Shown: piece by piece, positions 1 to 56,835 of the stretch
Layout: every line of letters starts with the position of its first letter
Numbering within the stretch: the stretch's first letter is position 1
IMG/VR virus record: IMGVR_UViG_3300038825_001331
Coordinates: 1 to 56,835 of that record
Length of the DNA: 56,835 nt
Direction: 5' to 3' (one strand)
From: a virus
Taxonomy: Duplodnaviria; Caudoviricetes
Notes under the pieces: model-generated
Told to the model about the DNA's origin: nothing
The model's input: the letters and a program-made list of their open reading frames with translations, nothing else
Database searches by the model: none
Made by a program: the position numbers and the translations under genes

Positions 1-17
1 CCATATCGGAGACTATC

Positions 18-314
18 ATGCGACGAACACCCGACGACCTGCTTTTCTACTTCCTAATCGGCCACCCAGGGTGTGGCTATGTTGACTGGGCTGAGACCCT
101 TTCCCGAAACGATACACGCGAGGATTCCCCTTGCTCCAATGCCGTTTCTCGCTGGTTTGAATGCCACTCTAAGCTACCCTTTGGTGAGGCATGCGAGTTT
201 CACACCTACCTCTGTCACTATGCCTACCAAAGTGAGACCCATCGAGGCATGGTGCTTGACGCCTTAGACTTCTATGATATACCCTTGACCATACACCCAA
301 ACCCTACCCCCTAA
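18..314 (+). CDS. Hypothetical early protein
   Basis: 98-aa ORF with GGAG SD; follows the conserved intergenic repeat across the circular junction. Confidence 0.75.
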   Translation: MRRTPDDLLFYFLIGHPGCGYVDWAETLSRNDTREDSPCSNAVSRWFECHSKLPFGEACEFHTYLCHYAYQSETHRGMVLDALDFYDIPLTIHPNPTP

Positions 315-328
315 CCGAGGTTCCCCCT

Positions 329-730
329 ATGTCCAACATCTATAACTATTCCCGCGTCTACCGTGACACCTATGGACTACCCGCTTTCGCTGGTGACCAC
401 TATGGTGAAGTGACCCTGCAGGTAGCTGTCGTCTACGCTCCCGGCCACGGTGCCGAGTGGTCGGCGCGTGAAGAGGGTGACCTTGCCCAGCTACTCATGT
501 TTCACCCCGACATTGTGAAGTATGTACAAAATACACCCGTTCAGCAGCGCACCGAGAGTGACATTAAGGCAGTGCTGGACCGCATTGGTGTCACCGACTA
601 CGTGTATTGTGGTGCCGTTGACGACCTCCGCATCAAGTGGATAGACGAGGGCACCCGCTTCCGTATCCGCTATCACGATGGCAACGAATGGATAGAGGTC
701 CTCGACCCGTCCGACTTCATTACTGCATAA
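329..730 (+). CDS. Conserved phage hypothetical protein, paralog of 1268..1663
   Basis: GAGG SD; VAVVYAPGHGAEWS...LMFHPDIV...LRIKWIDEGTRFRI..DG.EW motif pattern. Confidence 0.8.
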   Translation: MSNIYNYSRVYRDTYGLPAFAGDHYGEVTLQVAVVYAPGHGAEWSAREEGDLAQLLMFHPDIVKYVQNTPVQQRTESDIKAVLDRIGVTDYVYCGAVDDLRIKWIDEGTRFRIRYHDGNEWIEVLDPSDFITA

Positions 731-765
731 CCCCCTTACAACCTACTCTATTGGAGACTATCATG
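725..765 (+). repeat. Stop-to-start intergenic repeat GCATAACCCCCTTACAACCTACTCTATTGGAGACTATCATG
   Basis: Near-identical copies at 56191-56233 and 56810-56835+6-20. Confidence 0.9.
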
Positions 766-1113
766 CCCACCACTACCGACATCCCAAGCAAAAACCTCAC
801 CCTTGGCGTAGGGTTAGCCACTGCCGATGGTGACCACTTCCCTGTCCGCACTCAACGAATAGCCAAGGCCCGTCTGTTGGCCATGCTCGACAAGCTAAAC
901 GCACCCGACGTTATTCTGGAGGGTGAGGGTAAGTACACCAACGTCGCAGGCGATACCTTTACCGAGCCATGCCTGTCCTTGGTGTGGTATGGTCGAGGTA
1001 ATGACCGGTTCTTCGTCAAAGAGGTACAGCGCAAGGCTACCCAGTGGTGCCGACTCTTTGAACAAGAAGCCTTCGCACTGACCATCGGTGCAGCCACCAT
1101 TCACACGCTATAG
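763..1113 (+). CDS. Putative SAM lyase / DUF3574-like PII-fold protein
   Basis: ATG 763 follows the repeat SD. The pattern GEGKY...E...WCRLFEQEAFAL resembles T3 SAMase (GCY...EE...CNEWEQDCVL, recalled from memory). Confidence 0.45.
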   Translation: MPTTTDIPSKNLTLGVGLATADGDHFPVRTQRIAKARLLAMLDKLNAPDVILEGEGKYTNVAGDTFTEPCLSLVWYGRGNDRFFVKEVQRKATQWCRLFEQEAFALTIGAATIHTL

Positions 1114-1226
1114 GAGGATACCATGCGACCGTGAACCTTGGACCTAACCGGGACTGGTCCCCCGCCGCAACCCTTAACCGCCCCCAGGTAGGGGGCTCAC
1201 CTGAGTACATGGTAGCCCGTGTCCTC
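1114..1226 (+). other. Structured intergenic RNA element containing an SD and the minigene MRP*
   Basis: TACCATG/CATGGTA and GAGGATA/TGTCCTC closing stems; internal GCCCCC-AGGTA-GGGGGC hairpin. Confidence 0.5.
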
Positions 1227-1267
1227 TGCTGTATTCCCTACCTTCTACCCCAACTACTGGAGACACT

Positions 1268-1663
1268 ATGTGTAAACAGCCTTTGAAAGTATACAAACAA
1301 TACCGTAACCTGGTTTATGACGGCGCCATTCCCATCGAGGTAGCATGCGTGCTTGCCTCCCGCTCTTCCAACCATAATTTTTGGAACTATCAATCAGACT
1401 CCGACTTGGTGAACCAGGCACTACTATTCCACTGCAAAATAGTTAACTACATTGAGCACACCCCACCCGAGTTACGAGATGAGGAGGAGTTTCGCCAGTT
1501 ACTTTTCAGCATTGGAATCGAAGACGACATCTGCCTTGATGCGCTTCGCTACTTGCGTATTGAATGGGTGCGGGAGGGTACCAAGGTTAGGGTACGCATT
1601 GACTTTAAACGGGGCGGAGAGTGGTTAGAAACCCTTGGCCCCCTCGACTTTACAACCGCTTAG
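1268..1663 (+). CDS. Hypothetical protein, paralog of 329..730
   Basis: GGAG SD; shares LLFH..IV.Y and LRI.W..EGT..R.R and EW.E.L.P.DF.TA with 329..730. Confidence 0.8.
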   Translation: MCKQPLKVYKQYRNLVYDGAIPIEVACVLASRSSNHNFWNYQSDSDLVNQALLFHCKIVNYIEHTPPELRDEEEFRQLLFSIGIEDDICLDALRYLRIEWVREGTKVRVRIDFKRGGEWLETLGPLDFTTA

Positions 1664-1675
1664 ACTGGAGACACC

Positions 1676-1927
1676 ATGGCTTCCAAGAACCTCGACCACT
1701 ACAACGATACCATCCGACCCGGTGATACAGTCACCATCATTGGACCCTGCCTTAACACCGGTCACCAGTACGGCACCCCCGAGGGTTTACTGGTGGATGC
1801 TGGTCGCGTCCGGTGGGCAGACTACTACCGTGACCGCGCCCGTGTCACCCTTAACCTCTCACCCAATAGTGAGCGGGGCTTCTACATTGAGCGGGACTAC
1901 CGCATATCTGACTTAGTAAGAAGGTAA
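1676..1927 (+). CDS. Hypothetical protein
   Basis: 83 aa, GGAG SD (CTGGAGACACCATG). Confidence 0.75.
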   Translation: MASKNLDHYNDTIRPGDTVTIIGPCLNTGHQYGTPEGLLVDAGRVRWADYYRDRARVTLNLSPNSERGFYIERDYRISDLVRR

Positions 1928-1958
1928 CCTAACCCCAACCCTACAACATGGAGATACC

Positions 1959-2024
1959 ATGACCTACCACTACAGTAACACCGTTCCACACAACAAGTCC
2001 CGATACTGGGGGAGACGACGATGA
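1959..2024 (+). CDS. Micro-ORF (21 aa, MTYHYSNTVPHNKSRYWGRRR)
   Basis: GGAG SD; ATGA overlap with the next ORF. Confidence 0.5.
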   Translation: MTYHYSNTVPHNKSRYWGRRR

Positions 2025-2131
2025 CGACGATGATGATCCTTACCCTTAACGCAGTCGCTGCATTCTGTTTAGCTGCCGCCCTTTCCCTTACCATAACCGC
2101 CTTCATTGATGGGGATGACCATGATAAGTAA
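2021..2131 (+). CDS. Small membrane peptide (36 aa)
   Basis: GGAG SD; hydrophobic ILTLNAVAAFCLAAALSLTITAFI followed by an acidic tail. Confidence 0.55.
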   Translation: MTTMMILTLNAVAAFCLAAALSLTITAFIDGDDHDK

Positions 2132-2240
2132 CCTCAAGTGGGAGCTATTCCCCTTCATTATATTTGCTACCATTATCATAGTCAGTTATGTGGTAGTGGA
2201 AGTGATCGACCCCTACAACGACTCCCTACAAGTGAGGTAA
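2121..2240 (+). CDS. Small membrane peptide (39 aa)
   Basis: MISNLKWELFPFIIFATIIIVSYVVVEVIDP...; overlaps the previous stop and ends 2 nt before the next start. Confidence 0.55.
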   Translation: MISNLKWELFPFIIFATIIIVSYVVVEVIDPYNDSLQVR

Positions 2241-2242
2241 CC

Positions 2243-2635
2243 ATGCTTGGATACAACGTGCCCGATGGCTGGGCGAGCTACAGCCACGACTGCGATGCTT
2301 GTGGTGGCCGGTACCACCTGAGTGAAGGCCACTGCGATTGCGACTCGCCGGACAATAGACCTGAGTGTGACCGCATGTACAAGGCAGGCTACGAGTACGA
2401 AGGCGAAGGCCGATGGGAGAAGCGGGTCAGCCGCACGGTACACACGGCACGCCGGGACCACAAGGATGGTACTGTCAAAGCGGGTGAGCGGTACGCCAGG
2501 TACACCTACCGCATTATCGACTTCGATGATGACGGTGGCCGAGGTTACTCCCATCACCGGCACTTCAAGCGGCGCCTTGCACTGGTTTCCGAAGGCCTAC
2601 CCGATGCACGATGGCTGGAGGTGTACAGTGATTGA
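2243..2635 (+). CDS. Hypothetical Cys/His-rich, probably Zn-binding protein
   Basis: GAGG SD before ATG 2243; CDAC...HCDC. Confidence 0.7.
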   Translation: MLGYNVPDGWASYSHDCDACGGRYHLSEGHCDCDSPDNRPECDRMYKAGYEYEGEGRWEKRVSRTVHTARRDHKDGTVKAGERYARYTYRIIDFDDDGGRGYSHHRHFKRRLALVSEGLPDARWLEVYSD

Positions 2636-2984
2636 GCTAACCGAACTACAGGGCTCCCTTCGTACAGCCTACTCACTGACTGAACCCTCCAGCCCATCGG
2701 GTATCGTGTCCACCGCACAGTACATAGTAGAGCAGGTGGTAAACAGGGTACCCAGTGGGTGGGAGGTACCCCCTTCCAGCACCGCACACCTGGGTGTTGG
2801 TTTCCGGGGTGCCGTGCGCCAGTCGGCTGGCCGGGTACTAATCACTTGCAACTGCGCCATCTACGGGATACATTCCCTTGCCACCCAAAAACGGAGGGAT
2901 GCGTTCCTCGACCGGCTACGCACTGACCTTGAATCCCTACACGACAACATCGACAAATATCAGGAGGCCCTCCATGGCTACTAA
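2628..2984 (+). CDS. Hypothetical protein
   Basis: GTG start with GGAGG SD, overlapping the end of the previous gene. Confidence 0.6.
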   Translation: MIELTELQGSLRTAYSLTEPSSPSGIVSTAQYIVEQVVNRVPSGWEVPPSSTAHLGVGFRGAVRQSAGRVLITCNCAIYGIHSLATQKRRDAFLDRLRTDLESLHDNIDKYQEALHGY

Positions 2985-2991
2985 CATTCTT

Positions 2992-3218
2992 GGGGTAGAT
3001 ACCCGCCCCTTTGTCGATACGGAGGCAACCTATTAAACGAGACGCGCCCGTTCGCTACGGGATAGTCGGGGTGGCGAGGCGCCCGACGACATGAAGTGGA
3101 GTAGCCCTCCATAAAACATAGCCCCGGACCTCGGAGAGGTCGGTGTGGTGGCACCGTAAGCGGTTATCCCTGGACGATTCGTCGGAAGAAGGGGACCCGC
3201 ACCACCGTCCTTTACCCC
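2992..3218 (+). ncRNA. Putative structured RNA (~230 nt)
   Basis: Nested hairpins: CCCGT/ACGGG, GTCGGG/CCCGAC, TGGAG/CTCCA, GACCTC/GAGGTC, GTGGTG/CACCAC, outer GGGGTA/TACCCC; no convincing long ORF. Confidence 0.5.
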
Positions 3219-3244
3219 TTTACTCACTTAGCCTGGAGGCTACC

Positions 3245-3454
3245 ATGACCCGTGTCCACCTACCCAACACCCGCAGTGGCGTAGTATGCTACGTCGGAAC
3301 CCACCGTAACCCCGCTGGCCTATGGCTGGACGGGTTCCATGTGTTTACCTTGGAACCTACTAAGGTTGCGGGTAAGTTCTCAAGCAATAGACTCAACTGG
3401 GTGGGGGTATACGCCAACGCCAAGACCGCAGCCGCCAACGCACGGGGGCTGTGA
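3245..3454 (+). CDS. Hypothetical protein
   Basis: GGAGG SD before ATG 3245. Confidence 0.7.
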   Translation: MTRVHLPNTRSGVVCYVGTHRNPAGLWLDGFHVFTLEPTKVAGKFSSNRLNWVGVYANAKTAAANARGL

Positions 3455-3675
3455 TGAGTACCATATCCAACAAGGTGATATTCGATATGCCCAAACGATT
3501 CAAGAAAGTTGAGAAAGCAGCGCGAGCAAAGCTGGTTGAGGACGAGCCAAGTCCTGAGCAGCGGCGCAACTGGTTGGCAGTCCACGCCCACAACCGTAAA
3601 GGTGGGGCGTTCAAAGACCGTAAGAAAGAAGACAACAAACAAGCCTGCCGCAAGCGGGTAGAGGAGGGTGAGTGA
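3454..3675 (+). CDS. Small basic hypothetical protein
   Basis: TGATG coupling on both sides; K/R-rich. Confidence 0.7.
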   Translation: MSTISNKVIFDMPKRFKKVEKAARAKLVEDEPSPEQRRNWLAVHAHNRKGGAFKDRKKEDNKQACRKRVEEGE

Positions 3676-4061
3676 TGAGAGTCGAAGTCTATTGGAACCT
3701 ACACAAAAACTGCTGGAGTATCCGGCACGCACACGGCAAGCTCATTGCCGACCGGCCTCACCGCCACTACGTGGAGTTGGCGAAGGTGGACTGGGTAGTC
3801 CAGAAGGGCGGTCGTGAGCGGGTACTCCGAGAAGGGAAGAAGAATGTACACGCCTTTGCACGGGGTGTCTTGATGGGACTCAATGACATAGACTGCAACT
3901 ACTGGAGATACAACGAAACGAAACAAGTAACGTACAACCCGTATAAGTTAGACCACTTTGTAGACCGAAAGACTGAAGAACCTGTGCGAAAGTCTGCGCT
4001 GGTTGTCATGGCTTGCGAAACTGTAGAAGGAACAAAGCGCCCGCGAACCTGGGCTTTATGA
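3675..4061 (+). CDS. Conserved phage hypothetical protein (VYWNLHK...KNVHAF...VTYNPYK family)
   Basis: Motif string I recognise from widespread phage proteins; GGAGG SD. Confidence 0.8.
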   Translation: MRVEVYWNLHKNCWSIRHAHGKLIADRPHRHYVELAKVDWVVQKGGRERVLREGKKNVHAFARGVLMGLNDIDCNYWRYNETKQVTYNPYKLDHFVDRKTEEPVRKSALVVMACETVEGTKRPRTWAL

Positions 4062-4072
4062 GGAGGTGAGTG

Positions 4073-4561
4073 ATGAATATTTTTGTACTTGACCGCAACC
4101 CGCAGACCGCAGCGCAAATGCAGTGCGACCGACACGTAGTCAAGATGGTTCTGGAGTCAGCCCAGATGCTATCCACCGCAGTCAACCTGTTAGGTGGCGA
4201 GTCCCCCTACAAGTCAAACCACATCAACCACCCGTGCTCCATCTGGGTACGCGAGACACTGGGTAACTTCATCTGGTTATATGACCACGGCATGGCGCTC
4301 GCCAAAGAGTACACCCATCGGTACGGGAAGGTTCACAAGTCGCAAGCCGTTATCCAGCAGTGCATGGACGAGGTTCGCCCGCTGCCTCTGTACAATCTTA
4401 AACGTACACCGCACCCCCTGTGTATGCCAGACCAGTACAAGTGCGATGACCCAGTTCAATCCTACCGAGCCTTCTACCTTGGTGACAAGTCAAGGTTTGC
4501 ACAGTGGAACAAAACACGTACCGCCCCCGACTGGTGGGCAAAAGGAGCCAGCCATGTCTGA
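4073..4561 (+). CDS. denV: Pyrimidine-dimer DNA glycosylase / endonuclease V-like protein
   Basis: MNIFVLD...CDRHVVKMVLESAQML...NHPCSIWVR...EYTHRYGKVH...YRAFY signature. Confidence 0.8.
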   Translation: MNIFVLDRNPQTAAQMQCDRHVVKMVLESAQMLSTAVNLLGGESPYKSNHINHPCSIWVRETLGNFIWLYDHGMALAKEYTHRYGKVHKSQAVIQQCMDEVRPLPLYNLKRTPHPLCMPDQYKCDDPVQSYRAFYLGDKSRFAQWNKTRTAPDWWAKGASHV

Positions 4562-4793
4562 GCACATCGACCTCAACACGGACCTGACCAAGCTGAGTAT
4601 AGACACCGTGGTGTACACACCCGTCCGATTATACAATGCCTTCGCTGTAGATGACACCATCCACGCTTTACTTGAGGTAGAGGAGGGTCGCCTGTCATTG
4701 AGCCCACAAGCAAAGGACTTGCTGCTACCCAAGCGGGACTGGAAGCAGTTGATAGAGGCAGTTAACAGGGATGGGTTGGGCATCGAGGCGTGA
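4554..4793 (+). CDS. Hypothetical protein
   Basis: AAGGAG SD before ATG 4554. Confidence 0.7.
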   Translation: MSEHIDLNTDLTKLSIDTVVYTPVRLYNAFAVDDTIHALLEVEEGRLSLSPQAKDLLLPKRDWKQLIEAVNRDGLGIEA

Positions 4794-4932
4794 CACCTCG
4801 ATAAATGTGCTCAGTTCGTCACCATCTTTTCAAACCTATACAGGAACAATACCTTTACCGCACTAACAGTACCCCATAAGGGCTTTTACTTTGAGTGGTG
4901 ACGTTCCTTTCACTTCCCTACATGGAGTCACA

Positions 4933-5436
4933 ATGCCAAATGATGAAGGAGTTTTCTGGGGCGACAGTTGGTGGCCCTCTCTGCGTGATGCACTCGACGG
5001 TCCAGAGCCAGTGAGGTGGTGGCTGTTTGGTACCTACGATGCTGGCCGCCAGTGGAGAAGGCGGCAGAAGCTGAAGACAGGGGTGGCACCCGACAACCTG
5101 GAGGTGCTGGAGTACCTGTACAATAAACACCGCCCCCGTTACGCACGGTGCATACCTGACCTTAGTTGGTACATCAACCCTGACAACCTACCAGACTACC
5201 ACAAATACAGGGACAATCACATAAACACCTCGACAGCTTTGGAACATTATGGTATAAGCAAGGCTGCCTTCAGACGTAGGCGAAAGGATGGGTGGTCGGA
5301 TGCCCTCATCCTGCTGGTACCTGACCAAGGTGATATAGCTGGTGACCGTCGCGCACTCGCCGAGTATGCACACACCCTACTCACCTCCAAGTACAAGCGA
5401 TTCGCTACGCACCCTTTGTCCTTGGATGACGTATGA
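4933..5436 (+). CDS. Hypothetical protein with HTH-like DNA-binding motif
   Basis: GGAG SD; STALEHYGISKAAFRRRRKDGWS resembles the N-terminus of 52698..53585. Confidence 0.6.
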   Translation: MPNDEGVFWGDSWWPSLRDALDGPEPVRWWLFGTYDAGRQWRRRQKLKTGVAPDNLEVLEYLYNKHRPRYARCIPDLSWYINPDNLPDYHKYRDNHINTSTALEHYGISKAAFRRRRKDGWSDALILLVPDQGDIAGDRRALAEYAHTLLTSKYKRFATHPLSLDDV

Positions 5437-5726
5437 ACACACCGATTACCCCTAACCTTAACACCCTCGACATTACATTTGCGAGGATGGAGGACGATGA
5501 GATGGATGCCCTATTTGAACAGGCAGTGTACGACGCTGCCGTTGCCTTAGAAGAGGAGCCAGAATACTACGATGATGACCCGACTGATCAAACTACTTCA
5601 GACATGGTTGAGTTTGTTCCCTCGTTCGACCCGGACTACCAGGACGAAGAGGATAGAAACCTTGGACCAGAAGAATGCCGATACGGAACCGCCTTCCACT
5701 CAATCTGGAGGGGAACCAATGGGTGA
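5433..5726 (+). CDS. Highly acidic protein, DNA-mimic candidate
   Basis: 97 aa with about 26 D/E, 4 R and no K by manual count. Confidence 0.65.
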   Translation: MNTPITPNLNTLDITFARMEDDEMDALFEQAVYDAAVALEEEPEYYDDDPTDQTTSDMVEFVPSFDPDYQDEEDRNLGPEECRYGTAFHSIWRGTNG

Positions 5727-6381
5727 TGGAATAGAGATGTACTATAGACAAGAGGTCAGATGCCGCCGCACAGTGGAGGAGCAGCGACTCATTGATGCCC
5801 TGCACTCCAAGGACTGGCTACCCTCTCGTGGTCAGGTGCTACTGGTGTCCATCCGGGGCTCCTCCCCGCTGGGTACCAATAGCTTCGACGACCGGGCAGG
5901 CACGGTTTACCGCGATCACCAGGGTGAGCTACACGTCAAGTTGTATGACGCAACCAACGACCCTGGAGACTACTGGCTAAACAATCCCCCGAAGCCGGAG
6001 GGCACCGCCGTCCCCTGCGCTGGCTACTATACCGGAGCAATGGTGCTTGGTAACCACAAAGGCAAGCCGGGACTACTCAACAGAGGTCTAACCCCTGTGA
6101 CCTTCAATCGCTATCTGTCCGATGGCAATGGTGGATGGAAGGTAAACAAAGAAAACGTATCTAAGTACGTTGGTCTCAACATCCACCGTGCAGGCACTGC
6201 CTCCACCCAGGTAGACCGATGGTCGGCTGGCTGCACTGTGTTCGCTCGATCAGCAGACATGGACGAGGTTCTTAAAACCTGTAAGAAAGGCCTCGACTTT
6301 TGCGATGGCGGTACCCTTTACTTTAGTTACGCAATACTTGAGGACATAGAGGTCCACGGTACATACGGATACGTTTCCTGA
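5719..6381 (+). CDS. Putative lysin with L,D-transpeptidase-like fold
   Basis: GGAGG SD; NSFDD, T.DPG.YW and GLNIHRAG...WSAGC (His/Cys dyad spacing of YkuD-like enzymes). Confidence 0.65.
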   Translation: MGDGIEMYYRQEVRCRRTVEEQRLIDALHSKDWLPSRGQVLLVSIRGSSPLGTNSFDDRAGTVYRDHQGELHVKLYDATNDPGDYWLNNPPKPEGTAVPCAGYYTGAMVLGNHKGKPGLLNRGLTPVTFNRYLSDGNGGWKVNKENVSKYVGLNIHRAGTASTQVDRWSAGCTVFARSADMDEVLKTCKKGLDFCDGGTLYFSYAILEDIEVHGTYGYVS

Positions 6382-6406
6382 CGCCGTTACATTTCATGAC
6401 AACCCT

Positions 6407-6439
6407 TACCGGGGCTGCCGTAGTATGGTAGCCTCGGTA
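6407..6439 (+). other. 14-bp RNA hairpin with G-U pairs, no U-tract
   Basis: TACCGGGGCTGCCG-TAGTA-TGGTAGCCTCGGTA between the lysin and primase genes. Confidence 0.55.
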
Positions 6440-6461
6440 TCCCCTACCCCCAGAGGAAAAC

Positions 6462-9185
6462 ATGACCCCTACAATATATGTATTCGATCACCACAAGGTG
6501 GCTGGCTGGGATGGTAGCCCATCTGCATCCGTGGAGATGGCACGCAAGGCGACCATCACCGAGTACGCAACATCCCTGACCGACAAGGACTACTTCAGTG
6601 TGTCCTACAGAGTGACAGGAGAGGAAGCTCTCCCCCGGATTAAGGTCAACGCACTTCACATAATCGAGGCAGCCGGAGCCCAGGTCATGTTAGACTGGGC
6701 CATCCTTGAGTACGACCGCCCAGACCACAGCCCATGGGAAAGCCATGCAGATGCCCAGGACTTCATCGAGGAGTTCATCGACTTCGATACTCCCTTGTTT
6801 GAGAACGCGGGGGTGTTCTCTACTCGTGCAGGTTTCCGGCTGGTGTGGAAACTTGAAACCCCAATACCTGTGCGGCAAGCCAAGGCATTTTTAAGTGGGC
6901 TAATCGAAGCAGTGGACGAGGAGACAGGACTGCAGCTTGACCCCACTGGTTCCGAATGGAGCAGGCTCCAACGCACCCCACTCGCTGCGCGAGATGACGG
7001 TAAACCACAACCAGACGGCGAACCCTTCGTTGACCTGGGTGTTATCGAAGACGGAGAAACCCTGGACCCATACTCCATCGAGTGGTGCAACGACGTTCAG
7101 ACCGTGAACAGAAGCGGCGCCGCCTCTCCACCCGACGAACTACCCGACGTACCGTCAAGCGTCTGGTCACAGGTTGCGCCCTGGCTTCGTCGCAAGCTAC
7201 AACGCGGCGAGCCCCTTGACCCAGACGCTAACGGCTCAGTGTACAATCAGTACCGTAGAGCCATACATGCAGTCGCCCACGCTGGAACAGTCACGGACCC
7301 GGATGTACTGTACGCCATGTTCTATCGCAGCATGGTGGCAAATGGTCGCGACCCCTCCGAGTTTGGCAAACTAATACAAGGCAGTTGTGACTCTGCTGCC
7401 GATGCAGTAGGGGCGGCAGCAGCACCCTCCCAAAACACCAACGTGTCCGACGTTGAGTTCATGGCTAACCCTCCGACCGCAACGGATGAACAGTGGGAGC
7501 AACTGCTCCGCAAGGCACCGACGCAGAAGCTACGCACACTTATCAACAAGTTGCGGCAAGGGCTTCGACCCTGTGCAGGCAATGAGAAGATAGCCAAGGC
7601 AGCGCTGCTCGATGCACTAATCTCACTCAAGAGGAACAACGAATCCCTAACTGTGAGAGACCTATTCATGTTCGCAGAAGCCTCAGCCAAACAGTGCGGT
7701 CATCGCTCTGCCGATGAGGTGTGGGACGAGTGCCGCATAGCCATGGTCCGAGCAACTGCCACCCTCTCTGACGAGCAGCGGGTGAGAGAGTTCGTACATG
7801 ACTGGCCTCTCATCCTTGCGGTGCGAGATAAACCTGGCATCATGTTTCAGTTGGACACCAGGGAGGAACCCTTCACATATGTCCCATCCTCAGAAAAGAC
7901 CCTGCTTCTGCAATACAAGGAAGCCACCTCTGTCAACCTGCCGTTTGAGCCTGAGCTTGTTCAGATGAACCAACGATTCAACGTAGCCCTTGAGCAGTAC
8001 GGCGGCACCTTTGCAGAGGTTGTGTACTCCGCAGAGGCAGACTCGGCAAGGTACGACAGGGACCAGGGTAAGCTGTGGAGCCCCGTCCATGGTGTACTGG
8101 AGCCTGCCCAGCCACGGTACCACGAGGATGTGGACGGCTGGCTACGAGCCATGGGAGGCAAGGACCAAGAGCTACTGCTCGACTGGCTCTCCGCTGTACC
8201 CGACAGGAGCCGAGCTTCCGCTGCCCTGTTCATTGAGGGGCCAGCAGGCATCGGCAAGTCGGTGCTCAAGCAAGGCATCGCCACCCTGTTCGGCGGGTAC
8301 ATGGACTATGCCGCAGTCAACAAGGACTTCAACGAGGGGCTACGAAAGAGTCCCCTACTTGTAGCCGACGAGGGTATCAAGGTTGACAGGTTCGACAACG
8401 GCGCCACCGAGCGCTTCCGAAACCTGGTATCCGAGAAGACGCATACCCTCAACCAGAAGTACATGGACTCCTCGACCCTGGTGTCCAGCCTCCGCGTACT
8501 GGTGTTGGCAAACGGCAAGCGAGGCATCGACTTCCGTGGACAGATAACTTCCCAGGACATCGAAGCCATCACCCAGCGCATCGCCCACATGATTGGCGAC
8601 CGAGCAGGAGCGGAGTACATCAACAACATCAAGAAGGATGAGCCCGACTTCATCCAGCAACGGTGGATACACCAGGGGCATGCCCGCACCGAGGGGCCTG
8701 GAGCTATTGGTGAACACATCCTGTGGCTGTATGCAACGCGGTACCCCAATATCAAGCGGGGCTCTCGTTTTGTTGTTGACGGGAAGCGCACGGCGTGGCA
8801 TGATTGGTTCTCTTCTACACGGGGAAGCAACCACACCATGGTTCAGCTATTGCGTTCAATGCTTATCGAGTCTGCTGGTCGTCCGATGAACGACTGGTGT
8901 AGGATGGACAAGCAAAACAACAGAGTGCTCTTCCGCACCAGTAAGGTGAAGCAGTACATCGCTGCAGGCAATGCGTTCAACGCTTCACGAGCGAGGAGCA
9001 TGGATGTTGCAGCAGCCCTTCAATCCCTGTCAGGCAACGTAAAGTTGCGGGTAGAAGGAAGCCCCTTCTGGGCAATCAGCCTCATGGCACTGGTCGATGA
9101 TGACGAGCTAACCTGGGCAGACCTTAGTATGGAACCGCCTGAAGAGTACACCAGGTTGCACGAGAGTGGAGACGATGATGAGTAA
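6462..9185 (+). CDS. Primase-helicase (AEP-like N-terminus plus SF3/D5-like NTPase)
   Basis: Walker A FIEGPAGIGKS, Walker B LLVADE, motif C VLAN; N-terminal FSTRAGFRLVW. Confidence 0.8.
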   Translation: MTPTIYVFDHHKVAGWDGSPSASVEMARKATITEYATSLTDKDYFSVSYRVTGEEALPRIKVNALHIIEAAGAQVMLDWAILEYDRPDHSPWESHADAQDFIEEFIDFDTPLFENAGVFSTRAGFRLVWKLETPIPVRQAKAFLSGLIEAVDEETGLQLDPTGSEWSRLQRTPLAARDDGKPQPDGEPFVDLGVIEDGETLDPYSIEWCNDVQTVNRSGAASPPDELPDVPSSVWSQVAPWLRRKLQRGEPLDPDANGSVYNQYRRAIHAVAHAGTVTDPDVLYAMFYRSMVANGRDPSEFGKLIQGSCDSAADAVGAAAAPSQNTNVSDVEFMANPPTATDEQWEQLLRKAPTQKLRTLINKLRQGLRPCAGNEKIAKAALLDALISLKRNNESLTVRDLFMFAEASAKQCGHRSADEVWDECRIAMVRATATLSDEQRVREFVHDWPLILAVRDKPGIMFQLDTREEPFTYVPSSEKTLLLQYKEATSVNLPFEPELVQMNQRFNVALEQYGGTFAEVVYSAEADSARYDRDQGKLWSPVHGVLEPAQPRYHEDVDGWLRAMGGKDQELLLDWLSAVPDRSRASAALFIEGPAGIGKSVLKQGIATLFGGYMDYAAVNKDFNEGLRKSPLLVADEGIKVDRFDNGATERFRNLVSEKTHTLNQKYMDSSTLVSSLRVLVLANGKRGIDFRGQITSQDIEAITQRIAHMIGDRAGAEYINNIKKDEPDFIQQRWIHQGHARTEGPGAIGEHILWLYATRYPNIKRGSRFVVDGKRTAWHDWFSSTRGSNHTMVQLLRSMLIESAGRPMNDWCRMDKQNNRVLFRTSKVKQYIAAGNAFNASRARSMDVAAALQSLSGNVKLRVEGSPFWAISLMALVDDDELTWADLSMEPPEEYTRLHESGDDDE

Positions 9186-11160
9186 AGTGAAGAACAAGAA
9201 GGGCGGGTCGCTGAACCTGTCTGCCTCTGCTGTTTCGGCATGGGAAGATTGCCCACGTAAGTGGGGATTCAGCTACATCGAGAAGATAGAGACACCCAAG
9301 TCAGAGTCACTCACCATCGGCATAGAGGTGCATGACATGGCCGAGGAGTATCTACTTAGTGGAATCAAACCAGCCGATGCCGAGACTAACAGGTGGTGGC
9401 GTATACTGGAACCCGGCCTGGAGTTCCTGCCCTCCCCTGTTGTGGAAGGAAAGGGCATGGTCGGCTGGCAGGTAGAGACGTGGCTCACTGACCAGATGTG
9501 CGGCCCCCTTAACGTCAAAGGCAAGGTTGACTTCTGGCGGATAGAGGATGACGGTCTATTTGTTTGCGACTGGAAGACCACTAAGGACTCCACCTGGAGA
9601 TGGTCGAAGACACCTGACCAGCTTGCAGATTTGACCCAGCCCCTGTTGTATGCCTACTGCCTTGCAGCAGAGCACGGCAGACCACCCCGCCTCGACTTCC
9701 AGCACATTAACTTGTGCGTAAAGGGTGAGCCCTCCGCCATGGAAGTGTGGGCCCGCGATGTGTCCTGGGATGCAGTGGATGAGCGGTGGGGCAAGTTGGT
9801 AGAGACTGCAGAAGACATGGCAAGCTATGCAAACATGGAAAATATTTCCGCTTTAGACTTGCCACCCAACATCAAATCGTGTAAGAAGTATGGAGGATGT
9901 CCCCACGCACAGTATTGCCCCGCATCTCATATAAATAGAAACAAACCCCTAACCCCAGCACAACAACAAAAGCTGGTTCAACAAAGTAACTACAACCCCG
10001 ACAACCGGAGTACCCCTATGGCAGATTTAGCCGCACTTAGAGCATCCCTTGGTCTTAACCGTAAGAACAATAACTACAACAAGCCCATCAATAAACCAGA
10101 AACCAACCCACCCTCTCCAGCAGAAGCAGCAGCAGAGGTGGCCCAAGCACTCCGCCCCGCAATCGAGCTTGGCATTCCCGAGGCACAGCTATTGAAAGCC
10201 TGCGAAGCCAAGGGTGTACCCGCCCCGGTCATCGTAGCAGGGCTAAAGCTGGTCAAGGTTACCACCGCTATTGGTCCTGTGTACATGACACAGAGCGCAG
10301 CAGCCGACCTTATTGACGGCGACTACGAGACACCCGACACCGGGTACGCCGACTACGAGAGCACAAACGATGCTATGGACGAGCTGTCCGAGGCACTTCA
10401 GGACGAATTGATCGGAGTTGACCCAGAGCTTGCCAGCCTGGGCAAAGATGCCCCAGGTGCGGAGGCAGTGGTGGACATGATGCTCTGCCACAACGAGACA
10501 AGGGAGGAGGTACTCAAGCACGCAGCCAAGGATGCCTTGGGTATCCGCAGGCTTGGAAGCAAGCGGTGGTCCCGCATCTTTGACAAGGCCAAGGAGTTCC
10601 TCGCGAACAACTATGCCTTGAGCGATACCCTCGATAAGGAAGTGGCCACTAAGCGAGCCGAGCTTCCACCTGCATCCGAGGTTATGGCAGAGGAGGCCAA
10701 GCGATCAGAGGTTCTGGAAGGGCCCCGCCTACCAGTGGCACCCGCTGTTGAGGATGATAACTACATCCCAGCCAACCAGCTTAAGCCCCAAGCCAAGCAG
10801 GTGGCAGAAACACCAACCCCTGAAGAAACCCTTGAAAGCATTGGAATGAAAGCGGTCAAGCGTATCGAGGTATTCATTGACTGCACACCGTCAGGAGAGG
10901 AAGCCCACTCTCTGACTCAAGTGCTGGCTCCACACATGGACCAGGTAGAGCGGGACCAAGGTGTGGCACACTACAGCAACGTAGCCTACAACGAGGGCAC
11001 CAAGCTGGTAGTCGGACTGTTCAAGCTACAGTTGCAGGAGCAGGGACCAGAGGGACTTCCCACTACAATCGTGGTGGATAGCCGGCACCCTCTTGCAAGC
11101 AGCGTCATAGAGGTTCTTGAGCGAGCATCGTTTACCCGAATCATTCGCGGCAACCGATAG
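9178..11160 (+). CDS. Cas4/RecB-like PD-(D/E)xK exonuclease with long C-terminal extension
   Basis: LSAS...CPRKW, GIEVH, KGKVD, DWKT, Q..LYA and C..YGGC....YC (Fe-S cysteines). Confidence 0.8.
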   Translation: MSKVKNKKGGSLNLSASAVSAWEDCPRKWGFSYIEKIETPKSESLTIGIEVHDMAEEYLLSGIKPADAETNRWWRILEPGLEFLPSPVVEGKGMVGWQVETWLTDQMCGPLNVKGKVDFWRIEDDGLFVCDWKTTKDSTWRWSKTPDQLADLTQPLLYAYCLAAEHGRPPRLDFQHINLCVKGEPSAMEVWARDVSWDAVDERWGKLVETAEDMASYANMENISALDLPPNIKSCKKYGGCPHAQYCPASHINRNKPLTPAQQQKLVQQSNYNPDNRSTPMADLAALRASLGLNRKNNNYNKPINKPETNPPSPAEAAAEVAQALRPAIELGIPEAQLLKACEAKGVPAPVIVAGLKLVKVTTAIGPVYMTQSAAADLIDGDYETPDTGYADYESTNDAMDELSEALQDELIGVDPELASLGKDAPGAEAVVDMMLCHNETREEVLKHAAKDALGIRRLGSKRWSRIFDKAKEFLANNYALSDTLDKEVATKRAELPPASEVMAEEAKRSEVLEGPRLPVAPAVEDDNYIPANQLKPQAKQVAETPTPEETLESIGMKAVKRIEVFIDCTPSGEEAHSLTQVLAPHMDQVERDQGVAHYSNVAYNEGTKLVVGLFKLQLQEQGPEGLPTTIVVDSRHPLASSVIEVLERASFTRIIRGNR

Positions 11161-11169
11161 GAGGTAGAC

Positions 11170-12942
11170 ATGGACATCCTTGCCCAAGCCTTGCGCCGAG
11201 CGGTAGCTGGACGGAAGGCTTCTGGCCTGGAGGTCGAGCATGAAAGAATAAACCAACTCGATAAGTGGCTACCCTCCGAGGAAGAGCAGCAGCTACTGGC
11301 AGACAAGTGGACGGAGCTTCTCCGCAGACACAAAGGCGCTCCACCCCTGCGACCAGTACAAGGCTACATCTTGGAGGCGTGCCACCGGGCCGCTCAACTT
11401 GACGACCCTATCGGGTTCCTTGGTAATGTTGGGGTTGGTAAAGGAAAGACCCTTGCCTTCCTCAACATGCCAAGGGTGTTCGGTGCTAAGAAGGCAGTCA
11501 TACTGATACCCCCAGAAATGAGGACACAATATGACCTGGACTACTACGAATGGGCAAAGCACTACGACCTCGACGGTGTGACCGTAGTTAAATATAGCCA
11601 ACTAAGTAGACCTAATGGCACCGACCTGCTCCGACGCCTGGCCCCCGACCTTATCCTTGCAGACGAATGCCAAGCACTCCGGCACGCATCTGCGGCGAGA
11701 ACCAAGCGCTTCATCAGGTACATGAAAGAGAACCCAAGCTGCAGGTTTGCTGCCATGTCTGGTACCCTAAGCACTAACCGCCTGGAGGACTACGCACACC
11801 TTAGCGAGATAGCGCTGAGACAGTACAGTCCTCTACCGCTTGAGGATAATACACTGAAGCAATGGTCAGCGGTTCTCTCCGCAGAAGGTGAGCCCGACAA
11901 CGCAGCATGGCAGGCAATGTCTCACGTAGTCAGAAACAACGGTCGCCCCCGATGGACTGCACCAACTGTAAAGGATGCCGGTCCTCGACAAAGAAAGGAG
12001 GCAAGGGAGGCGTTTGCGTATAGGTTTGCATCTGCCCCCGGAGTAGTTGCAACGGTTAGCAGTAGCACCGACATCCCGCTGCGCCTTACCGCAGTTCGCC
12101 CTCCTCTTAACGACCTGTGCAACAAGGCTCTTGCCGACCTTCACGCCAAGTATGAACTACCTGATGGCTCTCCTGTAGTAGATGGGCTGCACTTTCATAG
12201 AGCGTGTGCTCAACTCAGCCTTGGATTCTACTATGTATGGGACTGGCCAGGAGAACCAGACCACGACTGGATGGATGCCCGCAGCGACTGGCACTCAGCC
12301 GTCCGATGGTACCTCAAGAGCTACTCTCGCGAAGGTGTTGACTCGCCGTTCTTAGTAGAGAACTATGTTCGCTCTTGCTGGTCTCAGGGTAAACAAGTCT
12401 CCGAGCGACTTGATGAAGGTCTTAGGGGATGGGATGTTGAGCGACACAAAGACCCACCTCCAGTCAAAGCAATATGGCTGGACTTCAACCCGGTGGTATG
12501 GGCAGTCAAGTGGGCTAAGGAAAGGGAGAGAGCCTTCCTATGGTTCCAATCACGAGCGGTAGGGGAGGCACTGCAGAACTGGGGCATCCCTGTGTTCTGG
12601 GAAGGCACCCCGGACCCAGGTACTACTCCTGTCTGCGCACTGTCTATGGCGGTGTACCACAAGGGTAGGAACTTCCAAGCCTGGAACGACCAGTTAATAT
12701 TGGAACCAACATCAAACGCAGCCATGTGGGAGCAGCTACTTGGTCGATGTCATAGGGCTGGGCAGAAGCAGGACCATGTAAACGCAGAGGTTTACTACCA
12801 CACCTGGCCCCTGCACCTCGCTATGGGCAAGGCGTTTGGAAGAAGCAAGTACATACAACAAACCAGTAACCAGCCGCAGAAGTTGCTGTTGGCAGATAAG
12901 AGAGGATTCAGAACTATTTTAGAAAACCCGTACGAAGTGTGA
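11170..12942 (+). CDS. Superfamily II (SNF2/DEAD-like) helicase
   Basis: GVGKGKT, ILADECQ, SGT and QLLGRCHRAGQ motifs. Confidence 0.85.
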   Translation: MDILAQALRRAVAGRKASGLEVEHERINQLDKWLPSEEEQQLLADKWTELLRRHKGAPPLRPVQGYILEACHRAAQLDDPIGFLGNVGVGKGKTLAFLNMPRVFGAKKAVILIPPEMRTQYDLDYYEWAKHYDLDGVTVVKYSQLSRPNGTDLLRRLAPDLILADECQALRHASAARTKRFIRYMKENPSCRFAAMSGTLSTNRLEDYAHLSEIALRQYSPLPLEDNTLKQWSAVLSAEGEPDNAAWQAMSHVVRNNGRPRWTAPTVKDAGPRQRKEAREAFAYRFASAPGVVATVSSSTDIPLRLTAVRPPLNDLCNKALADLHAKYELPDGSPVVDGLHFHRACAQLSLGFYYVWDWPGEPDHDWMDARSDWHSAVRWYLKSYSREGVDSPFLVENYVRSCWSQGKQVSERLDEGLRGWDVERHKDPPPVKAIWLDFNPVVWAVKWAKERERAFLWFQSRAVGEALQNWGIPVFWEGTPDPGTTPVCALSMAVYHKGRNFQAWNDQLILEPTSNAAMWEQLLGRCHRAGQKQDHVNAEVYYHTWPLHLAMGKAFGRSKYIQQTSNQPQKLLLADKRGFRTILENPYEV

Positions 12943-12950
12943 TAAATAAG

Positions 12951-12979
12951 TTGACAGGTACCACACGGTGTGGTATCTT
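12951..12979 (+). promoter_or_regulatory. Sigma70-type promoter with palindromic spacer
   Basis: TTGACA-17-TATCTT with extended TG; contains the palindrome TACCACAC-G-GTGTGGTA. Confidence 0.75.
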
Positions 12980-13035
12980 CTATCCACCTGCTACCAAAGC
13001 AGGCCCTACAAACAAACAAATAGAGAGTGAGAGAT

Positions 13036-13533
13036 ATGAGTATCTTCAGTGGTCTTAACAATGCAACAAGTTCAGGAACCGGGTCACAACGTGGAGAGTT
13101 TTTCCACGATGGTAGCTACCGAGTGTCGCTTCTCGCGACGATTGCCAAGGAGGCTTTCCGAAAGGACGGTCAGCCTGGTCTAATCATTGAAACACAGATC
13201 GAGGAGGTTCTACGAGAAACTCCTGATAGCAACACCGCTGGTCAGAAGGCGGTAGCAATGTACAAGTTGGCCCGTACTCCAAGCGGGGAGCTTACACAGA
13301 CTGGTCAGATTAACCTCGACCGCGTAAAGGGCTTCTTTGCACAGGCCCTTGGAGGTGTAGAGGATTCGTTAGTAACGGAGGAGATAGTAGGAAAGCTGAC
13401 AGAGGGAACCGGCGATGCCCTCAAGGGAGTACAGCTACAGGTTGACGTGAAGACTAAGGTATCCGAGAAATCGGGTAACCCCTTCACGCACGTATACTGG
13501 AGGTTCGTACCTGAGTGGAACCCCGAAGGCTAA
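13036..13533 (+). CDS. Putative single-stranded DNA-binding protein
   Basis: Position between helicase and polymerase; beta-rich with aromatic C-terminus; own promoter. Confidence 0.55.
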   Translation: MSIFSGLNNATSSGTGSQRGEFFHDGSYRVSLLATIAKEAFRKDGQPGLIIETQIEEVLRETPDSNTAGQKAVAMYKLARTPSGELTQTGQINLDRVKGFFAQALGGVEDSLVTEEIVGKLTEGTGDALKGVQLQVDVKTKVSEKSGNPFTHVYWRFVPEWNPEG

Positions 13534-13546
13534 GCCAAAGAGCCAA

Positions 13547-13569
13547 GCCCCCCGGCTTTATAGGGGGGC
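13547..13569 (+). terminator. GC hairpin after the SSB-like gene
   Basis: GCCCCCC-GGCTTTATA-GGGGGGC with a weak U-tract. Confidence 0.4.
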
Positions 13570-13602
13570 ACCTTTCCCCTACCCCTTACCATGGAGGCAA
13601 GC

Positions 13603-15732
13603 ATGGCAAAAGTTATTGGATGGGACGTTGAAACCCACCTTATTGAAGATGGAAACATTACCCCGCGACTGGTCTGCCTCTCCATGGCAGGCGGAGAAGA
13701 CACCCTTGCGGAAGCAAAAGAGTGGTGGCGCATACACGCGGAGGACACATTTTATTCTGGTCAACGCGATACCATTATAAACATATCTGCCGCTACTAAG
13801 CAGTGGGAGATTGTTACAGGTAGAGACAAGGCCAACGACCTTCTGTGCTTTGGCATTGAGCAATCTGACATCCTCGTGGCGCACAACGGTGCGTATGATT
13901 GGGGGGTCATGATGAACGAGGAGCCTGGGTGGATGGATATACTTTTCCACCTTGTAGAGAAAGGCAAAGTGACGGACACCCGCGTGCGTCAGATGCTCCT
14001 TGCCATCGCCACAGATGAGTTCCAGTATGACAAGGCCTTGAAGATGCCCCCCGGAGGATTCAGCCTTGCTTTCTCGGTGCTAAAGTATTTTAGGAAGGAC
14101 ATCAGCGGTGACAAGAAAGACCCGAACTCTTGGCGACTACGTTACGCCGAGCTTGATGGCCTGCCTGTACAGTGCTGGCCCGACAAGGCAATAAGCTATG
14201 CAGCCGAAGACGCGACCTGGGCACGGATGGTTTACATAGAACAGTCAAAGCCCCTGAGCCAGAAGGGATACCCGGTGGTAGGCGATGACGGCGTAGTAGT
14301 TAATGAAACAGAGCAGGTAGCTGCCGCCCTGGCGATGCAGTTGATGGCAATCCACGGAGTTTACACTGACAAGCAGGCGGTTGATGCGTTCTCATATGAC
14401 GTAGAAAAGACCGCAAATCAGAACTACGAGGTGGCAAAGGCACTTGGCTTCTTGCGTATAAACAGATGCAAGTTCTGCGGTGGAACTGGGTGGACGGGTG
14501 AGATTGGAGACCTACGGGTATGTACAGCCTGCTACGGAAACGACGACGAAACGTGCCAAGCAAACGGCACATACACTTTTAGGGGCACCAAGAAGTTTAA
14601 GGTAAGCAAAGACAGTGCAAGGCTTAAAGGCTTGGTAAGCAGGGCCTATGGCGGCTCCCCTCCTATGTCTGCGGCTTCTTCAAGGTTCCCCTCTGGACAA
14701 GTCAAGACAGACTCCGACACCCTTAAAGGCAGTGGAGACAAGGGACTGATTCAGTATGAGGAGACACTCAGTGCCCAGAAACTGCTGAACACCTACGTGC
14801 CTACTTTGAAGATGGGTATCGACAAGCCAATAACAAGTAGTCCTAACGTACTGGTTCGCTCTGGGCGCACCTCTTGGAGAAACCCCAACTTCCAAAATCC
14901 TCCCAGAGCAGATGGCTTCCGAGACTGCTTCATCCCCAGGGAGGGTAAGGTGTTCGCCTCCATCGACTACTCGTCGCTTGAGCTGGCTACACTCGCCCAG
15001 GTATGCCTCCACCTATTTGGATACAGCCAACTTGCCGACCTAATCAACGGGGGGACCGACCCCCACCTTTGGTTCGCAGCAAAGTTGGCAGGTATCAGCT
15101 ACGAAGAGGCGGTGTCGCTACGCAGTAAGGGTGACCCAATGATTAAGGAGCGACGGCAGAACGCAAAGATCGCTAACTTTGGACTACCCGGCGGCCTGGG
15201 TGTCAATACCCTGGTTGTGTATGCAAAGGGCTTTGGAGTTAACTTGTCGTTCAATGAAGCTGATGACCTTATCAAGTCGTGGAAGGCATCGTTCCCTGAG
15301 ATGTCGGAATACTTTAAGATGATGAGCAACGCAGACCGGTCAACCGGTGGTAGCTTTACACTGCAGCAGCTTGGATCAAACCGGGTTCGCGGAGGCTGCT
15401 TCTACACCAGTGGGTGTAATACGTTGTTCCAGGGCCTCGCCGCTGACGGAGCCAAGGCGGCCATGTGGGAACTGACCAAACAGATGTACATCGGTAAGAG
15501 CAGCCCGCTGTATGGCGTTAGGTGCTGGGCATTCATCCACGACGAGTTCCTGTTTGAGGGCCCTAAAGAAACTGCACATATTTGGGCGCCCCACGCAAGC
15601 AAGGTAATGGTCGAGGCGATGAAGCGTTTCACCCCTGATGTGAAGATAGAGGCAGAGCCAGCGTTGATGACGCGCTGGTTTAAGTCTGCCGAGCCCCGAT
15701 ACGAGAATGAAAAGCTGGTGCCCTGGAAATGA
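13603..15732 (+). CDS. polA: Family A DNA polymerase with 3'-5' exonuclease domain
   Basis: ExoI WDVET, ExoII HNGAYD, ExoIII YAAED; motif A DYSSLE, motif B RQNAKIANFG, motif C IHDE; GGAGG SD. Confidence 0.93.
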   Translation: MAKVIGWDVETHLIEDGNITPRLVCLSMAGGEDTLAEAKEWWRIHAEDTFYSGQRDTIINISAATKQWEIVTGRDKANDLLCFGIEQSDILVAHNGAYDWGVMMNEEPGWMDILFHLVEKGKVTDTRVRQMLLAIATDEFQYDKALKMPPGGFSLAFSVLKYFRKDISGDKKDPNSWRLRYAELDGLPVQCWPDKAISYAAEDATWARMVYIEQSKPLSQKGYPVVGDDGVVVNETEQVAAALAMQLMAIHGVYTDKQAVDAFSYDVEKTANQNYEVAKALGFLRINRCKFCGGTGWTGEIGDLRVCTACYGNDDETCQANGTYTFRGTKKFKVSKDSARLKGLVSRAYGGSPPMSAASSRFPSGQVKTDSDTLKGSGDKGLIQYEETLSAQKLLNTYVPTLKMGIDKPITSSPNVLVRSGRTSWRNPNFQNPPRADGFRDCFIPREGKVFASIDYSSLELATLAQVCLHLFGYSQLADLINGGTDPHLWFAAKLAGISYEEAVSLRSKGDPMIKERRQNAKIANFGLPGGLGVNTLVVYAKGFGVNLSFNEADDLIKSWKASFPEMSEYFKMMSNADRSTGGSFTLQQLGSNRVRGGCFYTSGCNTLFQGLAADGAKAAMWELTKQMYIGKSSPLYGVRCWAFIHDEFLFEGPKETAHIWAPHASKVMVEAMKRFTPDVKIEAEPALMTRWFKSAEPRYENEKLVPWK

Positions 15733-16259
15733 TTTACCGCAGAGCCGGCCCCAAGTATCGCTGCCCAGATAGCGACCACCACCTTATAGCAATAGACCTC
15801 GGTAAGCGTAAGGTGGGGGTAGCGTGGGGCAGCGTCATCGAAGGGGTGGCAGGGCTCCACGGCGCCGCAACTGTGATCTGCAATAGTGGACCCGAAGATA
15901 TGGCAAAGAAGGTTGTAGACTTATTGTTGGCCAAAACACAGTCTCCCCGATACTGGGTGTGTGAGTGGCCAAAGAAGTACGACCGATGGCTGGCTAGACA
16001 TAAAAATATTGAAGAACTGCACCAGGTAGGGTATGCTTTAGGAAGGTATCACCCTTGGGACGAGATGTATTTACCTGGAGAATGGAAAGGAAATGTACCA
16101 AAAACTCCCCACCATAACCGGATTGGGGCAGCTTTGTACCAGAAAGAACGGAGTAGAATGCCGCCCCTAAAAGAACATGACGCATGGGATGCGGCTGGCA
16201 TATGGTTATATGCCGCAGGACGAACGAGAAGAGGCGGAATAATAACACGTCGCTATTGA
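15729..16259 (+). CDS. RuvC-like Holliday junction resolvase
   Basis: LIAIDLG...VCE...WK...HDAWDA acidic RNase H-fold pattern; follows the polymerase. Confidence 0.75.
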   Translation: MIYRRAGPKYRCPDSDHHLIAIDLGKRKVGVAWGSVIEGVAGLHGAATVICNSGPEDMAKKVVDLLLAKTQSPRYWVCEWPKKYDRWLARHKNIEELHQVGYALGRYHPWDEMYLPGEWKGNVPKTPHHNRIGAALYQKERSRMPPLKEHDAWDAAGIWLYAAGRTRRGGIITRRY

Positions 16260-16284
16260 CAACAAAAAAGAAATAGGGTATAGT
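16256..16284 (+). promoter_or_regulatory. Sigma70-type promoter
   Basis: TTGACA-17-TATAGT; the -35 overlaps the resolvase TGA stop. Confidence 0.75.
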
Positions 16285-16373
16285 CTCACCTTGTGGCGCT
16301 CCCCCATCTCTGCGGAGTAGGGGCCAACGAGGTGGGGTTGAGCGCCCGTTTCCCTACAGACCAAAGGATAGCT

Positions 16374-17336
16374 ATGATGAGAAAGCTAAGCAAGAAACAA
16401 GTAGCGCTGTACTACAAGTACGGACACGATATTGTTAAATACAACCTGGGTCACCGAACCCTCGCTAAGATTAGTGGCTACTCAAAGCACGCATGTGACA
16501 GGGTTATTAAGTACACCCGGCAGCACGGGGCACCCAACCCCGACGACGCACCCGGAGGGAACATCTTGGTGATTGGCGATGCACACAGCCAGCCGGGAGT
16601 TGAGCAATCAAGGTTCACCCTTCTCGGCAAGGTCATCGAGGACCGAGGCCGACAGGCTATGGAAGAGGGCGTCGAGTTCACCGTAGTTAATATTGGTGAC
16701 TGGGCAGACATGGAGAGCCTAAGCAGCTACGACGTAGCCAAGCGCTCCTTTGAGGGCAGGCGATACAAACACGATGTGGCTGCAGCAATCGAGGCACAGG
16801 AGCTTATGTTTGCAGAGGTTAGCAAGGCCGTTAGGAGCTACACCCGGTGGGTACTGGTTCTTGGTAACCACGAGAATAGAATAAACCGAACCATAAACGA
16901 CGACCCTAAACTAGCAGGGTTCATGTCCGTGTCTGACCTCAAGTATGAGGAGTTTGGGTGGGAGCTATACCCTTTCAAAGAGGCCGCGAACGTACACGGC
17001 GTACACTTCGCCCACTACTTTGCCTCCGGGGTCATGGGCCGAGCAGTCAGCGGTGCTAACATTGGACGTTCCCTTATCCTCAAGACTCTTGAGAGTTGCG
17101 TTCAAGGGCACAGCCACATACTGAACCACGCCACGCTGACCACTGCGTCAGGTCGTCGCATGCACGGGCTATCCTGCGGGTGCTTTTTTGAGCACGAGGA
17201 GGGGTATGCCAGCACCGGCAACGCAATGTTCTGGAGGGGTCTGTGTTTCCTTAACAACGCCAAGGACGGAGACTATGAGCTGGAGACTATAACCATCAAG
17301 CGTCTTCGTAGAATGTACGATATGGAGTTGAAATGA
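16374..17336 (+). CDS. Calcineurin-like metallophosphoesterase with N-terminal HTH-like region
   Basis: GDAH, GDWAD, GNHE, AH and GHSH motifs. Confidence 0.85.
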   Translation: MMRKLSKKQVALYYKYGHDIVKYNLGHRTLAKISGYSKHACDRVIKYTRQHGAPNPDDAPGGNILVIGDAHSQPGVEQSRFTLLGKVIEDRGRQAMEEGVEFTVVNIGDWADMESLSSYDVAKRSFEGRRYKHDVAAAIEAQELMFAEVSKAVRSYTRWVLVLGNHENRINRTINDDPKLAGFMSVSDLKYEEFGWELYPFKEAANVHGVHFAHYFASGVMGRAVSGANIGRSLILKTLESCVQGHSHILNHATLTTASGRRMHGLSCGCFFEHEEGYASTGNAMFWRGLCFLNNAKDGDYELETITIKRLRRMYDMELK

Positions 17337-17476
17337 GTAGAGTAAAGCGCTTCATAAGCATAACCCTGGGTTTATTACTTTGGGCTTGTAAAAAAACACC
17401 GCCTCCTCCGAGGTTCCCTGAACTGCCTGATGATTCGGTAGACCTGCCAGAGGAGGACACCAGTGCCCATCTATGA
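17333..17476 (+). CDS. Small Pro-rich lipoprotein (47 aa), o-spanin-like candidate
   Basis: MSRVKRFISITLGLLLWAC-KKTPPPPRFPELP; lipobox-like LWAC; GGAG SD; ATGA overlap. Confidence 0.55.
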   Translation: MSRVKRFISITLGLLLWACKKTPPPPRFPELPDDSVDLPEEDTSAHL

Positions 17477-17666
17477 GTATCATTGCCCTCGATGTGGACA
17501 CACCACGGAGAAGATGCGTAAGGTTGCAAATAGGGACAAGCCCGTGGAATGCGAGGCCCCCTTCTGCGACAAGGACATGCCGCCGGTTCGTAAGATGAGT
17601 ATCACCAGCTTTTCCCTCAAAGGAGGGGGCTGGTATGCCGATGGTTATTCCTCAAAGAAACCTTGA
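17463..17666 (+). CDS. FmdB-family zinc-ribbon protein
   Basis: MPIYEYHCPRCGH...C....C...FSLKGGGWYADGY. Confidence 0.85.
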   Translation: MPIYEYHCPRCGHTTEKMRKVANRDKPVECEAPFCDKDMPPVRKMSITSFSLKGGGWYADGYSSKKP

Positions 17667-17691
17667 CAACTTAATATCATTGCGGTATATT
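17663..17691 (+). promoter_or_regulatory. Sigma70-type promoter
   Basis: TTGACA-17-TATATT; the -35 overlaps the TGA stop of the zinc-ribbon gene. Confidence 0.7.
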
Positions 17692-17718
17692 TACCCGACA
17701 CTTTAATAGGAGACCCCT

Positions 17719-18093
17719 ATGTTACTTGCAAGCCTTATTCGTTCCGCTGTTCAACTTCTACTCCCCAACGCAAAGCCCTGGGTTGCTGAGTTTTTCTCCC
17801 TTGCTGTTCCCGCAACCATTGAGCTGGTACAGGAGCTACAGTCCAGCAGCCTTCGTGGCTCTGCTAAGTTCCAGCTTGCGGTAAACGAGGTAGGTGAGCT
17901 ACTCGATGCGGCACTCGATGAGATTCCAGAGTGGACAAACCTAGAAGAAGAAAAGCGAGACGCCATCATTGGTGGCATGGTCGAACTTGCGGTGTTCATC
18001 TCCGCAGTAGTAGACGATAAGGGTAAGAGAGCATCCCGTAAGGACATGATAAAGGCTGTCCGTGCCGTTCGTTCTCTTCGTAAAAATCGTTAA
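17719..18093 (+). CDS. Hypothetical protein, possible holin-like protein
   Basis: AGGAG SD; hydrophobic N-terminus, G..K...A pattern and basic C-terminus. Confidence 0.5.
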   Translation: MLLASLIRSAVQLLLPNAKPWVAEFFSLAVPATIELVQELQSSSLRGSAKFQLAVNEVGELLDAALDEIPEWTNLEEEKRDAIIGGMVELAVFISAVVDDKGKRASRKDMIKAVRAVRSLRKNR

Positions 18094-18111
18094 TCTGTCT
18101 AACAAATAGAA

Positions 18112-18141
18112 CAAGCCCCCTTGGTTTTCCAAGGGGGCTTG
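18112..18141. terminator. Bidirectional terminator between the convergent arms
   Basis: Perfect 13-bp stem CAAGCCCCCTTGG-TTTT-CCAAGGGGGCTTG with A/T-rich flanks. Confidence 0.8.
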
Positions 18142-18159
18142 ATTTATTGGGTCTATATA

Positions 18160-18621
18160 TCAGGGTACGGGGTCACCGTCGCCATCAATTCCCACTACAA
18201 TCTTTGACGGAGCAAGCAGAACGGCTCCGGCACTAGCGTCCTTTGCAAGAACTTGTCCGACAACAATAGCATTTGGCTGTTCGGCAATAATCCAACCGCC
18301 CGTATTAGCGTTGTCATCATCAAGGTAGACAGGATACCCTACCGCCGCAGCGCTACTGGTGTCTACATCCTTAACAAGTTTGTGAGACAGAATAACTACT
18401 GTTTCGTCTGCACTCGCGGCATGCTTAGCAATGCCCATGATACCTTGCTGACGCCCAGCGACATCACTGGTAGCAAGACTAAATTTGATTTGATCACCGC
18501 TGTAACCGCTAGCGACTACGATGTCGTTTTCGGCAATAGCCTCACCAGCGATGCCAAGGAACGATCCATGGTACCCTTCTCCCCGTTCGGGATTCAGGTG
18601 CCGGCCTTTAATATAAGCCAT
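18160..18621 (-). CDS. Capsid cement/decoration-like protein (DUF2190-like)
   Basis: AGEAIAENDIV, GIA..AA, GYPVYL and VVGQVL pattern. Confidence 0.55.
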   Translation of the reverse strand: MAYIKGRHLNPERGEGYHGSFLGIAGEAIAENDIVVASGYSGDQIKFSLATSDVAGRQQGIMGIAKHAASADETVVILSHKLVKDVDTSSAAAVGYPVYLDDDNANTGGWIIAEQPNAIVVGQVLAKDASAGAVLLAPSKIVVGIDGDGDPVP

Positions 18622-18664
18622 GGTATTCTCCTAAATAGAAATGGCTGTGAATGAGGGATAACCA

Positions 18665-19048
18665 CTATCCCTGCAAAAGTTTTATTGTAACTGAGTTGGT
18701 CATAGAAGTTGTGCCAGCAGTCCCGCCTGCAGTAACCGCAACTACAGTTAGTGCGGCACTAAAGCTAACCTCTTGAGGAACGATATATGTAACCGTTGCT
18801 CCACCTGGGCAGGGAAGCACCATCTGCGGAGTCGTAGTTCCTACAGTTACATTCCCAGATTGGGCATTGTACAGCTTGACGTACACGGTGTCAGAGGGAT
18901 TACCGGTGTTTACAATCTCTACCTGTGCGAGGTCTGTCGCAGATGCGCTAATCTGGTCGGCTGTTACGGCCCCACCACCCGAAGTAGGGGTGATTGTATG
19001 CAGAGTAGCTGCAGCAGCAGCTCTTAGATTTTCACTAACAATCGACAT
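18665..19048 (-). CDS. Virion structural protein, paralog of 19057..19428
   Basis: VYVKLYNA...GTT.P...Y.VPQ..FS...GGTAGT.S shared with the neighbouring gene. Confidence 0.65.
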   Translation of the reverse strand: MSIVSENLRAAAAATLHTITPTSGGGAVTADQISASATDLAQVEIVNTGNPSDTVYVKLYNAQSGNVTVGTTTPQMVLPCPGGATVTYIVPQEVSFSAALTVVAVTAGGTAGTTSMTNSVTIKLLQG

Positions 19049-19056
19049 GGGGGCTC

Positions 19057-19428
19057 CTAGCTGTACACAAGACGTACAACAACGTCACCAGAGGGGGAAG
19101 AAGTACCAGCAGTACCACCGTGATCGGTAACGCAGGCAAAACTTATACCGGTAGAGAACCTTAACCCTTGCGGAATAACGTAAGAGATATTTTTGTCATC
19201 GTTGTCTGCCTTGAGAGACAGGTAAGGGACCGTAGTACCGTTGGTAGCAGACGTTGCGTCCCAAAAACGAACGTAAACAATGTTGCTTGCATTGTTGTCG
19301 TTGTCAATCTCAACAGAGTACAGAGTGGCTGCGCCCCCGGCGATGTTGGCCACCACCGTAGCAGTCGCGTCCGTCTCCACCGCCTGGTGGTAGGTAAGGG
19401 TAACTGATTTGGTAGATGTAAACGCCAT
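19057..19428 (-). CDS. Virion structural protein, paralog of 18665..19048
   Basis: VYVRFWDA...GTT.P...YVIPQG..FS...GGTAGT.S. Confidence 0.65.
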   Translation of the reverse strand: MAFTSTKSVTLTYHQAVETDATATVVANIAGGAATLYSVEIDNDNNASNIVYVRFWDATSATNGTTVPYLSLKADNDDKNISYVIPQGLRFSTGISFACVTDHGGTAGTSSPSGDVVVRLVYS

Positions 19429-19430
19429 GA

Positions 19431-19652
19431 CTACCCTCCAGAAGCTGTGATGATCGCGTCAATTTCTTTGGTCACGAGCCGACGCATTTCATCGTTACGG
19501 TCAACGTCACTGGCCCGTGAGTCTGGAACCCAGCATACGACGATTTTTCCAGAGCCAAGCCCTTCAACGTCTTCGCCGGTAGACTCGTCGTATGGCTCGA
19601 CGCTCTGCGGGTAGCAATCAATTGCGTAGATTACTTTTGGGTGTTCAGACAT
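19431..19652 (-). CDS. Hypothetical protein
   Basis: ATG 19652 overlaps the end of the upstream gene. Confidence 0.6.
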   Translation of the reverse strand: MSEHPKVIYAIDCYPQSVEPYDESTGEDVEGLGSGKIVVCWVPDSRASDVDRNDEMRRLVTKEIDAIITASGG

Positions 19653-20493
19653 CAACGCCCCCAACATATTTCTGGACAAGAAAATGGGTAATAGTGCAAG
19701 CCTCTGTTGTGCCACCACTGTAACGAGCTAATAACGCCGGACCAAAGTACGGACCCGTATTGCTGCTGCCGTCCCAATAGCCCTCATTAGAAGAGCTAAG
19801 GTGTGTCCGGTAATCTCTACCGTAAGCGATAGTGGTGAACGCGCTGTCACTTGGTAGCCGCGGAATGAATTGGGGGTTTTCAATAATGCCCATTTCCCAT
19901 CGGCCAGTCTCGGGTCGCATGAACAGCTGAATGCAAAGAGATGACGGCTCGTTGCTCGCAACGTCGGGACTGTTGGAATTGCTGCCGGAAGCATAGGGCG
20001 CGCCTGTCCGTTGAGCTAAGTGATACTCGTTATTAGAGGAAGTCTCGCGTCGGTAGGTGGCTTTAAGCATTGGAATACGTTGAGTGTCTTCCCAAGGGTG
20101 CCCAGTGGCCACCAGCTTTACAGCATCCAGATTGCTGCGAAAGGTAATGGAGTTGACAATCATCACCACACGAAAGCAGGGCCAGCCACCTGTTTCCAGC
20201 TTCTCTATTCCTGTCCCCTTAAAGAGAAAGTTAGAATGCTTGTTAGAAGCTGAAGCATTGCTAAAGTTGCAAACCAAACCGGTGCCGTTGACGATCGCAC
20301 AACTTGCGTTGTTCGCTGTATCCCACACGTTGTTCATCCAAAACGTATGACCAGCAACCGTGTTTTCGCTGTTCTTGGTCATGGTCTGGTTTGGCAACTG
20401 CGTAAAGTCAATGTTGCAAACGTTAACCCAGCCACCCTCACGGCGGCGGGGTCGCATGCTGACAGCAGCGGTGTCTCGGTTTCTTCTGCTCAT
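19645..20493 (-). CDS. Putative tail / receptor-binding structural protein
   Basis: Beta-rich, S/T/N-rich; lies in the tail module. Confidence 0.5.
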   Translation of the reverse strand: MSRRNRDTAAVSMRPRRREGGWVNVCNIDFTQLPNQTMTKNSENTVAGHTFWMNNVWDTANNASCAIVNGTGLVCNFSNASASNKHSNFLFKGTGIEKLETGGWPCFRVVMIVNSITFRSNLDAVKLVATGHPWEDTQRIPMLKATYRRETSSNNEYHLAQRTGAPYASGSNSNSPDVASNEPSSLCIQLFMRPETGRWEMGIIENPQFIPRLPSDSAFTTIAYGRDYRTHLSSSNEGYWDGSSNTGPYFGPALLARYSGGTTEACTITHFLVQKYVGGVDV

Positions 20494-20849
20494 TAGCTAA
20501 TCCTGTTCACAAAACCGTGAATCATTAGCTTGTTAGCAACACTCGCATAGGCTTTGATGTAAAGTGAATTTTGAAGCAATAAACCAGGTACAACCTGAAT
20601 TAAACCAGACTGACCAGGAATGGTTACCTGAATGTAGCCGTCTTCTTCGTCGGTATTATCGCCCCAGGTCAGAGTCAATAAAATGTCTCCCGTTTGCACA
20701 TTCTGGCAATACAACCATACCTCGTCTAAACTTGAAGTTCCTGATACAGCTTGGTGAATAGTAACAGCAGAGCCATGAGCGTCAGCTGTAACGTCAATAG
20801 ATTTGCCGTTCGTGCTGCCAGACAGAAGCGTTTTTGTGAATGTTGCCAT
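20493..20849 (-). CDS. Conserved virion structural protein
   Basis: MATFTK.LLSGSTNGK.I...DEVWLY...GFVNRI, a family I recall from aquatic phage tail modules. Confidence 0.65.
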   Translation of the reverse strand: MATFTKTLLSGSTNGKSIDVTADAHGSAVTIHQAVSGTSSLDEVWLYCQNVQTGDILLTLTWGDNTDEEDGYIQVTIPGQSGLIQVVPGLLLQNSLYIKAYASVANKLMIHGFVNRIS

Positions 20850-20858
20850 TTTGAATTC

Positions 20859-21434
20859 CTATGTAAAGACTTGAACTGCGAGAATGTTTTGGTCGTCGTC
20901 AACAGCAGAGCCGCCACCACCACCAGATGCAGCCAAAACACCGTTAGAAGCTGTCAAATTCGTGCCCGCGATAGCCGCAACAAAATCAGCGATAGACTCT
21001 TTCTTTGAGTTGTTGCTGTCGTTGGCGTCAATAAACCCAAAGCTGTCAGCAGACACGTCAATAGTGCCAGCGCTAAGGCCATTCAAATCAACAGACCCGC
21101 CAGCCGCAGCAGAGGCGACCCACTTCGACCCATCCCAGGTCAAAACCTCGTCGCTGCTTGGAGTGTCTTGGCCTATTTTCGTTACGTTTCCAGAGCCATC
21201 AAATGTGATTGCAGCAGTGCCGCCTGCCTCTTTGAGTGAGCCGCCATCGTCGATGATGATGTCACCGCTCAGCGTCACATCGCCGGCTACATCGAGTGCA
21301 GTAGAAGGGGTGATAGTGCCAACACCGACCCTATTATTAGTTTCATCGACGCTGAGAGTTCCTCCATCAACTTCTAGATCATCGGATGTAACCTTATGCG
21401 CGGTAACGTTCTTTTTTGGAAATGCGCGAGCCAT
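20859..21434 (-). CDS. Tail fibre-like protein
   Basis: NNRVGVGT.TPSTALDVAGD and VLTWDGSKWV fibre motifs; Gly-rich linkers. Confidence 0.7.
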   Translation of the reverse strand: MARAFPKKNVTAHKVTSDDLEVDGGTLSVDETNNRVGVGTITPSTALDVAGDVTLSGDIIIDDGGSLKEAGGTAAITFDGSGNVTKIGQDTPSSDEVLTWDGSKWVASAAAGGSVDLNGLSAGTIDVSADSFGFIDANDSNNSKKESIADFVAAIAGTNLTASNGVLAASGGGGGSAVDDDQNILAVQVFT

Positions 21435-21442
21435 ATCTATCC

Positions 21443-21841
21443 CTACTGTTGAATCCTAAAGTCCATGCGAACAGCAAAAGTTCCGGTTACACCAGAGCCA
21501 CTAGCGCTGGGGCGAGGCAAAAGGTACAGATAAAGGTCGTCATCGGAGTCACTACTAAGAGTGTCAAACAGGGCACCAATCGCTGTTTCTCTGACAGGTA
21601 AGGAAGCCGCACCGCTTGCTGCAAGAGTCTCCTCATAAATTAAATACTCTGCGTCACTATTCCCTGTCTTCAACCGCACCTGAATATCAACATGCGTGGC
21701 CGTCCCGGCGGTCTTTCTAATAACCAAGGTATCTAGAATTCCACGGGTTTTAGAACCAACAATGGTACCTGTCTCTGTTCCACTAGCAGAGGCAGTGATA
21801 GTAAAATGCCTAGAATAAATTAAATTGGCAGACTTAGCCAT
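21443..21841 (-). CDS. Putative structural protein
   Basis: 132 aa beta-rich; GGAG SD; own promoter. Confidence 0.6.
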   Translation of the reverse strand: MAKSANLIYSRHFTITASASGTETGTIVGSKTRGILDTLVIRKTAGTATHVDIQVRLKTGNSDAEYLIYEETLAASGAASLPVRETAIGALFDTLSSDSDDDLYLYLLPRPSASGSGVTGTFAVRMDFRIQQ

Positions 21842-21880
21842 AGGATGCTCCTGCAGGAGAGTAATGTGTACACGATGCTG

Positions 21881-21909
21881 ACCTTAACACACAGAAAGCG
21901 CTGTGTCAA
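21881..21909 (-). promoter_or_regulatory. Minus-arm promoter
   Basis: TTGACA-cagcgctttctgtgtgt-TAAGGT. Confidence 0.65.
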
Positions 21910-21910
21910 G

Positions 21911-22210
21911 TTATGCCTGTTTAATGTTATCTACCGCTTGTTCCAGGTCTCTTACTCTAAGCCCTACGTTGGTTACTTCTCCCTGCAAAGACTGAATAGC
22001 AGAGGCACACTGGTGCATGCTGTCGCTCAATTTTAGCATCGTCTCTTGATACATCTTTCGATCTTCTCGGTGCTCTTCTAAGGTAGCGTCTATGCGAGGA
22101 AGAATAGCCCGCATAAACACCCGGTAAAGCCCGTATAACAAGATGACACTAAGAACAAATCCCCCCGCAGGTCCGACAAGAAGAGGCAGAGAGTCTGAGA
22201 GGGAAACCAT
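21911..22210 (-). CDS. Single-TM protein with coiled coil, holin or i-spanin candidate
   Basis: Hydrophobic LLVGPAGGFVLSVILLYGLY followed by a heptad-like C-terminus. Confidence 0.55.
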   Translation of the reverse strand: MVSLSDSLPLLVGPAGGFVLSVILLYGLYRVFMRAILPRIDATLEEHREDRKMYQETMLKLSDSMHQCASAIQSLQGEVTNVGLRVRDLEQAVDNIKQA

Positions 22211-22218
22211 TTGTGCTC

Positions 22219-23007
22219 CTAAAATAAACGATAGAATACGGTAATACTTAGTGACCCCTCTCCGTCACCCTTTAGCTTACCGCCTTTTAAACCTAAACAC
22301 ACCCCAGTGTTTTCCGGGGCAACAATAGATGCAGACCGCATAATGCCTACAGAGCTAGAAGATACAATAGCTTTTGCGGGAAGGGGAGCAGCAGCTTCTC
22401 TACGTCCACCAGAGTAACGCAGGACAAAGCTAGTGTTTTGAGCAGCATCAAAAGGCGTATTGATTGCGGTACGAAGCTCTACAGACTCAACAACAATGGC
22501 GCCCTGTTCTTCTGGAACAACTAGAATCGGCGCTTCATTAAGGTCACTCAGTGATACAAAAGCCGTAGCGGTTAACTGACCACTATCAGAGGCTACTGAC
22601 TTTCCATCTGCACTATCTGCAATCCAGTTGGCGTTGGGGTCTACAAGAATATATCCCTCTCGTAGTACCTGACCAACGGCCCTGCCACGAGGAGACACAG
22701 TAAAATCACCGTTGTCATCCATGTAAATATACGACCCAATAGGAGCGTCTCCCGTATCTCGTTCAGCTTGAGCCCACTCTACTGCTTCCCCCTCCATTCC
22801 TGGCAGTAGTCTAATATGCGCTACAAGCAAACGGCCCTTACTTTGTGGGGTAGCTTTCTTTACCGTAGGCTTTCCTAGGTGTTGGCTACTTACAATTTCC
22901 ACAATGTTGCCGCGCTCAATAGGTTTATCGTCGTCGCTTTTTACACGTCTACGACCTAAAAAATTATAGATAGTGTCGGGGTCTAAACGTCTTGGCTTAA
23001 TTCCCAT
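22219..23007 (-). CDS. Putative structural protein
   Basis: GGAGG SD before ATG 23007; N-terminal half has a cement-like G..IY....G...VGQV pattern. Confidence 0.55.
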   Translation of the reverse strand: MGIKPRRLDPDTIYNFLGRRRVKSDDDKPIERGNIVEIVSSQHLGKPTVKKATPQSKGRLLVAHIRLLPGMEGEAVEWAQAERDTGDAPIGSYIYMDDNGDFTVSPRGRAVGQVLREGYILVDPNANWIADSADGKSVASDSGQLTATAFVSLSDLNEAPILVVPEEQGAIVVESVELRTAINTPFDAAQNTSFVLRYSGGRREAAAPLPAKAIVSSSSVGIMRSASIVAPENTGVCLGLKGGKLKGDGEGSLSITVFYRLF

Positions 23008-23080
23008 GGTTGCCTCCTTCATCTCCTAGCAGGGCTTTGCTAGGGCTGGGTTTCAGGTACGTTACGAAATGTAACATCGG

Positions 23081-23109
23081 ATTATAACGCTTGGTGTTCT
23101 ATATGTCAA
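23081..23109 (-). promoter_or_regulatory. Consensus sigma70 promoter
   Basis: TTGACA-17-TATAAT. Confidence 0.85.
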
Positions 23110-23118
23110 CCCCGTTTT

Positions 23119-26100
23119 TTATTCTCCTGTAACCAGTTTATTTATAAACGCCGCTTTTCTTGCCTCTTCAGCCGTAGTAGTTTTACGCCTGTCTTCCCTA
23201 GGCATACCAATAGGTATGCGAGACTCTAAGTCCTGCTGACGTTGCTGCATTCGGAACTCGTAAGACTCCAAAGACGGCCCCCTAAGTGCCCCTTCTCCTG
23301 CAATCTGTCCTCCAGGCATAGTGCCAGTAACTCTTTCTAGATAGTCTTGCACTTCATTATCAAACTGTGCTTCTCTGTAACCCTTTTCTAATTCTGGATT
23401 TACAAAATGCCGTTTATAAACACCCGCGTTTTGTCTAAACCAGTAGTCTGCGGCTTCCTTAGTGTTCATATCCAGTGCTTCAGATTCTATAATTGGGTCC
23501 AGCTTTCTAGCTACAGGCAAAAGAAGCAAGGATAATACAGACTTTGTGGCGGGGGACACGCGCATTGCATAGGGTCTATCTTCCCTGTACATTTCAGCTT
23601 TAGGCCACCAATCAAAAGCAGCCTCAAGGTGTTGTTGTACCAACCGATGTGCTGGAGAATACAAAGGAACGCGCCTGTCGTCGTCCATTATATTTTCAGC
23701 AGACGTTTCTAAAAAGTAGCTCTCTATTAGCGACTTAGCTATAGGGTTAGACCTCGCTGCAACTTCTTTGGCAACTCCCTCAGAAAAGAAATCTCCTGCG
23801 GTAAAGTCGTCGTCCATACTTGCCCGAAGACCCAAAGCAGAAATGTTGTACAAAGACTCGATGACTGATTGCGGTGTAGGTGCTGGTAAACTTTCTACAA
23901 ACGCAGTAGCATCCCGCCCCGTTGTTGCCATTAGTGCCAATCGTTGTGCTTGAGTAAGCTGTCCACCGCCCGCAAATGTACGGGAGCTTAGTCTTGCCCA
24001 CCCAGGGCGCTCTACTCCTGCTTCCTCTAGTCCAGGGTCTTCGATAAATGTTCTATGCGCCCTATCGTACATATTTATTCTAGCCATAGCAAAGGCATCG
24101 GGGTGCAAAGGAGAGGTTCTAAGGATGCTATTAACAAAGCCACGACCGCCCACGGTGCTTCTTCCGCCGCGTCCCGCTCCTGCTAAGGCAGGCTGGAATA
24201 AATGGTTTAGCCCTCTCATAAACGAAAGTTTATGGAAGTTGTAAAACATAAACAGATACTTTACGGCTGCTGTTTCTGCATCTGTAGTAGCAAATGCCCA
24301 ATCATACAGGGAGTTCTGCATTATTTGGGCAGACCTGCCCTTGCTGTACCCCTTATTAAAACGAAGGTAATTATATAGCGTTACCCTTTGCAAAATCTCT
24401 AAGTGATTAAACATGTGCGCAGACATTTCTAACGGCTTTGTTAACACTCTGGTAGGCTTCAACCAATTTGGGGGCTTCACTCCTGGAATTTCTGAAAGCG
24501 CCTTTTGCAGAAAACCCATCTTGTTGCTGGCCCTTATGCTGGCGGGTGCGATGCTGCCGCTGAGACTTGTAAAAGCACCGGCCTCAACAAGCTCCATACG
24601 AAAAGCCCCTACGGTCATTTTTTCGCCGCTAGGCAGCGTCAATATTTTATCACCTTTAAGCATGTTAGGATTCATTAGGGCGGCAGTTCTGGCGTCAACC
24701 ATGGCTAAGCTAGGATGAGGCAGCACCAGCTCAGCAACAAACTTGTCGTACTTAGAAGCAAGTTTAGGGCCAATAACAGGTAACTTTGTTAAAGCAGGAA
24801 CAGCAGCACCAACCGTAGCACCCCCAACTACTTGCAATGCAGGAACTAAACCCGCCTCAGCAAACACCTGAGTAAAGTTTCCGTAAGTCATATTGAAATA
24901 GTAACCAATGTGGAAAGCGCCTGTCGTCATCATACGCAAGACATTGGTCCACATACCTGAAATATCCTCAAGCAACATTTTGGGTAGGGTCTTATCTACT
25001 ACTTTGTAATACTGCTCAGTGTTTTTTATGGTGTTTTTTAATGTTGCTATCGTTTGCTCAACCACCCGTTGATTAAGAAATGTGTAGCCTCCATCCTTTT
25101 TCACCAGACTAATGGCTAAACCGGTTTTATTTCCAGCATCGGTCCAAACCTTAGATAGTCTAGGTGGTATTCCAAGTTTAGTTGCCACCTCTGCAATCTC
25201 TTTAAATGTGCCCGGTAGTGCTGCCGCCTCGCCTTGTTGTAGCATAGCAAGCCCTTTAATGGCATCATCGGATAAATGAGATGTTATGCTAGCAACTCTA
25301 CTTAAACCAGACTCAAGAGCACCAGCGGTTAGAAGAGTCTGAGCAAGAATAGTCTTTGCATACAGAGCATTGTGCATAGCGGCGACGGTAGGTTTTTCTC
25401 CTTTAGCTATTGCTGCCGCATAGGCACCTATAGCGGTGCCCTTACCTATTTTATCGTTGTTTGTGACTTTTTGCACTACGTCTATAAGGTCTTCCCACTT
25501 CTTAACCTTATCGCCCATAATTGCTTTTCTTACTTCAGAGACTATAAACTCTGCTTGTGTGATCTGACTTGCGCTGTTAGGATACATTTGAGCGTTATAG
25601 CTCCCTGGGGGGCCTTTTGCAAGAAAGGCTCTGCCTAAAGCAGCAAACATCTCATCAGCTTGAGCCTTCATTACCTCGTCTGACGAGTCTCCTATTCTTT
25701 TAAGAAAAGTAATCCCCCTGTTAAATACACTATCTCCTGTCTCTACTTTGTCAGAAACAAAGGCTGCAAGCCTATCAAATCTTTTTTCAAGTTTACCGCT
25801 TGTAGCAATAAAGGTAAGCCTATCGGAATGGTATTTTCTTACATACTCAATTCCTTTCATTATGTCGGTTATTTCTTTATTACCAAACCCAACCTTGTAT
25901 AAATAGGGCTCAGTAAACGCAGCAACGGTAGCCTTTATACTGCCGATACGCATAAACCTTGCGCCTAGTCTGTGGAACAGCCCCTTAACCATGGCGGGAT
26001 TATGCCTGGCTAAGTCACCAACATCAAGCAAAGTAGCCGCAGCTACCGCGCCTCCTCGATCAGCAACCATTATAGAATGGGCTTCGCTTGTAAGAGTTTC

Positions 26101-29100
26101 AATGTTTCTCGCTAGCCCACCCTTAGTCATAGCAGGAAGAGGGCGCGTACTAGAGGATCGAATAACTCCTAACAACATGTCGGAGTCAGGTGTTCCCCTA
26201 GTAGCGACCCGCTCAAGCACCGCTAAATCAAACATGTCCATTAGTTTTGCAGCTAAAGCGTTTGTGTCTTTAATAACTTCGTCTGCGGCCTTACCAATAC
26301 CCGCAATAGTAGTAAACCTGCCTCCTTTTCCTATGCGCCTACCAAGAAAACCTGCTGTTTCTAGCTGATTCATGGCCTGTTTAAACGTAGGAAGTCTAGA
26401 CCAGTTTGGGTCTGCCCAGGCACTAGCAAGTGCTTGGTGTGACTTGCCCTGTTCCCGTATAATGTTACCTAAAATGCGATAGCCCGGAACCATATAGGTA
26501 TTATAAGCCTGACGCTGCGCAATCTTAACGTGTTTCTCGTGCTGCTTTGCGTTGTGTAACCCTGCCTTAGCTCCCTTTTTAGCACCTAAGTCTTTAGCAA
26601 TGCCCTTAGCCATTGTCTCAAGGTGGCTTCCTGTTTTATTAAATAACCTTTCTGCTCTTGTAATACGGTTATCTAGAAAGGTATGGGCGGCATTTCCACT
26701 CACCCTACCAAGATGCTCTAGCGCTGCATCTACCTGCCTTCTGTTTTTCTCGATTAGTTTTTGTGCCGCAATAAAGTCATTTGAATCTTTTACCGAAGAC
26801 TTAGCTGTTTTGCTTTGTAGGTTGTGAAGATTTTTTCTAGCTTTAGTTAAACGATCTAGGTGTCTTCTTGCGTTTAGTGCTGCCGTTCGCATCTCAGCAG
26901 CGCTTCCCTTTTGTTTTCCAGCAAAAGACCTGAGTATGTTTCTACGGGCTTTAAGTTCTGCTAAGTTAGATGCCAAAGCAATATGACCGGCCTCTACAGC
27001 ACGAAGCTCTACTTCTGCTATTGCCCTTATCTCGGATTTTTTCCAGGTCTTATTTGTTACAGGATTTATTGTTCCTTCTAAAGTTTTCCATACAGGCTTA
27101 CCCGTTTCAACTGCTTGTCGAACTAAATTAATTGCGTCCTCTTGCACATTAGTAGGCGCCCGTCTACTAGGTGTTCCTAGTCGAACTTGTTTACCCGCAG
27201 TGCCCGGCTTGCCTGGAGCAGCTTGAAGCCCCCCTCGCGTCATTCCTCCTGTGATAGGAGCCTTTGTTCCTGCAGCTTGTGCAGCAGCCTGGGCCGCCCT
27301 ATCTGCAGATTCCCATGTAATAGGTTTAATACCTTCTGCTAGCCGCGCTTCTGCTTGAATTGCTCTGGCTATGTTCTTGCCTGTGGCTACAGATACCTGC
27401 GCGTTGCTTGCAATTGCTTGAGAATATTGTGCCTGAATCATATCGGCTTCGGATTTTCCCAAAACCTTTTCGACCCGATTAAGCATTTCCTGGACTTCTT
27501 TTGCTTCGTTATCGTATTTTACAATGTTATTTGTTGCTGATTGAAGCTGAGCAAGCCGTTCGGCGCTTAACCGATACATAAAGTTATCGGCTTCTGCAAA
27601 TAAGTAACGCCCCTTAGCGGATTCTAAAGCAACTTCTTTTGTCCCTGCCATTCCGTTAAGGAAGCCTTTAGCACCGCTCTTAGCAATATTAACTACTTTA
27701 GCTAAACCAGTGACCTCCTCTGCGGCACTTGCTATTGCCTCCATTTTACCAGCACTTAAACCCGCCGCAATTCCTCCGGTTCTACCAATAGTACCCAGTC
27801 CCATGGTACCTACCGTAATCACATCAGGTGTAGCAATGGTACTAAATACTACATAGCTAGTGCCCATAAACTGTGTAGCAGCAGGGAATTCATCGGCCTC
27901 CATGTCGGTCATACCACTTTTTCTTAGACCGGCTAAAACTATGTCTACGGCGGCGTAACCTACTTCGTCTGCGTATTCATCAAAGCCTACGCCGTGGTAT
28001 ATATCCGCTATGGCTTTTTCTTCCGATATGGCACCCCCGGCGCCCATGCTAAGACCTGCCAATCCCCTCCAAGACCAGTCTAATAGCCCCTCGTATTCTA
28101 CTAAATGTGTATCACCTTCAAGGTATAGCTTAGAAGTTTTGTTGGTTCCCGACCCGTTCCACCAGGCGTCTACAGCAGAGCCCCAAAAATTATCACCCTG
28201 TTCTAACTCAAGAATTATGGAAGATAAAGGTTTGCCATCTGGTTTAAACAATGCAAAGTGTGTGCCGTCTGCCCGCCTTCGTATAGCCGTAAGCTCGTCA
28301 TATGCTTCTTTTTCATACGCTTTAAGACGCTCAGATCTCCATTCATTGTACCTTTCTCTGTTCTCCCTACCCATCCTTCTAGGGCGTTCTTTTACACCTA
28401 GCGCCATGTAGTCAGCCGTTACCCTCTCTTCCGCAATCATAGCGGCAACAACTCGCATGTTTACTACATTTTGGTCGAAGTCTCTATCGTTTAAACTCCA
28501 CTCTACCTCTTCTTCCATTTCTTTGTATTCTGTTGGTGCTCCTCTGGGTAAGGCCTCCGTAAGGTACATCCAATCTCGCATAGCTTGTGCGGCGGCTTGC
28601 TCGTCACCCGATTGAATGTGTTGTTGTAGATGAGGAAATAGCCCATCTACACTTATTCTGCCCGTGTAGTTAGGTGCAGATTGGGCTATCGTTTCTGCTA
28701 CTAGAGGCTCAAACCTGCGAGATTCTTGTACTCGGGTAGCCCACTCTTCCAAGGCTAGGGCCTTACCCCTTTCTACCTCAGACTCTGCTTCTTTTTTTAA
28801 CTGTTGTAAAACCGCTTGTTGATCTTCTAAAACCCTTTGCTGAATAAGAGCTTTACGATTTAGCCTGTCTAAATGCCAGTTTGCAGAATCTTTAAGCATA
28901 TCCCCGGCAGTAATTACACCAGGGTACCCCTGCTCATCATACTCAAGCGGTTTACTTTTAAAAGTTGTGGGCTTTCTATACGCCTGACGCATAGCTGTAA
29001 CATTTTCTACAAACTTTTCGTCAATCTGCTCCTCGCCTTTTGAGTTTAGAACAATAGCATTATCGCCGTATTGCAATCTAGCTTGTCTAATTTGAGATTG

Positions 29101-29544
29101 TTTATCTAGTCCTCTAAATGGTTGAGCAGCCTGTAAAGGGGTGCCTGCTACAATCTTGCCCTCCCCTTCTATTTCTAGGCCACTGTGTATTTTCCCTCGT
29201 CCAGGTGTAAAGGCTTGGTCTGTAGGAGAGATTGATGGATCAAAAATCTCATACCTACCTGACCTGTAGGCATTTCGTTTTTCAAAAGGATCCATAGTAT
29301 TCCAAGCAGCTAACTCATCAAAGCTGAGCGCCGGATTTCCTTTATCATCAACCAAGTTTCTTACTTGGCTATCCATTTCCGCTAGCTCTTTATCTTCCTG
29401 CATAGCCCTAAGAACAGCTTCAGGGTTCTGCTCTAAGAATCCACCTGGAGGTTCTTCGATTGGCGCAGGGGCCTGCATAGGGGTGCCTTCTGGAGGCTCC
29501 CGATCTATTGCTAGGTAAATATCGGAGCTATCGCCGTTAGACAT
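23119..29544 (-). CDS. Very large internal virion (DNA ejection-type) protein
   Basis: 2141 aa, Ala/Lys-rich and helical; last of several large genes after the tail tubular genes, as in podoviruses. Confidence 0.65.
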   Translation of the reverse strand: MSNGDSSDIYLAIDREPPEGTPMQAPAPIEEPPGGFLEQNPEAVLRAMQEDKELAEMDSQVRNLVDDKGNPALSFDELAAWNTMDPFEKRNAYRSGRYEIFDPSISPTDQAFTPGRGKIHSGLEIEGEGKIVAGTPLQAAQPFRGLDKQSQIRQARLQYGDNAIVLNSKGEEQIDEKFVENVTAMRQAYRKPTTFKSKPLEYDEQGYPGVITAGDMLKDSANWHLDRLNRKALIQQRVLEDQQAVLQQLKKEAESEVERGKALALEEWATRVQESRRFEPLVAETIAQSAPNYTGRISVDGLFPHLQQHIQSGDEQAAAQAMRDWMYLTEALPRGAPTEYKEMEEEVEWSLNDRDFDQNVVNMRVVAAMIAEERVTADYMALGVKERPRRMGRENRERYNEWRSERLKAYEKEAYDELTAIRRRADGTHFALFKPDGKPLSSIILELEQGDNFWGSAVDAWWNGSGTNKTSKLYLEGDTHLVEYEGLLDWSWRGLAGLSMGAGGAISEEKAIADIYHGVGFDEYADEVGYAAVDIVLAGLRKSGMTDMEADEFPAATQFMGTSYVVFSTIATPDVITVGTMGLGTIGRTGGIAAGLSAGKMEAIASAAEEVTGLAKVVNIAKSGAKGFLNGMAGTKEVALESAKGRYLFAEADNFMYRLSAERLAQLQSATNNIVKYDNEAKEVQEMLNRVEKVLGKSEADMIQAQYSQAIASNAQVSVATGKNIARAIQAEARLAEGIKPITWESADRAAQAAAQAAGTKAPITGGMTRGGLQAAPGKPGTAGKQVRLGTPSRRAPTNVQEDAINLVRQAVETGKPVWKTLEGTINPVTNKTWKKSEIRAIAEVELRAVEAGHIALASNLAELKARRNILRSFAGKQKGSAAEMRTAALNARRHLDRLTKARKNLHNLQSKTAKSSVKDSNDFIAAQKLIEKNRRQVDAALEHLGRVSGNAAHTFLDNRITRAERLFNKTGSHLETMAKGIAKDLGAKKGAKAGLHNAKQHEKHVKIAQRQAYNTYMVPGYRILGNIIREQGKSHQALASAWADPNWSRLPTFKQAMNQLETAGFLGRRIGKGGRFTTIAGIGKAADEVIKDTNALAAKLMDMFDLAVLERVATRGTPDSDMLLGVIRSSSTRPLPAMTKGGLARNIETLTSEAHSIMVADRGGAVAAATLLDVGDLARHNPAMVKGLFHRLGARFMRIGSIKATVAAFTEPYLYKVGFGNKEITDIMKGIEYVRKYHSDRLTFIATSGKLEKRFDRLAAFVSDKVETGDSVFNRGITFLKRIGDSSDEVMKAQADEMFAALGRAFLAKGPPGSYNAQMYPNSASQITQAEFIVSEVRKAIMGDKVKKWEDLIDVVQKVTNNDKIGKGTAIGAYAAAIAKGEKPTVAAMHNALYAKTILAQTLLTAGALESGLSRVASITSHLSDDAIKGLAMLQQGEAAALPGTFKEIAEVATKLGIPPRLSKVWTDAGNKTGLAISLVKKDGGYTFLNQRVVEQTIATLKNTIKNTEQYYKVVDKTLPKMLLEDISGMWTNVLRMMTTGAFHIGYYFNMTYGNFTQVFAEAGLVPALQVVGGATVGAAVPALTKLPVIGPKLASKYDKFVAELVLPHPSLAMVDARTAALMNPNMLKGDKILTLPSGEKMTVGAFRMELVEAGAFTSLSGSIAPASIRASNKMGFLQKALSEIPGVKPPNWLKPTRVLTKPLEMSAHMFNHLEILQRVTLYNYLRFNKGYSKGRSAQIMQNSLYDWAFATTDAETAAVKYLFMFYNFHKLSFMRGLNHLFQPALAGAGRGGRSTVGGRGFVNSILRTSPLHPDAFAMARINMYDRAHRTFIEDPGLEEAGVERPGWARLSSRTFAGGGQLTQAQRLALMATTGRDATAFVESLPAPTPQSVIESLYNISALGLRASMDDDFTAGDFFSEGVAKEVAARSNPIAKSLIESYFLETSAENIMDDDRRVPLYSPAHRLVQQHLEAAFDWWPKAEMYREDRPYAMRVSPATKSVLSLLLLPVARKLDPIIESEALDMNTKEAADYWFRQNAGVYKRHFVNPELEKGYREAQFDNEVQDYLERVTGTMPGGQIAGEGALRGPSLESYEFRMQQRQQDLESRIPIGMPREDRRKTTTAEEARKAAFINKLVTGE

Positions 29545-29574
29545 ACGACACCTTGGGAATGGTACTGGCTGCTT

Positions 29575-29603
29575 AACCTAACACATAGATTAAGCTATGT
29601 CAA
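29575..29603 (-). promoter_or_regulatory. Minus-arm promoter
   Basis: TTGACA-tagcttaatctatgtgt-TAGGTT; the -35 contains the upstream TGA stop. Confidence 0.65.
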
Positions 29604-31276
29604 CCAATACCGCCCTCAACGGGTGCTTCAGGCTCTCTAACCTCGTTTTGGGTTTCTTTTCTTTTGGCCATTTCTTCAGGGGTCTCAGGAACAATACCTA
29701 ATTGTTTGTTTTCCCTAACTGCACGCCGAGTATCCCTAGCAGCTTGCCTATCTTGCTGCCTTGCCTCTTTTACCATTTGCCGAACGGTTTCTCTTTCGTC
29801 GGTATATCCGCGCTCTTTCTGATACCTAAGAAACTCTGGAGACTGAACAAGCTGCTTGCGAGCCTGCTGTAGTGGAGGAAGCTCAGGCATATCTGCAATC
29901 ATTTGCATAGCTTGTAGGCTTTCTTCTCGGGGGTCTGAAGGTTTTTTAAGACCAGGAATCCCTAGCCAAGACTCTTGCACCGGCTGCTCCTGTCGTACCT
30001 GTTGAGCTGCCTGTGCAGCAGCCTGGGTGTCTGTAACCCCCTCTCTGCCTGCTGAAACTTTAGCTGCTTCAATAGCCTCGGAAGCGCTTTTAGTAGGCTG
30101 AAACCCCATCATACGCGCAACTTCTTGGATTTGTGCAATCTCTGTAGGATCAAACACTTCTGGGCTAGCAGCCGCAATTCTAGCAACACCCGTTGTAGCA
30201 GCCGAACTAACGGCCTTTGTTCTGTTTCTTTGCTGCTCGTAGATGGCATAGTCGCTTGGGGAACCTGCGCCGCCAGGGCTGGCAACACGCATATTCAATC
30301 CCCTTTCTGCTAACGCCATTTCTAGTTCAACCCTACTTGCAGAGTCTAGATTTGCTAGCGGGTTTGTGGCGTTGGCTGGTACCCCTGCAAGGCGCTTAGT
30401 GGCCTCCATTACTGCTGCCTCTTGATACTTAGGGATTTCAGCTTTGGCAGTTCGTGCGGCATCGTTTGCAAGTCTTGCCCTATCTATCTCTGCAGACTGA
30501 TCTATGTTCTTAAAAAATTGGCTTCGACTCATCTGGCTATTTAGATACGCCTCACCAATAGCTGTTTCAAGTTCTTGCTGAGTTAAGTCTTCGATGTTTG
30601 TTTTACCAAAAGGAGCGGTGTCTATAAGGTTTTCTACATCTTCTCGCCTTACAATTGGCGCGTCTAATATGCGGCCTGACCTAGTTTCGTCGCCCGGAAC
30701 GATAATATATCCTTCCTCTGCTAAATTATCTTTGTAGTTTTTTACTCGCTGCCTAGCTTCTTCGGTTTCTAAAATCTGTGCTGCATCGGCTGCAACTGCA
30801 CCCATTAACTTGGTGTTTTGATCATTTTGCTGGATTCGGGTTCTTGCTCCTTGAACCCTCATTTGTGCTGCGGCTAGCCGCTCTTTTTGTTCTCTGTTTA
30901 ACCTGCCCTCTTCTCGGGATAACTTGCGACTCATAGCACTGTCTATAAAGCTCATCAGGGCCTGTCGCTGCTGGAGGTCCATCTTATCGCGCTGTAGCTG
31001 CTCTTGTCGCTGCTGTAGCTCTAGGTCTCTAAGCTCCTTACGTTTTTCTTCTGCAGTCATCCAGGCGTCTTGCCCTTCAGTTCCACCCAAGATAAAATCG
31101 GTGTCAACATCTGCAGCCTGCCCGCGCATTGTGCGCCCAAGGCCGCTAAGGCCCTGACCTAGTGCCCTGACATTGCGTGCTCGCCGTTGCTTACGAAACT
31201 CCTGCACCAAGTCAGTAAGGTTTTCGTCACCAACACCGCGCCTGCGCTGCTCTGCTTTATCGTTTCCGTTAGCCAT
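29600..31276 (-). CDS. Internal virion protein (coiled coil)
   Basis: 558 aa, Q/E/R/A-rich helical; synteny. Confidence 0.55.
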   Translation of the reverse strand: MANGNDKAEQRRRGVGDENLTDLVQEFRKQRRARNVRALGQGLSGLGRTMRGQAADVDTDFILGGTEGQDAWMTAEEKRKELRDLELQQRQEQLQRDKMDLQQRQALMSFIDSAMSRKLSREEGRLNREQKERLAAAQMRVQGARTRIQQNDQNTKLMGAVAADAAQILETEEARQRVKNYKDNLAEEGYIIVPGDETRSGRILDAPIVRREDVENLIDTAPFGKTNIEDLTQQELETAIGEAYLNSQMSRSQFFKNIDQSAEIDRARLANDAARTAKAEIPKYQEAAVMEATKRLAGVPANATNPLANLDSASRVELEMALAERGLNMRVASPGGAGSPSDYAIYEQQRNRTKAVSSAATTGVARIAAASPEVFDPTEIAQIQEVARMMGFQPTKSASEAIEAAKVSAGREGVTDTQAAAQAAQQVRQEQPVQESWLGIPGLKKPSDPREESLQAMQMIADMPELPPLQQARKQLVQSPEFLRYQKERGYTDERETVRQMVKEARQQDRQAARDTRRAVRENKQLGIVPETPEEMAKRKETQNEVREPEAPVEGGIG

Positions 31277-31292
31277 AGGAAGGTCCTCCTGG

Positions 31293-31742
31293 TTAGGCCA
31301 CGCCGGTCATGCCGGGTATTAGTTGCCCAACAGTTTCAATCATGCCTCCGGCAAGCGCCATGTCCTGCTCGCGCTTTTTAATTTCTGCTTGAACTGCTGG
31401 GGCCATAGCCGCCAAAGCCTGGGCTTGTTGAGCCTCAAACGCCTTTTGCTGAAAATCTTTTGCCTGTCCAGTTACTTTTACCGCTTGTTCGGCTGCCGTT
31501 TCTGTTGCTTCTTGAGAAGCCTTTAAAGCAGCATCTTTTGCTACAGGACTTCCGCTAGCCTGTCCCATGGCCTGCACGTTTTGCATGGCCTGAACTGCCT
31601 GAATGTTTTGTTGGGCAGCATCCGTAGCGGCTTGCTGAAATTGTGCTCCCGCTTCTCGACCAGCCTGACCTGTGGCCACTTGCTCCAACAGATTTTTAGC
31701 GTACTCTGCCTGTTTCTTTTGCGCGTCACGAAAAACTGCCAT
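31293..31742 (-). CDS. Small internal virion / pilot-like protein
   Basis: A/Q-rich with a Gly-hydrophobic C-terminus. Confidence 0.55.
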   Translation of the reverse strand: MAVFRDAQKKQAEYAKNLLEQVATGQAGREAGAQFQQAATDAAQQNIQAVQAMQNVQAMGQASGSPVAKDAALKASQEATETAAEQAVKVTGQAKDFQQKAFEAQQAQALAAMAPAVQAEIKKREQDMALAGGMIETVGQLIPGMTGVA

Positions 31743-31746
31743 AGCG

Positions 31747-33729
31747 TTATACCCTCTCTAATTGAGATAGAATAAGTTGTTTTCCTTCCGCGCCTCCGAC
31801 AGCGCCAGCGGGCTCTCTAGCAAGAATACTAAGTTGAGCGCGGCTAAGGGTTTGCAAGGTTTTACCTCGTCCAAAAAGTTGGTCGATTTTATTTTGTACT
31901 AGGCCGGCAGTAACCCCTGCTGTAGTAGGTGGAGCACCGATTTCTCCAGACCCTTGAACTAGTGGAGTTTGGCCTGGACGTGGAGCGACTTCTACTAGCT
32001 CTTGTTCTTCAGGAGAAAAATAAGAAATTTCCCCGTCAGCCAACGCCTGATCAAACCGGGCATTTTCCCTTCTATCTATCTCTTCCTCCGTTTCTGGTGG
32101 AGCGTCTTCTACGGAAATTTCTCCGCTAGCCAACGCCCTATTAAACCGGGAATTTTCCCTCCTATCTATCTCTTGGGATAGCATTTCTCTAAAATTCTGC
32201 CTTTCAGGAGAGGCACCTGTTTCAGCTAGCTCCTCTAAAATGTTAAGGGTGTTATCATCTTGAATTGAAGATAGCACTTGTTGTATGCTGATGTCACTTT
32301 CGGGATTTCTATCGGCTTGAACAACAAGGTCAATAAATCTCTCCCCAGTTTCCTTAATTCTGCCCAAATCACCCCTTTCAATTTCGTTTTCTAAGCTCTT
32401 CACACCAGTCGCCGCAAACTCTAGGTCAGGCACTTCATCTGCAAACATTTTGTCGCGGGCCCTATTTATCTCATCTGCCTCCCGCGTTTCCTCGCGTTCT
32501 AACCGTCGCTCTTCTTGACGTTCTTCAAGTCGCTTGCGGCGTTCCTGCGCACGGACCTCGGCGTCTTGTGCTGCCTGCCGTCGCTCTCGCATCTCTTCAA
32601 GCTCTTGGCGCTCTGCTCGATCGTTGGCCATCATTCTAGCGTCGCTTTCGGGCGTGGGCAACAGGGCTTGTGGGGCGGCATCTGCTTGTGGGGCGGCTTC
32701 CATAGCTTCCATAGCCTCTACTTCGTCGGCAGAGGTAAAAAACTGTACATCGGAAATGTCAGCCGCTTCTGAACCCTTTGCTGCGGCGGCTTCTCTCGCT
32801 TCTCTAGTTTTTGATGGCCCTCGTGCTTTTAAAGGAACGTACTCTTGACCTCTATCCTCCATAGTTTGACGCATGGCAGCTTCGTATTGCTTTACACTCA
32901 TTCCTGGTTTAATCTTACCAGCGTCCATTGCTGCCCGCTCTGCCCAAATGCGCTGCCACATATTTTGACCAGCAAACCTACCCCCCGCTGGTGCCATTTC
33001 GTTTACGCCAATTTGGAACACTGCGCCCTTTCTGCTTGGATCTGTAGCCGTAATAGTTGGATTACCATCACCACCCTCGGAAACAGAGTTAGCATTAAAT
33101 TCGTATTGCCAGCCGCCCCTACCGGTCCAGTTAATTTTCTCCGCAGAGTCTTCTCCACCCCTACCAGAATCTTCAAACATAGCCATGTCAAGAGGCTTGT
33201 CCCTAGTAAAAACGTCCCTGCCCTTTTGTGCTTCTTCCGCCTGAAACTGCCGCATTCTTTCACCCTTAGCAGCATACGCTTCTGGGTCTTCCTGTGGATC
33301 AATTTCCGACTGCATTACTGGTCGGTCCACTGGTTTAATGAGCTGAAGACCTGCGGGTGTATCAGGAAGGTCTTCCCCCACGTATGCAGGAAGCTCTGAA
33401 GGGGGCGCTCCTACATCTACAACCCTTGCTTCCTCGCCCTCTCCCTCTCCCTCTACCGCGAGTCCCTGGCGAGCCAAATCTTGGCCCATGGGGGCCGTAA
33501 CTCTAACACCAGGGGCGGCATCTAGTTTTTGGAAAGCACCCCTAGGGTCTTCAAGAACAGGAGCCCTTGCTGCAGGGGCGGTATCTTGCCTGCTTTGATG
33601 AACAAAACCAGGACCTTTTTCAATACCAGCGGCCTCAAGGTCCGTTTCTTCAGTAGCGCCGAGTAGTGCTTTTCCGCGCCGCTTAGCAACTTGTCCAGAA
33701 CCAAAACCGGGAGGGGGAGACATAGCCAT
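31747..33729 (-). CDS. Acidic low-complexity protein, probably virion-associated
   Basis: 660 aa, E/A/P-rich, with internal duplication EIDRREN.RF..ALA.GEIS. Confidence 0.6.
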   Translation of the reverse strand: MAMSPPPGFGSGQVAKRRGKALLGATEETDLEAAGIEKGPGFVHQSRQDTAPAARAPVLEDPRGAFQKLDAAPGVRVTAPMGQDLARQGLAVEGEGEGEEARVVDVGAPPSELPAYVGEDLPDTPAGLQLIKPVDRPVMQSEIDPQEDPEAYAAKGERMRQFQAEEAQKGRDVFTRDKPLDMAMFEDSGRGGEDSAEKINWTGRGGWQYEFNANSVSEGGDGNPTITATDPSRKGAVFQIGVNEMAPAGGRFAGQNMWQRIWAERAAMDAGKIKPGMSVKQYEAAMRQTMEDRGQEYVPLKARGPSKTREAREAAAAKGSEAADISDVQFFTSADEVEAMEAMEAAPQADAAPQALLPTPESDARMMANDRAERQELEEMRERRQAAQDAEVRAQERRKRLEERQEERRLEREETREADEINRARDKMFADEVPDLEFAATGVKSLENEIERGDLGRIKETGERFIDLVVQADRNPESDISIQQVLSSIQDDNTLNILEELAETGASPERQNFREMLSQEIDRRENSRFNRALASGEISVEDAPPETEEEIDRRENARFDQALADGEISYFSPEEQELVEVAPRPGQTPLVQGSGEIGAPPTTAGVTAGLVQNKIDQLFGRGKTLQTLSRAQLSILAREPAGAVGGAEGKQLILSQLERV

Positions 33730-33755
33730 AATTTACTCCAAATCAGATAGGGCAT

Positions 33756-33784
33756 GCTATAACACGCAGCTTACTCTATGTCAA
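33756..33784 (-). promoter_or_regulatory. Minus-arm promoter
   Basis: TTGACA-tagagtaagctgcgtgt-TATAGC. Confidence 0.65.
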
Positions 33785-33787
33785 TAT

Positions 33788-34666
33788 TTACCAATAAAAG
33801 GGGACACAGCCAAAGCGGCGAGACATGATACGGACTCTATCATAAGTATCGCTGTGCAAAACCACCTGTATGCCGGCGTTGTGCCATCCCGTAGTTAAAG
33901 GACTTGCACCAGCAGTAAGAGGCTCAAGCCATCCGGCCACTGCAGCGCCTCCAGACGCGCTATGAAATACGTCGGTATCTTTAGTTCCCATATCGGACAG
34001 GAACGTACTGTCTACTACTATCCACCCAGTAAAGTGGTGTAGGTCGGGAGCAAGCGCCTCTGCATTAGAGTAGTGTCCGATCGTATCCGGGGAAGAGGCA
34101 TGTCCTAGACTTACAGAGTAGTCCAGAGGCACCATACTACTGTTACTTTCCGGTCCCCTAAAATCAAGCTCATCGACAAGGTGCCCGTTAATGTTTAAGG
34201 CAAAGCGAAATCCCCTGTTAGGTGCCGAGTTAACGTTGCCCCCGGCTAACGCCCCTGCAGTGGCATCATTCCCACATGTGGCTGTAAAGTTCCAAAAGAA
34301 AAGAACCTTAGACGCGGCACGTTTATTTTCCCATGTAGTTGTTAGTCCCGGAACACTTACAAACAATTTGTCCCAGTGCAAGTCGCTTGCGGGGTCATGC
34401 GTCACATCATTAAACCAGGCCGTAGCATGGTAATCTAGGTTAGTATTACCCGAAGTCATCTTAACATCGCCGGTATATGTACCCCGGCGAACCATTTCTC
34501 GACTAACTTGAAATGCACTATCTAGGTTATTTTTGTCAATACCTCCGTTGTATACAGCAAGGCTGTCCCCGGTCACGTTGTCGTGGTTGTATATAGATTT
34601 AGATATTTCATCAGCATCGGCAGACGAACCATCTACAATAGTGTGGGTGTAGTTTATAGTAGGCAT
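33788..34666 (-). CDS. Tail-associated structural protein
   Basis: Start MPTINY coupled by TAATG; beta-rich. Confidence 0.6.
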   Translation of the reverse strand: MPTINYTHTIVDGSSADADEISKSIYNHDNVTGDSLAVYNGGIDKNNLDSAFQVSREMVRRGTYTGDVKMTSGNTNLDYHATAWFNDVTHDPASDLHWDKLFVSVPGLTTTWENKRAASKVLFFWNFTATCGNDATAGALAGGNVNSAPNRGFRFALNINGHLVDELDFRGPESNSSMVPLDYSVSLGHASSPDTIGHYSNAEALAPDLHHFTGWIVVDSTFLSDMGTKDTDVFHSASGGAAVAGWLEPLTAGASPLTTGWHNAGIQVVLHSDTYDRVRIMSRRFGCVPFYW

Positions 34667-35556
34667 TATTCTAGTGTCCCCGCCAACAGAGGCAAACAAG
34701 ATAGTGTGTAACCTCCAAGCTCATACTCATCACTGCCAGCGTCATAAGCTGTAGTAGCGTTAAACAGCCCACTACACGAAACCAGAGCAATGTCCTTTAG
34801 CTTGGAACAGGCTTCCCCTCCTGTATGAGTAATACCCGCTATGTCGGTATCTGTAATAAGACACCCGGTGCTAATGGTTATGTGCTTGTGCGCGGATACT
34901 GAAAACTGGCCAATGCTTTTTTGAATTATGTGCCACTCATCTGCACCAGTGGCAGACCCTACTTTTACGGCAATGCCCAACATAACCCCTGCCGCATGTG
35001 TATCAAAATCTATGCCGCCCGTTTCGCAAGTCCCCCTAACCAAAATGCCTGTAATGTTTTTATCTGCAAGAGAAGAGCTGGTGCTTGCAAAATTTACAAG
35101 AGCAGGAACACTACCATTATCTGCTGCGGCTGTATGGCTGCTGGGCGTTCCGGGATCGGTTGTACGAACAATAACCCACCCGTGTGAAGCAACGTCGTAG
35201 TTAAGCGGTGAGTCGGTTTGTCCTGTCTGAAACCTATCAATATCAAAAACGGCACCGCCAGAGGTGTCTCCGTCCCATATACGGTTGTGGTAAACGGCGT
35301 AACTGTCTCCAGGATTGGAAAACGAACCGCCATCAAAAGGAGACCAGTTAACAGATAAGCGGGAACCAAAACTCCAAGAAACGCTGTGCCCGCTAGGAAA
35401 TATAGTTGAGTTAGTCATAACGGGGGCGTTGTCTACGTTTAGACAGCCCTTAGAAAAATCTTCGGGGTTTAGTCCGTTTAGTTTAATTCTTGGAGAATCC
35501 ATTGCGGCATGAAGGCCGGCGGCATCAAACACATCTTCTTTTTTTACAATGCTCAT
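34666..35556 (-). CDS. Tail-associated structural protein
   Basis: Start MSIVKK coupled by ATGA. Confidence 0.6.
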   Translation of the reverse strand: MSIVKKEDVFDAAGLHAAMDSPRIKLNGLNPEDFSKGCLNVDNAPVMTNSTIFPSGHSVSWSFGSRLSVNWSPFDGGSFSNPGDSYAVYHNRIWDGDTSGGAVFDIDRFQTGQTDSPLNYDVASHGWVIVRTTDPGTPSSHTAAADNGSVPALVNFASTSSSLADKNITGILVRGTCETGGIDFDTHAAGVMLGIAVKVGSATGADEWHIIQKSIGQFSVSAHKHITISTGCLITDTDIAGITHTGGEACSKLKDIALVSCSGLFNATTAYDAGSDEYELGGYTLSCLPLLAGTLE

Positions 35557-36200
35557 CGTGCCAACTCCACACAAACCATTTGAGAGTTACGAATATTTAA
35601 TAGCGGCCCGCCAGAATCCTCTACAGCAGGTGCTGCTTTAACTCCTACCCCAATAGAAACTCTATGTCTTCCAGCGGGAAGAAGTAGGATTGAGTCAATA
35701 CATGCTCTAGAAGACGCTCCTGCAAGACCAACCTCATGCACGCCGGATATAGCGCTAGTATCAAAACACCCAATACCTGTTTCAATATAGGGGCTTCCGT
35801 TTAGTAGTATGACGAACTGAGCCTGGCATAGCCTAGAGGCGGTAGTAGAATCCATGTTATAATCTACGGCAGCAAACAGCAGAAATGGGCCACCCTCAGT
35901 AGAGAACTCCATGTAGGCATCGTTTACTTCTGTCCATCCTGCTGAAACAGGGTATGAATCCCTTTCTGTATTATCAAACAACGCAGCATAGGTGTAGTTG
36001 TTTACTTCTTTTATATTATAGGCCAGGTCACTTGACGTGTCTACACCTACGGTAAGGTCCGTTGTAAATGATGCTGAATCAATATTGTGTTCGTTTATGT
36101 CCCCTGACGCCTCGTAAAAAGGACGAAGGCCCTCTGCCAAGTCTTCTGGACTAAGGGGATGGTTTTGTCTGGGGACGCGCTTAGGAAACTTCCAACTCAT
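35553..36200 (-). CDS. Tail-associated structural protein
   Basis: AAGGAG SD; ATGA overlaps. Confidence 0.6.
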   Translation of the reverse strand: MSWKFPKRVPRQNHPLSPEDLAEGLRPFYEASGDINEHNIDSASFTTDLTVGVDTSSDLAYNIKEVNNYTYAALFDNTERDSYPVSAGWTEVNDAYMEFSTEGGPFLLFAAVDYNMDSTTASRLCQAQFVILLNGSPYIETGIGCFDTSAISGVHEVGLAGASSRACIDSILLLPAGRHRVSIGVGVKAAPAVEDSGGPLLNIRNSQMVCVELAR

Positions 36201-38539
36201 CTGTCGCTCCTTCCGTGAGGAACCTTAGATTTACCAAAGTTCCTATCTGTTTCGGAGTATTCCATAGCTATATATTCCCAATCGCCCGTACCTGTCAATC
36301 GTATTTTGAATACTTCACAGCTAGGCACGACTACGTTAATCTTTGTCCAGTATGCCCTGCGTTCTCTCCACGTATGGTTTTCTTCTTTACGGGTGTACTT
36401 GTTATACTCTGCGCCGGCTAGCTTTGCGTTATTCCATCGAAGAGGGGGGTCTTCAGACGTAAAGCGCATTTTCCTTGTTTCGGTATGTATAAGAGGGGTG
36501 TTTCTCCAGTCACGCATAATATCAATAGTAATACTATCGTCACCGTCCCCCGCCTCTCTCAACCAAATAGTAACCTCGTAGGGACTGGCTTTCCTATTAC
36601 TTCTTCTAGCACGAAGCCAATGTGTTTCTAATACAGCAGAGTTTTCTTCTACAATGCGCTTGCCCGTACTAGCCTCTCTATCTAAAACCCACAAAGAAGC
36701 GTGTTCGGTAGCTTCCCCGGAGGATGTAGATGCAGACGCCTTGCCCAAAGCTAGCATTAGCTGACGGTTATCACGGGTAGTGCAAACAGAGTAAGCCTTT
36801 ACATCATTGCGTTCCCGCCAACCAACAGCGTCGTAAACTAAGCACAGATTATTTTCGCGAGACCCGTCTTCGGGTACCCATATACGAAACTCTCCTGTCT
36901 CTTTGTCTACCGCTGCACTAGAGCGAGAAATCCATGTTGTGTTGAGGCGTTTAATTCTTCTGCGAATAGGGGCGCTAATCTCTTCCAGCTTATCTCCGTT
37001 CCAAGTAAATACGCCGTTTCTAGAAAGCCAAGCAGTAACACCCCCTGCCATAGTCGCTATTGCGTTTGGTCCCACGCAGCCTACAGAGCTAGACAAGGTG
37101 GCAGCTCTAAAGCCTTTGCCATCATCGTTTACTGTAATCAAAAAAGAAGACTCTGCTGTGAAAACTAAAAGTCCTCCAGCAATAGCGTGTAGTGCTGTAA
37201 CCTCCGACCCCTGCGCATCGGGATATATTTCTACATCATTTTCCTTAAAGGTTCCCCACCTTCCTGGCATGCTTGCACGAATAGCGCCCCGGCCAACACC
37301 GTCCCCATAATTAGCCACCCACAATCTTCCAAGGGCTAAAGCAGAAAGCCTGAACTGCGGCACAGGGTCTACTTCTGTTGCAGGCAGAACTAGCCAACTG
37401 TCTGGAATGTTATCTGGATATAAACTACAGTGGTTATCCTCTATGGTGGCAAAGGTGGTACTTGCTTCTGTAGCGTATCCAGGGAGCTGAAAGTAGGTAG
37501 GGACCCCTGAGTTTAGCTGGTCACGGGTTCGATACAAAATTCTGCCAACAGTACCGTCAGGTCCCGTTGCAATGTCGGTCCAGGCAATGGCGAACTTCAT
37601 TCTTGCCGCGTCTTCGTTGCCCCTCTTATCTCTGCCGGCGGTTACGTTTTCCTGTCTAGAGCAACTAACAGGATTACTACGGGTGCTTAAAGGTGACAGG
37701 TTTCCCCAGCGATCAACCCACTGTACTTTAGCTCTCCATTCGCCCGCCTCTAGGACACCCCCCATAGTGTTTATGTCTTGTGCAAACACACTATGGGCGT
37801 CGGCTTGGTTACTAATAGCGGTTCTGTTGATAAACCCTAAACGATTATTACCCCAGGTAAGGCCATTTGTGTTAATAGACTTGTCTGGGTTTATAGAGGA
37901 GTACGCATATCCTCTACTGTTGGGAACGTCTACATAGCCCTTGTTACCTGCACCCGCAGCATCATCGGCGTGATCTAAATCAGATTTAGGCCCTAGCCCC
38001 GTAAGCGCACCAGGAGCTTGGGCATATCCTAAGTTTGCTACAGTATAGCCATCATAAAACAATGACCGCCTTTCTTGGATTGTTATTACCACACCGTTGG
38101 GTGTTACAGTAAACTGGGTTTGGAATTGTGGCTTATCTGCAGCCTCTAGGGACATTCTATATTCAGCAGACGCATCGTCTCCGATAAGCAGTCGCCAATC
38201 CTTACTCCACCCACGATGCTCCCATACTCCGTAAATGTAAGACGAGGCCGAGCTAGGCTTTAGGCTGCCGACAACAAGAAGCACGTCTCGCTCGCCACCG
38301 CCAAGCAAGCAATGGCATACTCCGTCGAAAGGTGTCTTGTAGTTTATAATTGCCCCAGAGGTGCCGTCCCTTAAAGTAGGGTCATACTCTAAGGGGCCGA
38401 CAATTGTACGCAAAGATCCCTCTGCTGTAAGCACCATGTTTTGGATTTTGGCTGCTGCCTCGTCTGGCGCAAAAAACCCATCATTCTGGTGCCGTTGGGC
38501 AACAGGTCCATGTATATCTCTGAAGCGGTCAAAGCTCAC
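36197..38539 (-). CDS. Tail tubular protein B / nozzle (stabilisation) protein
   Basis: 780 aa; IQNMVL..EGSLR N-terminus; propeller-like repeats (GLLVFT, VGCVGP..I, WLSRNGVFTWNG). Confidence 0.7.
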   Translation of the reverse strand: MSFDRFRDIHGPVAQRHQNDGFFAPDEAAAKIQNMVLTAEGSLRTIVGPLEYDPTLRDGTSGAIINYKTPFDGVCHCLLGGGERDVLLVVGSLKPSSASSYIYGVWEHRGWSKDWRLLIGDDASAEYRMSLEAADKPQFQTQFTVTPNGVVITIQERRSLFYDGYTVANLGYAQAPGALTGLGPKSDLDHADDAAGAGNKGYVDVPNSRGYAYSSINPDKSINTNGLTWGNNRLGFINRTAISNQADAHSVFAQDINTMGGVLEAGEWRAKVQWVDRWGNLSPLSTRSNPVSCSRQENVTAGRDKRGNEDAARMKFAIAWTDIATGPDGTVGRILYRTRDQLNSGVPTYFQLPGYATEASTTFATIEDNHCSLYPDNIPDSWLVLPATEVDPVPQFRLSALALGRLWVANYGDGVGRGAIRASMPGRWGTFKENDVEIYPDAQGSEVTALHAIAGGLLVFTAESSFLITVNDDGKGFRAATLSSSVGCVGPNAIATMAGGVTAWLSRNGVFTWNGDKLEEISAPIRRRIKRLNTTWISRSSAAVDKETGEFRIWVPEDGSRENNLCLVYDAVGWRERNDVKAYSVCTTRDNRQLMLALGKASASTSSGEATEHASLWVLDREASTGKRIVEENSAVLETHWLRARRSNRKASPYEVTIWLREAGDGDDSITIDIMRDWRNTPLIHTETRKMRFTSEDPPLRWNNAKLAGAEYNKYTRKEENHTWRERRAYWTKINVVVPSCEVFKIRLTGTGDWEYIAMEYSETDRNFGKSKVPHGRSDR

Positions 38540-38540
38540 T

Positions 38541-38891
38541 TTATAGCTCCACGGTTCCCCTGACCTGAGCTAGCTCATATCGGGTAAGGGCAAGCTCTTT
38601 TTCAAGCCTTTCTTTTTCACCAAGCCGTTCCTCGCTTCGGATAGGTTCCGCAAGCTCATTAGGAACGGCAACTAAATCCCACCCAGACATACTCTCTTTA
38701 CCCTCTTGAACGCGCTCCGGCGCATGTCCGTATACATGCAGAAGGCCCTCTTTAGGCAGGTTACCCCGCTTATCTGTCGGCCCCATAACGGCATGAAGTG
38801 TAGCCTGTACTACGCCGTTAGACACCAACAGCTTTCGGTAAATACCTCCAGCAACGACAGGGGCAGTTTTCCACTCACGATCAAAACCCAT
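38541..38891 (-). CDS. Hypothetical protein
   Basis: GGAGGAG SD; own promoter. Confidence 0.7.
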   Translation of the reverse strand: MGFDREWKTAPVVAGGIYRKLLVSNGVVQATLHAVMGPTDKRGNLPKEGLLHVYGHAPERVQEGKESMSGWDLVAVPNELAEPIRSEERLGEKERLEKELALTRYELAQVRGTVEL

Positions 38892-38920
38892 AACTCCTCC
38901 AGATTATTTGATCAAAGCCG

Positions 38921-38949
38921 AACATAACACAAACCCCGCCCAACGTCAA
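38921..38949 (-). promoter_or_regulatory. Minus-arm promoter
   Basis: TTGACG-ttgggcggggtttgtgt-TATGTT; the -35 contains the upstream TGA stop. Confidence 0.6.
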
Positions 38950-40520
38950 GCGTTTGTTACTTTACTAGGCATGTTGAGGCGCGGGTGCCAACCGTAGCCT
39001 TTCTTAGTTCCAAACACGCGCATTTTTCTAGGTCGCTGCGCTTTTCGTACACTGCCGTGTCTCTTCAACAAAGTGTTTAGAGCCCGCTCAAAGTCCATCC
39101 TGGCACTAGCTTTCATTGCTGCGTTACCGTCACTCTCATACAAGTACATAACGGTGGCCGCAATAATCGCGTCTACTGCGTCTGTAGGAATGGCAGGCGT
39201 GTCATGGTCATGCACCAGGGGCTCTGGCCTAACCACCGCTCTCAGCGTAACGTCGTAATGTTTGTCTGCCGTTGGGTAAAACGCCACGCACTCGTTTCTA
39301 GAGTTGTTTCTAAGAACAACATCTTTTGCAGGCGTGTCCGTACCGTTATCGTTGTACAACAATACGTGGGCATCTACCTCTGCAATAAGGTGAAACTTTT
39401 TATCTATCTCTAGTTTTCCAGAATCGTCGGTGAGTCGGCGGCGGTATATCCGTTTACGAATACCCGTATGTCGGTACCTAACTTGGGTTGAGTCGTGGAA
39501 TCCCATCATAAGGTCAACGTCGGGGAGTGTAACAGTAATACCCGTATAACTACTAGCCCCCTGCTCTACTGGTGCTGCGGATACTGCCGCTGATACAGGG
39601 CTAGGAGGGGACTCCAGCCAAGGCTCACGCCAGTCTGTTGTCTGTGACCCAGAGTCAAAAGTATCTGCCGTCTGAGGCAGCGTTCTGTTAATCTTGTCCC
39701 CAATAACATAGGTAAAACAGTATTCAAATTGCCCTGTAGGTTGTGCCTCTGCAGAAGCAGACCAAATTGTAGCACCCGAAGCAGGGGCTTTAACAGTATC
39801 AACTGAGGGCGTGAACGTAGGGGCGGCTAGGCTTTTTGGTGCCCGGCGATAATACCATCGAGGCTGGCCGGAAGTAGTGGTTGTGCTTGGGTGCTGAATA
39901 GAATTAATTTCTACAACATCTTGTCCCATGACATCAAGACTGTACACCCTGCCCTGCTCCCGCAGATTAATAGCACGAAGCTCAATGATGTCAGCAGGCA
40001 GAGGATATTCCTTTGTAACAATGCGCCAATCATAGGTAACCGAAGAACCTGTCTGACCTTTAGCAAAAGGACGATCTAATACAATACCTACCTTACCGCT
40101 GTGGGTACCACTAGAAATAGTGTATATATCGCGAATTTCGTACTCGTGCGTAACCTCTGTGTCTACCGCATCAGTAACTATTAGGGTTCTTCCTGTATAG
40201 CTACGCTTTTGTGCAGAAATTTGTAGGTTTGTAGTAGCACCGTCATCTAAAGAACTACGAAGAACCCAGTCATCCCCAGTATCAGAAACAATTGTATCGG
40301 TAGTGCCCGATGCTTCGACAACAGGCTCTACAGTTAATTGGTGCTCTGTATCTTCAAACAAAAACGGAGCTTCTGTAGCAAGCAGGTATACCGCACGGTT
40401 AATAAACTGGTTTAACCTAAATACGGCCTCATCGCTTTGGGATGGAGCCCAATCCGTTTGAGCAAAAACTGCTTCACGAAGACCACGAAGGTTGTAGATA
40501 TTGGCCAAAAGTGTAGACAT
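38946..40520 (-). CDS. Head-tail adaptor / tail tubular protein A with insertion
   Basis: LNQFINRA N-terminal helix, YPLPAD, G.P.WY, FYPT.D, D.P.IP...DAII pattern. Confidence 0.6.
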   Translation of the reverse strand: MSTLLANIYNLRGLREAVFAQTDWAPSQSDEAVFRLNQFINRAVYLLATEAPFLFEDTEHQLTVEPVVEASGTTDTIVSDTGDDWVLRSSLDDGATTNLQISAQKRSYTGRTLIVTDAVDTEVTHEYEIRDIYTISSGTHSGKVGIVLDRPFAKGQTGSSVTYDWRIVTKEYPLPADIIELRAINLREQGRVYSLDVMGQDVVEINSIQHPSTTTTSGQPRWYYRRAPKSLAAPTFTPSVDTVKAPASGATIWSASAEAQPTGQFEYCFTYVIGDKINRTLPQTADTFDSGSQTTDWREPWLESPPSPVSAAVSAAPVEQGASSYTGITVTLPDVDLMMGFHDSTQVRYRHTGIRKRIYRRRLTDDSGKLEIDKKFHLIAEVDAHVLLYNDNGTDTPAKDVVLRNNSRNECVAFYPTADKHYDVTLRAVVRPEPLVHDHDTPAIPTDAVDAIIAATVMYLYESDGNAAMKASARMDFERALNTLLKRHGSVRKAQRPRKMRVFGTKKGYGWHPRLNMPSKVTNA

Positions 40521-40530
40521 TTATGCTCCT

Positions 40531-40577
40531 AAAAAACGACCCCCGCCCATCCCGGAGGATTGTTGGACGGGGGCCGA
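40531..40577 (-). terminator. Rho-independent terminator after the capsid and decoration genes
   Basis: GC-rich stem followed by TTTTTT on the minus strand. Confidence 0.65.
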
Positions 40578-40595
40578 CTGGAGGGACGTTTATAA

Positions 40596-41192
40596 CTAAG
40601 CGTTAATGAAGACCTTCTTCAAGGTAGCATCTGCCAAGGTTTCCAAGGCAATAACTCGACCGGAGTCACCTGTTACTGGAGTCACGGTAGCTGCGATAAA
40701 CTCGCCGTCACTGTTTACCATCAAAGCGGTGCCTGCAGCAGAGGTGTCACCACCAAGCCCCTTAACAACGCCGCGCTTAACAACCCAGGCTGCCTTAGCG
40801 GTAGGAATGTCAAACAAGGCGATACCCAAAATGGCGGTAGTGGGTTCATCCACTGCGGTAGCAACACCTTGAGTAACAGAGTACGGTGCCGCAGCGGCCC
40901 CAACCATAACTGGCTGTCCACGACTAATCGTAGATCCGGTAGCGTTTTTAATGTAGATAAGCTCAAGCTCACCTTCGCCACCGGCAAGAGAAACCAGTTC
41001 TCCGCCTGAAGGAACGTCAGCGCGGGCATCACCAAACACGGTGTTGTCGCTGTTAAGAACCACAAGTCCCCGGTCGCTGTCGCTAGCAGGAATGATGTAG
41101 GTGCTACCCAAAGGGGCAGCAGGACCAGAAACAGACGAAGTAGCGGTGGCATCCGATACTAGGCTGATGCTGGAAGAAATACTTGGAAGCAT
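40596..41192 (-). CDS. Capsid decoration protein
   Basis: Directly after the MCP; IYIKNATG..I.RGQPV and GIA..DI...AWV..RG patterns. Confidence 0.65.
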   Translation of the reverse strand: MLPSISSSISLVSDATATSSVSGPAAPLGSTYIIPASDSDRGLVVLNSDNTVFGDARADVPSGGELVSLAGGEGELELIYIKNATGSTISRGQPVMVGAAAAPYSVTQGVATAVDEPTTAILGIALFDIPTAKAAWVVKRGVVKGLGGDTSAAGTALMVNSDGEFIAATVTPVTGDSGRVIALETLADATLKKVFINA

Positions 41193-41222
41193 TTTATTAT
41201 CCTAATTAGTAAAGGTTGCTGA

Positions 41223-42296
41223 TTATGCTGTTGCGCCGCCCGTCACTGCAAAGTTGCAGCGAAGGTTGTCGCAGTACATGCCGAGACTGAGAACGTACTG
41301 GTACCGCCACATATCTTGAGTCACAAGATAGTCGGGGCCACGGAAGGCAAAGTCTCCCGCAGTTTCCATGTTGGCGTCAGATCCCTGTGAGAACAGGTGC
41401 CAGGTGCCGCTATGGATACCATATACAACGCCGTTTTGCGGTGCAGAAGAGGTAAAGTCAGCGACTTTAATCTCGTGCTCCAAGTGCATGGTAGCTCCCA
41501 TGAACTTGACGCCTGCGCGAACGGCGCTTGGACGACGATCGCCCTTCTTCAGATCGTTATCAACGATACGAAGTTGGTCATCGAGGTCACTCAGGTAGTT
41601 GTGGTAGGTTCCTCGGTCTGCGAACATAAGGTCCACGTCACCAAGGCTACGACCGCCTTGAACGGATGCGTCGTAGTAGGCTTCTGCCAACTTCTGGCGT
41701 CCGTCGGTAGCAAAGGAACTAATGTTTGCATACTGGTGGTGCCAGTTCTTAACAGAGTTCTTTGCAAGACCAAAGGTAGTATCAGATTGAGAACTAGCAG
41801 CAACCCACTCAAAAATTCCTGGTTGACTACCAAGACCCTTTGGATCGTAGTTAGCATCGGAGTTGAAGGTAAGCATAGCGCCTACGCCAGTTTCGCCACC
41901 CATAACAAGTTGACGAGCAAGCTGGTCTTGGAAATCATCCAGACAGCGCTCAGGGTACTTCTTAATAAGGTCAAGAAGGTCTGCCTTGCCGTTAGCTTCA
42001 CGAAGATCTTGGCCTGGAACGTCCCAAGCGTAGATCATGGTTGCTGCGTATGCTTGGGCACGGTCAGCTTCTTGACGACGACCGCCGGCAATAACTTCGG
42101 TACCGCTTCGCAGGGTAGTAACCTGTCCTGGGGCGCCCGGTACAATACCGAACTCAATGAACGGTCCATTAGCTTTACGCTTTTGGCCCTTTGCAATAAT
42201 CGCCTCAAAGGCGGGATGGAATGTAGTAAAAGTCTCGGTATACCCCGGAAGAACTTCCTGAAGGGTAGCTACGAGAACGTCGGGGGAGAAGCCCAC
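41223..42296 (-). CDS. Major capsid protein
   Basis: 357 aa, GTG start with GGAG SD; sits between scaffold and decoration genes; HK97-type size. Confidence 0.8.
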   Translation of the reverse strand: MGFSPDVLVATLQEVLPGYTETFTTFHPAFEAIIAKGQKRKANGPFIEFGIVPGAPGQVTTLRSGTEVIAGGRRQEADRAQAYAATMIYAWDVPGQDLREANGKADLLDLIKKYPERCLDDFQDQLARQLVMGGETGVGAMLTFNSDANYDPKGLGSQPGIFEWVAASSQSDTTFGLAKNSVKNWHHQYANISSFATDGRQKLAEAYYDASVQGGRSLGDVDLMFADRGTYHNYLSDLDDQLRIVDNDLKKGDRRPSAVRAGVKFMGATMHLEHEIKVADFTSSAPQNGVVYGIHSGTWHLFSQGSDANMETAGDFAFRGPDYLVTQDMWRYQYVLSLGMYCDNLRCNFAVTGGATA

Positions 42297-42390
42297 TGTG
42301 AACTCCGGGATTGTATCGGCGTCTTATTTAGCCGGTTGTTGGTTAGCCGACGCCCTATTGCGCCGATGGTAAAAACAAATTACGAATCCG

Positions 42391-42419
42391 TGTATAACAC
42401 CTAGTTTATACGTTGTCAA
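42391..42419 (-). promoter_or_regulatory. Minus-arm promoter for the capsid gene
   Basis: TTGACA-acgtataaactaggtgt-TATACA. Confidence 0.7.
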
Positions 42420-42423
42420 GTGT

Positions 42424-43374
42424 TTATAGCTTGAACCGGTCAAAGATGGCGTCTACAGCAGCCGCCCTAGCTTCGTGCCTAGGCATTTTTGAAATAGGCT
42501 TTTTGGGCTTTGGACGAGGAGGAGCGGCAGTTTCTTCGGCACCCGCAACAATGCTAGCACTCTCTTGTGGTTTAGGTGCCGGCTTTGGTGGCGCAGTAGC
42601 GACCGGTTTGGTTTCTCCTCGATTTCTAAGCTGCAAAACTTCCTTTACGAGCCCGACACTATTACCCTTTTCTAGCAAACTTACCGCAACCTCGACAGCA
42701 TCTTCACCAATAAGAGAAATTTCAAATGCCTCATGCGGGGATATTTGCACATTTTCCATTTCTAGCAAAGGCACCGCTCGTTTTGCTGCCTCCGGGTTCG
42801 CATCAATCCGTTCCTTATATACAGATTCAAACCACTCCATATACCTATTAGCTTCCGCCTCAGCCAACTGCTCCATATTTTTACGTTGTTCAGCTAGCTT
42901 TTGTTCCATTTGCTGTACATAAGCGTTTTTCTGAGAAAGCTCATGGCCTAGCTGGGCTACTCGGGGATCTTCTTCCCCCATAGCCAAGGCGTTATACATG
43001 TCCTTCCACTGTACGGCATCTTCAGTGGCTTGTAGTCGTGCCCTTTCTACGGCTGCTTCATTAAGTCTATCGTAGTGCGCCTGTAGCTTTTCTCCCCATG
43101 GGCGAAGGCGCTCATCAAAATCATCGTAAGCGCCGTTCCAATTTTCCCAATCGAAGTCGTCTGCACTGGGAAAAGGGTTTGTTTCTCCAATAGCTGCCTG
43201 TACTTCGTTTACAGAAGCATCAGCAGATGGTGCCTGTCCAGCTTCTTGAGTTTCTTGCGAAGCAGGTTCACCAGCAGCAACAGGTTCACCAGCAGCAACA
43301 GGCTCACCAGCACTGCTGGCACCAACAGATACTTCCGCATTAGTAGCCTCGGGTACGTTAGTTGTTTCAGACAT
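42424..43374 (-). CDS. Capsid scaffolding protein
   Basis: Acidic disordered N-terminus, coiled coil, Pro/Lys linker and short C-terminal helix; upstream of the MCP. Confidence 0.7.
   Translation of the reverse strand: MSETTNVPEATNAEVSVGASSAGEPVAAGEPVAAGEPASQETQEAGQAPSADASVNEVQAAIGETNPFPSADDFDWENWNGAYDDFDERLRPWGEKLQAHYDRLNEAAVERARLQATEDAVQWKDMYNALAMGEEDPRVAQLGHELSQKNAYVQQMEQKLAEQRKNMEQLAEAEANRYMEWFESVYKERIDANPEAAKRAVPLLEMENVQISPHEAFEISLIGEDAVEVAVSLLEKGNSVGLVKEVLQLRNRGETKPVATAPPKPAPKPQESASIVAGAEETAAPPRPKPKKPISKMPRHEARAAAVDAIFDRFKL
43261..43314 (-). repeat. 18-bp tandem repeat (AGEPVA x ~3) in the scaffold gene
   Basis: CAGGTTCACCAGCAGCAA repeated. Confidence 0.8.
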
Positions 43375-43395
43375 TATTCCCTCCAAAAATAATTA

Positions 43396-43713
43396 TCATT
43401 CCTCAAATTGAGAAATATCCATATTTTCTAAACGCTCTGCCTGCTCTTGTCGGCTGAGGCGTCCCATTCCCATAGGCTCTTCCTCATCGCCCTCTTGCAT
43501 TTCCATGCCTTCAAACATATCTCCAGCGGCCCCCTCACCTTCTTCTGCCATTGGGTCTTCAGACATATCTTCCTCGGAAGAAGCAACGGGCTCACCTTCT
43601 TCAGTCATGATAGGGGGGTCGATGCTGTACCCAGAATCTTCCAGGGCACCAACAATCATAACAACGGAAACACCTTCGGGCAGAGCGTCCTCAAGTTTTT
43701 TCATATCAGGCAT
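43396..43713 (-). CDS. Very acidic small protein
   Basis: GGAG SD before ATG 43713; E/D/M-rich. Confidence 0.7.
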   Translation of the reverse strand: MPDMKKLEDALPEGVSVVMIVGALEDSGYSIDPPIMTEEGEPVASSEEDMSEDPMAEEGEGAAGDMFEGMEMQEGDEEEPMGMGRLSRQEQAERLENMDISQFEE

Positions 43714-43740
43714 AATTTCTCCAAACGTAAAGAGGCTCAC

Positions 43741-43769
43741 ACCTTAACACGTATGCTATTATGTGTCAA
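43741..43769 (-). promoter_or_regulatory. Minus-arm promoter
   Basis: TTGACA-cataatagcatacgtgt-TAAGGT. Confidence 0.65.
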
Positions 43770-43812
43770 CATTTTGCATTTTATTGCGCCAACTGCGCTA
43801 AGATTTTTTGGG

Positions 43813-43956
43813 TCACTTTTTCTTTTTCTTGCTCTTTGAAAACCCTGCTTTCATATTAGCATACGCTTTTTTGCTAATGGTGCTCTTTGATTTTGGTCGG
43901 CTAGTGCCTGCTTTTTTACGTTTGTTAATGTTAGCGTATAGACCTTTCTTGGCCAT
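43813..43956 (-). CDS. Small basic protein (47 aa, MAKKGLYANINKRKKAG...)
   Basis: Below the ORF-track cutoff; GLYANI motif common in phage small basic proteins; starts 2 nt after the upstream stop. Confidence 0.75.
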   Translation of the reverse strand: MAKKGLYANINKRKKAGTSRPKSKSTISKKAYANMKAGFSKSKKKKK

Positions 43957-43958
43957 GA

Positions 43959-44207
43959 CTACTTCCTACTTTTTGTGCCGGAACATCTCCAGCGTTTTCT
44001 GGATAAACGCAAAGGACTATTAGGATCTTTTGCGGCTTTTGGAAACCTTTTCATTTGTTTAGAAGATCTAGCACAATAGGCGTCACCTTTCTTAGTTCCT
44101 GGTTTAACCTTAGCACCTTTGGCACCATAGGACACCTTTTTGCCCGACTTAGTAATTTTTACTCGGGCCTTCCCTTTAGCGGGTGTTCGTGTAGGCTTTT
44201 TCGGCAT
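43959..44207 (-). CDS. Small basic protein, DUF6321-like
   Basis: AYCARS...DPNS.LR.SRKRWRC signature. Confidence 0.75.
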   Translation of the reverse strand: MPKKPTRTPAKGKARVKITKSGKKVSYGAKGAKVKPGTKKGDAYCARSSKQMKRFPKAAKDPNSPLRLSRKRWRCSGTKSRK

Positions 44208-44215
44208 TTTAATTC

Positions 44216-44710
44216 CTAGCTAGGAAGTGGGTCTTTCCAAACAGAAGCATCGTCCACGTCGGCTTTACCTTCGCTTCCGTGCTTGTCTGTGTAATCTTTA
44301 ATTTTTTTAGCTCGGGCCTCGGCAACGTGCATACGGGCGTCTTCTTTTCGCCTTGCCTGCCGGTGTTCCCAATCAACATAACCAAGCTCCTGCGCCTCTT
44401 CCTCGCACAGATCGCGAACCTCATCTTCTATGGCTGTCCACGTTTTGGATGTTCTATCCTCTACATGGCAGTTATTTTCCGCGCACCAGGCGTCTAGCTC
44501 TTTAGCGTTCTTAAAGGTTCTACCTAGCTGCTGTACGTGAATTCCGCCCTGGCCGTCACCTTCCAGGTCACCCCCAAAAGAAAACAAACTTAGCGCTTTC
44601 TTTGCAGGTCTTCCGCAGTCGCAAACCAAATCCACTTCTGCAATAACTTCTGTAGTCCAAAGCTCTTTTTCGCCACACTCGCAGCGGTCACGAAACTCAT
44701 AAATAGGCAC
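44216..44710 (-). CDS. FmdB-like zinc-ribbon protein with C-terminal extension
   Basis: MPIYEF...CECG...CDCG; GGAGG SD. Confidence 0.7.
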   Translation of the reverse strand: MPIYEFRDRCECGEKELWTTEVIAEVDLVCDCGRPAKKALSLFSFGGDLEGDGQGGIHVQQLGRTFKNAKELDAWCAENNCHVEDRTSKTWTAIEDEVRDLCEEEAQELGYVDWEHRQARRKEDARMHVAEARAKKIKDYTDKHGSEGKADVDDASVWKDPLPS

Positions 44711-44728
44711 AGTCCCTCCAGAATACCA

Positions 44729-44757
44729 TACATAACACAGCTAATACACAATGTCAA
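44729..44757 (-). promoter_or_regulatory. Minus-arm promoter
   Basis: TTGACA-ttgtgtattagctgtgt-TATGTA; the -35 contains the nrdJ stop. Confidence 0.65.
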
Positions 44758-46649
44758 ATCTCGCAGGAGCCACCAACGCAAGCAAGCTCTTTGGCGCCCT
44801 CTCCTCTATCTTCTTGTTCGTAATACGTTAGCATAGAATAATCTATTCTTGGAAAAGCAAGCATTCGTCGTTTGTACTCAAGCTCATCAATTTCTTCATA
44901 CGGAGCAAGCTCATACTTTCCTCCGTCGTAAGGTAGAAAGCTAACGCCCGTAATCCTATCAAAGTTTTCGTATACCCAAGCGCCCACCGAGTCCCACTCT
45001 TCCTCTTTGACATAAATAGTGGCGCTTTGGTTGTGGCCCTTTTGATTACACCAAGTGTCCATTACTGTTTTATATCGACGAAGCTGGTCTAGTGCCGTTT
45101 CATCTTCTCGGAGCATGGCTCGTTCTGGACTTGCTACAGGGAACTCTACAACCCAAGTATTGTTTCTATCTTCTATACAAGGTGCCCCTGCGTCTCTGAC
45201 TAAGGAAAGTAGGGGGTCGTCCCCAGAGATTCTTACGCGACGAATATAAAACGGGGAGTAGCGAGCGTGAAACCCGCTAGAACAGTCTAGTATCTGACTA
45301 CTATTGCCGCTAGGCTTTCCGCAAGTTACTGCCGCAGGAGAGTTAATTCCCAACCAAGCCGCAGCAATGTCTGCCGTTTTTCTAGCAACTCTGTTAAACA
45401 AGGCCATTGCCTCTACGTCGTTGGCCAATGCGGGGTTGTCGCACTGCCCTGTGATGTCTACCCCTAGCAGTCGATCCTCTTCACACATCTCCCTCCATGC
45501 TGGACGTAGATAGGGAAAGTGGGTAAAAGACGCCTGCACAGCACCGATCCATGCAGCTAAGCGAACCTTTTCTGAGAAAGACGCAATGGTGTCTTCTTCT
45601 CGCATTACAGCACAGCTAAGATTGCATAGTTGCCCTCCTCCGCCTGCACCGGTCCATGGATTAGTTGCCTTCTTGTATCTAAGAAGAATCTCCCCGCAAG
45701 GATTGCTTCGCATCTCTTGCGTTCCGCGCTCTTTGGCTTTCTGTGGGGGAACACGGAACATTCCTCGCTCACCGGAGCCGCTTTGTTTAAGAGATTCCCA
45801 CTCGGCATAGAAAGTATCTCTGTCTGGCTTTTCATTCCAAAACACGCTGTTGTTTGCCATGTACCTGCAGGCAGGAAACTCTCCTAGCGCCCAGTTCTTT
45901 GCGTTTCGCATCTGCTCATCATCAGCATCACTAAAAGAAATAAGGGCGGCACGACGAACGCCTCCGGCCATCACAACCTCTCCCACGGTACACATAATGT
46001 CATGCACCTCTATAGGAAAAAGTTTTCTGCCTCCTGCACCTTGCACAACGCTTTTTGCAAAGTCCAAAAGCCTAATTAGCGGCTCGGGGCCGCTAGCGCG
46101 GCCCCCCTTTGTGTTGAGGCGGGAGCCGGCGGGTCGGATGTTGGAGAAGTCGAATACGGTGTCGGCACCACACCACCACGACGTTAATCCGGCTTTGAAT
46201 GCGTTTGCCCAGCCTTCAGCAGAGTCTTCTACAACGTAGTGCCGAGTTCGGTCGGCTGTAAGGGGTTCCACCGTGGGGAGGTTGCTCACAAACTGTCGCT
46301 CAACGCTAAAGCCTACACCGGTTCCCTGCATAAGAATATAGAGCGCCTCGGAGAACGCTGGGATGCAGTCTACCGGCAAGAACGCGCAGTTATACGCACT
46401 CAGGTTATCGCGTGCCATGCTCGGCCCTGCGCTCCACAATGCTCGCATAGATGGAAGAACGTCAAGATTTTTAACGGCTTCAGACATATCTTGGAACACG
46501 TCTGCGGGCAGCTTTCGCTGACTTACGATAAAATTAAGGTACCTATCTAGCGCCTCGTCTGGAGTTTCGCGCCGTTCGCTATCCTCTACCCAACGGCAAT
46601 ACGATCGGGTAAAAACAAATTCTGCGAGGGCATTGCGAAACTTTGACAT
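44754..46649 (-). CDS. nrdJ: Class II (adenosylcobalamin-dependent) ribonucleotide reductase
   Basis: PSMRALW, YNC, GTGVGFS, ASGPEPL, SNPCGEI, CNL, KPSG and C-terminal CVGGSCEI; no nrdB partner seen. Confidence 0.92.
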   Translation of the reverse strand: MSKFRNALAEFVFTRSYCRWVEDSERRETPDEALDRYLNFIVSQRKLPADVFQDMSEAVKNLDVLPSMRALWSAGPSMARDNLSAYNCAFLPVDCIPAFSEALYILMQGTGVGFSVERQFVSNLPTVEPLTADRTRHYVVEDSAEGWANAFKAGLTSWWCGADTVFDFSNIRPAGSRLNTKGGRASGPEPLIRLLDFAKSVVQGAGGRKLFPIEVHDIMCTVGEVVMAGGVRRAALISFSDADDEQMRNAKNWALGEFPACRYMANNSVFWNEKPDRDTFYAEWESLKQSGSGERGMFRVPPQKAKERGTQEMRSNPCGEILLRYKKATNPWTGAGGGGQLCNLSCAVMREEDTIASFSEKVRLAAWIGAVQASFTHFPYLRPAWREMCEEDRLLGVDITGQCDNPALANDVEAMALFNRVARKTADIAAAWLGINSPAAVTCGKPSGNSSQILDCSSGFHARYSPFYIRRVRISGDDPLLSLVRDAGAPCIEDRNNTWVVEFPVASPERAMLREDETALDQLRRYKTVMDTWCNQKGHNQSATIYVKEEEWDSVGAWVYENFDRITGVSFLPYDGGKYELAPYEEIDELEYKRRMLAFPRIDYSMLTYYEQEDRGEGAKELACVGGSCEI

Positions 46650-46681
46650 TGGCGGGCTCCTGTTGATTTATGGGGACTCCC

Positions 46682-46710
46682 CCAGTAACATGAGCACACA
46701 CTAAGGTCAA
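46682..46710 (-). promoter_or_regulatory. Minus-arm promoter for nrdJ
   Basis: TTGACC-ttagtgtgtgctcatgt-TACTGG. Confidence 0.5.
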
Positions 46711-46728
46711 GCACCTTATGCGGTATAT

Positions 46729-48552
46729 TTACACTAAGGGACCACCTACTTGTTGAGCCGGTAAACCTCCGCTGCCCGTGCCAACATCCACTTGTCCACC
46801 TTGCATGGGGGCAATGCCTTCTTCGGGCATTCCTTGGCCCGACATATCTAGCGCTGGTGCCTGTTCCATTCCCGGAGGCATTCCCATACCGGGAGGCATT
46901 CCCATGCCTGGAGGAGGCCCCGGCGGCTGCTCAGGTGCCATAATATCGCCCAGTTTCAACAAGTCAACCAGTGCCTGCATAAGTTTTTTCTGGTCAACCA
47001 TCTGGCTTCCTTGCAGAAGAGGCAAGAATGCTTCCATTTTCTTTAGCTGTACAACCGTGTTCGCTTCGTCAGCATTGTATGGAAGTGCGCGAAAGTCGAA
47101 ATCCCAGGGACTATCTCCGTCTACTTTTCCGTCTTCGTTAAAGTCTTTAAACGCCAGCATAAGTCGATTTATTTCCTCATGCGTTCCGTTAGATAACTTT
47201 AGAGGGATACTACTGTCGGCTGGAAGAAACTCTGCATACAGAGAAAGAACTGCCTTTGCTGCCCACTCAATAACATTGTAGATGGCTAACTGACGCCTTG
47301 TGTTTCGGCTTCTAATCGCGGTGTCTGCTAACGCAAGCTCCGTCGCCACATCCGAGGCACCTAGCTCTCCTCGTTGGTAAGCGGGTAGCCCAAGAACAAA
47401 TTCAATGTTCTTGTTTAGCTCGGACATAACTTGCGTCCATTGAATAGGAAGTTGGGCGGTAGGGGTTGCGCCCATAACTTCTTGAATCCGTACATTTGGT
47501 TTGGCGTTCATTGTGATAACCTGCCCAGGTCCGTCAACCTGTTCAAGTGCATCCATGAACTCATCGGGGTCATCTAGCAAACCCTCGTGTACAACGGGAA
47601 TAGGAATGCTAGTCCTTGCGTGCCAGTTCCTTAGCGTAGACAATTCATTTAGTTGCTTAATATTATCGTATACCAAAGAGGCGTCGGACATACCAGACAA
47701 ATCTTCTAGGTTGTCGTTAAAAGCCAGCCGGAAAAAGGGATTGGGCAAAAGCTGGTATGGTAGCTCGCCCTCATACAGAGGCTTCTCTACATTATCAGCG
47801 CAGTGATAAAAGCGCTCCCCAACCAAGTCGTAGACCTCATATACCACAATCCACTCATATGCTGCACGGGCGACCTCTGTGTCAGAGTCTTCTTTTTCAG
47901 GGTCGGCCTTCAACCAGTCTGGGTATGTCTTATTGAAGGTTACTGAGTCGTTTTCTTGATCGTCCATACAATCGTGTCGATAGAACCCGCCCTTTCTTCC
48001 CCTTCTACGCATACGCTTTTTGAACTGTCCCTTGGTAAGGGTAGTCGCCTCGATGATATATCGAATATCTTCCCAGTCGTCTGCGGTTTGATCAAAAAAG
48101 ATTCTATTTGCAGGAACTACTCGTAGCAAAGGGCGGCCTTTCTTGGATGACCATACAACCTTTACAAAAGACCGGGGGTAAATGACTGCTCTTGACGCAA
48201 GGCGCCAAAGAGATTCACCGATATTGTTTCGGTGAAAAAAGTCGTTTACAAGTGCCTCACGCATTGCGGCGGCCTTTCGCAGCTTTTCTTTGCGTGGACT
48301 AATCGTTACTTCAGGGTTGGGAGGGCACACACTGGCCAACAAAGAGTCAGTAAAAGCAAAAAGGTGATTGCCGGTAACATCTGCAGAGCCTCCGTCTGTT
48401 TGTTCCCGACCATATCTATAGGAGTCTCCTCGATAACAGGCAATGTGCTTAGCCCATTGCTTGCGCTCTTCTTCCATCTTTCTAACGTGGTCTTGGATTA
48501 GGTTGGCAATCCACTTATACGACGTTTCTTTTTTGTCGTCTGTATCGTGCAT
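46729..48552 (-). CDS. Portal protein (podovirus type)
   Basis: 607 aa after the terminase; CYRG, RIFFD, VATE motif; Pro/Gly/Met C-terminal tail. Confidence 0.85.
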   Translation of the reverse strand: MHDTDDKKETSYKWIANLIQDHVRKMEEERKQWAKHIACYRGDSYRYGREQTDGGSADVTGNHLFAFTDSLLASVCPPNPEVTISPRKEKLRKAAAMREALVNDFFHRNNIGESLWRLASRAVIYPRSFVKVVWSSKKGRPLLRVVPANRIFFDQTADDWEDIRYIIEATTLTKGQFKKRMRRRGRKGGFYRHDCMDDQENDSVTFNKTYPDWLKADPEKEDSDTEVARAAYEWIVVYEVYDLVGERFYHCADNVEKPLYEGELPYQLLPNPFFRLAFNDNLEDLSGMSDASLVYDNIKQLNELSTLRNWHARTSIPIPVVHEGLLDDPDEFMDALEQVDGPGQVITMNAKPNVRIQEVMGATPTAQLPIQWTQVMSELNKNIEFVLGLPAYQRGELGASDVATELALADTAIRSRNTRRQLAIYNVIEWAAKAVLSLYAEFLPADSSIPLKLSNGTHEEINRLMLAFKDFNEDGKVDGDSPWDFDFRALPYNADEANTVVQLKKMEAFLPLLQGSQMVDQKKLMQALVDLLKLGDIMAPEQPPGPPPGMGMPPGMGMPPGMEQAPALDMSGQGMPEEGIAPMQGGQVDVGTGSGGLPAQQVGGPLV

Positions 48553-48582
48553 AGGTATTCCGGGGTAAGAAGAGTTAGCCCC

Positions 48583-48611
48583 AGGCTAACACATAAGTAA
48601 AGGCATGTCAA
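48583..48611 (-). promoter_or_regulatory. Minus-arm promoter for the portal gene
   Basis: TTGACA-tgcctttacttatgtgt-TAGCCT; the -35 contains the terminase stop. Confidence 0.65.
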
Positions 48612-50398
48612 GTCTGTCTAGTCCAGTGCGCTCGCCGTGGTCGTTTAATTTTATCCTCGCCTCTTTTAAGTGATCTACGCGCTTTGCGCTCTGCCTCTTG
48701 CGCGGCGTATTGCTGCTCGACCGACCACAGGCTTCTATCTGTGTCGAACAGTTCTCCTTGCTGCTCTCTAACAGACTTAGGTCTAAACCTAGAGGGCATT
48801 TGTCTTGCGCCAAGACACGCCCACATAAGCGCAGAACACCTATCCCAGTGGTGTCGCGCTCTGCGCCCCCTTCCCACCTTATTCGGGTTTAGTATTTTTG
48901 CTGCTTCGCTAATTTCTGTTAGCTTGTCGTGTCTGTAGGTGGCAAGTTGGTCAACGGTTTCTTGGTCGTTGAGTACGAGTGTGTCCATAAGGGCGTCGAT
49001 GAGGTATCCAAGTCCTTCGTTAATTGACTTACTCGTTGCTGCGATTCCTGGTTTTGAGTTGACGCCCCTTTGACTATAGAACAGATTGCGTATTTCACCC
49101 GCTTCCATTGCCGTAACAAGTGGAGATAATACACCCAAACCAACACCATTATTCTCAATAATAACATGGGCGTCGTTATACTCCCTTGCCAGCTCTACAA
49201 TAAACTGCGCTAGCCTCGGAGGATCTATCATGTTGTTGTTCATTACCGCGACTTGTTCCCACCTATCTTCCCACACCTCTAATACTTGTATACTCGCAGG
49301 GTCACCGCCCATCCAACCACAAGGGTCTACACCCATAACATACTGTGCCCCTGGTTTTGGCGCAACATATTCTTGGTATCCTTTTTTGTCAGGCTCCCAC
49401 GGGACCAGCACTCCCTTCTGGTGTTTCTCAAGCACGTGAGCAGGTATGACTCCCCCGCCTGCCTCAGCCCAACAACTAATAGGGTCTACGGGATAGTAAA
49501 CCCAGAACAAGTTAGGGTTCCTGCGTATCTCTGGGTCCAGTCCCATAAGCGCCCGTCTAAACGCTATATTCTCTACGGTCATGTAGGGCAGTCCCCTGCC
49601 ACTATGTCGGTCTCCCCCAAACTTATCTAGTAGAGATACTTCTTCGTTAGTCAGGCGCCAACTAGGATCCCATACGCGCTCATTAAGTTTAGAGGCAAAG
49701 AAGGGATGAAAAGAAAACTCCCACCTACCCATGCCCTTACGAGCTTCTGCACACATATCTCTAAAGTACGCTGCGCTGGGCGCCGCCATGGGCGCGGGAG
49801 TAGACTCACAAATAATTGTTGCTTCTTTACGGTTGACGAATGCGGGTATGATTCCACTAAATACTCCTGCGGCGTCTGCCCAAAATGGCACCTCTGATGC
49901 GTGCAACATGTCAATAGCCCGACCAATACCAACCATGTTGCTTTCAGCAGAAAGTGTTCGGATTGTTCCGCCGTGCATAAACGTAAGCTGCCGGCTTTCC
50001 CTATTGGGAATTGTAGGCATGCGTATATCTTCCGGCATGTGTTCGTGCATTTGATTGATGTTTCGGAACAGGTCAATAGACCTTTCTCTATTATCTGCAA
50101 TAACTGCACCGTAAATACCCGGAGTGTACGCAACGCGGCAATAGCCGCTCAGGGCGGTACACACAGACTTTCCTGTCTGTCGAGAAGACAAAACAACCTT
50201 CCACTTTTTGTGCCCCGTTTCCATTCTGGGTGACTCGCCGACAAAACCTAGTATGTCGTTCTGCAGCCCCGGCGCAATCTTGTCGGGGTCAAAGTCTATG
50301 CGCTCCCCTGTTTCCTGGTCTACTACGGTACCAAAATTCTTTAGCGTAATCCTTGGGTCTCTTAGTTTGGTAAGCAGGCCCTCGTCTAATTTAGACAC
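48608..50398 (-). CDS. terL: Terminase large subunit
   Basis: SRQTGKS Walker A, LHASE Walker B, ESTP coupling motif, nuclease GVDP, IENNGVG, HWD. Confidence 0.9.
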   Translation of the reverse strand: MSKLDEGLLTKLRDPRITLKNFGTVVDQETGERIDFDPDKIAPGLQNDILGFVGESPRMETGHKKWKVVLSSRQTGKSVCTALSGYCRVAYTPGIYGAVIADNRERSIDLFRNINQMHEHMPEDIRMPTIPNRESRQLTFMHGGTIRTLSAESNMVGIGRAIDMLHASEVPFWADAAGVFSGIIPAFVNRKEATIICESTPAPMAAPSAAYFRDMCAEARKGMGRWEFSFHPFFASKLNERVWDPSWRLTNEEVSLLDKFGGDRHSGRGLPYMTVENIAFRRALMGLDPEIRRNPNLFWVYYPVDPISCWAEAGGGVIPAHVLEKHQKGVLVPWEPDKKGYQEYVAPKPGAQYVMGVDPCGWMGGDPASIQVLEVWEDRWEQVAVMNNNMIDPPRLAQFIVELAREYNDAHVIIENNGVGLGVLSPLVTAMEAGEIRNLFYSQRGVNSKPGIAATSKSINEGLGYLIDALMDTLVLNDQETVDQLATYRHDKLTEISEAAKILNPNKVGRGRRARHHWDRCSALMWACLGARQMPSRFRPKSVREQQGELFDTDRSLWSVEQQYAAQEAERKARRSLKRGEDKIKRPRRAHWTRQT

Positions 50399-50633
50399 GA
50401 GACACCTCTACCATTCTCTCAGAGAAAACAAGCACGCCGTTTTCCCCCTCAAAAAATTTAGGCTTACCCTCTTTTAGGTAACCTACAAAATTCTTCATAA
50501 GGGTGTGGTATTCTGATAATGTAGCGCAAACAAACTGCCCCCTTGACTGAGGGTTGTCGTTACTCCAGCCGTTGTCGTAAGTATACGACACCCGAACGGT
50601 GCCATCTTCTCTTACTGGGGTTTTTGTTCTCAT
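50391..50633 (-). CDS. Hypothetical protein
   Basis: 80 aa; overlaps both neighbours. Confidence 0.65.
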   Translation of the reverse strand: MRTKTPVREDGTVRVSYTYDNGWSNDNPQSRGQFVCATLSEYHTLMKNFVGYLKEGKPKFFEGENGVLVFSERMVEVSRV

Positions 50634-51232
50634 AGGGTTACCTGGGTTATAGGGGGTGCCTTTAGTTGTCCTAAAACAGCAGTGTCATCTTGAGTTCCTT
50701 CGCTGCTTAGGTAGCTAAGGTATTCGCAGGCGACGGCAAAAGTCTTTGCTTGGTCTGCTACGTCCTCTGCTGCTTCTTTGTTTAGAATCTCGTGAACGAT
50801 TCCTTCGGCGCAATATCTCAGAAGCAGAGCAGAAAAACTTGCTAGGTCGGGAAGTTCTTCACTTGGTGCAAAGCTAGAGTACAGGTCTAGCATAGAACAG
50901 CAGCAATCATACCAGCCTACGATAATTTTAGCCGCCTTATTAAACCTAGACAGCGCCTTTTCTGCGTTGTCTTCTTCTTTACAGGCATCCATGTATGTGG
51001 TTATCAGATGTTCTGCCCAACTATCTCCCAGCATAGACACGTTCGGGCCCAGGAAAACATTCAGTTCATCTAGCTCTATATTAAATCGCTCGTGTAGCTC
51101 TTTTTCTGATGTCCCGCAAGCCGCCATGCAGGCCACAGCAAACACCTCGATGTGGTCTAGCGGCGTCTCTCCCCCAATAAACAGTGAGCGTTTTATTCTT
51201 TTCGGGGGCTCTATTTGTTTAGTTGGGCTCAT
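50630..51232 (-). CDS. Hypothetical protein
   Basis: 200 aa; ATGA overlaps. Confidence 0.7.
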   Translation of the reverse strand: MSPTKQIEPPKRIKRSLFIGGETPLDHIEVFAVACMAACGTSEKELHERFNIELDELNVFLGPNVSMLGDSWAEHLITTYMDACKEEDNAEKALSRFNKAAKIIVGWYDCCCSMLDLYSSFAPSEELPDLASFSALLLRYCAEGIVHEILNKEAAEDVADQAKTFAVACEYLSYLSSEGTQDDTAVLGQLKAPPITQVTL

Positions 51233-51654
51233 TTGTACAGCGTCTTTCCATCGGGGCCAAGAACCTCAACAGAGTTTTCCCCTGTTACCTGGCTAAGCTC
51301 TATATCCGGCGTTGGTGCTCGTAGGGTTTTCCGTGCCTCTACGTTTGCGGTTGCCAATAGCTTTGCTACGCTGCTATCTTGTTGTGCCTCTCGCTGCGTC
51401 TTCTGTATTTCCGCTGCGGTTACGGAGGTTAACAACAGTTCTGCGTAGGTTTTTGCGGCGTCTGCAATCTCCGGGTCTATTCTCCCAGACAAAAGCTCCG
51501 CCATAATAATACGAACAAACCGATTGTAGGCCTCATGCCCATCAATCTCCATGTCTAGTAGAACGTCGCGGAACTGGTCGCTGATGGTACGCGGAACCAG
51601 CAGCCGGTGCCTTTCTAGCGCAGACATATCATTGTCAGAGCCCTTTCTGCCCAT
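51229..51654 (-). CDS. Hypothetical helical protein, possible terminase small subunit
   Basis: GGAGG SD before ATG 51654; first gene of the terL transcription unit. Confidence 0.5.
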   Translation of the reverse strand: MGRKGSDNDMSALERHRLLVPRTISDQFRDVLLDMEIDGHEAYNRFVRIIMAELLSGRIDPEIADAAKTYAELLLTSVTAAEIQKTQREAQQDSSVAKLLATANVEARKTLRAPTPDIELSQVTGENSVEVLGPDGKTLYK

Positions 51655-51679
51655 TATCCCCTCCCCCAAATAGTCCAGA

Positions 51680-51708
51680 TGTATAACATACCAATTTACC
51701 TGTGTCAA
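51680..51708 (-). promoter_or_regulatory. Minus-arm promoter
   Basis: TTGACA-caggtaaattggtatgt-TATACA. Confidence 0.65.
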
Positions 51709-51710
51709 GA

Positions 51711-52520
51711 TTAGGCGAACTTGAAGGCCCACCAGGCTGTGTTTTTGTTCGGACGATCTTTCCTTTTGCGTGGGGAGTATGGCTTGCCACTAATATAGTT
51801 AAGCCGACTGCTTCGATTCGTCCACTCTTTGTTTCTAGCCAACCCCTTCAGAACGCCGATGGGCATATTCGCCGTTGCGCGCTTTAGAGCACGGCCACAC
51901 AAACTCATTGGGTCCTCCTCCAGCTCTGCACGCAAAGACATTCTGTCGAACATAGAGCCACCCTCTTCTGCCATAGGCAGTGAGCGCAGGTCTATGTTTG
52001 CTGCCCATATAAAAAAGTTCGGCACTCGGGATAGCTTAGTCAGCGCACTGGCCGCACGCTGAAGCTCCCAATAAAACACCGGCCAGCCATGCGACCATGC
52101 AACCAAATACTTTATATCTTCTATTTCGTATATGGGGGAGTACGTTTTTTTGCGGCGAACCTTGCCGCTATGGGGCACAAACCCCCTAGCAAACTGCCTA
52201 GGTGTCGGGGGCTCGATGCCCGCAGACCTCCATGCCGACGCTAGCAGTGGGTGCCACTCGTCCGGCGGGGACATAAACGCTTCGGTTTTCTTCCACTCTC
52301 GCAACAAGGGAAACCGACGAGCAAATTCTTCCCAATATAAAAAGCGAGACCCAACCACCGTGCCTGGTGGACGGGCCTTGCCCCCGATTACGGGTAAGCC
52401 GATGGGTAACATGGGCGGTGGCACTACCTCGTTTGTAGTAGGGTGCCTTAGCAGTCCCGGCCCCATAGGGTGAGAAAGCAGATACTCTACAAAAGGTTCT
52501 CGTCGCCAATCTTTAGCCAT
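51711..52520 (-). CDS. Hypothetical basic protein
   Basis: 269 aa, R/P/W-rich; overlaps the upstream gene. Confidence 0.7.
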   Translation of the reverse strand: MAKDWRREPFVEYLLSHPMGPGLLRHPTTNEVVPPPMLPIGLPVIGGKARPPGTVVGSRFLYWEEFARRFPLLREWKKTEAFMSPPDEWHPLLASAWRSAGIEPPTPRQFARGFVPHSGKVRRKKTYSPIYEIEDIKYLVAWSHGWPVFYWELQRAASALTKLSRVPNFFIWAANIDLRSLPMAEEGGSMFDRMSLRAELEEDPMSLCGRALKRATANMPIGVLKGLARNKEWTNRSSRLNYISGKPYSPRKRKDRPNKNTAWWAFKFA

Positions 52521-52701
52521 TGTCTTCCTGTTGCCCTACGGGCACAATCACCTTTGCCTTTTGTAGTGCCATAATTAATTGTAGCAGTAGCTGCTCGTAG
52601 TATTCGCACCTAAGCTGCAGGTCTTTAATCTCTTTGCTCATTGCCTGAGCGTTTTTAGTAAGCCCCTTAATCTGCATTTCAAGTGTCCAGTCTGGGTTCA
52701 T
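52513..52701 (-). CDS. Small coiled-coil protein
   Basis: 62 aa with heptad pattern; ATGA overlap. Confidence 0.65.
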   Translation of the reverse strand: MNPDWTLEMQIKGLTKNAQAMSKEIKDLQLRCEYYEQLLLQLIMALQKAKVIVPVGQQEDNG

Positions 52702-53585
52702 TCGTCGTCCTGTATGGTGGGGTCCATGTTTGTTTCCCCATAAACGTACTGCCAGTGTTTTTTATCCGACGCGCACATTGCGTTAATCGCCTGGGTCACT
52801 GCGCGTTTGGGTTGGTAGTCCGTTGTGCTGTATGCGTGTTCCCCTGGTGCGCCAGGGTCGTGCTCTCGTGGGGCAAAGTTTTCGCTGTTCTTAGTAAACG
52901 CCCACGCTAGGTCTGTCATTTCGTATTGTTCTAGTAGTTCTGCGCGTTTTTTCTCCTGCAGTTGGTGCCGCTTTTTATCCTCGCGGCGTTGTTCGGCGTA
53001 CACAGGGTCTTCCATGCTTTGCTCATACCAGTCCTTGTGCCGCTGTTGACACCAATCCCGGTTGTCGTGGTAGTAGCCCCTGCTTTTTTTGTTGGCACAG
53101 TTCCTGCATATGTGCCGGTAGCCATCTGGCGAATACTTGTCACGATGGTAACCATCGTATGTGGCCATGTGCCGAGCTTTGTTGTCTAGTGATAGCTTTC
53201 TGCCTTGTGCCCTGCGGGTGTTTTTTAGTTCTTCGGCGTCCTGAAGAAAGTTACTCGGGTGGTTGCGGGCCTTCATTACCTCGTCGGGTAATATGGTTCG
53301 GGGCTGTTTGCACTTACTACACTCCTTGGTGTCACCGGGCTGTAGCCACCCCGCCGGATTTGTAGGGTGCCTACGTGTGCGTGGCCGCAGTTTTGGTAGA
53401 TTACTATAATCAAACGCCTCGCCTTCTAAGGCTTGCTTGGGTGTCATGCCCTTTTTTAATCTGCGGTAATAAGTAACGCGGCTAATATTATACCAGCGGC
53501 AGGCCTCGTCGATACTAGAGAACGATAACTCTTGTCCGTTGGCGGCGGTAAAATTAACTGAGTGTCCTTGTTTATTATTAGCCAT
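52698..53585 (-). CDS. DNA-binding protein (HTH plus two CxxC pairs), homing-endonuclease-like modules
   Basis: FSSIDEACRWYNISRVTYYRRLKKG; KECSKC...DGYRHICRNC; no clear HNH catalytic motif. Confidence 0.6.
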   Translation of the reverse strand: MANNKQGHSVNFTAANGQELSFSSIDEACRWYNISRVTYYRRLKKGMTPKQALEGEAFDYSNLPKLRPRTRRHPTNPAGWLQPGDTKECSKCKQPRTILPDEVMKARNHPSNFLQDAEELKNTRRAQGRKLSLDNKARHMATYDGYHRDKYSPDGYRHICRNCANKKSRGYYHDNRDWCQQRHKDWYEQSMEDPVYAEQRREDKKRHQLQEKKRAELLEQYEMTDLAWAFTKNSENFAPREHDPGAPGEHAYSTTDYQPKRAVTQAINAMCASDKKHWQYVYGETNMDPTIQDDE

Positions 53586-53606
53586 GTTTTCCCCCTAGCA
53601 CCAGTA

Positions 53607-53635
53607 AGAGTAACACAGATAGAATTTAGTGTCAA
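53607..53635 (-). promoter_or_regulatory. Minus-arm promoter
   Basis: TTGACA-ctaaattctatctgtgt-TACTCT. Confidence 0.65.
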
Positions 53636-53675
53636 CTATAACTTAGGTTAGGGCGGGCGGGATAACACCTGGCCC

Positions 53676-53832
53676 CCATGTTACAACGATACGTGACCAG
53701 GAAAAACCTATATGTATTAAATAACATCTATCGTTGTTAACTATAATTAATTAATTAAAAAGGCACCCGTTAATGCGAGATAGTAAATATATACATAAGG
53801 GTTTTCTCTGGTCACGTATCGTTGTAACATGG
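53676..53832. repeat. Long inverted repeat around an AT-rich spacer
   Basis: Perfect 25-bp arms CCATGTTACAACGATACGTGACCAG (53676-53700, 53808-53832), extending imperfectly inward by ~17 bp. Confidence 0.9.
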
Positions 53833-54000
53833 CCCGTTATTAATTTTATCGTGCGCTAGGTGTTACAGTTATAGCCGTTATAGTATAATTAATAGCGCTA
53901 AAAATAATAGTAATAAAAAAACCCCGTCGTTTAAAGCACCTCCTGGATTATATAATAATGGGGGCCGGGGAGGGAAAGAGGTACCCCCTATGGGTCCTTA

Positions 54001-54765
54001 TTGCAAGTCGATTGCTATAACAAGTCGATTGCTATAACAAGTCGATTGCATTTATAGTTGGCATGGTTATTGCAAGGGAAACATAGTTGGCATGGTTATT
54101 GCAAGGGGCCACGGGATGCATTTGGGATGCATTACATTTGGGATGCATTTGGGATGCAAACGTAATGCAAACGGGATGCAAACGGGATGCCTTTATAGTT
54201 GGCATGGTTATTGCAAGGGAACATAGGACTTGGCATGTCAAGACACTGAATAAGGTATAACTTTAGGGAATAGGTGTTCTATATGCTATGGACATTTTAT
54301 GTCCGGCTATAGGTGGGCAAATCCCGTCATATTTAGCTTTTAAGACGTTTCAAGGGGTCAAGGCATGGAATCATACCGGGTATAACGTCCAAAGCCAGTC
54401 AGACGAAAATGGGTCGCAGTACAGCGAATAGCAGTGTTCAGTAGGTGAACATATGTTCAGGACATTTTCTGTCCGGGTATTATTATCAATAGTTGGCATG
54501 ATTATTGCAACACGGGCGCGGGTTCTACTTCTATTCGCATAGGCATAAAGTAAACAAGGTTTACAGAGTGAACAAGGTTTACAGAGTTAGTTGGTAATGG
54601 GTTATTATTGCAAGTCTATTGCAATAAAGGCAGTATTGGAGCGCAGTACAGCGAATAGCCGAAAAGCAAGGTTTAACCTGGGTTTTCAAATGCGCGCCAC
54701 GGCTATAATATCTGACAAGAAAAAAAATAAAAAAATTTTTATCCAGGTTTAACCTGGGTTTTCGG
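54001..54765. repeat. Cluster of short direct repeats (origin or packaging region candidate)
   Basis: CAAGTCGATTGCTATAA x~3; TAGTTGGCATGGTTATTGCAA x3 plus a variant; GGGATGCA x~6; AACAAGGTTTACAGAGT, CGCAGTACAGCGAATAGC, AGGTTTAACCTGGGTTTTC and GGACATTTTWTGTCCGG x2 each. Confidence 0.85.
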
Positions 54766-54839
54766 CCAATTTTAGGGGTCAATCGGAGCGAGTGCATTTG
54801 CAATATGCCCATGACCCGATAGATACTGATTGAGCGAGG

Positions 54840-55555
54840 CGGGAACCCGGTAACGGGGACCGGCCAAGCGATGCTCTTTTAGGTTCTGAAGTTTCGCGAG
54901 TCGAGCACTGGCCCATTGAATCCCTGGATTCTATATAGTGCGCATCGTTTGAGGTATCGTGGATTGAATCCACGGAGGATAGGCCTTGGGTCTATTCGGA
55001 GTGAGCTGGTCACCATGGTGACGGGCGTAGCTTGAAGGCGTCTTTAAACGCGTCACGATACCGTCAGGTCTTTGACATCCTGTATTGTTTGGTAGTTAGT
55101 TAATAAATCGAGCGGCGTTAAGTAAAGCGCACCGATTGGCAAGTGGAGATAAAGACCAGCTATTCCGAGCCATGGCGAAGGGTAGCATATAGGGGCGGCG
55201 CGGTGATTCCGGCCAAGCCTATATTGGGTCAAGTCAATGAAGCGATACCCAGGGGTATCAGTCAACGGTGTGGCATTGAAAAGCGCTCAACGGTGGACGG
55301 ACTAACTACCAGGCAAGCGACATAACAGGCCAGAGTAACGCACCACAGAAACGTCGCAGTGACTGTGTGAGTCTGGCCGAATGAGGTAGCGGGATAGCGA
55401 TAGCAAGCTATCCGATGGAATGGTAACGCGGTTACGCGGTGCCGGACTCGTTTCCTGGTAGGGGTGCTGAGGCCCTACCGAAATAAACCGTACCCGGTTA
55501 GGGTACCCCTTAAGCGCATGAACTATGTGGTCCGTGTGCTTATCAGTCCCCTAAC
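54840..55555 (+). ncRNA. Putative large structured non-coding RNA (~720 nt)
   Basis: More than a dozen nested stems, including a 17-bp long-range helix 55085-55101/55300-55316; G-U wobbles work on the + strand; no credible ORF. Confidence 0.7.
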
Positions 55556-55569
55556 GCTTGAGGTTTATC

Positions 55570-56196
55570 ATGCCTAAACTACGTCTAATCGACGCCACCC
55601 CTACACCTGACAAAAGGCGAAAGCCCGCTGCCCGCTTGGAGTCTATGGCTCGTGCCGGTGTGGACGGTCGCCACTGGTACGCCACCGCCACCGCTAATGT
55701 GGTATCCGCTTCCCGTGTTCTCAACTGTTCGCCTGAATGGTTCGCTGCTGTCTTAGGTGTAACCTCTCCAAGGGTCCACGTATCCCGTAACGTCAAGCTA
55801 TCCATAGCCTATGCCCTTAACGGGTCCACCGCTGGCACTATGCCCATGGTACGTGTCGGACTGGCCAAGTTATCCGCCATTGGTGGCCGCCACTGTCAGG
55901 ACCTTGACGCCATGACTGCCACCATGGGACCCAAGACAGGACCGTTCGCCCGTGCTTTAGCTGGTGACCTCGACGCTGTAGTGCTCGACGTGTGGATGGC
56001 CCGTGCCCTTGGCCTTGACCAGGCACAGTTCAGTCACAAGCCCACCCATCGGAAGGCATGCGACCGTATCCGCCAGGTAGCTGACCGCCTTGGGTGGAGA
56101 CCGGCAGAAGTGCAGGCTGCCATCTGGACCGCCGCCTATCGTGCCCACTATACTGACGCTACAGTACCTCAGTTCACTATCTCACTTGACGCATAA
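55570..56196 (+). CDS. HhH-GPD-like DNA glycosylase-related phage protein (DUF7178-like)
   Basis: WY...TSPR...N...GPKT..F...L.G....VVLDVWM.R...VQAAIW pattern; GAGG SD. Confidence 0.6.
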   Translation: MPKLRLIDATPTPDKRRKPAARLESMARAGVDGRHWYATATANVVSASRVLNCSPEWFAAVLGVTSPRVHVSRNVKLSIAYALNGSTAGTMPMVRVGLAKLSAIGGRHCQDLDAMTATMGPKTGPFARALAGDLDAVVLDVWMARALGLDQAQFSHKPTHRKACDRIRQVADRLGWRPAEVQAAIWTAAYRAHYTDATVPQFTISLDA

Positions 56197-56233
56197 CCCC
56201 CTTATAACCCACTCTATTGGAGACTCTATCATG
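56191..56233 (+). repeat. Stop-to-start intergenic repeat copy
   Basis: GCATAACCCCCTTATAACCCACTCTATTGGAGACTCTATCATG. Confidence 0.9.
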
Positions 56234-56815
56234 ACCTGGACTATCGACCGCATCCACCGCGCCGCTACCACTATCGACATCCTCAACCGTATCATCTGTG
56301 ATATGCAGGATATAACCTACAATGCCACCGCCACCGCTCCCGATACGTGGCCCGCACTACAGGCCAGTGCCAAGTGGGGGAACCAGGGTGCTGCGTTTGG
56401 TTACAACTGGCATGCACTCCGCCACCGCGAAGTGTGGAACGGCGGTAGCGAACACACTATCTTCGCAGGTCCCGGTATCGCTGCCCCCACTGCCCGTGAC
56501 CGTAACTTCCGAGCCCGTGCCGTTCATGATTTCATTCACCTGGTCACCAATAACGACTTCACCCCCAAGGGTGAGCGCGCTACGTGTGAGCACCAAGTGC
56601 GATGGATGGAGTCCGCATGGGCTGCCCGTGTCAACGTTAGCCGCAAGCTATTCGACCGTACCATCCACGACCTTTCCGACGCCATCGCCTTGGTCCGTGC
56701 CGAGGTAGCTGGACAGGTGGAGTACAACGAAACGCACGACGGCGCCTTTCCCGTTGACCAGCTACAGTTCGCGCTCGACTACCTCAACGGTACCGCACCT
56801 GCGGACATGGCATAA
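56231..56815 (+). CDS. Conserved phage protein with HDxxH (zincin-like) motif
   Basis: RAVHDFIH...FTPKGE...AEVAGQ...GAFP; ATG 56231 follows the repeat SD. Confidence 0.6.
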   Translation: MTWTIDRIHRAATTIDILNRIICDMQDITYNATATAPDTWPALQASAKWGNQGAAFGYNWHALRHREVWNGGSEHTIFAGPGIAAPTARDRNFRARAVHDFIHLVTNNDFTPKGERATCEHQVRWMESAWAARVNVSRKLFDRTIHDLSDAIALVRAEVAGQVEYNETHDGAFPVDQLQFALDYLNGTAPADMA

Positions 56816-56835
56816 CCCCCTTACAACCTACCATA
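56810..56835 (+). repeat. Stop-to-start intergenic repeat copy spanning the circular junction
   Basis: GCATAACCCCCTTACAACCTACCATA continues into TCGGAGACTATCATG at 6-20. Confidence 0.85.

What the first reader, a model, noticed from the sequence alone, without database searches (positions are those of the whole stretch)
54840..55555. ~720-nt ornate non-coding RNA at the head of the early arm (best candidate for an undescribed system)
Seen: near-continuous nested pairing. Examples: CCCG-GTAA-CGGG (GNRA loop, 54846-54857); AAGCGATGC/GCATCGTTT enclosing GCACTG/TAGTGC and GAATCC/GGATTC; GGTATCGTG/CACGATACC (54953/55062) competing with CGTGGAT/ATCCACG; GATAGGCC/GGTCTATT; GTCACCATGGTGAC; a 17-bp helix 55085-55101/55300-55316 enclosing CACCGATTGGC/GTCAACGGTG and GATACCC/GGGTATC; GGCCAGA/TCTGGCC; GGATAGC/GCTATCC; GGTAGGG/CCCTACC; GTACCC/GGGTAC; TAAGCGCATG/CGTGTGCTTA. 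Mismatches are mostly G-U on the + strand, which points to RNA-level selection. A weak TTGCAA...GATACT promoter lies at ~54798-54827. Established: phages carry large ncRNAs such as GOLLD and ROOL with unclear function. I cannot assign it to a family, and no tRNA, RT or intron ORF is adjacent. Inference: probably among the first transcripts, acting as an anti-defence decoy, scaffold, antiterminator or ribozyme, and possibly one of a set with the elements at 1114 and 2992.
Basis: partly seen in the sequence, partly recalled or inferred. Interest (0 to 1): 0.85.

Follow-up and report, generated by a model that had tools for sequence, protein, structure and literature searches.

The report
New 740-nt structured phage leader RNA
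The stretch in front of the first early gene of this uncultured marine phage encodes a genuine, elaborately folded RNA of about 740 bases that matches no described RNA family and whose job is still unknown.

Summary
Window 54832-55569 (+ strand) is non-coding and folds far better than shuffles: z -6.4 with 20 shuffles and -4.5 with 100. Four homologues from marine metagenome contigs (78-84% identical) keep the fold through compensatory changes. Of 204 consensus pairs, 53 changed on both sides, against 24.6+-3.2 in shuffles (0 of 500 reach it) and 4-8 in slid controls. Flanking non-coding DNA and the adjacent gene give 3 of 81 and 3 of 150. There are 136 G-U cells against 5 A-C cells, which puts the selection on + strand RNA.

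No Rfam family matches, in any of the five sequences. No tRNA, reverse transcriptase or intron ORF lies nearby. A conserved sigma-70-like promoter precedes the RNA. No + strand terminator follows it. Its 3' end carries the ribosome site and ATG, and this end is fused to three different first genes in the relatives.

I read it as a new family of large structured RNA that forms a portable leader of the early operon. Its function is not shown. A cis role is my best guess (about 0.4) and a released trans-acting RNA is the main rival (about 0.3). Transcription itself was not demonstrated.

The parts
54798..54827 (+). Putative early promoter: -35 TTGCAA (54798-54803), 18-nt spacer, -10 GATACT (54822-54827). 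The start would fall near 54833-54835.
   Evidence: Read from the sequence. L024 has the same hexamers and L025 has TTGCAT and CATACT, while the L025 spacer differs at 6 of 18 positions. It matches only 8 of 12 consensus positions, so the generic scan does not list it. No 5'-end data exist.
54832..55569 (+). The structured RNA as a whole: about 740 nt, 204 consensus base pairs in 32 helices. It is a new family with five known members.
54846..54857 (+). 5' hairpin CCCG-GUAA-CGGG with a GNRA loop.
   Evidence: Present in the window MFE and identical in L024. L025 has a different hairpin at this place.
54872..54879 (+). Single-stranded TGYTCTTT, a boxA-like core about 40 nt into the RNA.
   Evidence: Kept in the 4 of 4 sequences that cover it. 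It matches 7 of 11 positions of the gamma-proteobacterial boxA consensus quoted in 10.1101/091223. The 8-mer is not enriched in the window: 4 matches against 4.9 expected.
54896..54948 (+). Domain 1: nested helices 2-5 ending in an invariant CCCUGG apex (54922-54927).
   Evidence: 9 of its 15 pairs have compensatory changes.
54953..55062 (+). Domain 2: a multi-branch domain closed by GGUAUCGUGG/UCACGAUACC, with inner hairpins 54977-54997 and 55005-55026 (invariant CCAUGG apex).
   Evidence: Folding each of the five sequences alone gives the same architecture, and in L024 and L025 the closing helix is strand-swapped.
55081..55319 (+). Domain 3: the largest domain, closed by a 20-pair helix (55081-55101 with 55300-55319). 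It contains helices 13-22 and invariant junction strands such as AAGUGG (55141-55146) and UGAAGC (55238-55243).
   Evidence: Model R1 of its core scores 203-211 bits in the five members and at most 10.3 bits elsewhere.
55321..55383 (+). Domain 4: a long irregular hairpin (helices 23-26).
   Evidence: 4 of its 17 pairs are compensatory.
55384..55479 (+). Domains 5-6: a three-way junction (helices 27-29) plus hairpin 55457-55479. They include the invariant strand GACUCGUUUCCUGGU.
   Evidence: 11 of its 32 pairs are compensatory.
55483..55569 (+). 3' domain with the translation start region. It holds hairpin 55511-55542 and two invariant, mutually exclusive pairings: GUACCC/GGGUAC, or 55497-55506 with 55546-55555. 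The GAGG ribosome site is at 55560-55563, and 55562-55568 can pair with AUAAACC at 55483-55489.
   Evidence: The ribosome site is predicted mostly paired: mean unpaired probability 0.00-0.33 in 5 of 5 sequences. The predicted partner differs between lineages.
55570..56196 (+). First early gene, a DUF7178 protein of 208 aa. Its ATG is part of the conserved RNA module.
   Evidence: Pfam PF23802, E 1.3e-19. In L026 and L027 other small ORFs follow the same ATG.

Best explanation
What it is (confidence about 0.9). Window 54832-55569 encodes a conserved RNA of about 740 nt with seven domains, read from the + strand. It belongs to no described family. It is the untranslated leader of the phage's roughly 19-kb early operon. 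A host-type promoter (54798-54827) lies in front of it. No terminator follows it. Its last 30 nt carry the ribosome site and ATG of whichever gene comes first.

How it most likely works (inferred, about 0.4). It acts in cis as a portable early-expression cassette. It folds as it is transcribed into a compact, G-rich body. This would keep a long untranslated stretch, and the operon behind it, safe from Rho and from 5'-end-dependent RNases. A Nus-type site (TGYTCTTT, about +40) may help. The 3' domain would gate the first start codon through alternative pairings of the invariant GUUAGGGUAC, GUCCCCUAAC and ribosome-site strands.

Shown: the structure, the strand, the non-coding nature, the absence of a terminator, and the fusion to three different first genes. 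Inferred: the promoter and start site, and every functional step.
For: Structure:
- z -6.4 and -4.5 on the + strand.
- 53 of 204 pairs, spread over 21 of 32 helices, have compensatory changes, and 96.3% of cells are paired. Shuffles give 24.6+-3.2 (0 of 500 reach the observed value) and slid controls give 4-8.
- Internal controls with the same genomes: 3 of 81 pairs upstream of the promoter, 3 of 150 in the DUF7178 gene, 33 of 220 in the RNA using only three sequences.

Strand: the + strand consensus energy is -231.7 kcal/mol against -142.0 for the - strand, and G-U outnumbers A-C by 136 to 5.

Non-coding: stop codons occur in all six frames of all five sequences, variable columns fall 94/91/90 by codon phase, and most indels are not multiples of three.

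Leader rather than free gene:
- No + strand terminator-like site lies between 54840 and 55570.
- The ribosome site and ATG are conserved with the RNA and are followed by DUF7178 in the window, L024 and L025, by an 86-aa ORF in L026 and by an 83-aa ORF in L027.

Cis-role hints:
- The promoter hexamers are conserved.
- The boxA-like core is single-stranded and kept in 4 of 4 sequences.
- The leader is G-rich, 229 G to 165 C.
- The ribosome site is predicted mostly paired in 5 of 5 sequences.
Against: - No transcript data. The only RNA-library contigs that touch the region are patchy, one lies upstream of the proposed promoter, and the library comes from a virus fraction where DNA carry-over is likely.
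- 740 nt with 32 helices and invariant junction strands is far more than any known cis leader needs. Known antiterminator RNAs are about ten times smaller (recalled).
- The boxA-like motif matches only 7 of 11 consensus positions and the 8-mer is not enriched in the genome.
- No clear intrinsic terminator on the + strand inside the early arm calls for antitermination. The only strong one is the bidirectional site at 18112-18141, at the end of the arm.
- The predicted partner of the ribosome site differs between lineages.
- The five sequences are only three lineages, so cell counts overstate the number of independent events.
Confidence: 0.5

Rival explanations
1. A trans-acting large ornate RNA. 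The leader would be cut from the mRNA, for example at the 20-pair helix of domain 3 or just before the ribosome site. It would then act on its own as a scaffold, a multimeric assembly, or a decoy for a host factor or defence nuclease in the first minutes of infection. This resembles what is suspected for GOLLD and ROOL.
For: - Its size, seven domains and invariant junction strands are typical of RNAs with a tertiary fold.
- Invariant hairpin apexes are complementary to each other while their stems covary: CCCUGG (54922-54927) with CCAGGG (55249-55254), and CCAUGG at both 55013-55018 and 55170-55175.
- It would be the first thing transcribed from the early arm.
- There is a precedent for an abundant ncRNA of about 800 nt and unknown role in a lytic phage, ICP1 (PMC7567579, passages read).
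Against: - There is no terminator and no evidence of processing. The RNA is physically continuous with the ribosome site and ATG.
- The loop complementarities involve only invariant columns, and 60 such runs of 5 or more pairs exist in the alignment, so they are not above chance.
- No partner protein is evident among the 28 window proteins tested.
Confidence: 0.3
2. A ribozyme or a ligand- or factor-sensing switch. The body would sense a signal or cut itself, and the 3' domain would turn translation of the first gene on or off.
For: - The invariant 3' strands can form two mutually exclusive structures.
- The ribosome site is predicted mostly paired in 5 of 5 sequences.
- Unpaired columns are as conserved as paired ones, 59% invariant in each class.
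Against: - No self-cleaving ribozyme, intron or riboswitch model matches, even at E up to 10, in any of the five sequences.
- Known sensors are several times smaller (recalled).
- The alternative pairings show no covariation because all their columns are invariant.
Confidence: 0.1
3. An origin-linked transcript. The RNA would prime or activate replication from the repeat-rich, A/T-rich region just upstream, in the way RNA II does for ColE1 (recalled).
For: Directly upstream lie iteron-like repeat families, a 42-nt inverted repeat, and an A/T tract flanked by two identical 19-nt repeats.
Against: The RNA is transcribed away from that region and runs into coding genes. Nothing in it is complementary to the repeats. 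Model searches find a single copy in the window.
Confidence: 0.06
4. Not an RNA at all: DNA-level palindromes (protein binding sites or cruciforms), or chance.
For: Several hairpins are perfect DNA palindromes with CCATGG or CCWGG at the apex. The - strand also folds somewhat better than shuffles (z -2.1 and -2.6).
Against: G-U outnumbers A-C by 136 to 5 on the + strand, whereas the - strand consensus holds 58 A-C cells. The - strand energy is -142 kcal/mol against -232 for the + strand. Long-range helices spanning 240 nt covary. Flanking DNA of the same genomes shows no such signal.
Confidence: 0.03

Closest known systems
GOLLD and ROOL RNAs (large ornate RNAs often carried by phages and prophages)
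   Same: Size class of 580-800 nt, many covarying helices, association with phages, unknown function. PMC12286853 reports that they form RNA-only multimers (abstract seen in the listing).
   Different: Their Rfam models give no match even at E up to 10. No tRNA genes lie nearby, whereas these RNAs are often next to tRNAs (PMC7567579 passage). This RNA is a 5' leader fused to a start codon, not a free-standing gene.
HK022 put RNAs and the lambda nut / rrn boxA systems (cis-acting antitermination signals at the head of long operons)
   Same: The position, directly behind the early promoter of a long operon. A single-stranded boxA-like core preceded by a hairpin, which is the rrn-like order as I recall it.
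   Different: It is about ten times larger than put (recalled). Only 7 of 11 boxA consensus positions match. No read-through function was tested, and no internal terminators are evident.
The roughly 800-nt non-coding transcript of Vibrio phage ICP1 between gp139 and gp140
   Same: A long ORF-less transcript of a lytic phage with unknown role (PMC7567579, passages read).
   Different: The ICP1 RNA lies beside the lysis cluster, not at the head of the early arm. blastn of window 54600-55600 against 50,697 phage records found nothing, so there is no sequence relation.
The T7 early leader with its RNase III sites, and phi29 pRNA (both recalled, not tested)
   Same: Structured RNA made from early promoters of podoviruses. 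The 20-pair helix of domain 3 is the kind of duplex RNase III cuts.
   Different: T7 sites are single irregular hairpins and pRNA is about 170 nt and serves a packaging motor that has no terminase. This phage has a terminase large subunit.
A second structured block in more distant DUF7178 phages (L008:3000-3288, L039:1360-1641, L009:2343-2620)
   Same: It occupies the same long non-coding gap upstream of the DUF7178 gene. 22 of 79 pairs are compensatory in three sequences. It shares a 13-nt string (TTGACAAGTGGAG) with domain 3 of L025-L027.
   Different: No detectable homology. Its model R3 does not hit the window, R1 gives only 8 bits on L008, and nhmmer finds nothing.

Membership tests
Any Rfam 15 family (GOLLD, ROOL, OLE, HEARO, group I/II introns, RNase P, tmRNA, 6S, ribozymes, riboswitches) | A match to the family's covariance model at or above its gathering score. 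| tested here: not met
   0 matches at gathering over the whole window. At E up to 10, the only + strand hit inside the RNA is RF01691, 18.9 bits against a gathering score of 31. The four homologues show no shared hit.
GOLLD / ROOL | Frequent neighbourhood of tRNA genes, and a free-standing gene. | tested here: not met
   ARAGORN finds 0 tRNA or tmRNA genes in the window. No + strand terminator lies between the RNA and the first ATG.
BoxA / Nus-factor site | A match to the boxA consensus GYTCTTTAANA, with C at position 4 critical (10.1101/091223, passages read). | tested here: inconclusive
   The window has GCTCTTTTAGG, which is 9 of 11 if N is counted and 7 of 7 for the core, with C4 present. 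L024 and L025 have GTTCTTTCCAG, where positions 8, 9 and 11 differ. The host and its own boxA are unknown. The motif is not enriched in the window.
Cis-acting antiterminator RNA (put type) | Lies directly downstream of an early promoter and makes RNA polymerase read through terminators. | not testable with these tools
   The position fits. Read-through cannot be computed, and no internal + strand terminator is evident in the early arm.
Conserved structured RNA (generic) | Compensatory base changes above controls, with strand-specific G-U pairs. | tested here: met
   53 of 204 pairs, 0 of 500 shuffles as high, slid controls 4-8. Flank controls 3 of 81 and 3 of 150. G-U to A-C ratio 136 to 5.
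Protein-coding gene | An open frame kept among homologues, with three-base periodicity of change. | tested here: not met
   3 to 19 stops in every frame of all five sequences. The longest + strand open stretch is 31-67 codons and is not conserved. Variable columns fall 94/91/90 by phase.
Mobile element (ORF-less intron, MITE, retron) | Several copies or variable location, with an intron, RT or transposase partner. | tested here: not met
   One copy in the genome. The position is the same in five genomes. No RT or intron protein appears among the 28 window proteins tested.

The most novel reading that the evidence does not exclude
This is the founding member of a new class of large ornate phage RNAs, over 700 nt, with a tertiary or quaternary architecture of its own. 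The invariant, mutually complementary hairpin apexes suggest this. It would be made as the very first product of infection and would act as an RNA machine in its own right: a host-takeover or anti-defence decoy, an RNA-only assembly, or a ribozyme. It would not be a passive leader.
Probability: 0.3. Interest if true: 0.85.

Novelty: new variant of a known kind. Interest (0 to 1): 0.72.

Why it matters
Bacterial and phage RNAs longer than about 500 nt with conserved, complex folds are very few: rRNAs, introns, OLE, GOLLD and ROOL. Each has opened new biology or new structural principles. This one has unusually clean comparative support from only five sequences.

It also sits at a defined and experimentally tractable place, the first 740 nt transcribed from a lytic phage's early promoter, joined to the first start codon. 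That makes a direct question testable: why would a compact 57-kb phage spend 1.3% of its genome on an untranslated, intricately folded leader?

The answer could be protection from Rho or RNases, gating of the first gene, or a trans-acting takeover RNA. Any of these would add a new device to the known repertoire of phage early-gene control. The promoter-leader-ribosome-site cassette also appears to move as a unit in front of different genes, which bears on how phage mosaicism works.

Tried and rejected
1. Known families. Rfam was run at gathering score and at E up to 10 on the window, on the region alone and on the four homologues. Nothing usable came back.

2. More family members. None was found.
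- blastn against 50,697 phage records.
- Two motif scans of IMG/VR.
- One scan of GTDB genomes gave 9 pattern matches, about the number expected by chance, and none was confirmed by model R1.
- An nhmmer profile and models R1 and R2 were run over the 74-80 loci from DUF7178-encoding phages. Only the five known members score. The next best hit is L035:2650-2799, 14.2 bits, E 0.053, which I take as noise.

3. Transcription. 20 marine or seawater runs from 7 studies hold the DNA. In the one RNA library that touches it (X18), contigs cover only 55410-55561, 55889-56112 and a partly fitting 34 nt at 54554-54587. The second RNA run (X21) has none. The library is from a virus fraction, so this is no evidence of transcription. 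In DNA run X13 one 772-nt contig spans exactly 54815-55586, with assembly breaks on both sides. This fits mosaic junctions at the module's edges but is weak.

4. Sliding 240-nt z-scores are unremarkable inside the RNA (-0.8 to -2.6) because they cut the long-range helices. I dropped this as a detector for relatives.

5. Tertiary contacts. 60 runs of 5 or more conserved complementary columns lie outside the nested structure. At most one column pair in any run covaries, so none is established.

6. BoxA. Only a partial match, and the motif is not enriched.

7. A set with the elements at 1114 and 2985. Rejected.

8. Homology with the L008-type block. Rejected at the sensitivity available.

9. Host and cultured relatives. 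None was found. The terminase is at most 25% identical to that of any isolate, and DUF7178 hits are only actinophages at about 30%.

10. Literature. Four searches found no description of this RNA or of a large structured leader at the head of a phage early operon: boxA/Rho/CRISPR/Nus; GOLLD/ROOL/phage; phage-encoded ncRNA/anti-defense; structured RNA/viral metagenomes. I read passages only of PMC7567579 and 10.1101/091223. For the others I saw the listing and the start of the abstract. Supplements were not opened and could hold boxA lists or ncRNA tables that I did not see. What I say about put RNA, phi29 pRNA, ColE1 RNA II, T7 RNase III sites and the rrn boxB-boxA order is recalled and comes from no call.
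Full report
CONTEXT. The window is a complete virus record of 56,835 bases. A 95%-identical contig, L024, aligns colinearly across the window's end and start. The two window ends are therefore contiguous and the cut is arbitrary.

Genes on the + strand run from 55570 through the window end to about 18,100. They include a primase-helicase-like protein, a PD-(D/E)XK nuclease and a family A DNA polymerase. This arm meets a - strand arm at a bidirectional terminator at 18112-18141. The - strand arm carries the portal, the terminase and a 2141-aa protein.

Between the last - strand gene (ends 53585) and the first + strand gene (ATG 55570) lie 2 kb without a credible ORF. The finding is the right-hand 740 nt of that gap. 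No cultured phage is close. The DNA is found in marine and seawater runs of 7 studies.

- 54840-55555 folds to -278.5 kcal/mol on the + strand against -243.8+-5.4 for 20 shuffles, z -6.44. The - strand gives z -2.07.
- With 100 shuffles of 54832-55572 I obtained z -4.5 on the + strand (no shuffle as low) and -2.6 on the - strand.
The details are in the observation check.

HOMOLOGUES AND COVARIATION. I searched with the adjacent DUF7178 protein. IMG/VR gave only distant relatives, whose upstream DNA is not alignable. The metagenome collection gave 58 loci. Four of them carry the RNA:
- L024, 84% identity
- L025, 78%
- L026, 80%
- L027, 78%

L026 and L027 are cut at their 5' ends by the contig end.

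The MAFFT alignment of the five sequences was not fitted to any structure. RNAalifold predicts 204 pairs on it. On that structure 96.3% of cells are standard pairs. 53 pairs, in 21 of 32 helices, have a change on both sides. Shuffles give 24.6+-3.2, and 0 of 500 reach the observed value. Sliding the 3' partners by 1-3 columns gives 4-8.

The five sequences form three lineages: the window, L024 with L025, and L026 with L027. Cell counts therefore overstate the number of independent events. For that reason I ran controls on the same genomes:
- the 278 alignable columns upstream of the promoter: 3 of 81 pairs compensatory
- the DUF7178 coding region: 3 of 150
- the RNA with only three sequences: 33 of 220

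In domain 2 the closing helix is strand-swapped between lineages while the branch architecture is kept. The sequence alignment misses this, so the true covariation is higher than counted.

STRAND AND CODING.
- The consensus energy is -231.7 kcal/mol on the + strand and -142.0 on the - strand.
- The + strand structure holds 136 G-U cells and 5 A-C cells. The - strand structure holds 70 and 58. Selection therefore acts on the + strand RNA, not on DNA palindromes.
- All six frames carry stops in all five sequences. Variable columns are spread evenly over codon phases (94/91/90). Most indels are 1, 2 or 4 nt.

BOUNDARIES.
- TTGCAA-N18-GATACT lies at 54798-54827. L024 has identical hexamers. L025 has TTGCAT and CATACT, with 6 of 18 spacer positions changed.
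- Upstream of this promoter there is sequence conservation but no covariation. This places the 5' end of the structured RNA at about 54832.
- At the 3' end there is no + strand terminator-like site.
- The invariant strand ending in the GAGG ribosome site (55560-55563) and the ATG (55570) belongs to the conserved block. Three different genes follow that ATG: DUF7178 in the window, L024 and L025; an 86-aa ORF in L026; and an 83-aa ORF in L027.
- The last 30 nt resemble a roughly 45-nt cassette that is repeated before the next early genes. That cassette probably serves as the recombination joint.
- The RNA is thus a leader that travels together with its promoter and start site.

WHAT IT IS NOT.
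- No Rfam family matches at gathering score. At E up to 10 there is no hit shared by the five sequences.
- There is no tRNA or tmRNA.
- 28 window proteins went through Pfam and 20 through PHROGs. None is a reverse transcriptase, an intron protein, an RNA ligase or a recognisable RNA-binding partner.
- The RNA is single-copy in the genome.
- The elements at 1114 and 2985 fold like shuffles.

HOW WIDE IS THE FAMILY? Five members are known. Motif scans of IMG/VR found none. The 9 pattern matches in GTDB genomes are chance. Models of domain 3 (R1) and of the 3' half (R2) find only the five members among 74-80 loci of DUF7178 phages.

A more distant lineage (L008, L039, L009) carries a different conserved block in the same gap, with 22 of 79 pairs compensatory. 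It shares a 13-nt string with domain 3. It shows no detectable homology. Structured RNAs at the head of the early arm may therefore be a recurrent feature of these phages, but this is not established.

MECHANISM. Nothing here measures function. The statements below are inference.

The facts that constrain it are these:
- It is the first stretch transcribed from the early promoter.
- It is long and untranslated.
- It is G-rich, 229 G to 165 C.
- It has no terminator.
- It ends in the start site.
- Its ribosome site is predicted mostly paired in 5 of 5 sequences, though with different partners.
- Two invariant 3' pairings exclude each other.
- A single-stranded TGYTCTTT lies about 40 nt from the start and is kept in 4 of 4 sequences.

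That motif matches the core of the boxA consensus GYTCTTTAANA quoted in 10.1101/091223. It matches only 7 of 11 positions, and the 8-mer is no more frequent in the window than chance predicts.

I rank the readings as follows:
- A cis-acting early-expression cassette, giving protection from Rho and RNases plus gating of the first start codon: about 0.4.
- A released, trans-acting ornate RNA: about 0.3. The size, the invariant junction strands and the complementary invariant loop apexes speak for it. The physical continuity with the mRNA speaks against it.
- A ribozyme or sensor: about 0.1.
- An origin-linked transcript: about 0.06.
- A DNA-level element or chance: about 0.03.

COMPARISON AND NOVELTY. 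The RNA works, at best guess, like the leader devices of long operons (put, nut, the rrn boxA system). It looks like the large ornate RNAs (GOLLD, ROOL). It is a member of none of them. The family models fail, the tRNA neighbourhood is absent, and the boxA match is partial.

Four literature searches found no description of it. The nearest precedent is the uncharacterised ncRNA of about 800 nt in phage ICP1 (PMC7567579), which is unrelated in sequence.

I rate it a new family, entered as a new variant of the known kind 'large structured phage RNA / operon leader'. It could prove categorically new once its function is known.

VERDICT. The RNA is real (about 0.9), new, and of unknown function. 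Interest 0.72.

Noticed in passing
window 53676-53832: An inverted repeat with 42-nt arms, 90% complementary, 73 nt apart, just past the end of the last - strand gene. It gives only weak miRNA-precursor-like Rfam hits (38.6 bits against a gathering score of 110), which means it is simply a long hairpin.
   Followed up: partly
window 53990-54780: Dense iteron-like direct repeats: 34-nt x4, 23-nt x5, 31-nt x4, 30-nt x2, 23-nt x2, 18-nt x2. There is also an A/T-rich tract at 54712-54745 flanked by two identical 19-nt hairpin-like repeats (54669-54687 and 54745-54763). This is a candidate replication origin or regulatory region. The region is conserved in L024 and L025 but shows no RNA covariation.
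   Followed up: partly
window 56191-56233, 56810-56835 continuing at 1-20, 725-766: A cassette of about 45 nt (GCATAACCCCCTTAYAACC...GGAGACT..ATCATG) is repeated in front of successive early genes. The 3' end of the RNA resembles it. It is a likely joint for gene shuffling.
   Followed up: partly
window 1 and 56835: The two ends of the window are contiguous. L024 aligns colinearly across them at 94.7% over 5.8 kb, and an ORF runs across the join. The L024 contig itself ends at window 54461, inside a repeated hairpin, so that end is probably an assembly break and not a true terminus.
   Followed up: yes
L008:3000-3288, L039:1360-1641, L009:2343-2620 (weak hit L051:525-719): A second, unrelated conserved structured block lies in the long non-coding gap upstream of DUF7178 in more distant phages. 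79 pairs are predicted and 22 are compensatory in three sequences. It shares the 13-nt string TTGACAAGTGGAG with domain 3 of the RNA studied here.
   Followed up: partly
L026:707-1222, L027:686-937: Small ORFs are inserted between the RNA and DUF7178: 86 aa and 79 aa in L026, 83 aa in L027. The 79-aa and 83-aa ORFs are homologous. None has a Pfam family.
   Followed up: partly
window 18112-18141: A perfect 13-pair G+C-rich hairpin with T runs on both strands. It is a bidirectional terminator where the two gene arms converge.
   Followed up: no
window 12951-12979, 16256-16284, 17663-17691: Near-consensus sigma-70 promoters (TTGACA-17-TATAGT, TATATT or TATCTT) lie inside the + strand arm. They may be middle promoters.
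   Followed up: no
L015:1-4000: Almost no ORF of 80 aa or more over 4 kb upstream of a partial DUF7178 match. This phage may use another genetic code, or the region may be non-coding.
   Followed up: no
window 44754-46649 (-): A class II (B12-dependent) ribonucleotide reductase-like gene sits among the - strand genes, next to the portal gene.
   Followed up: no
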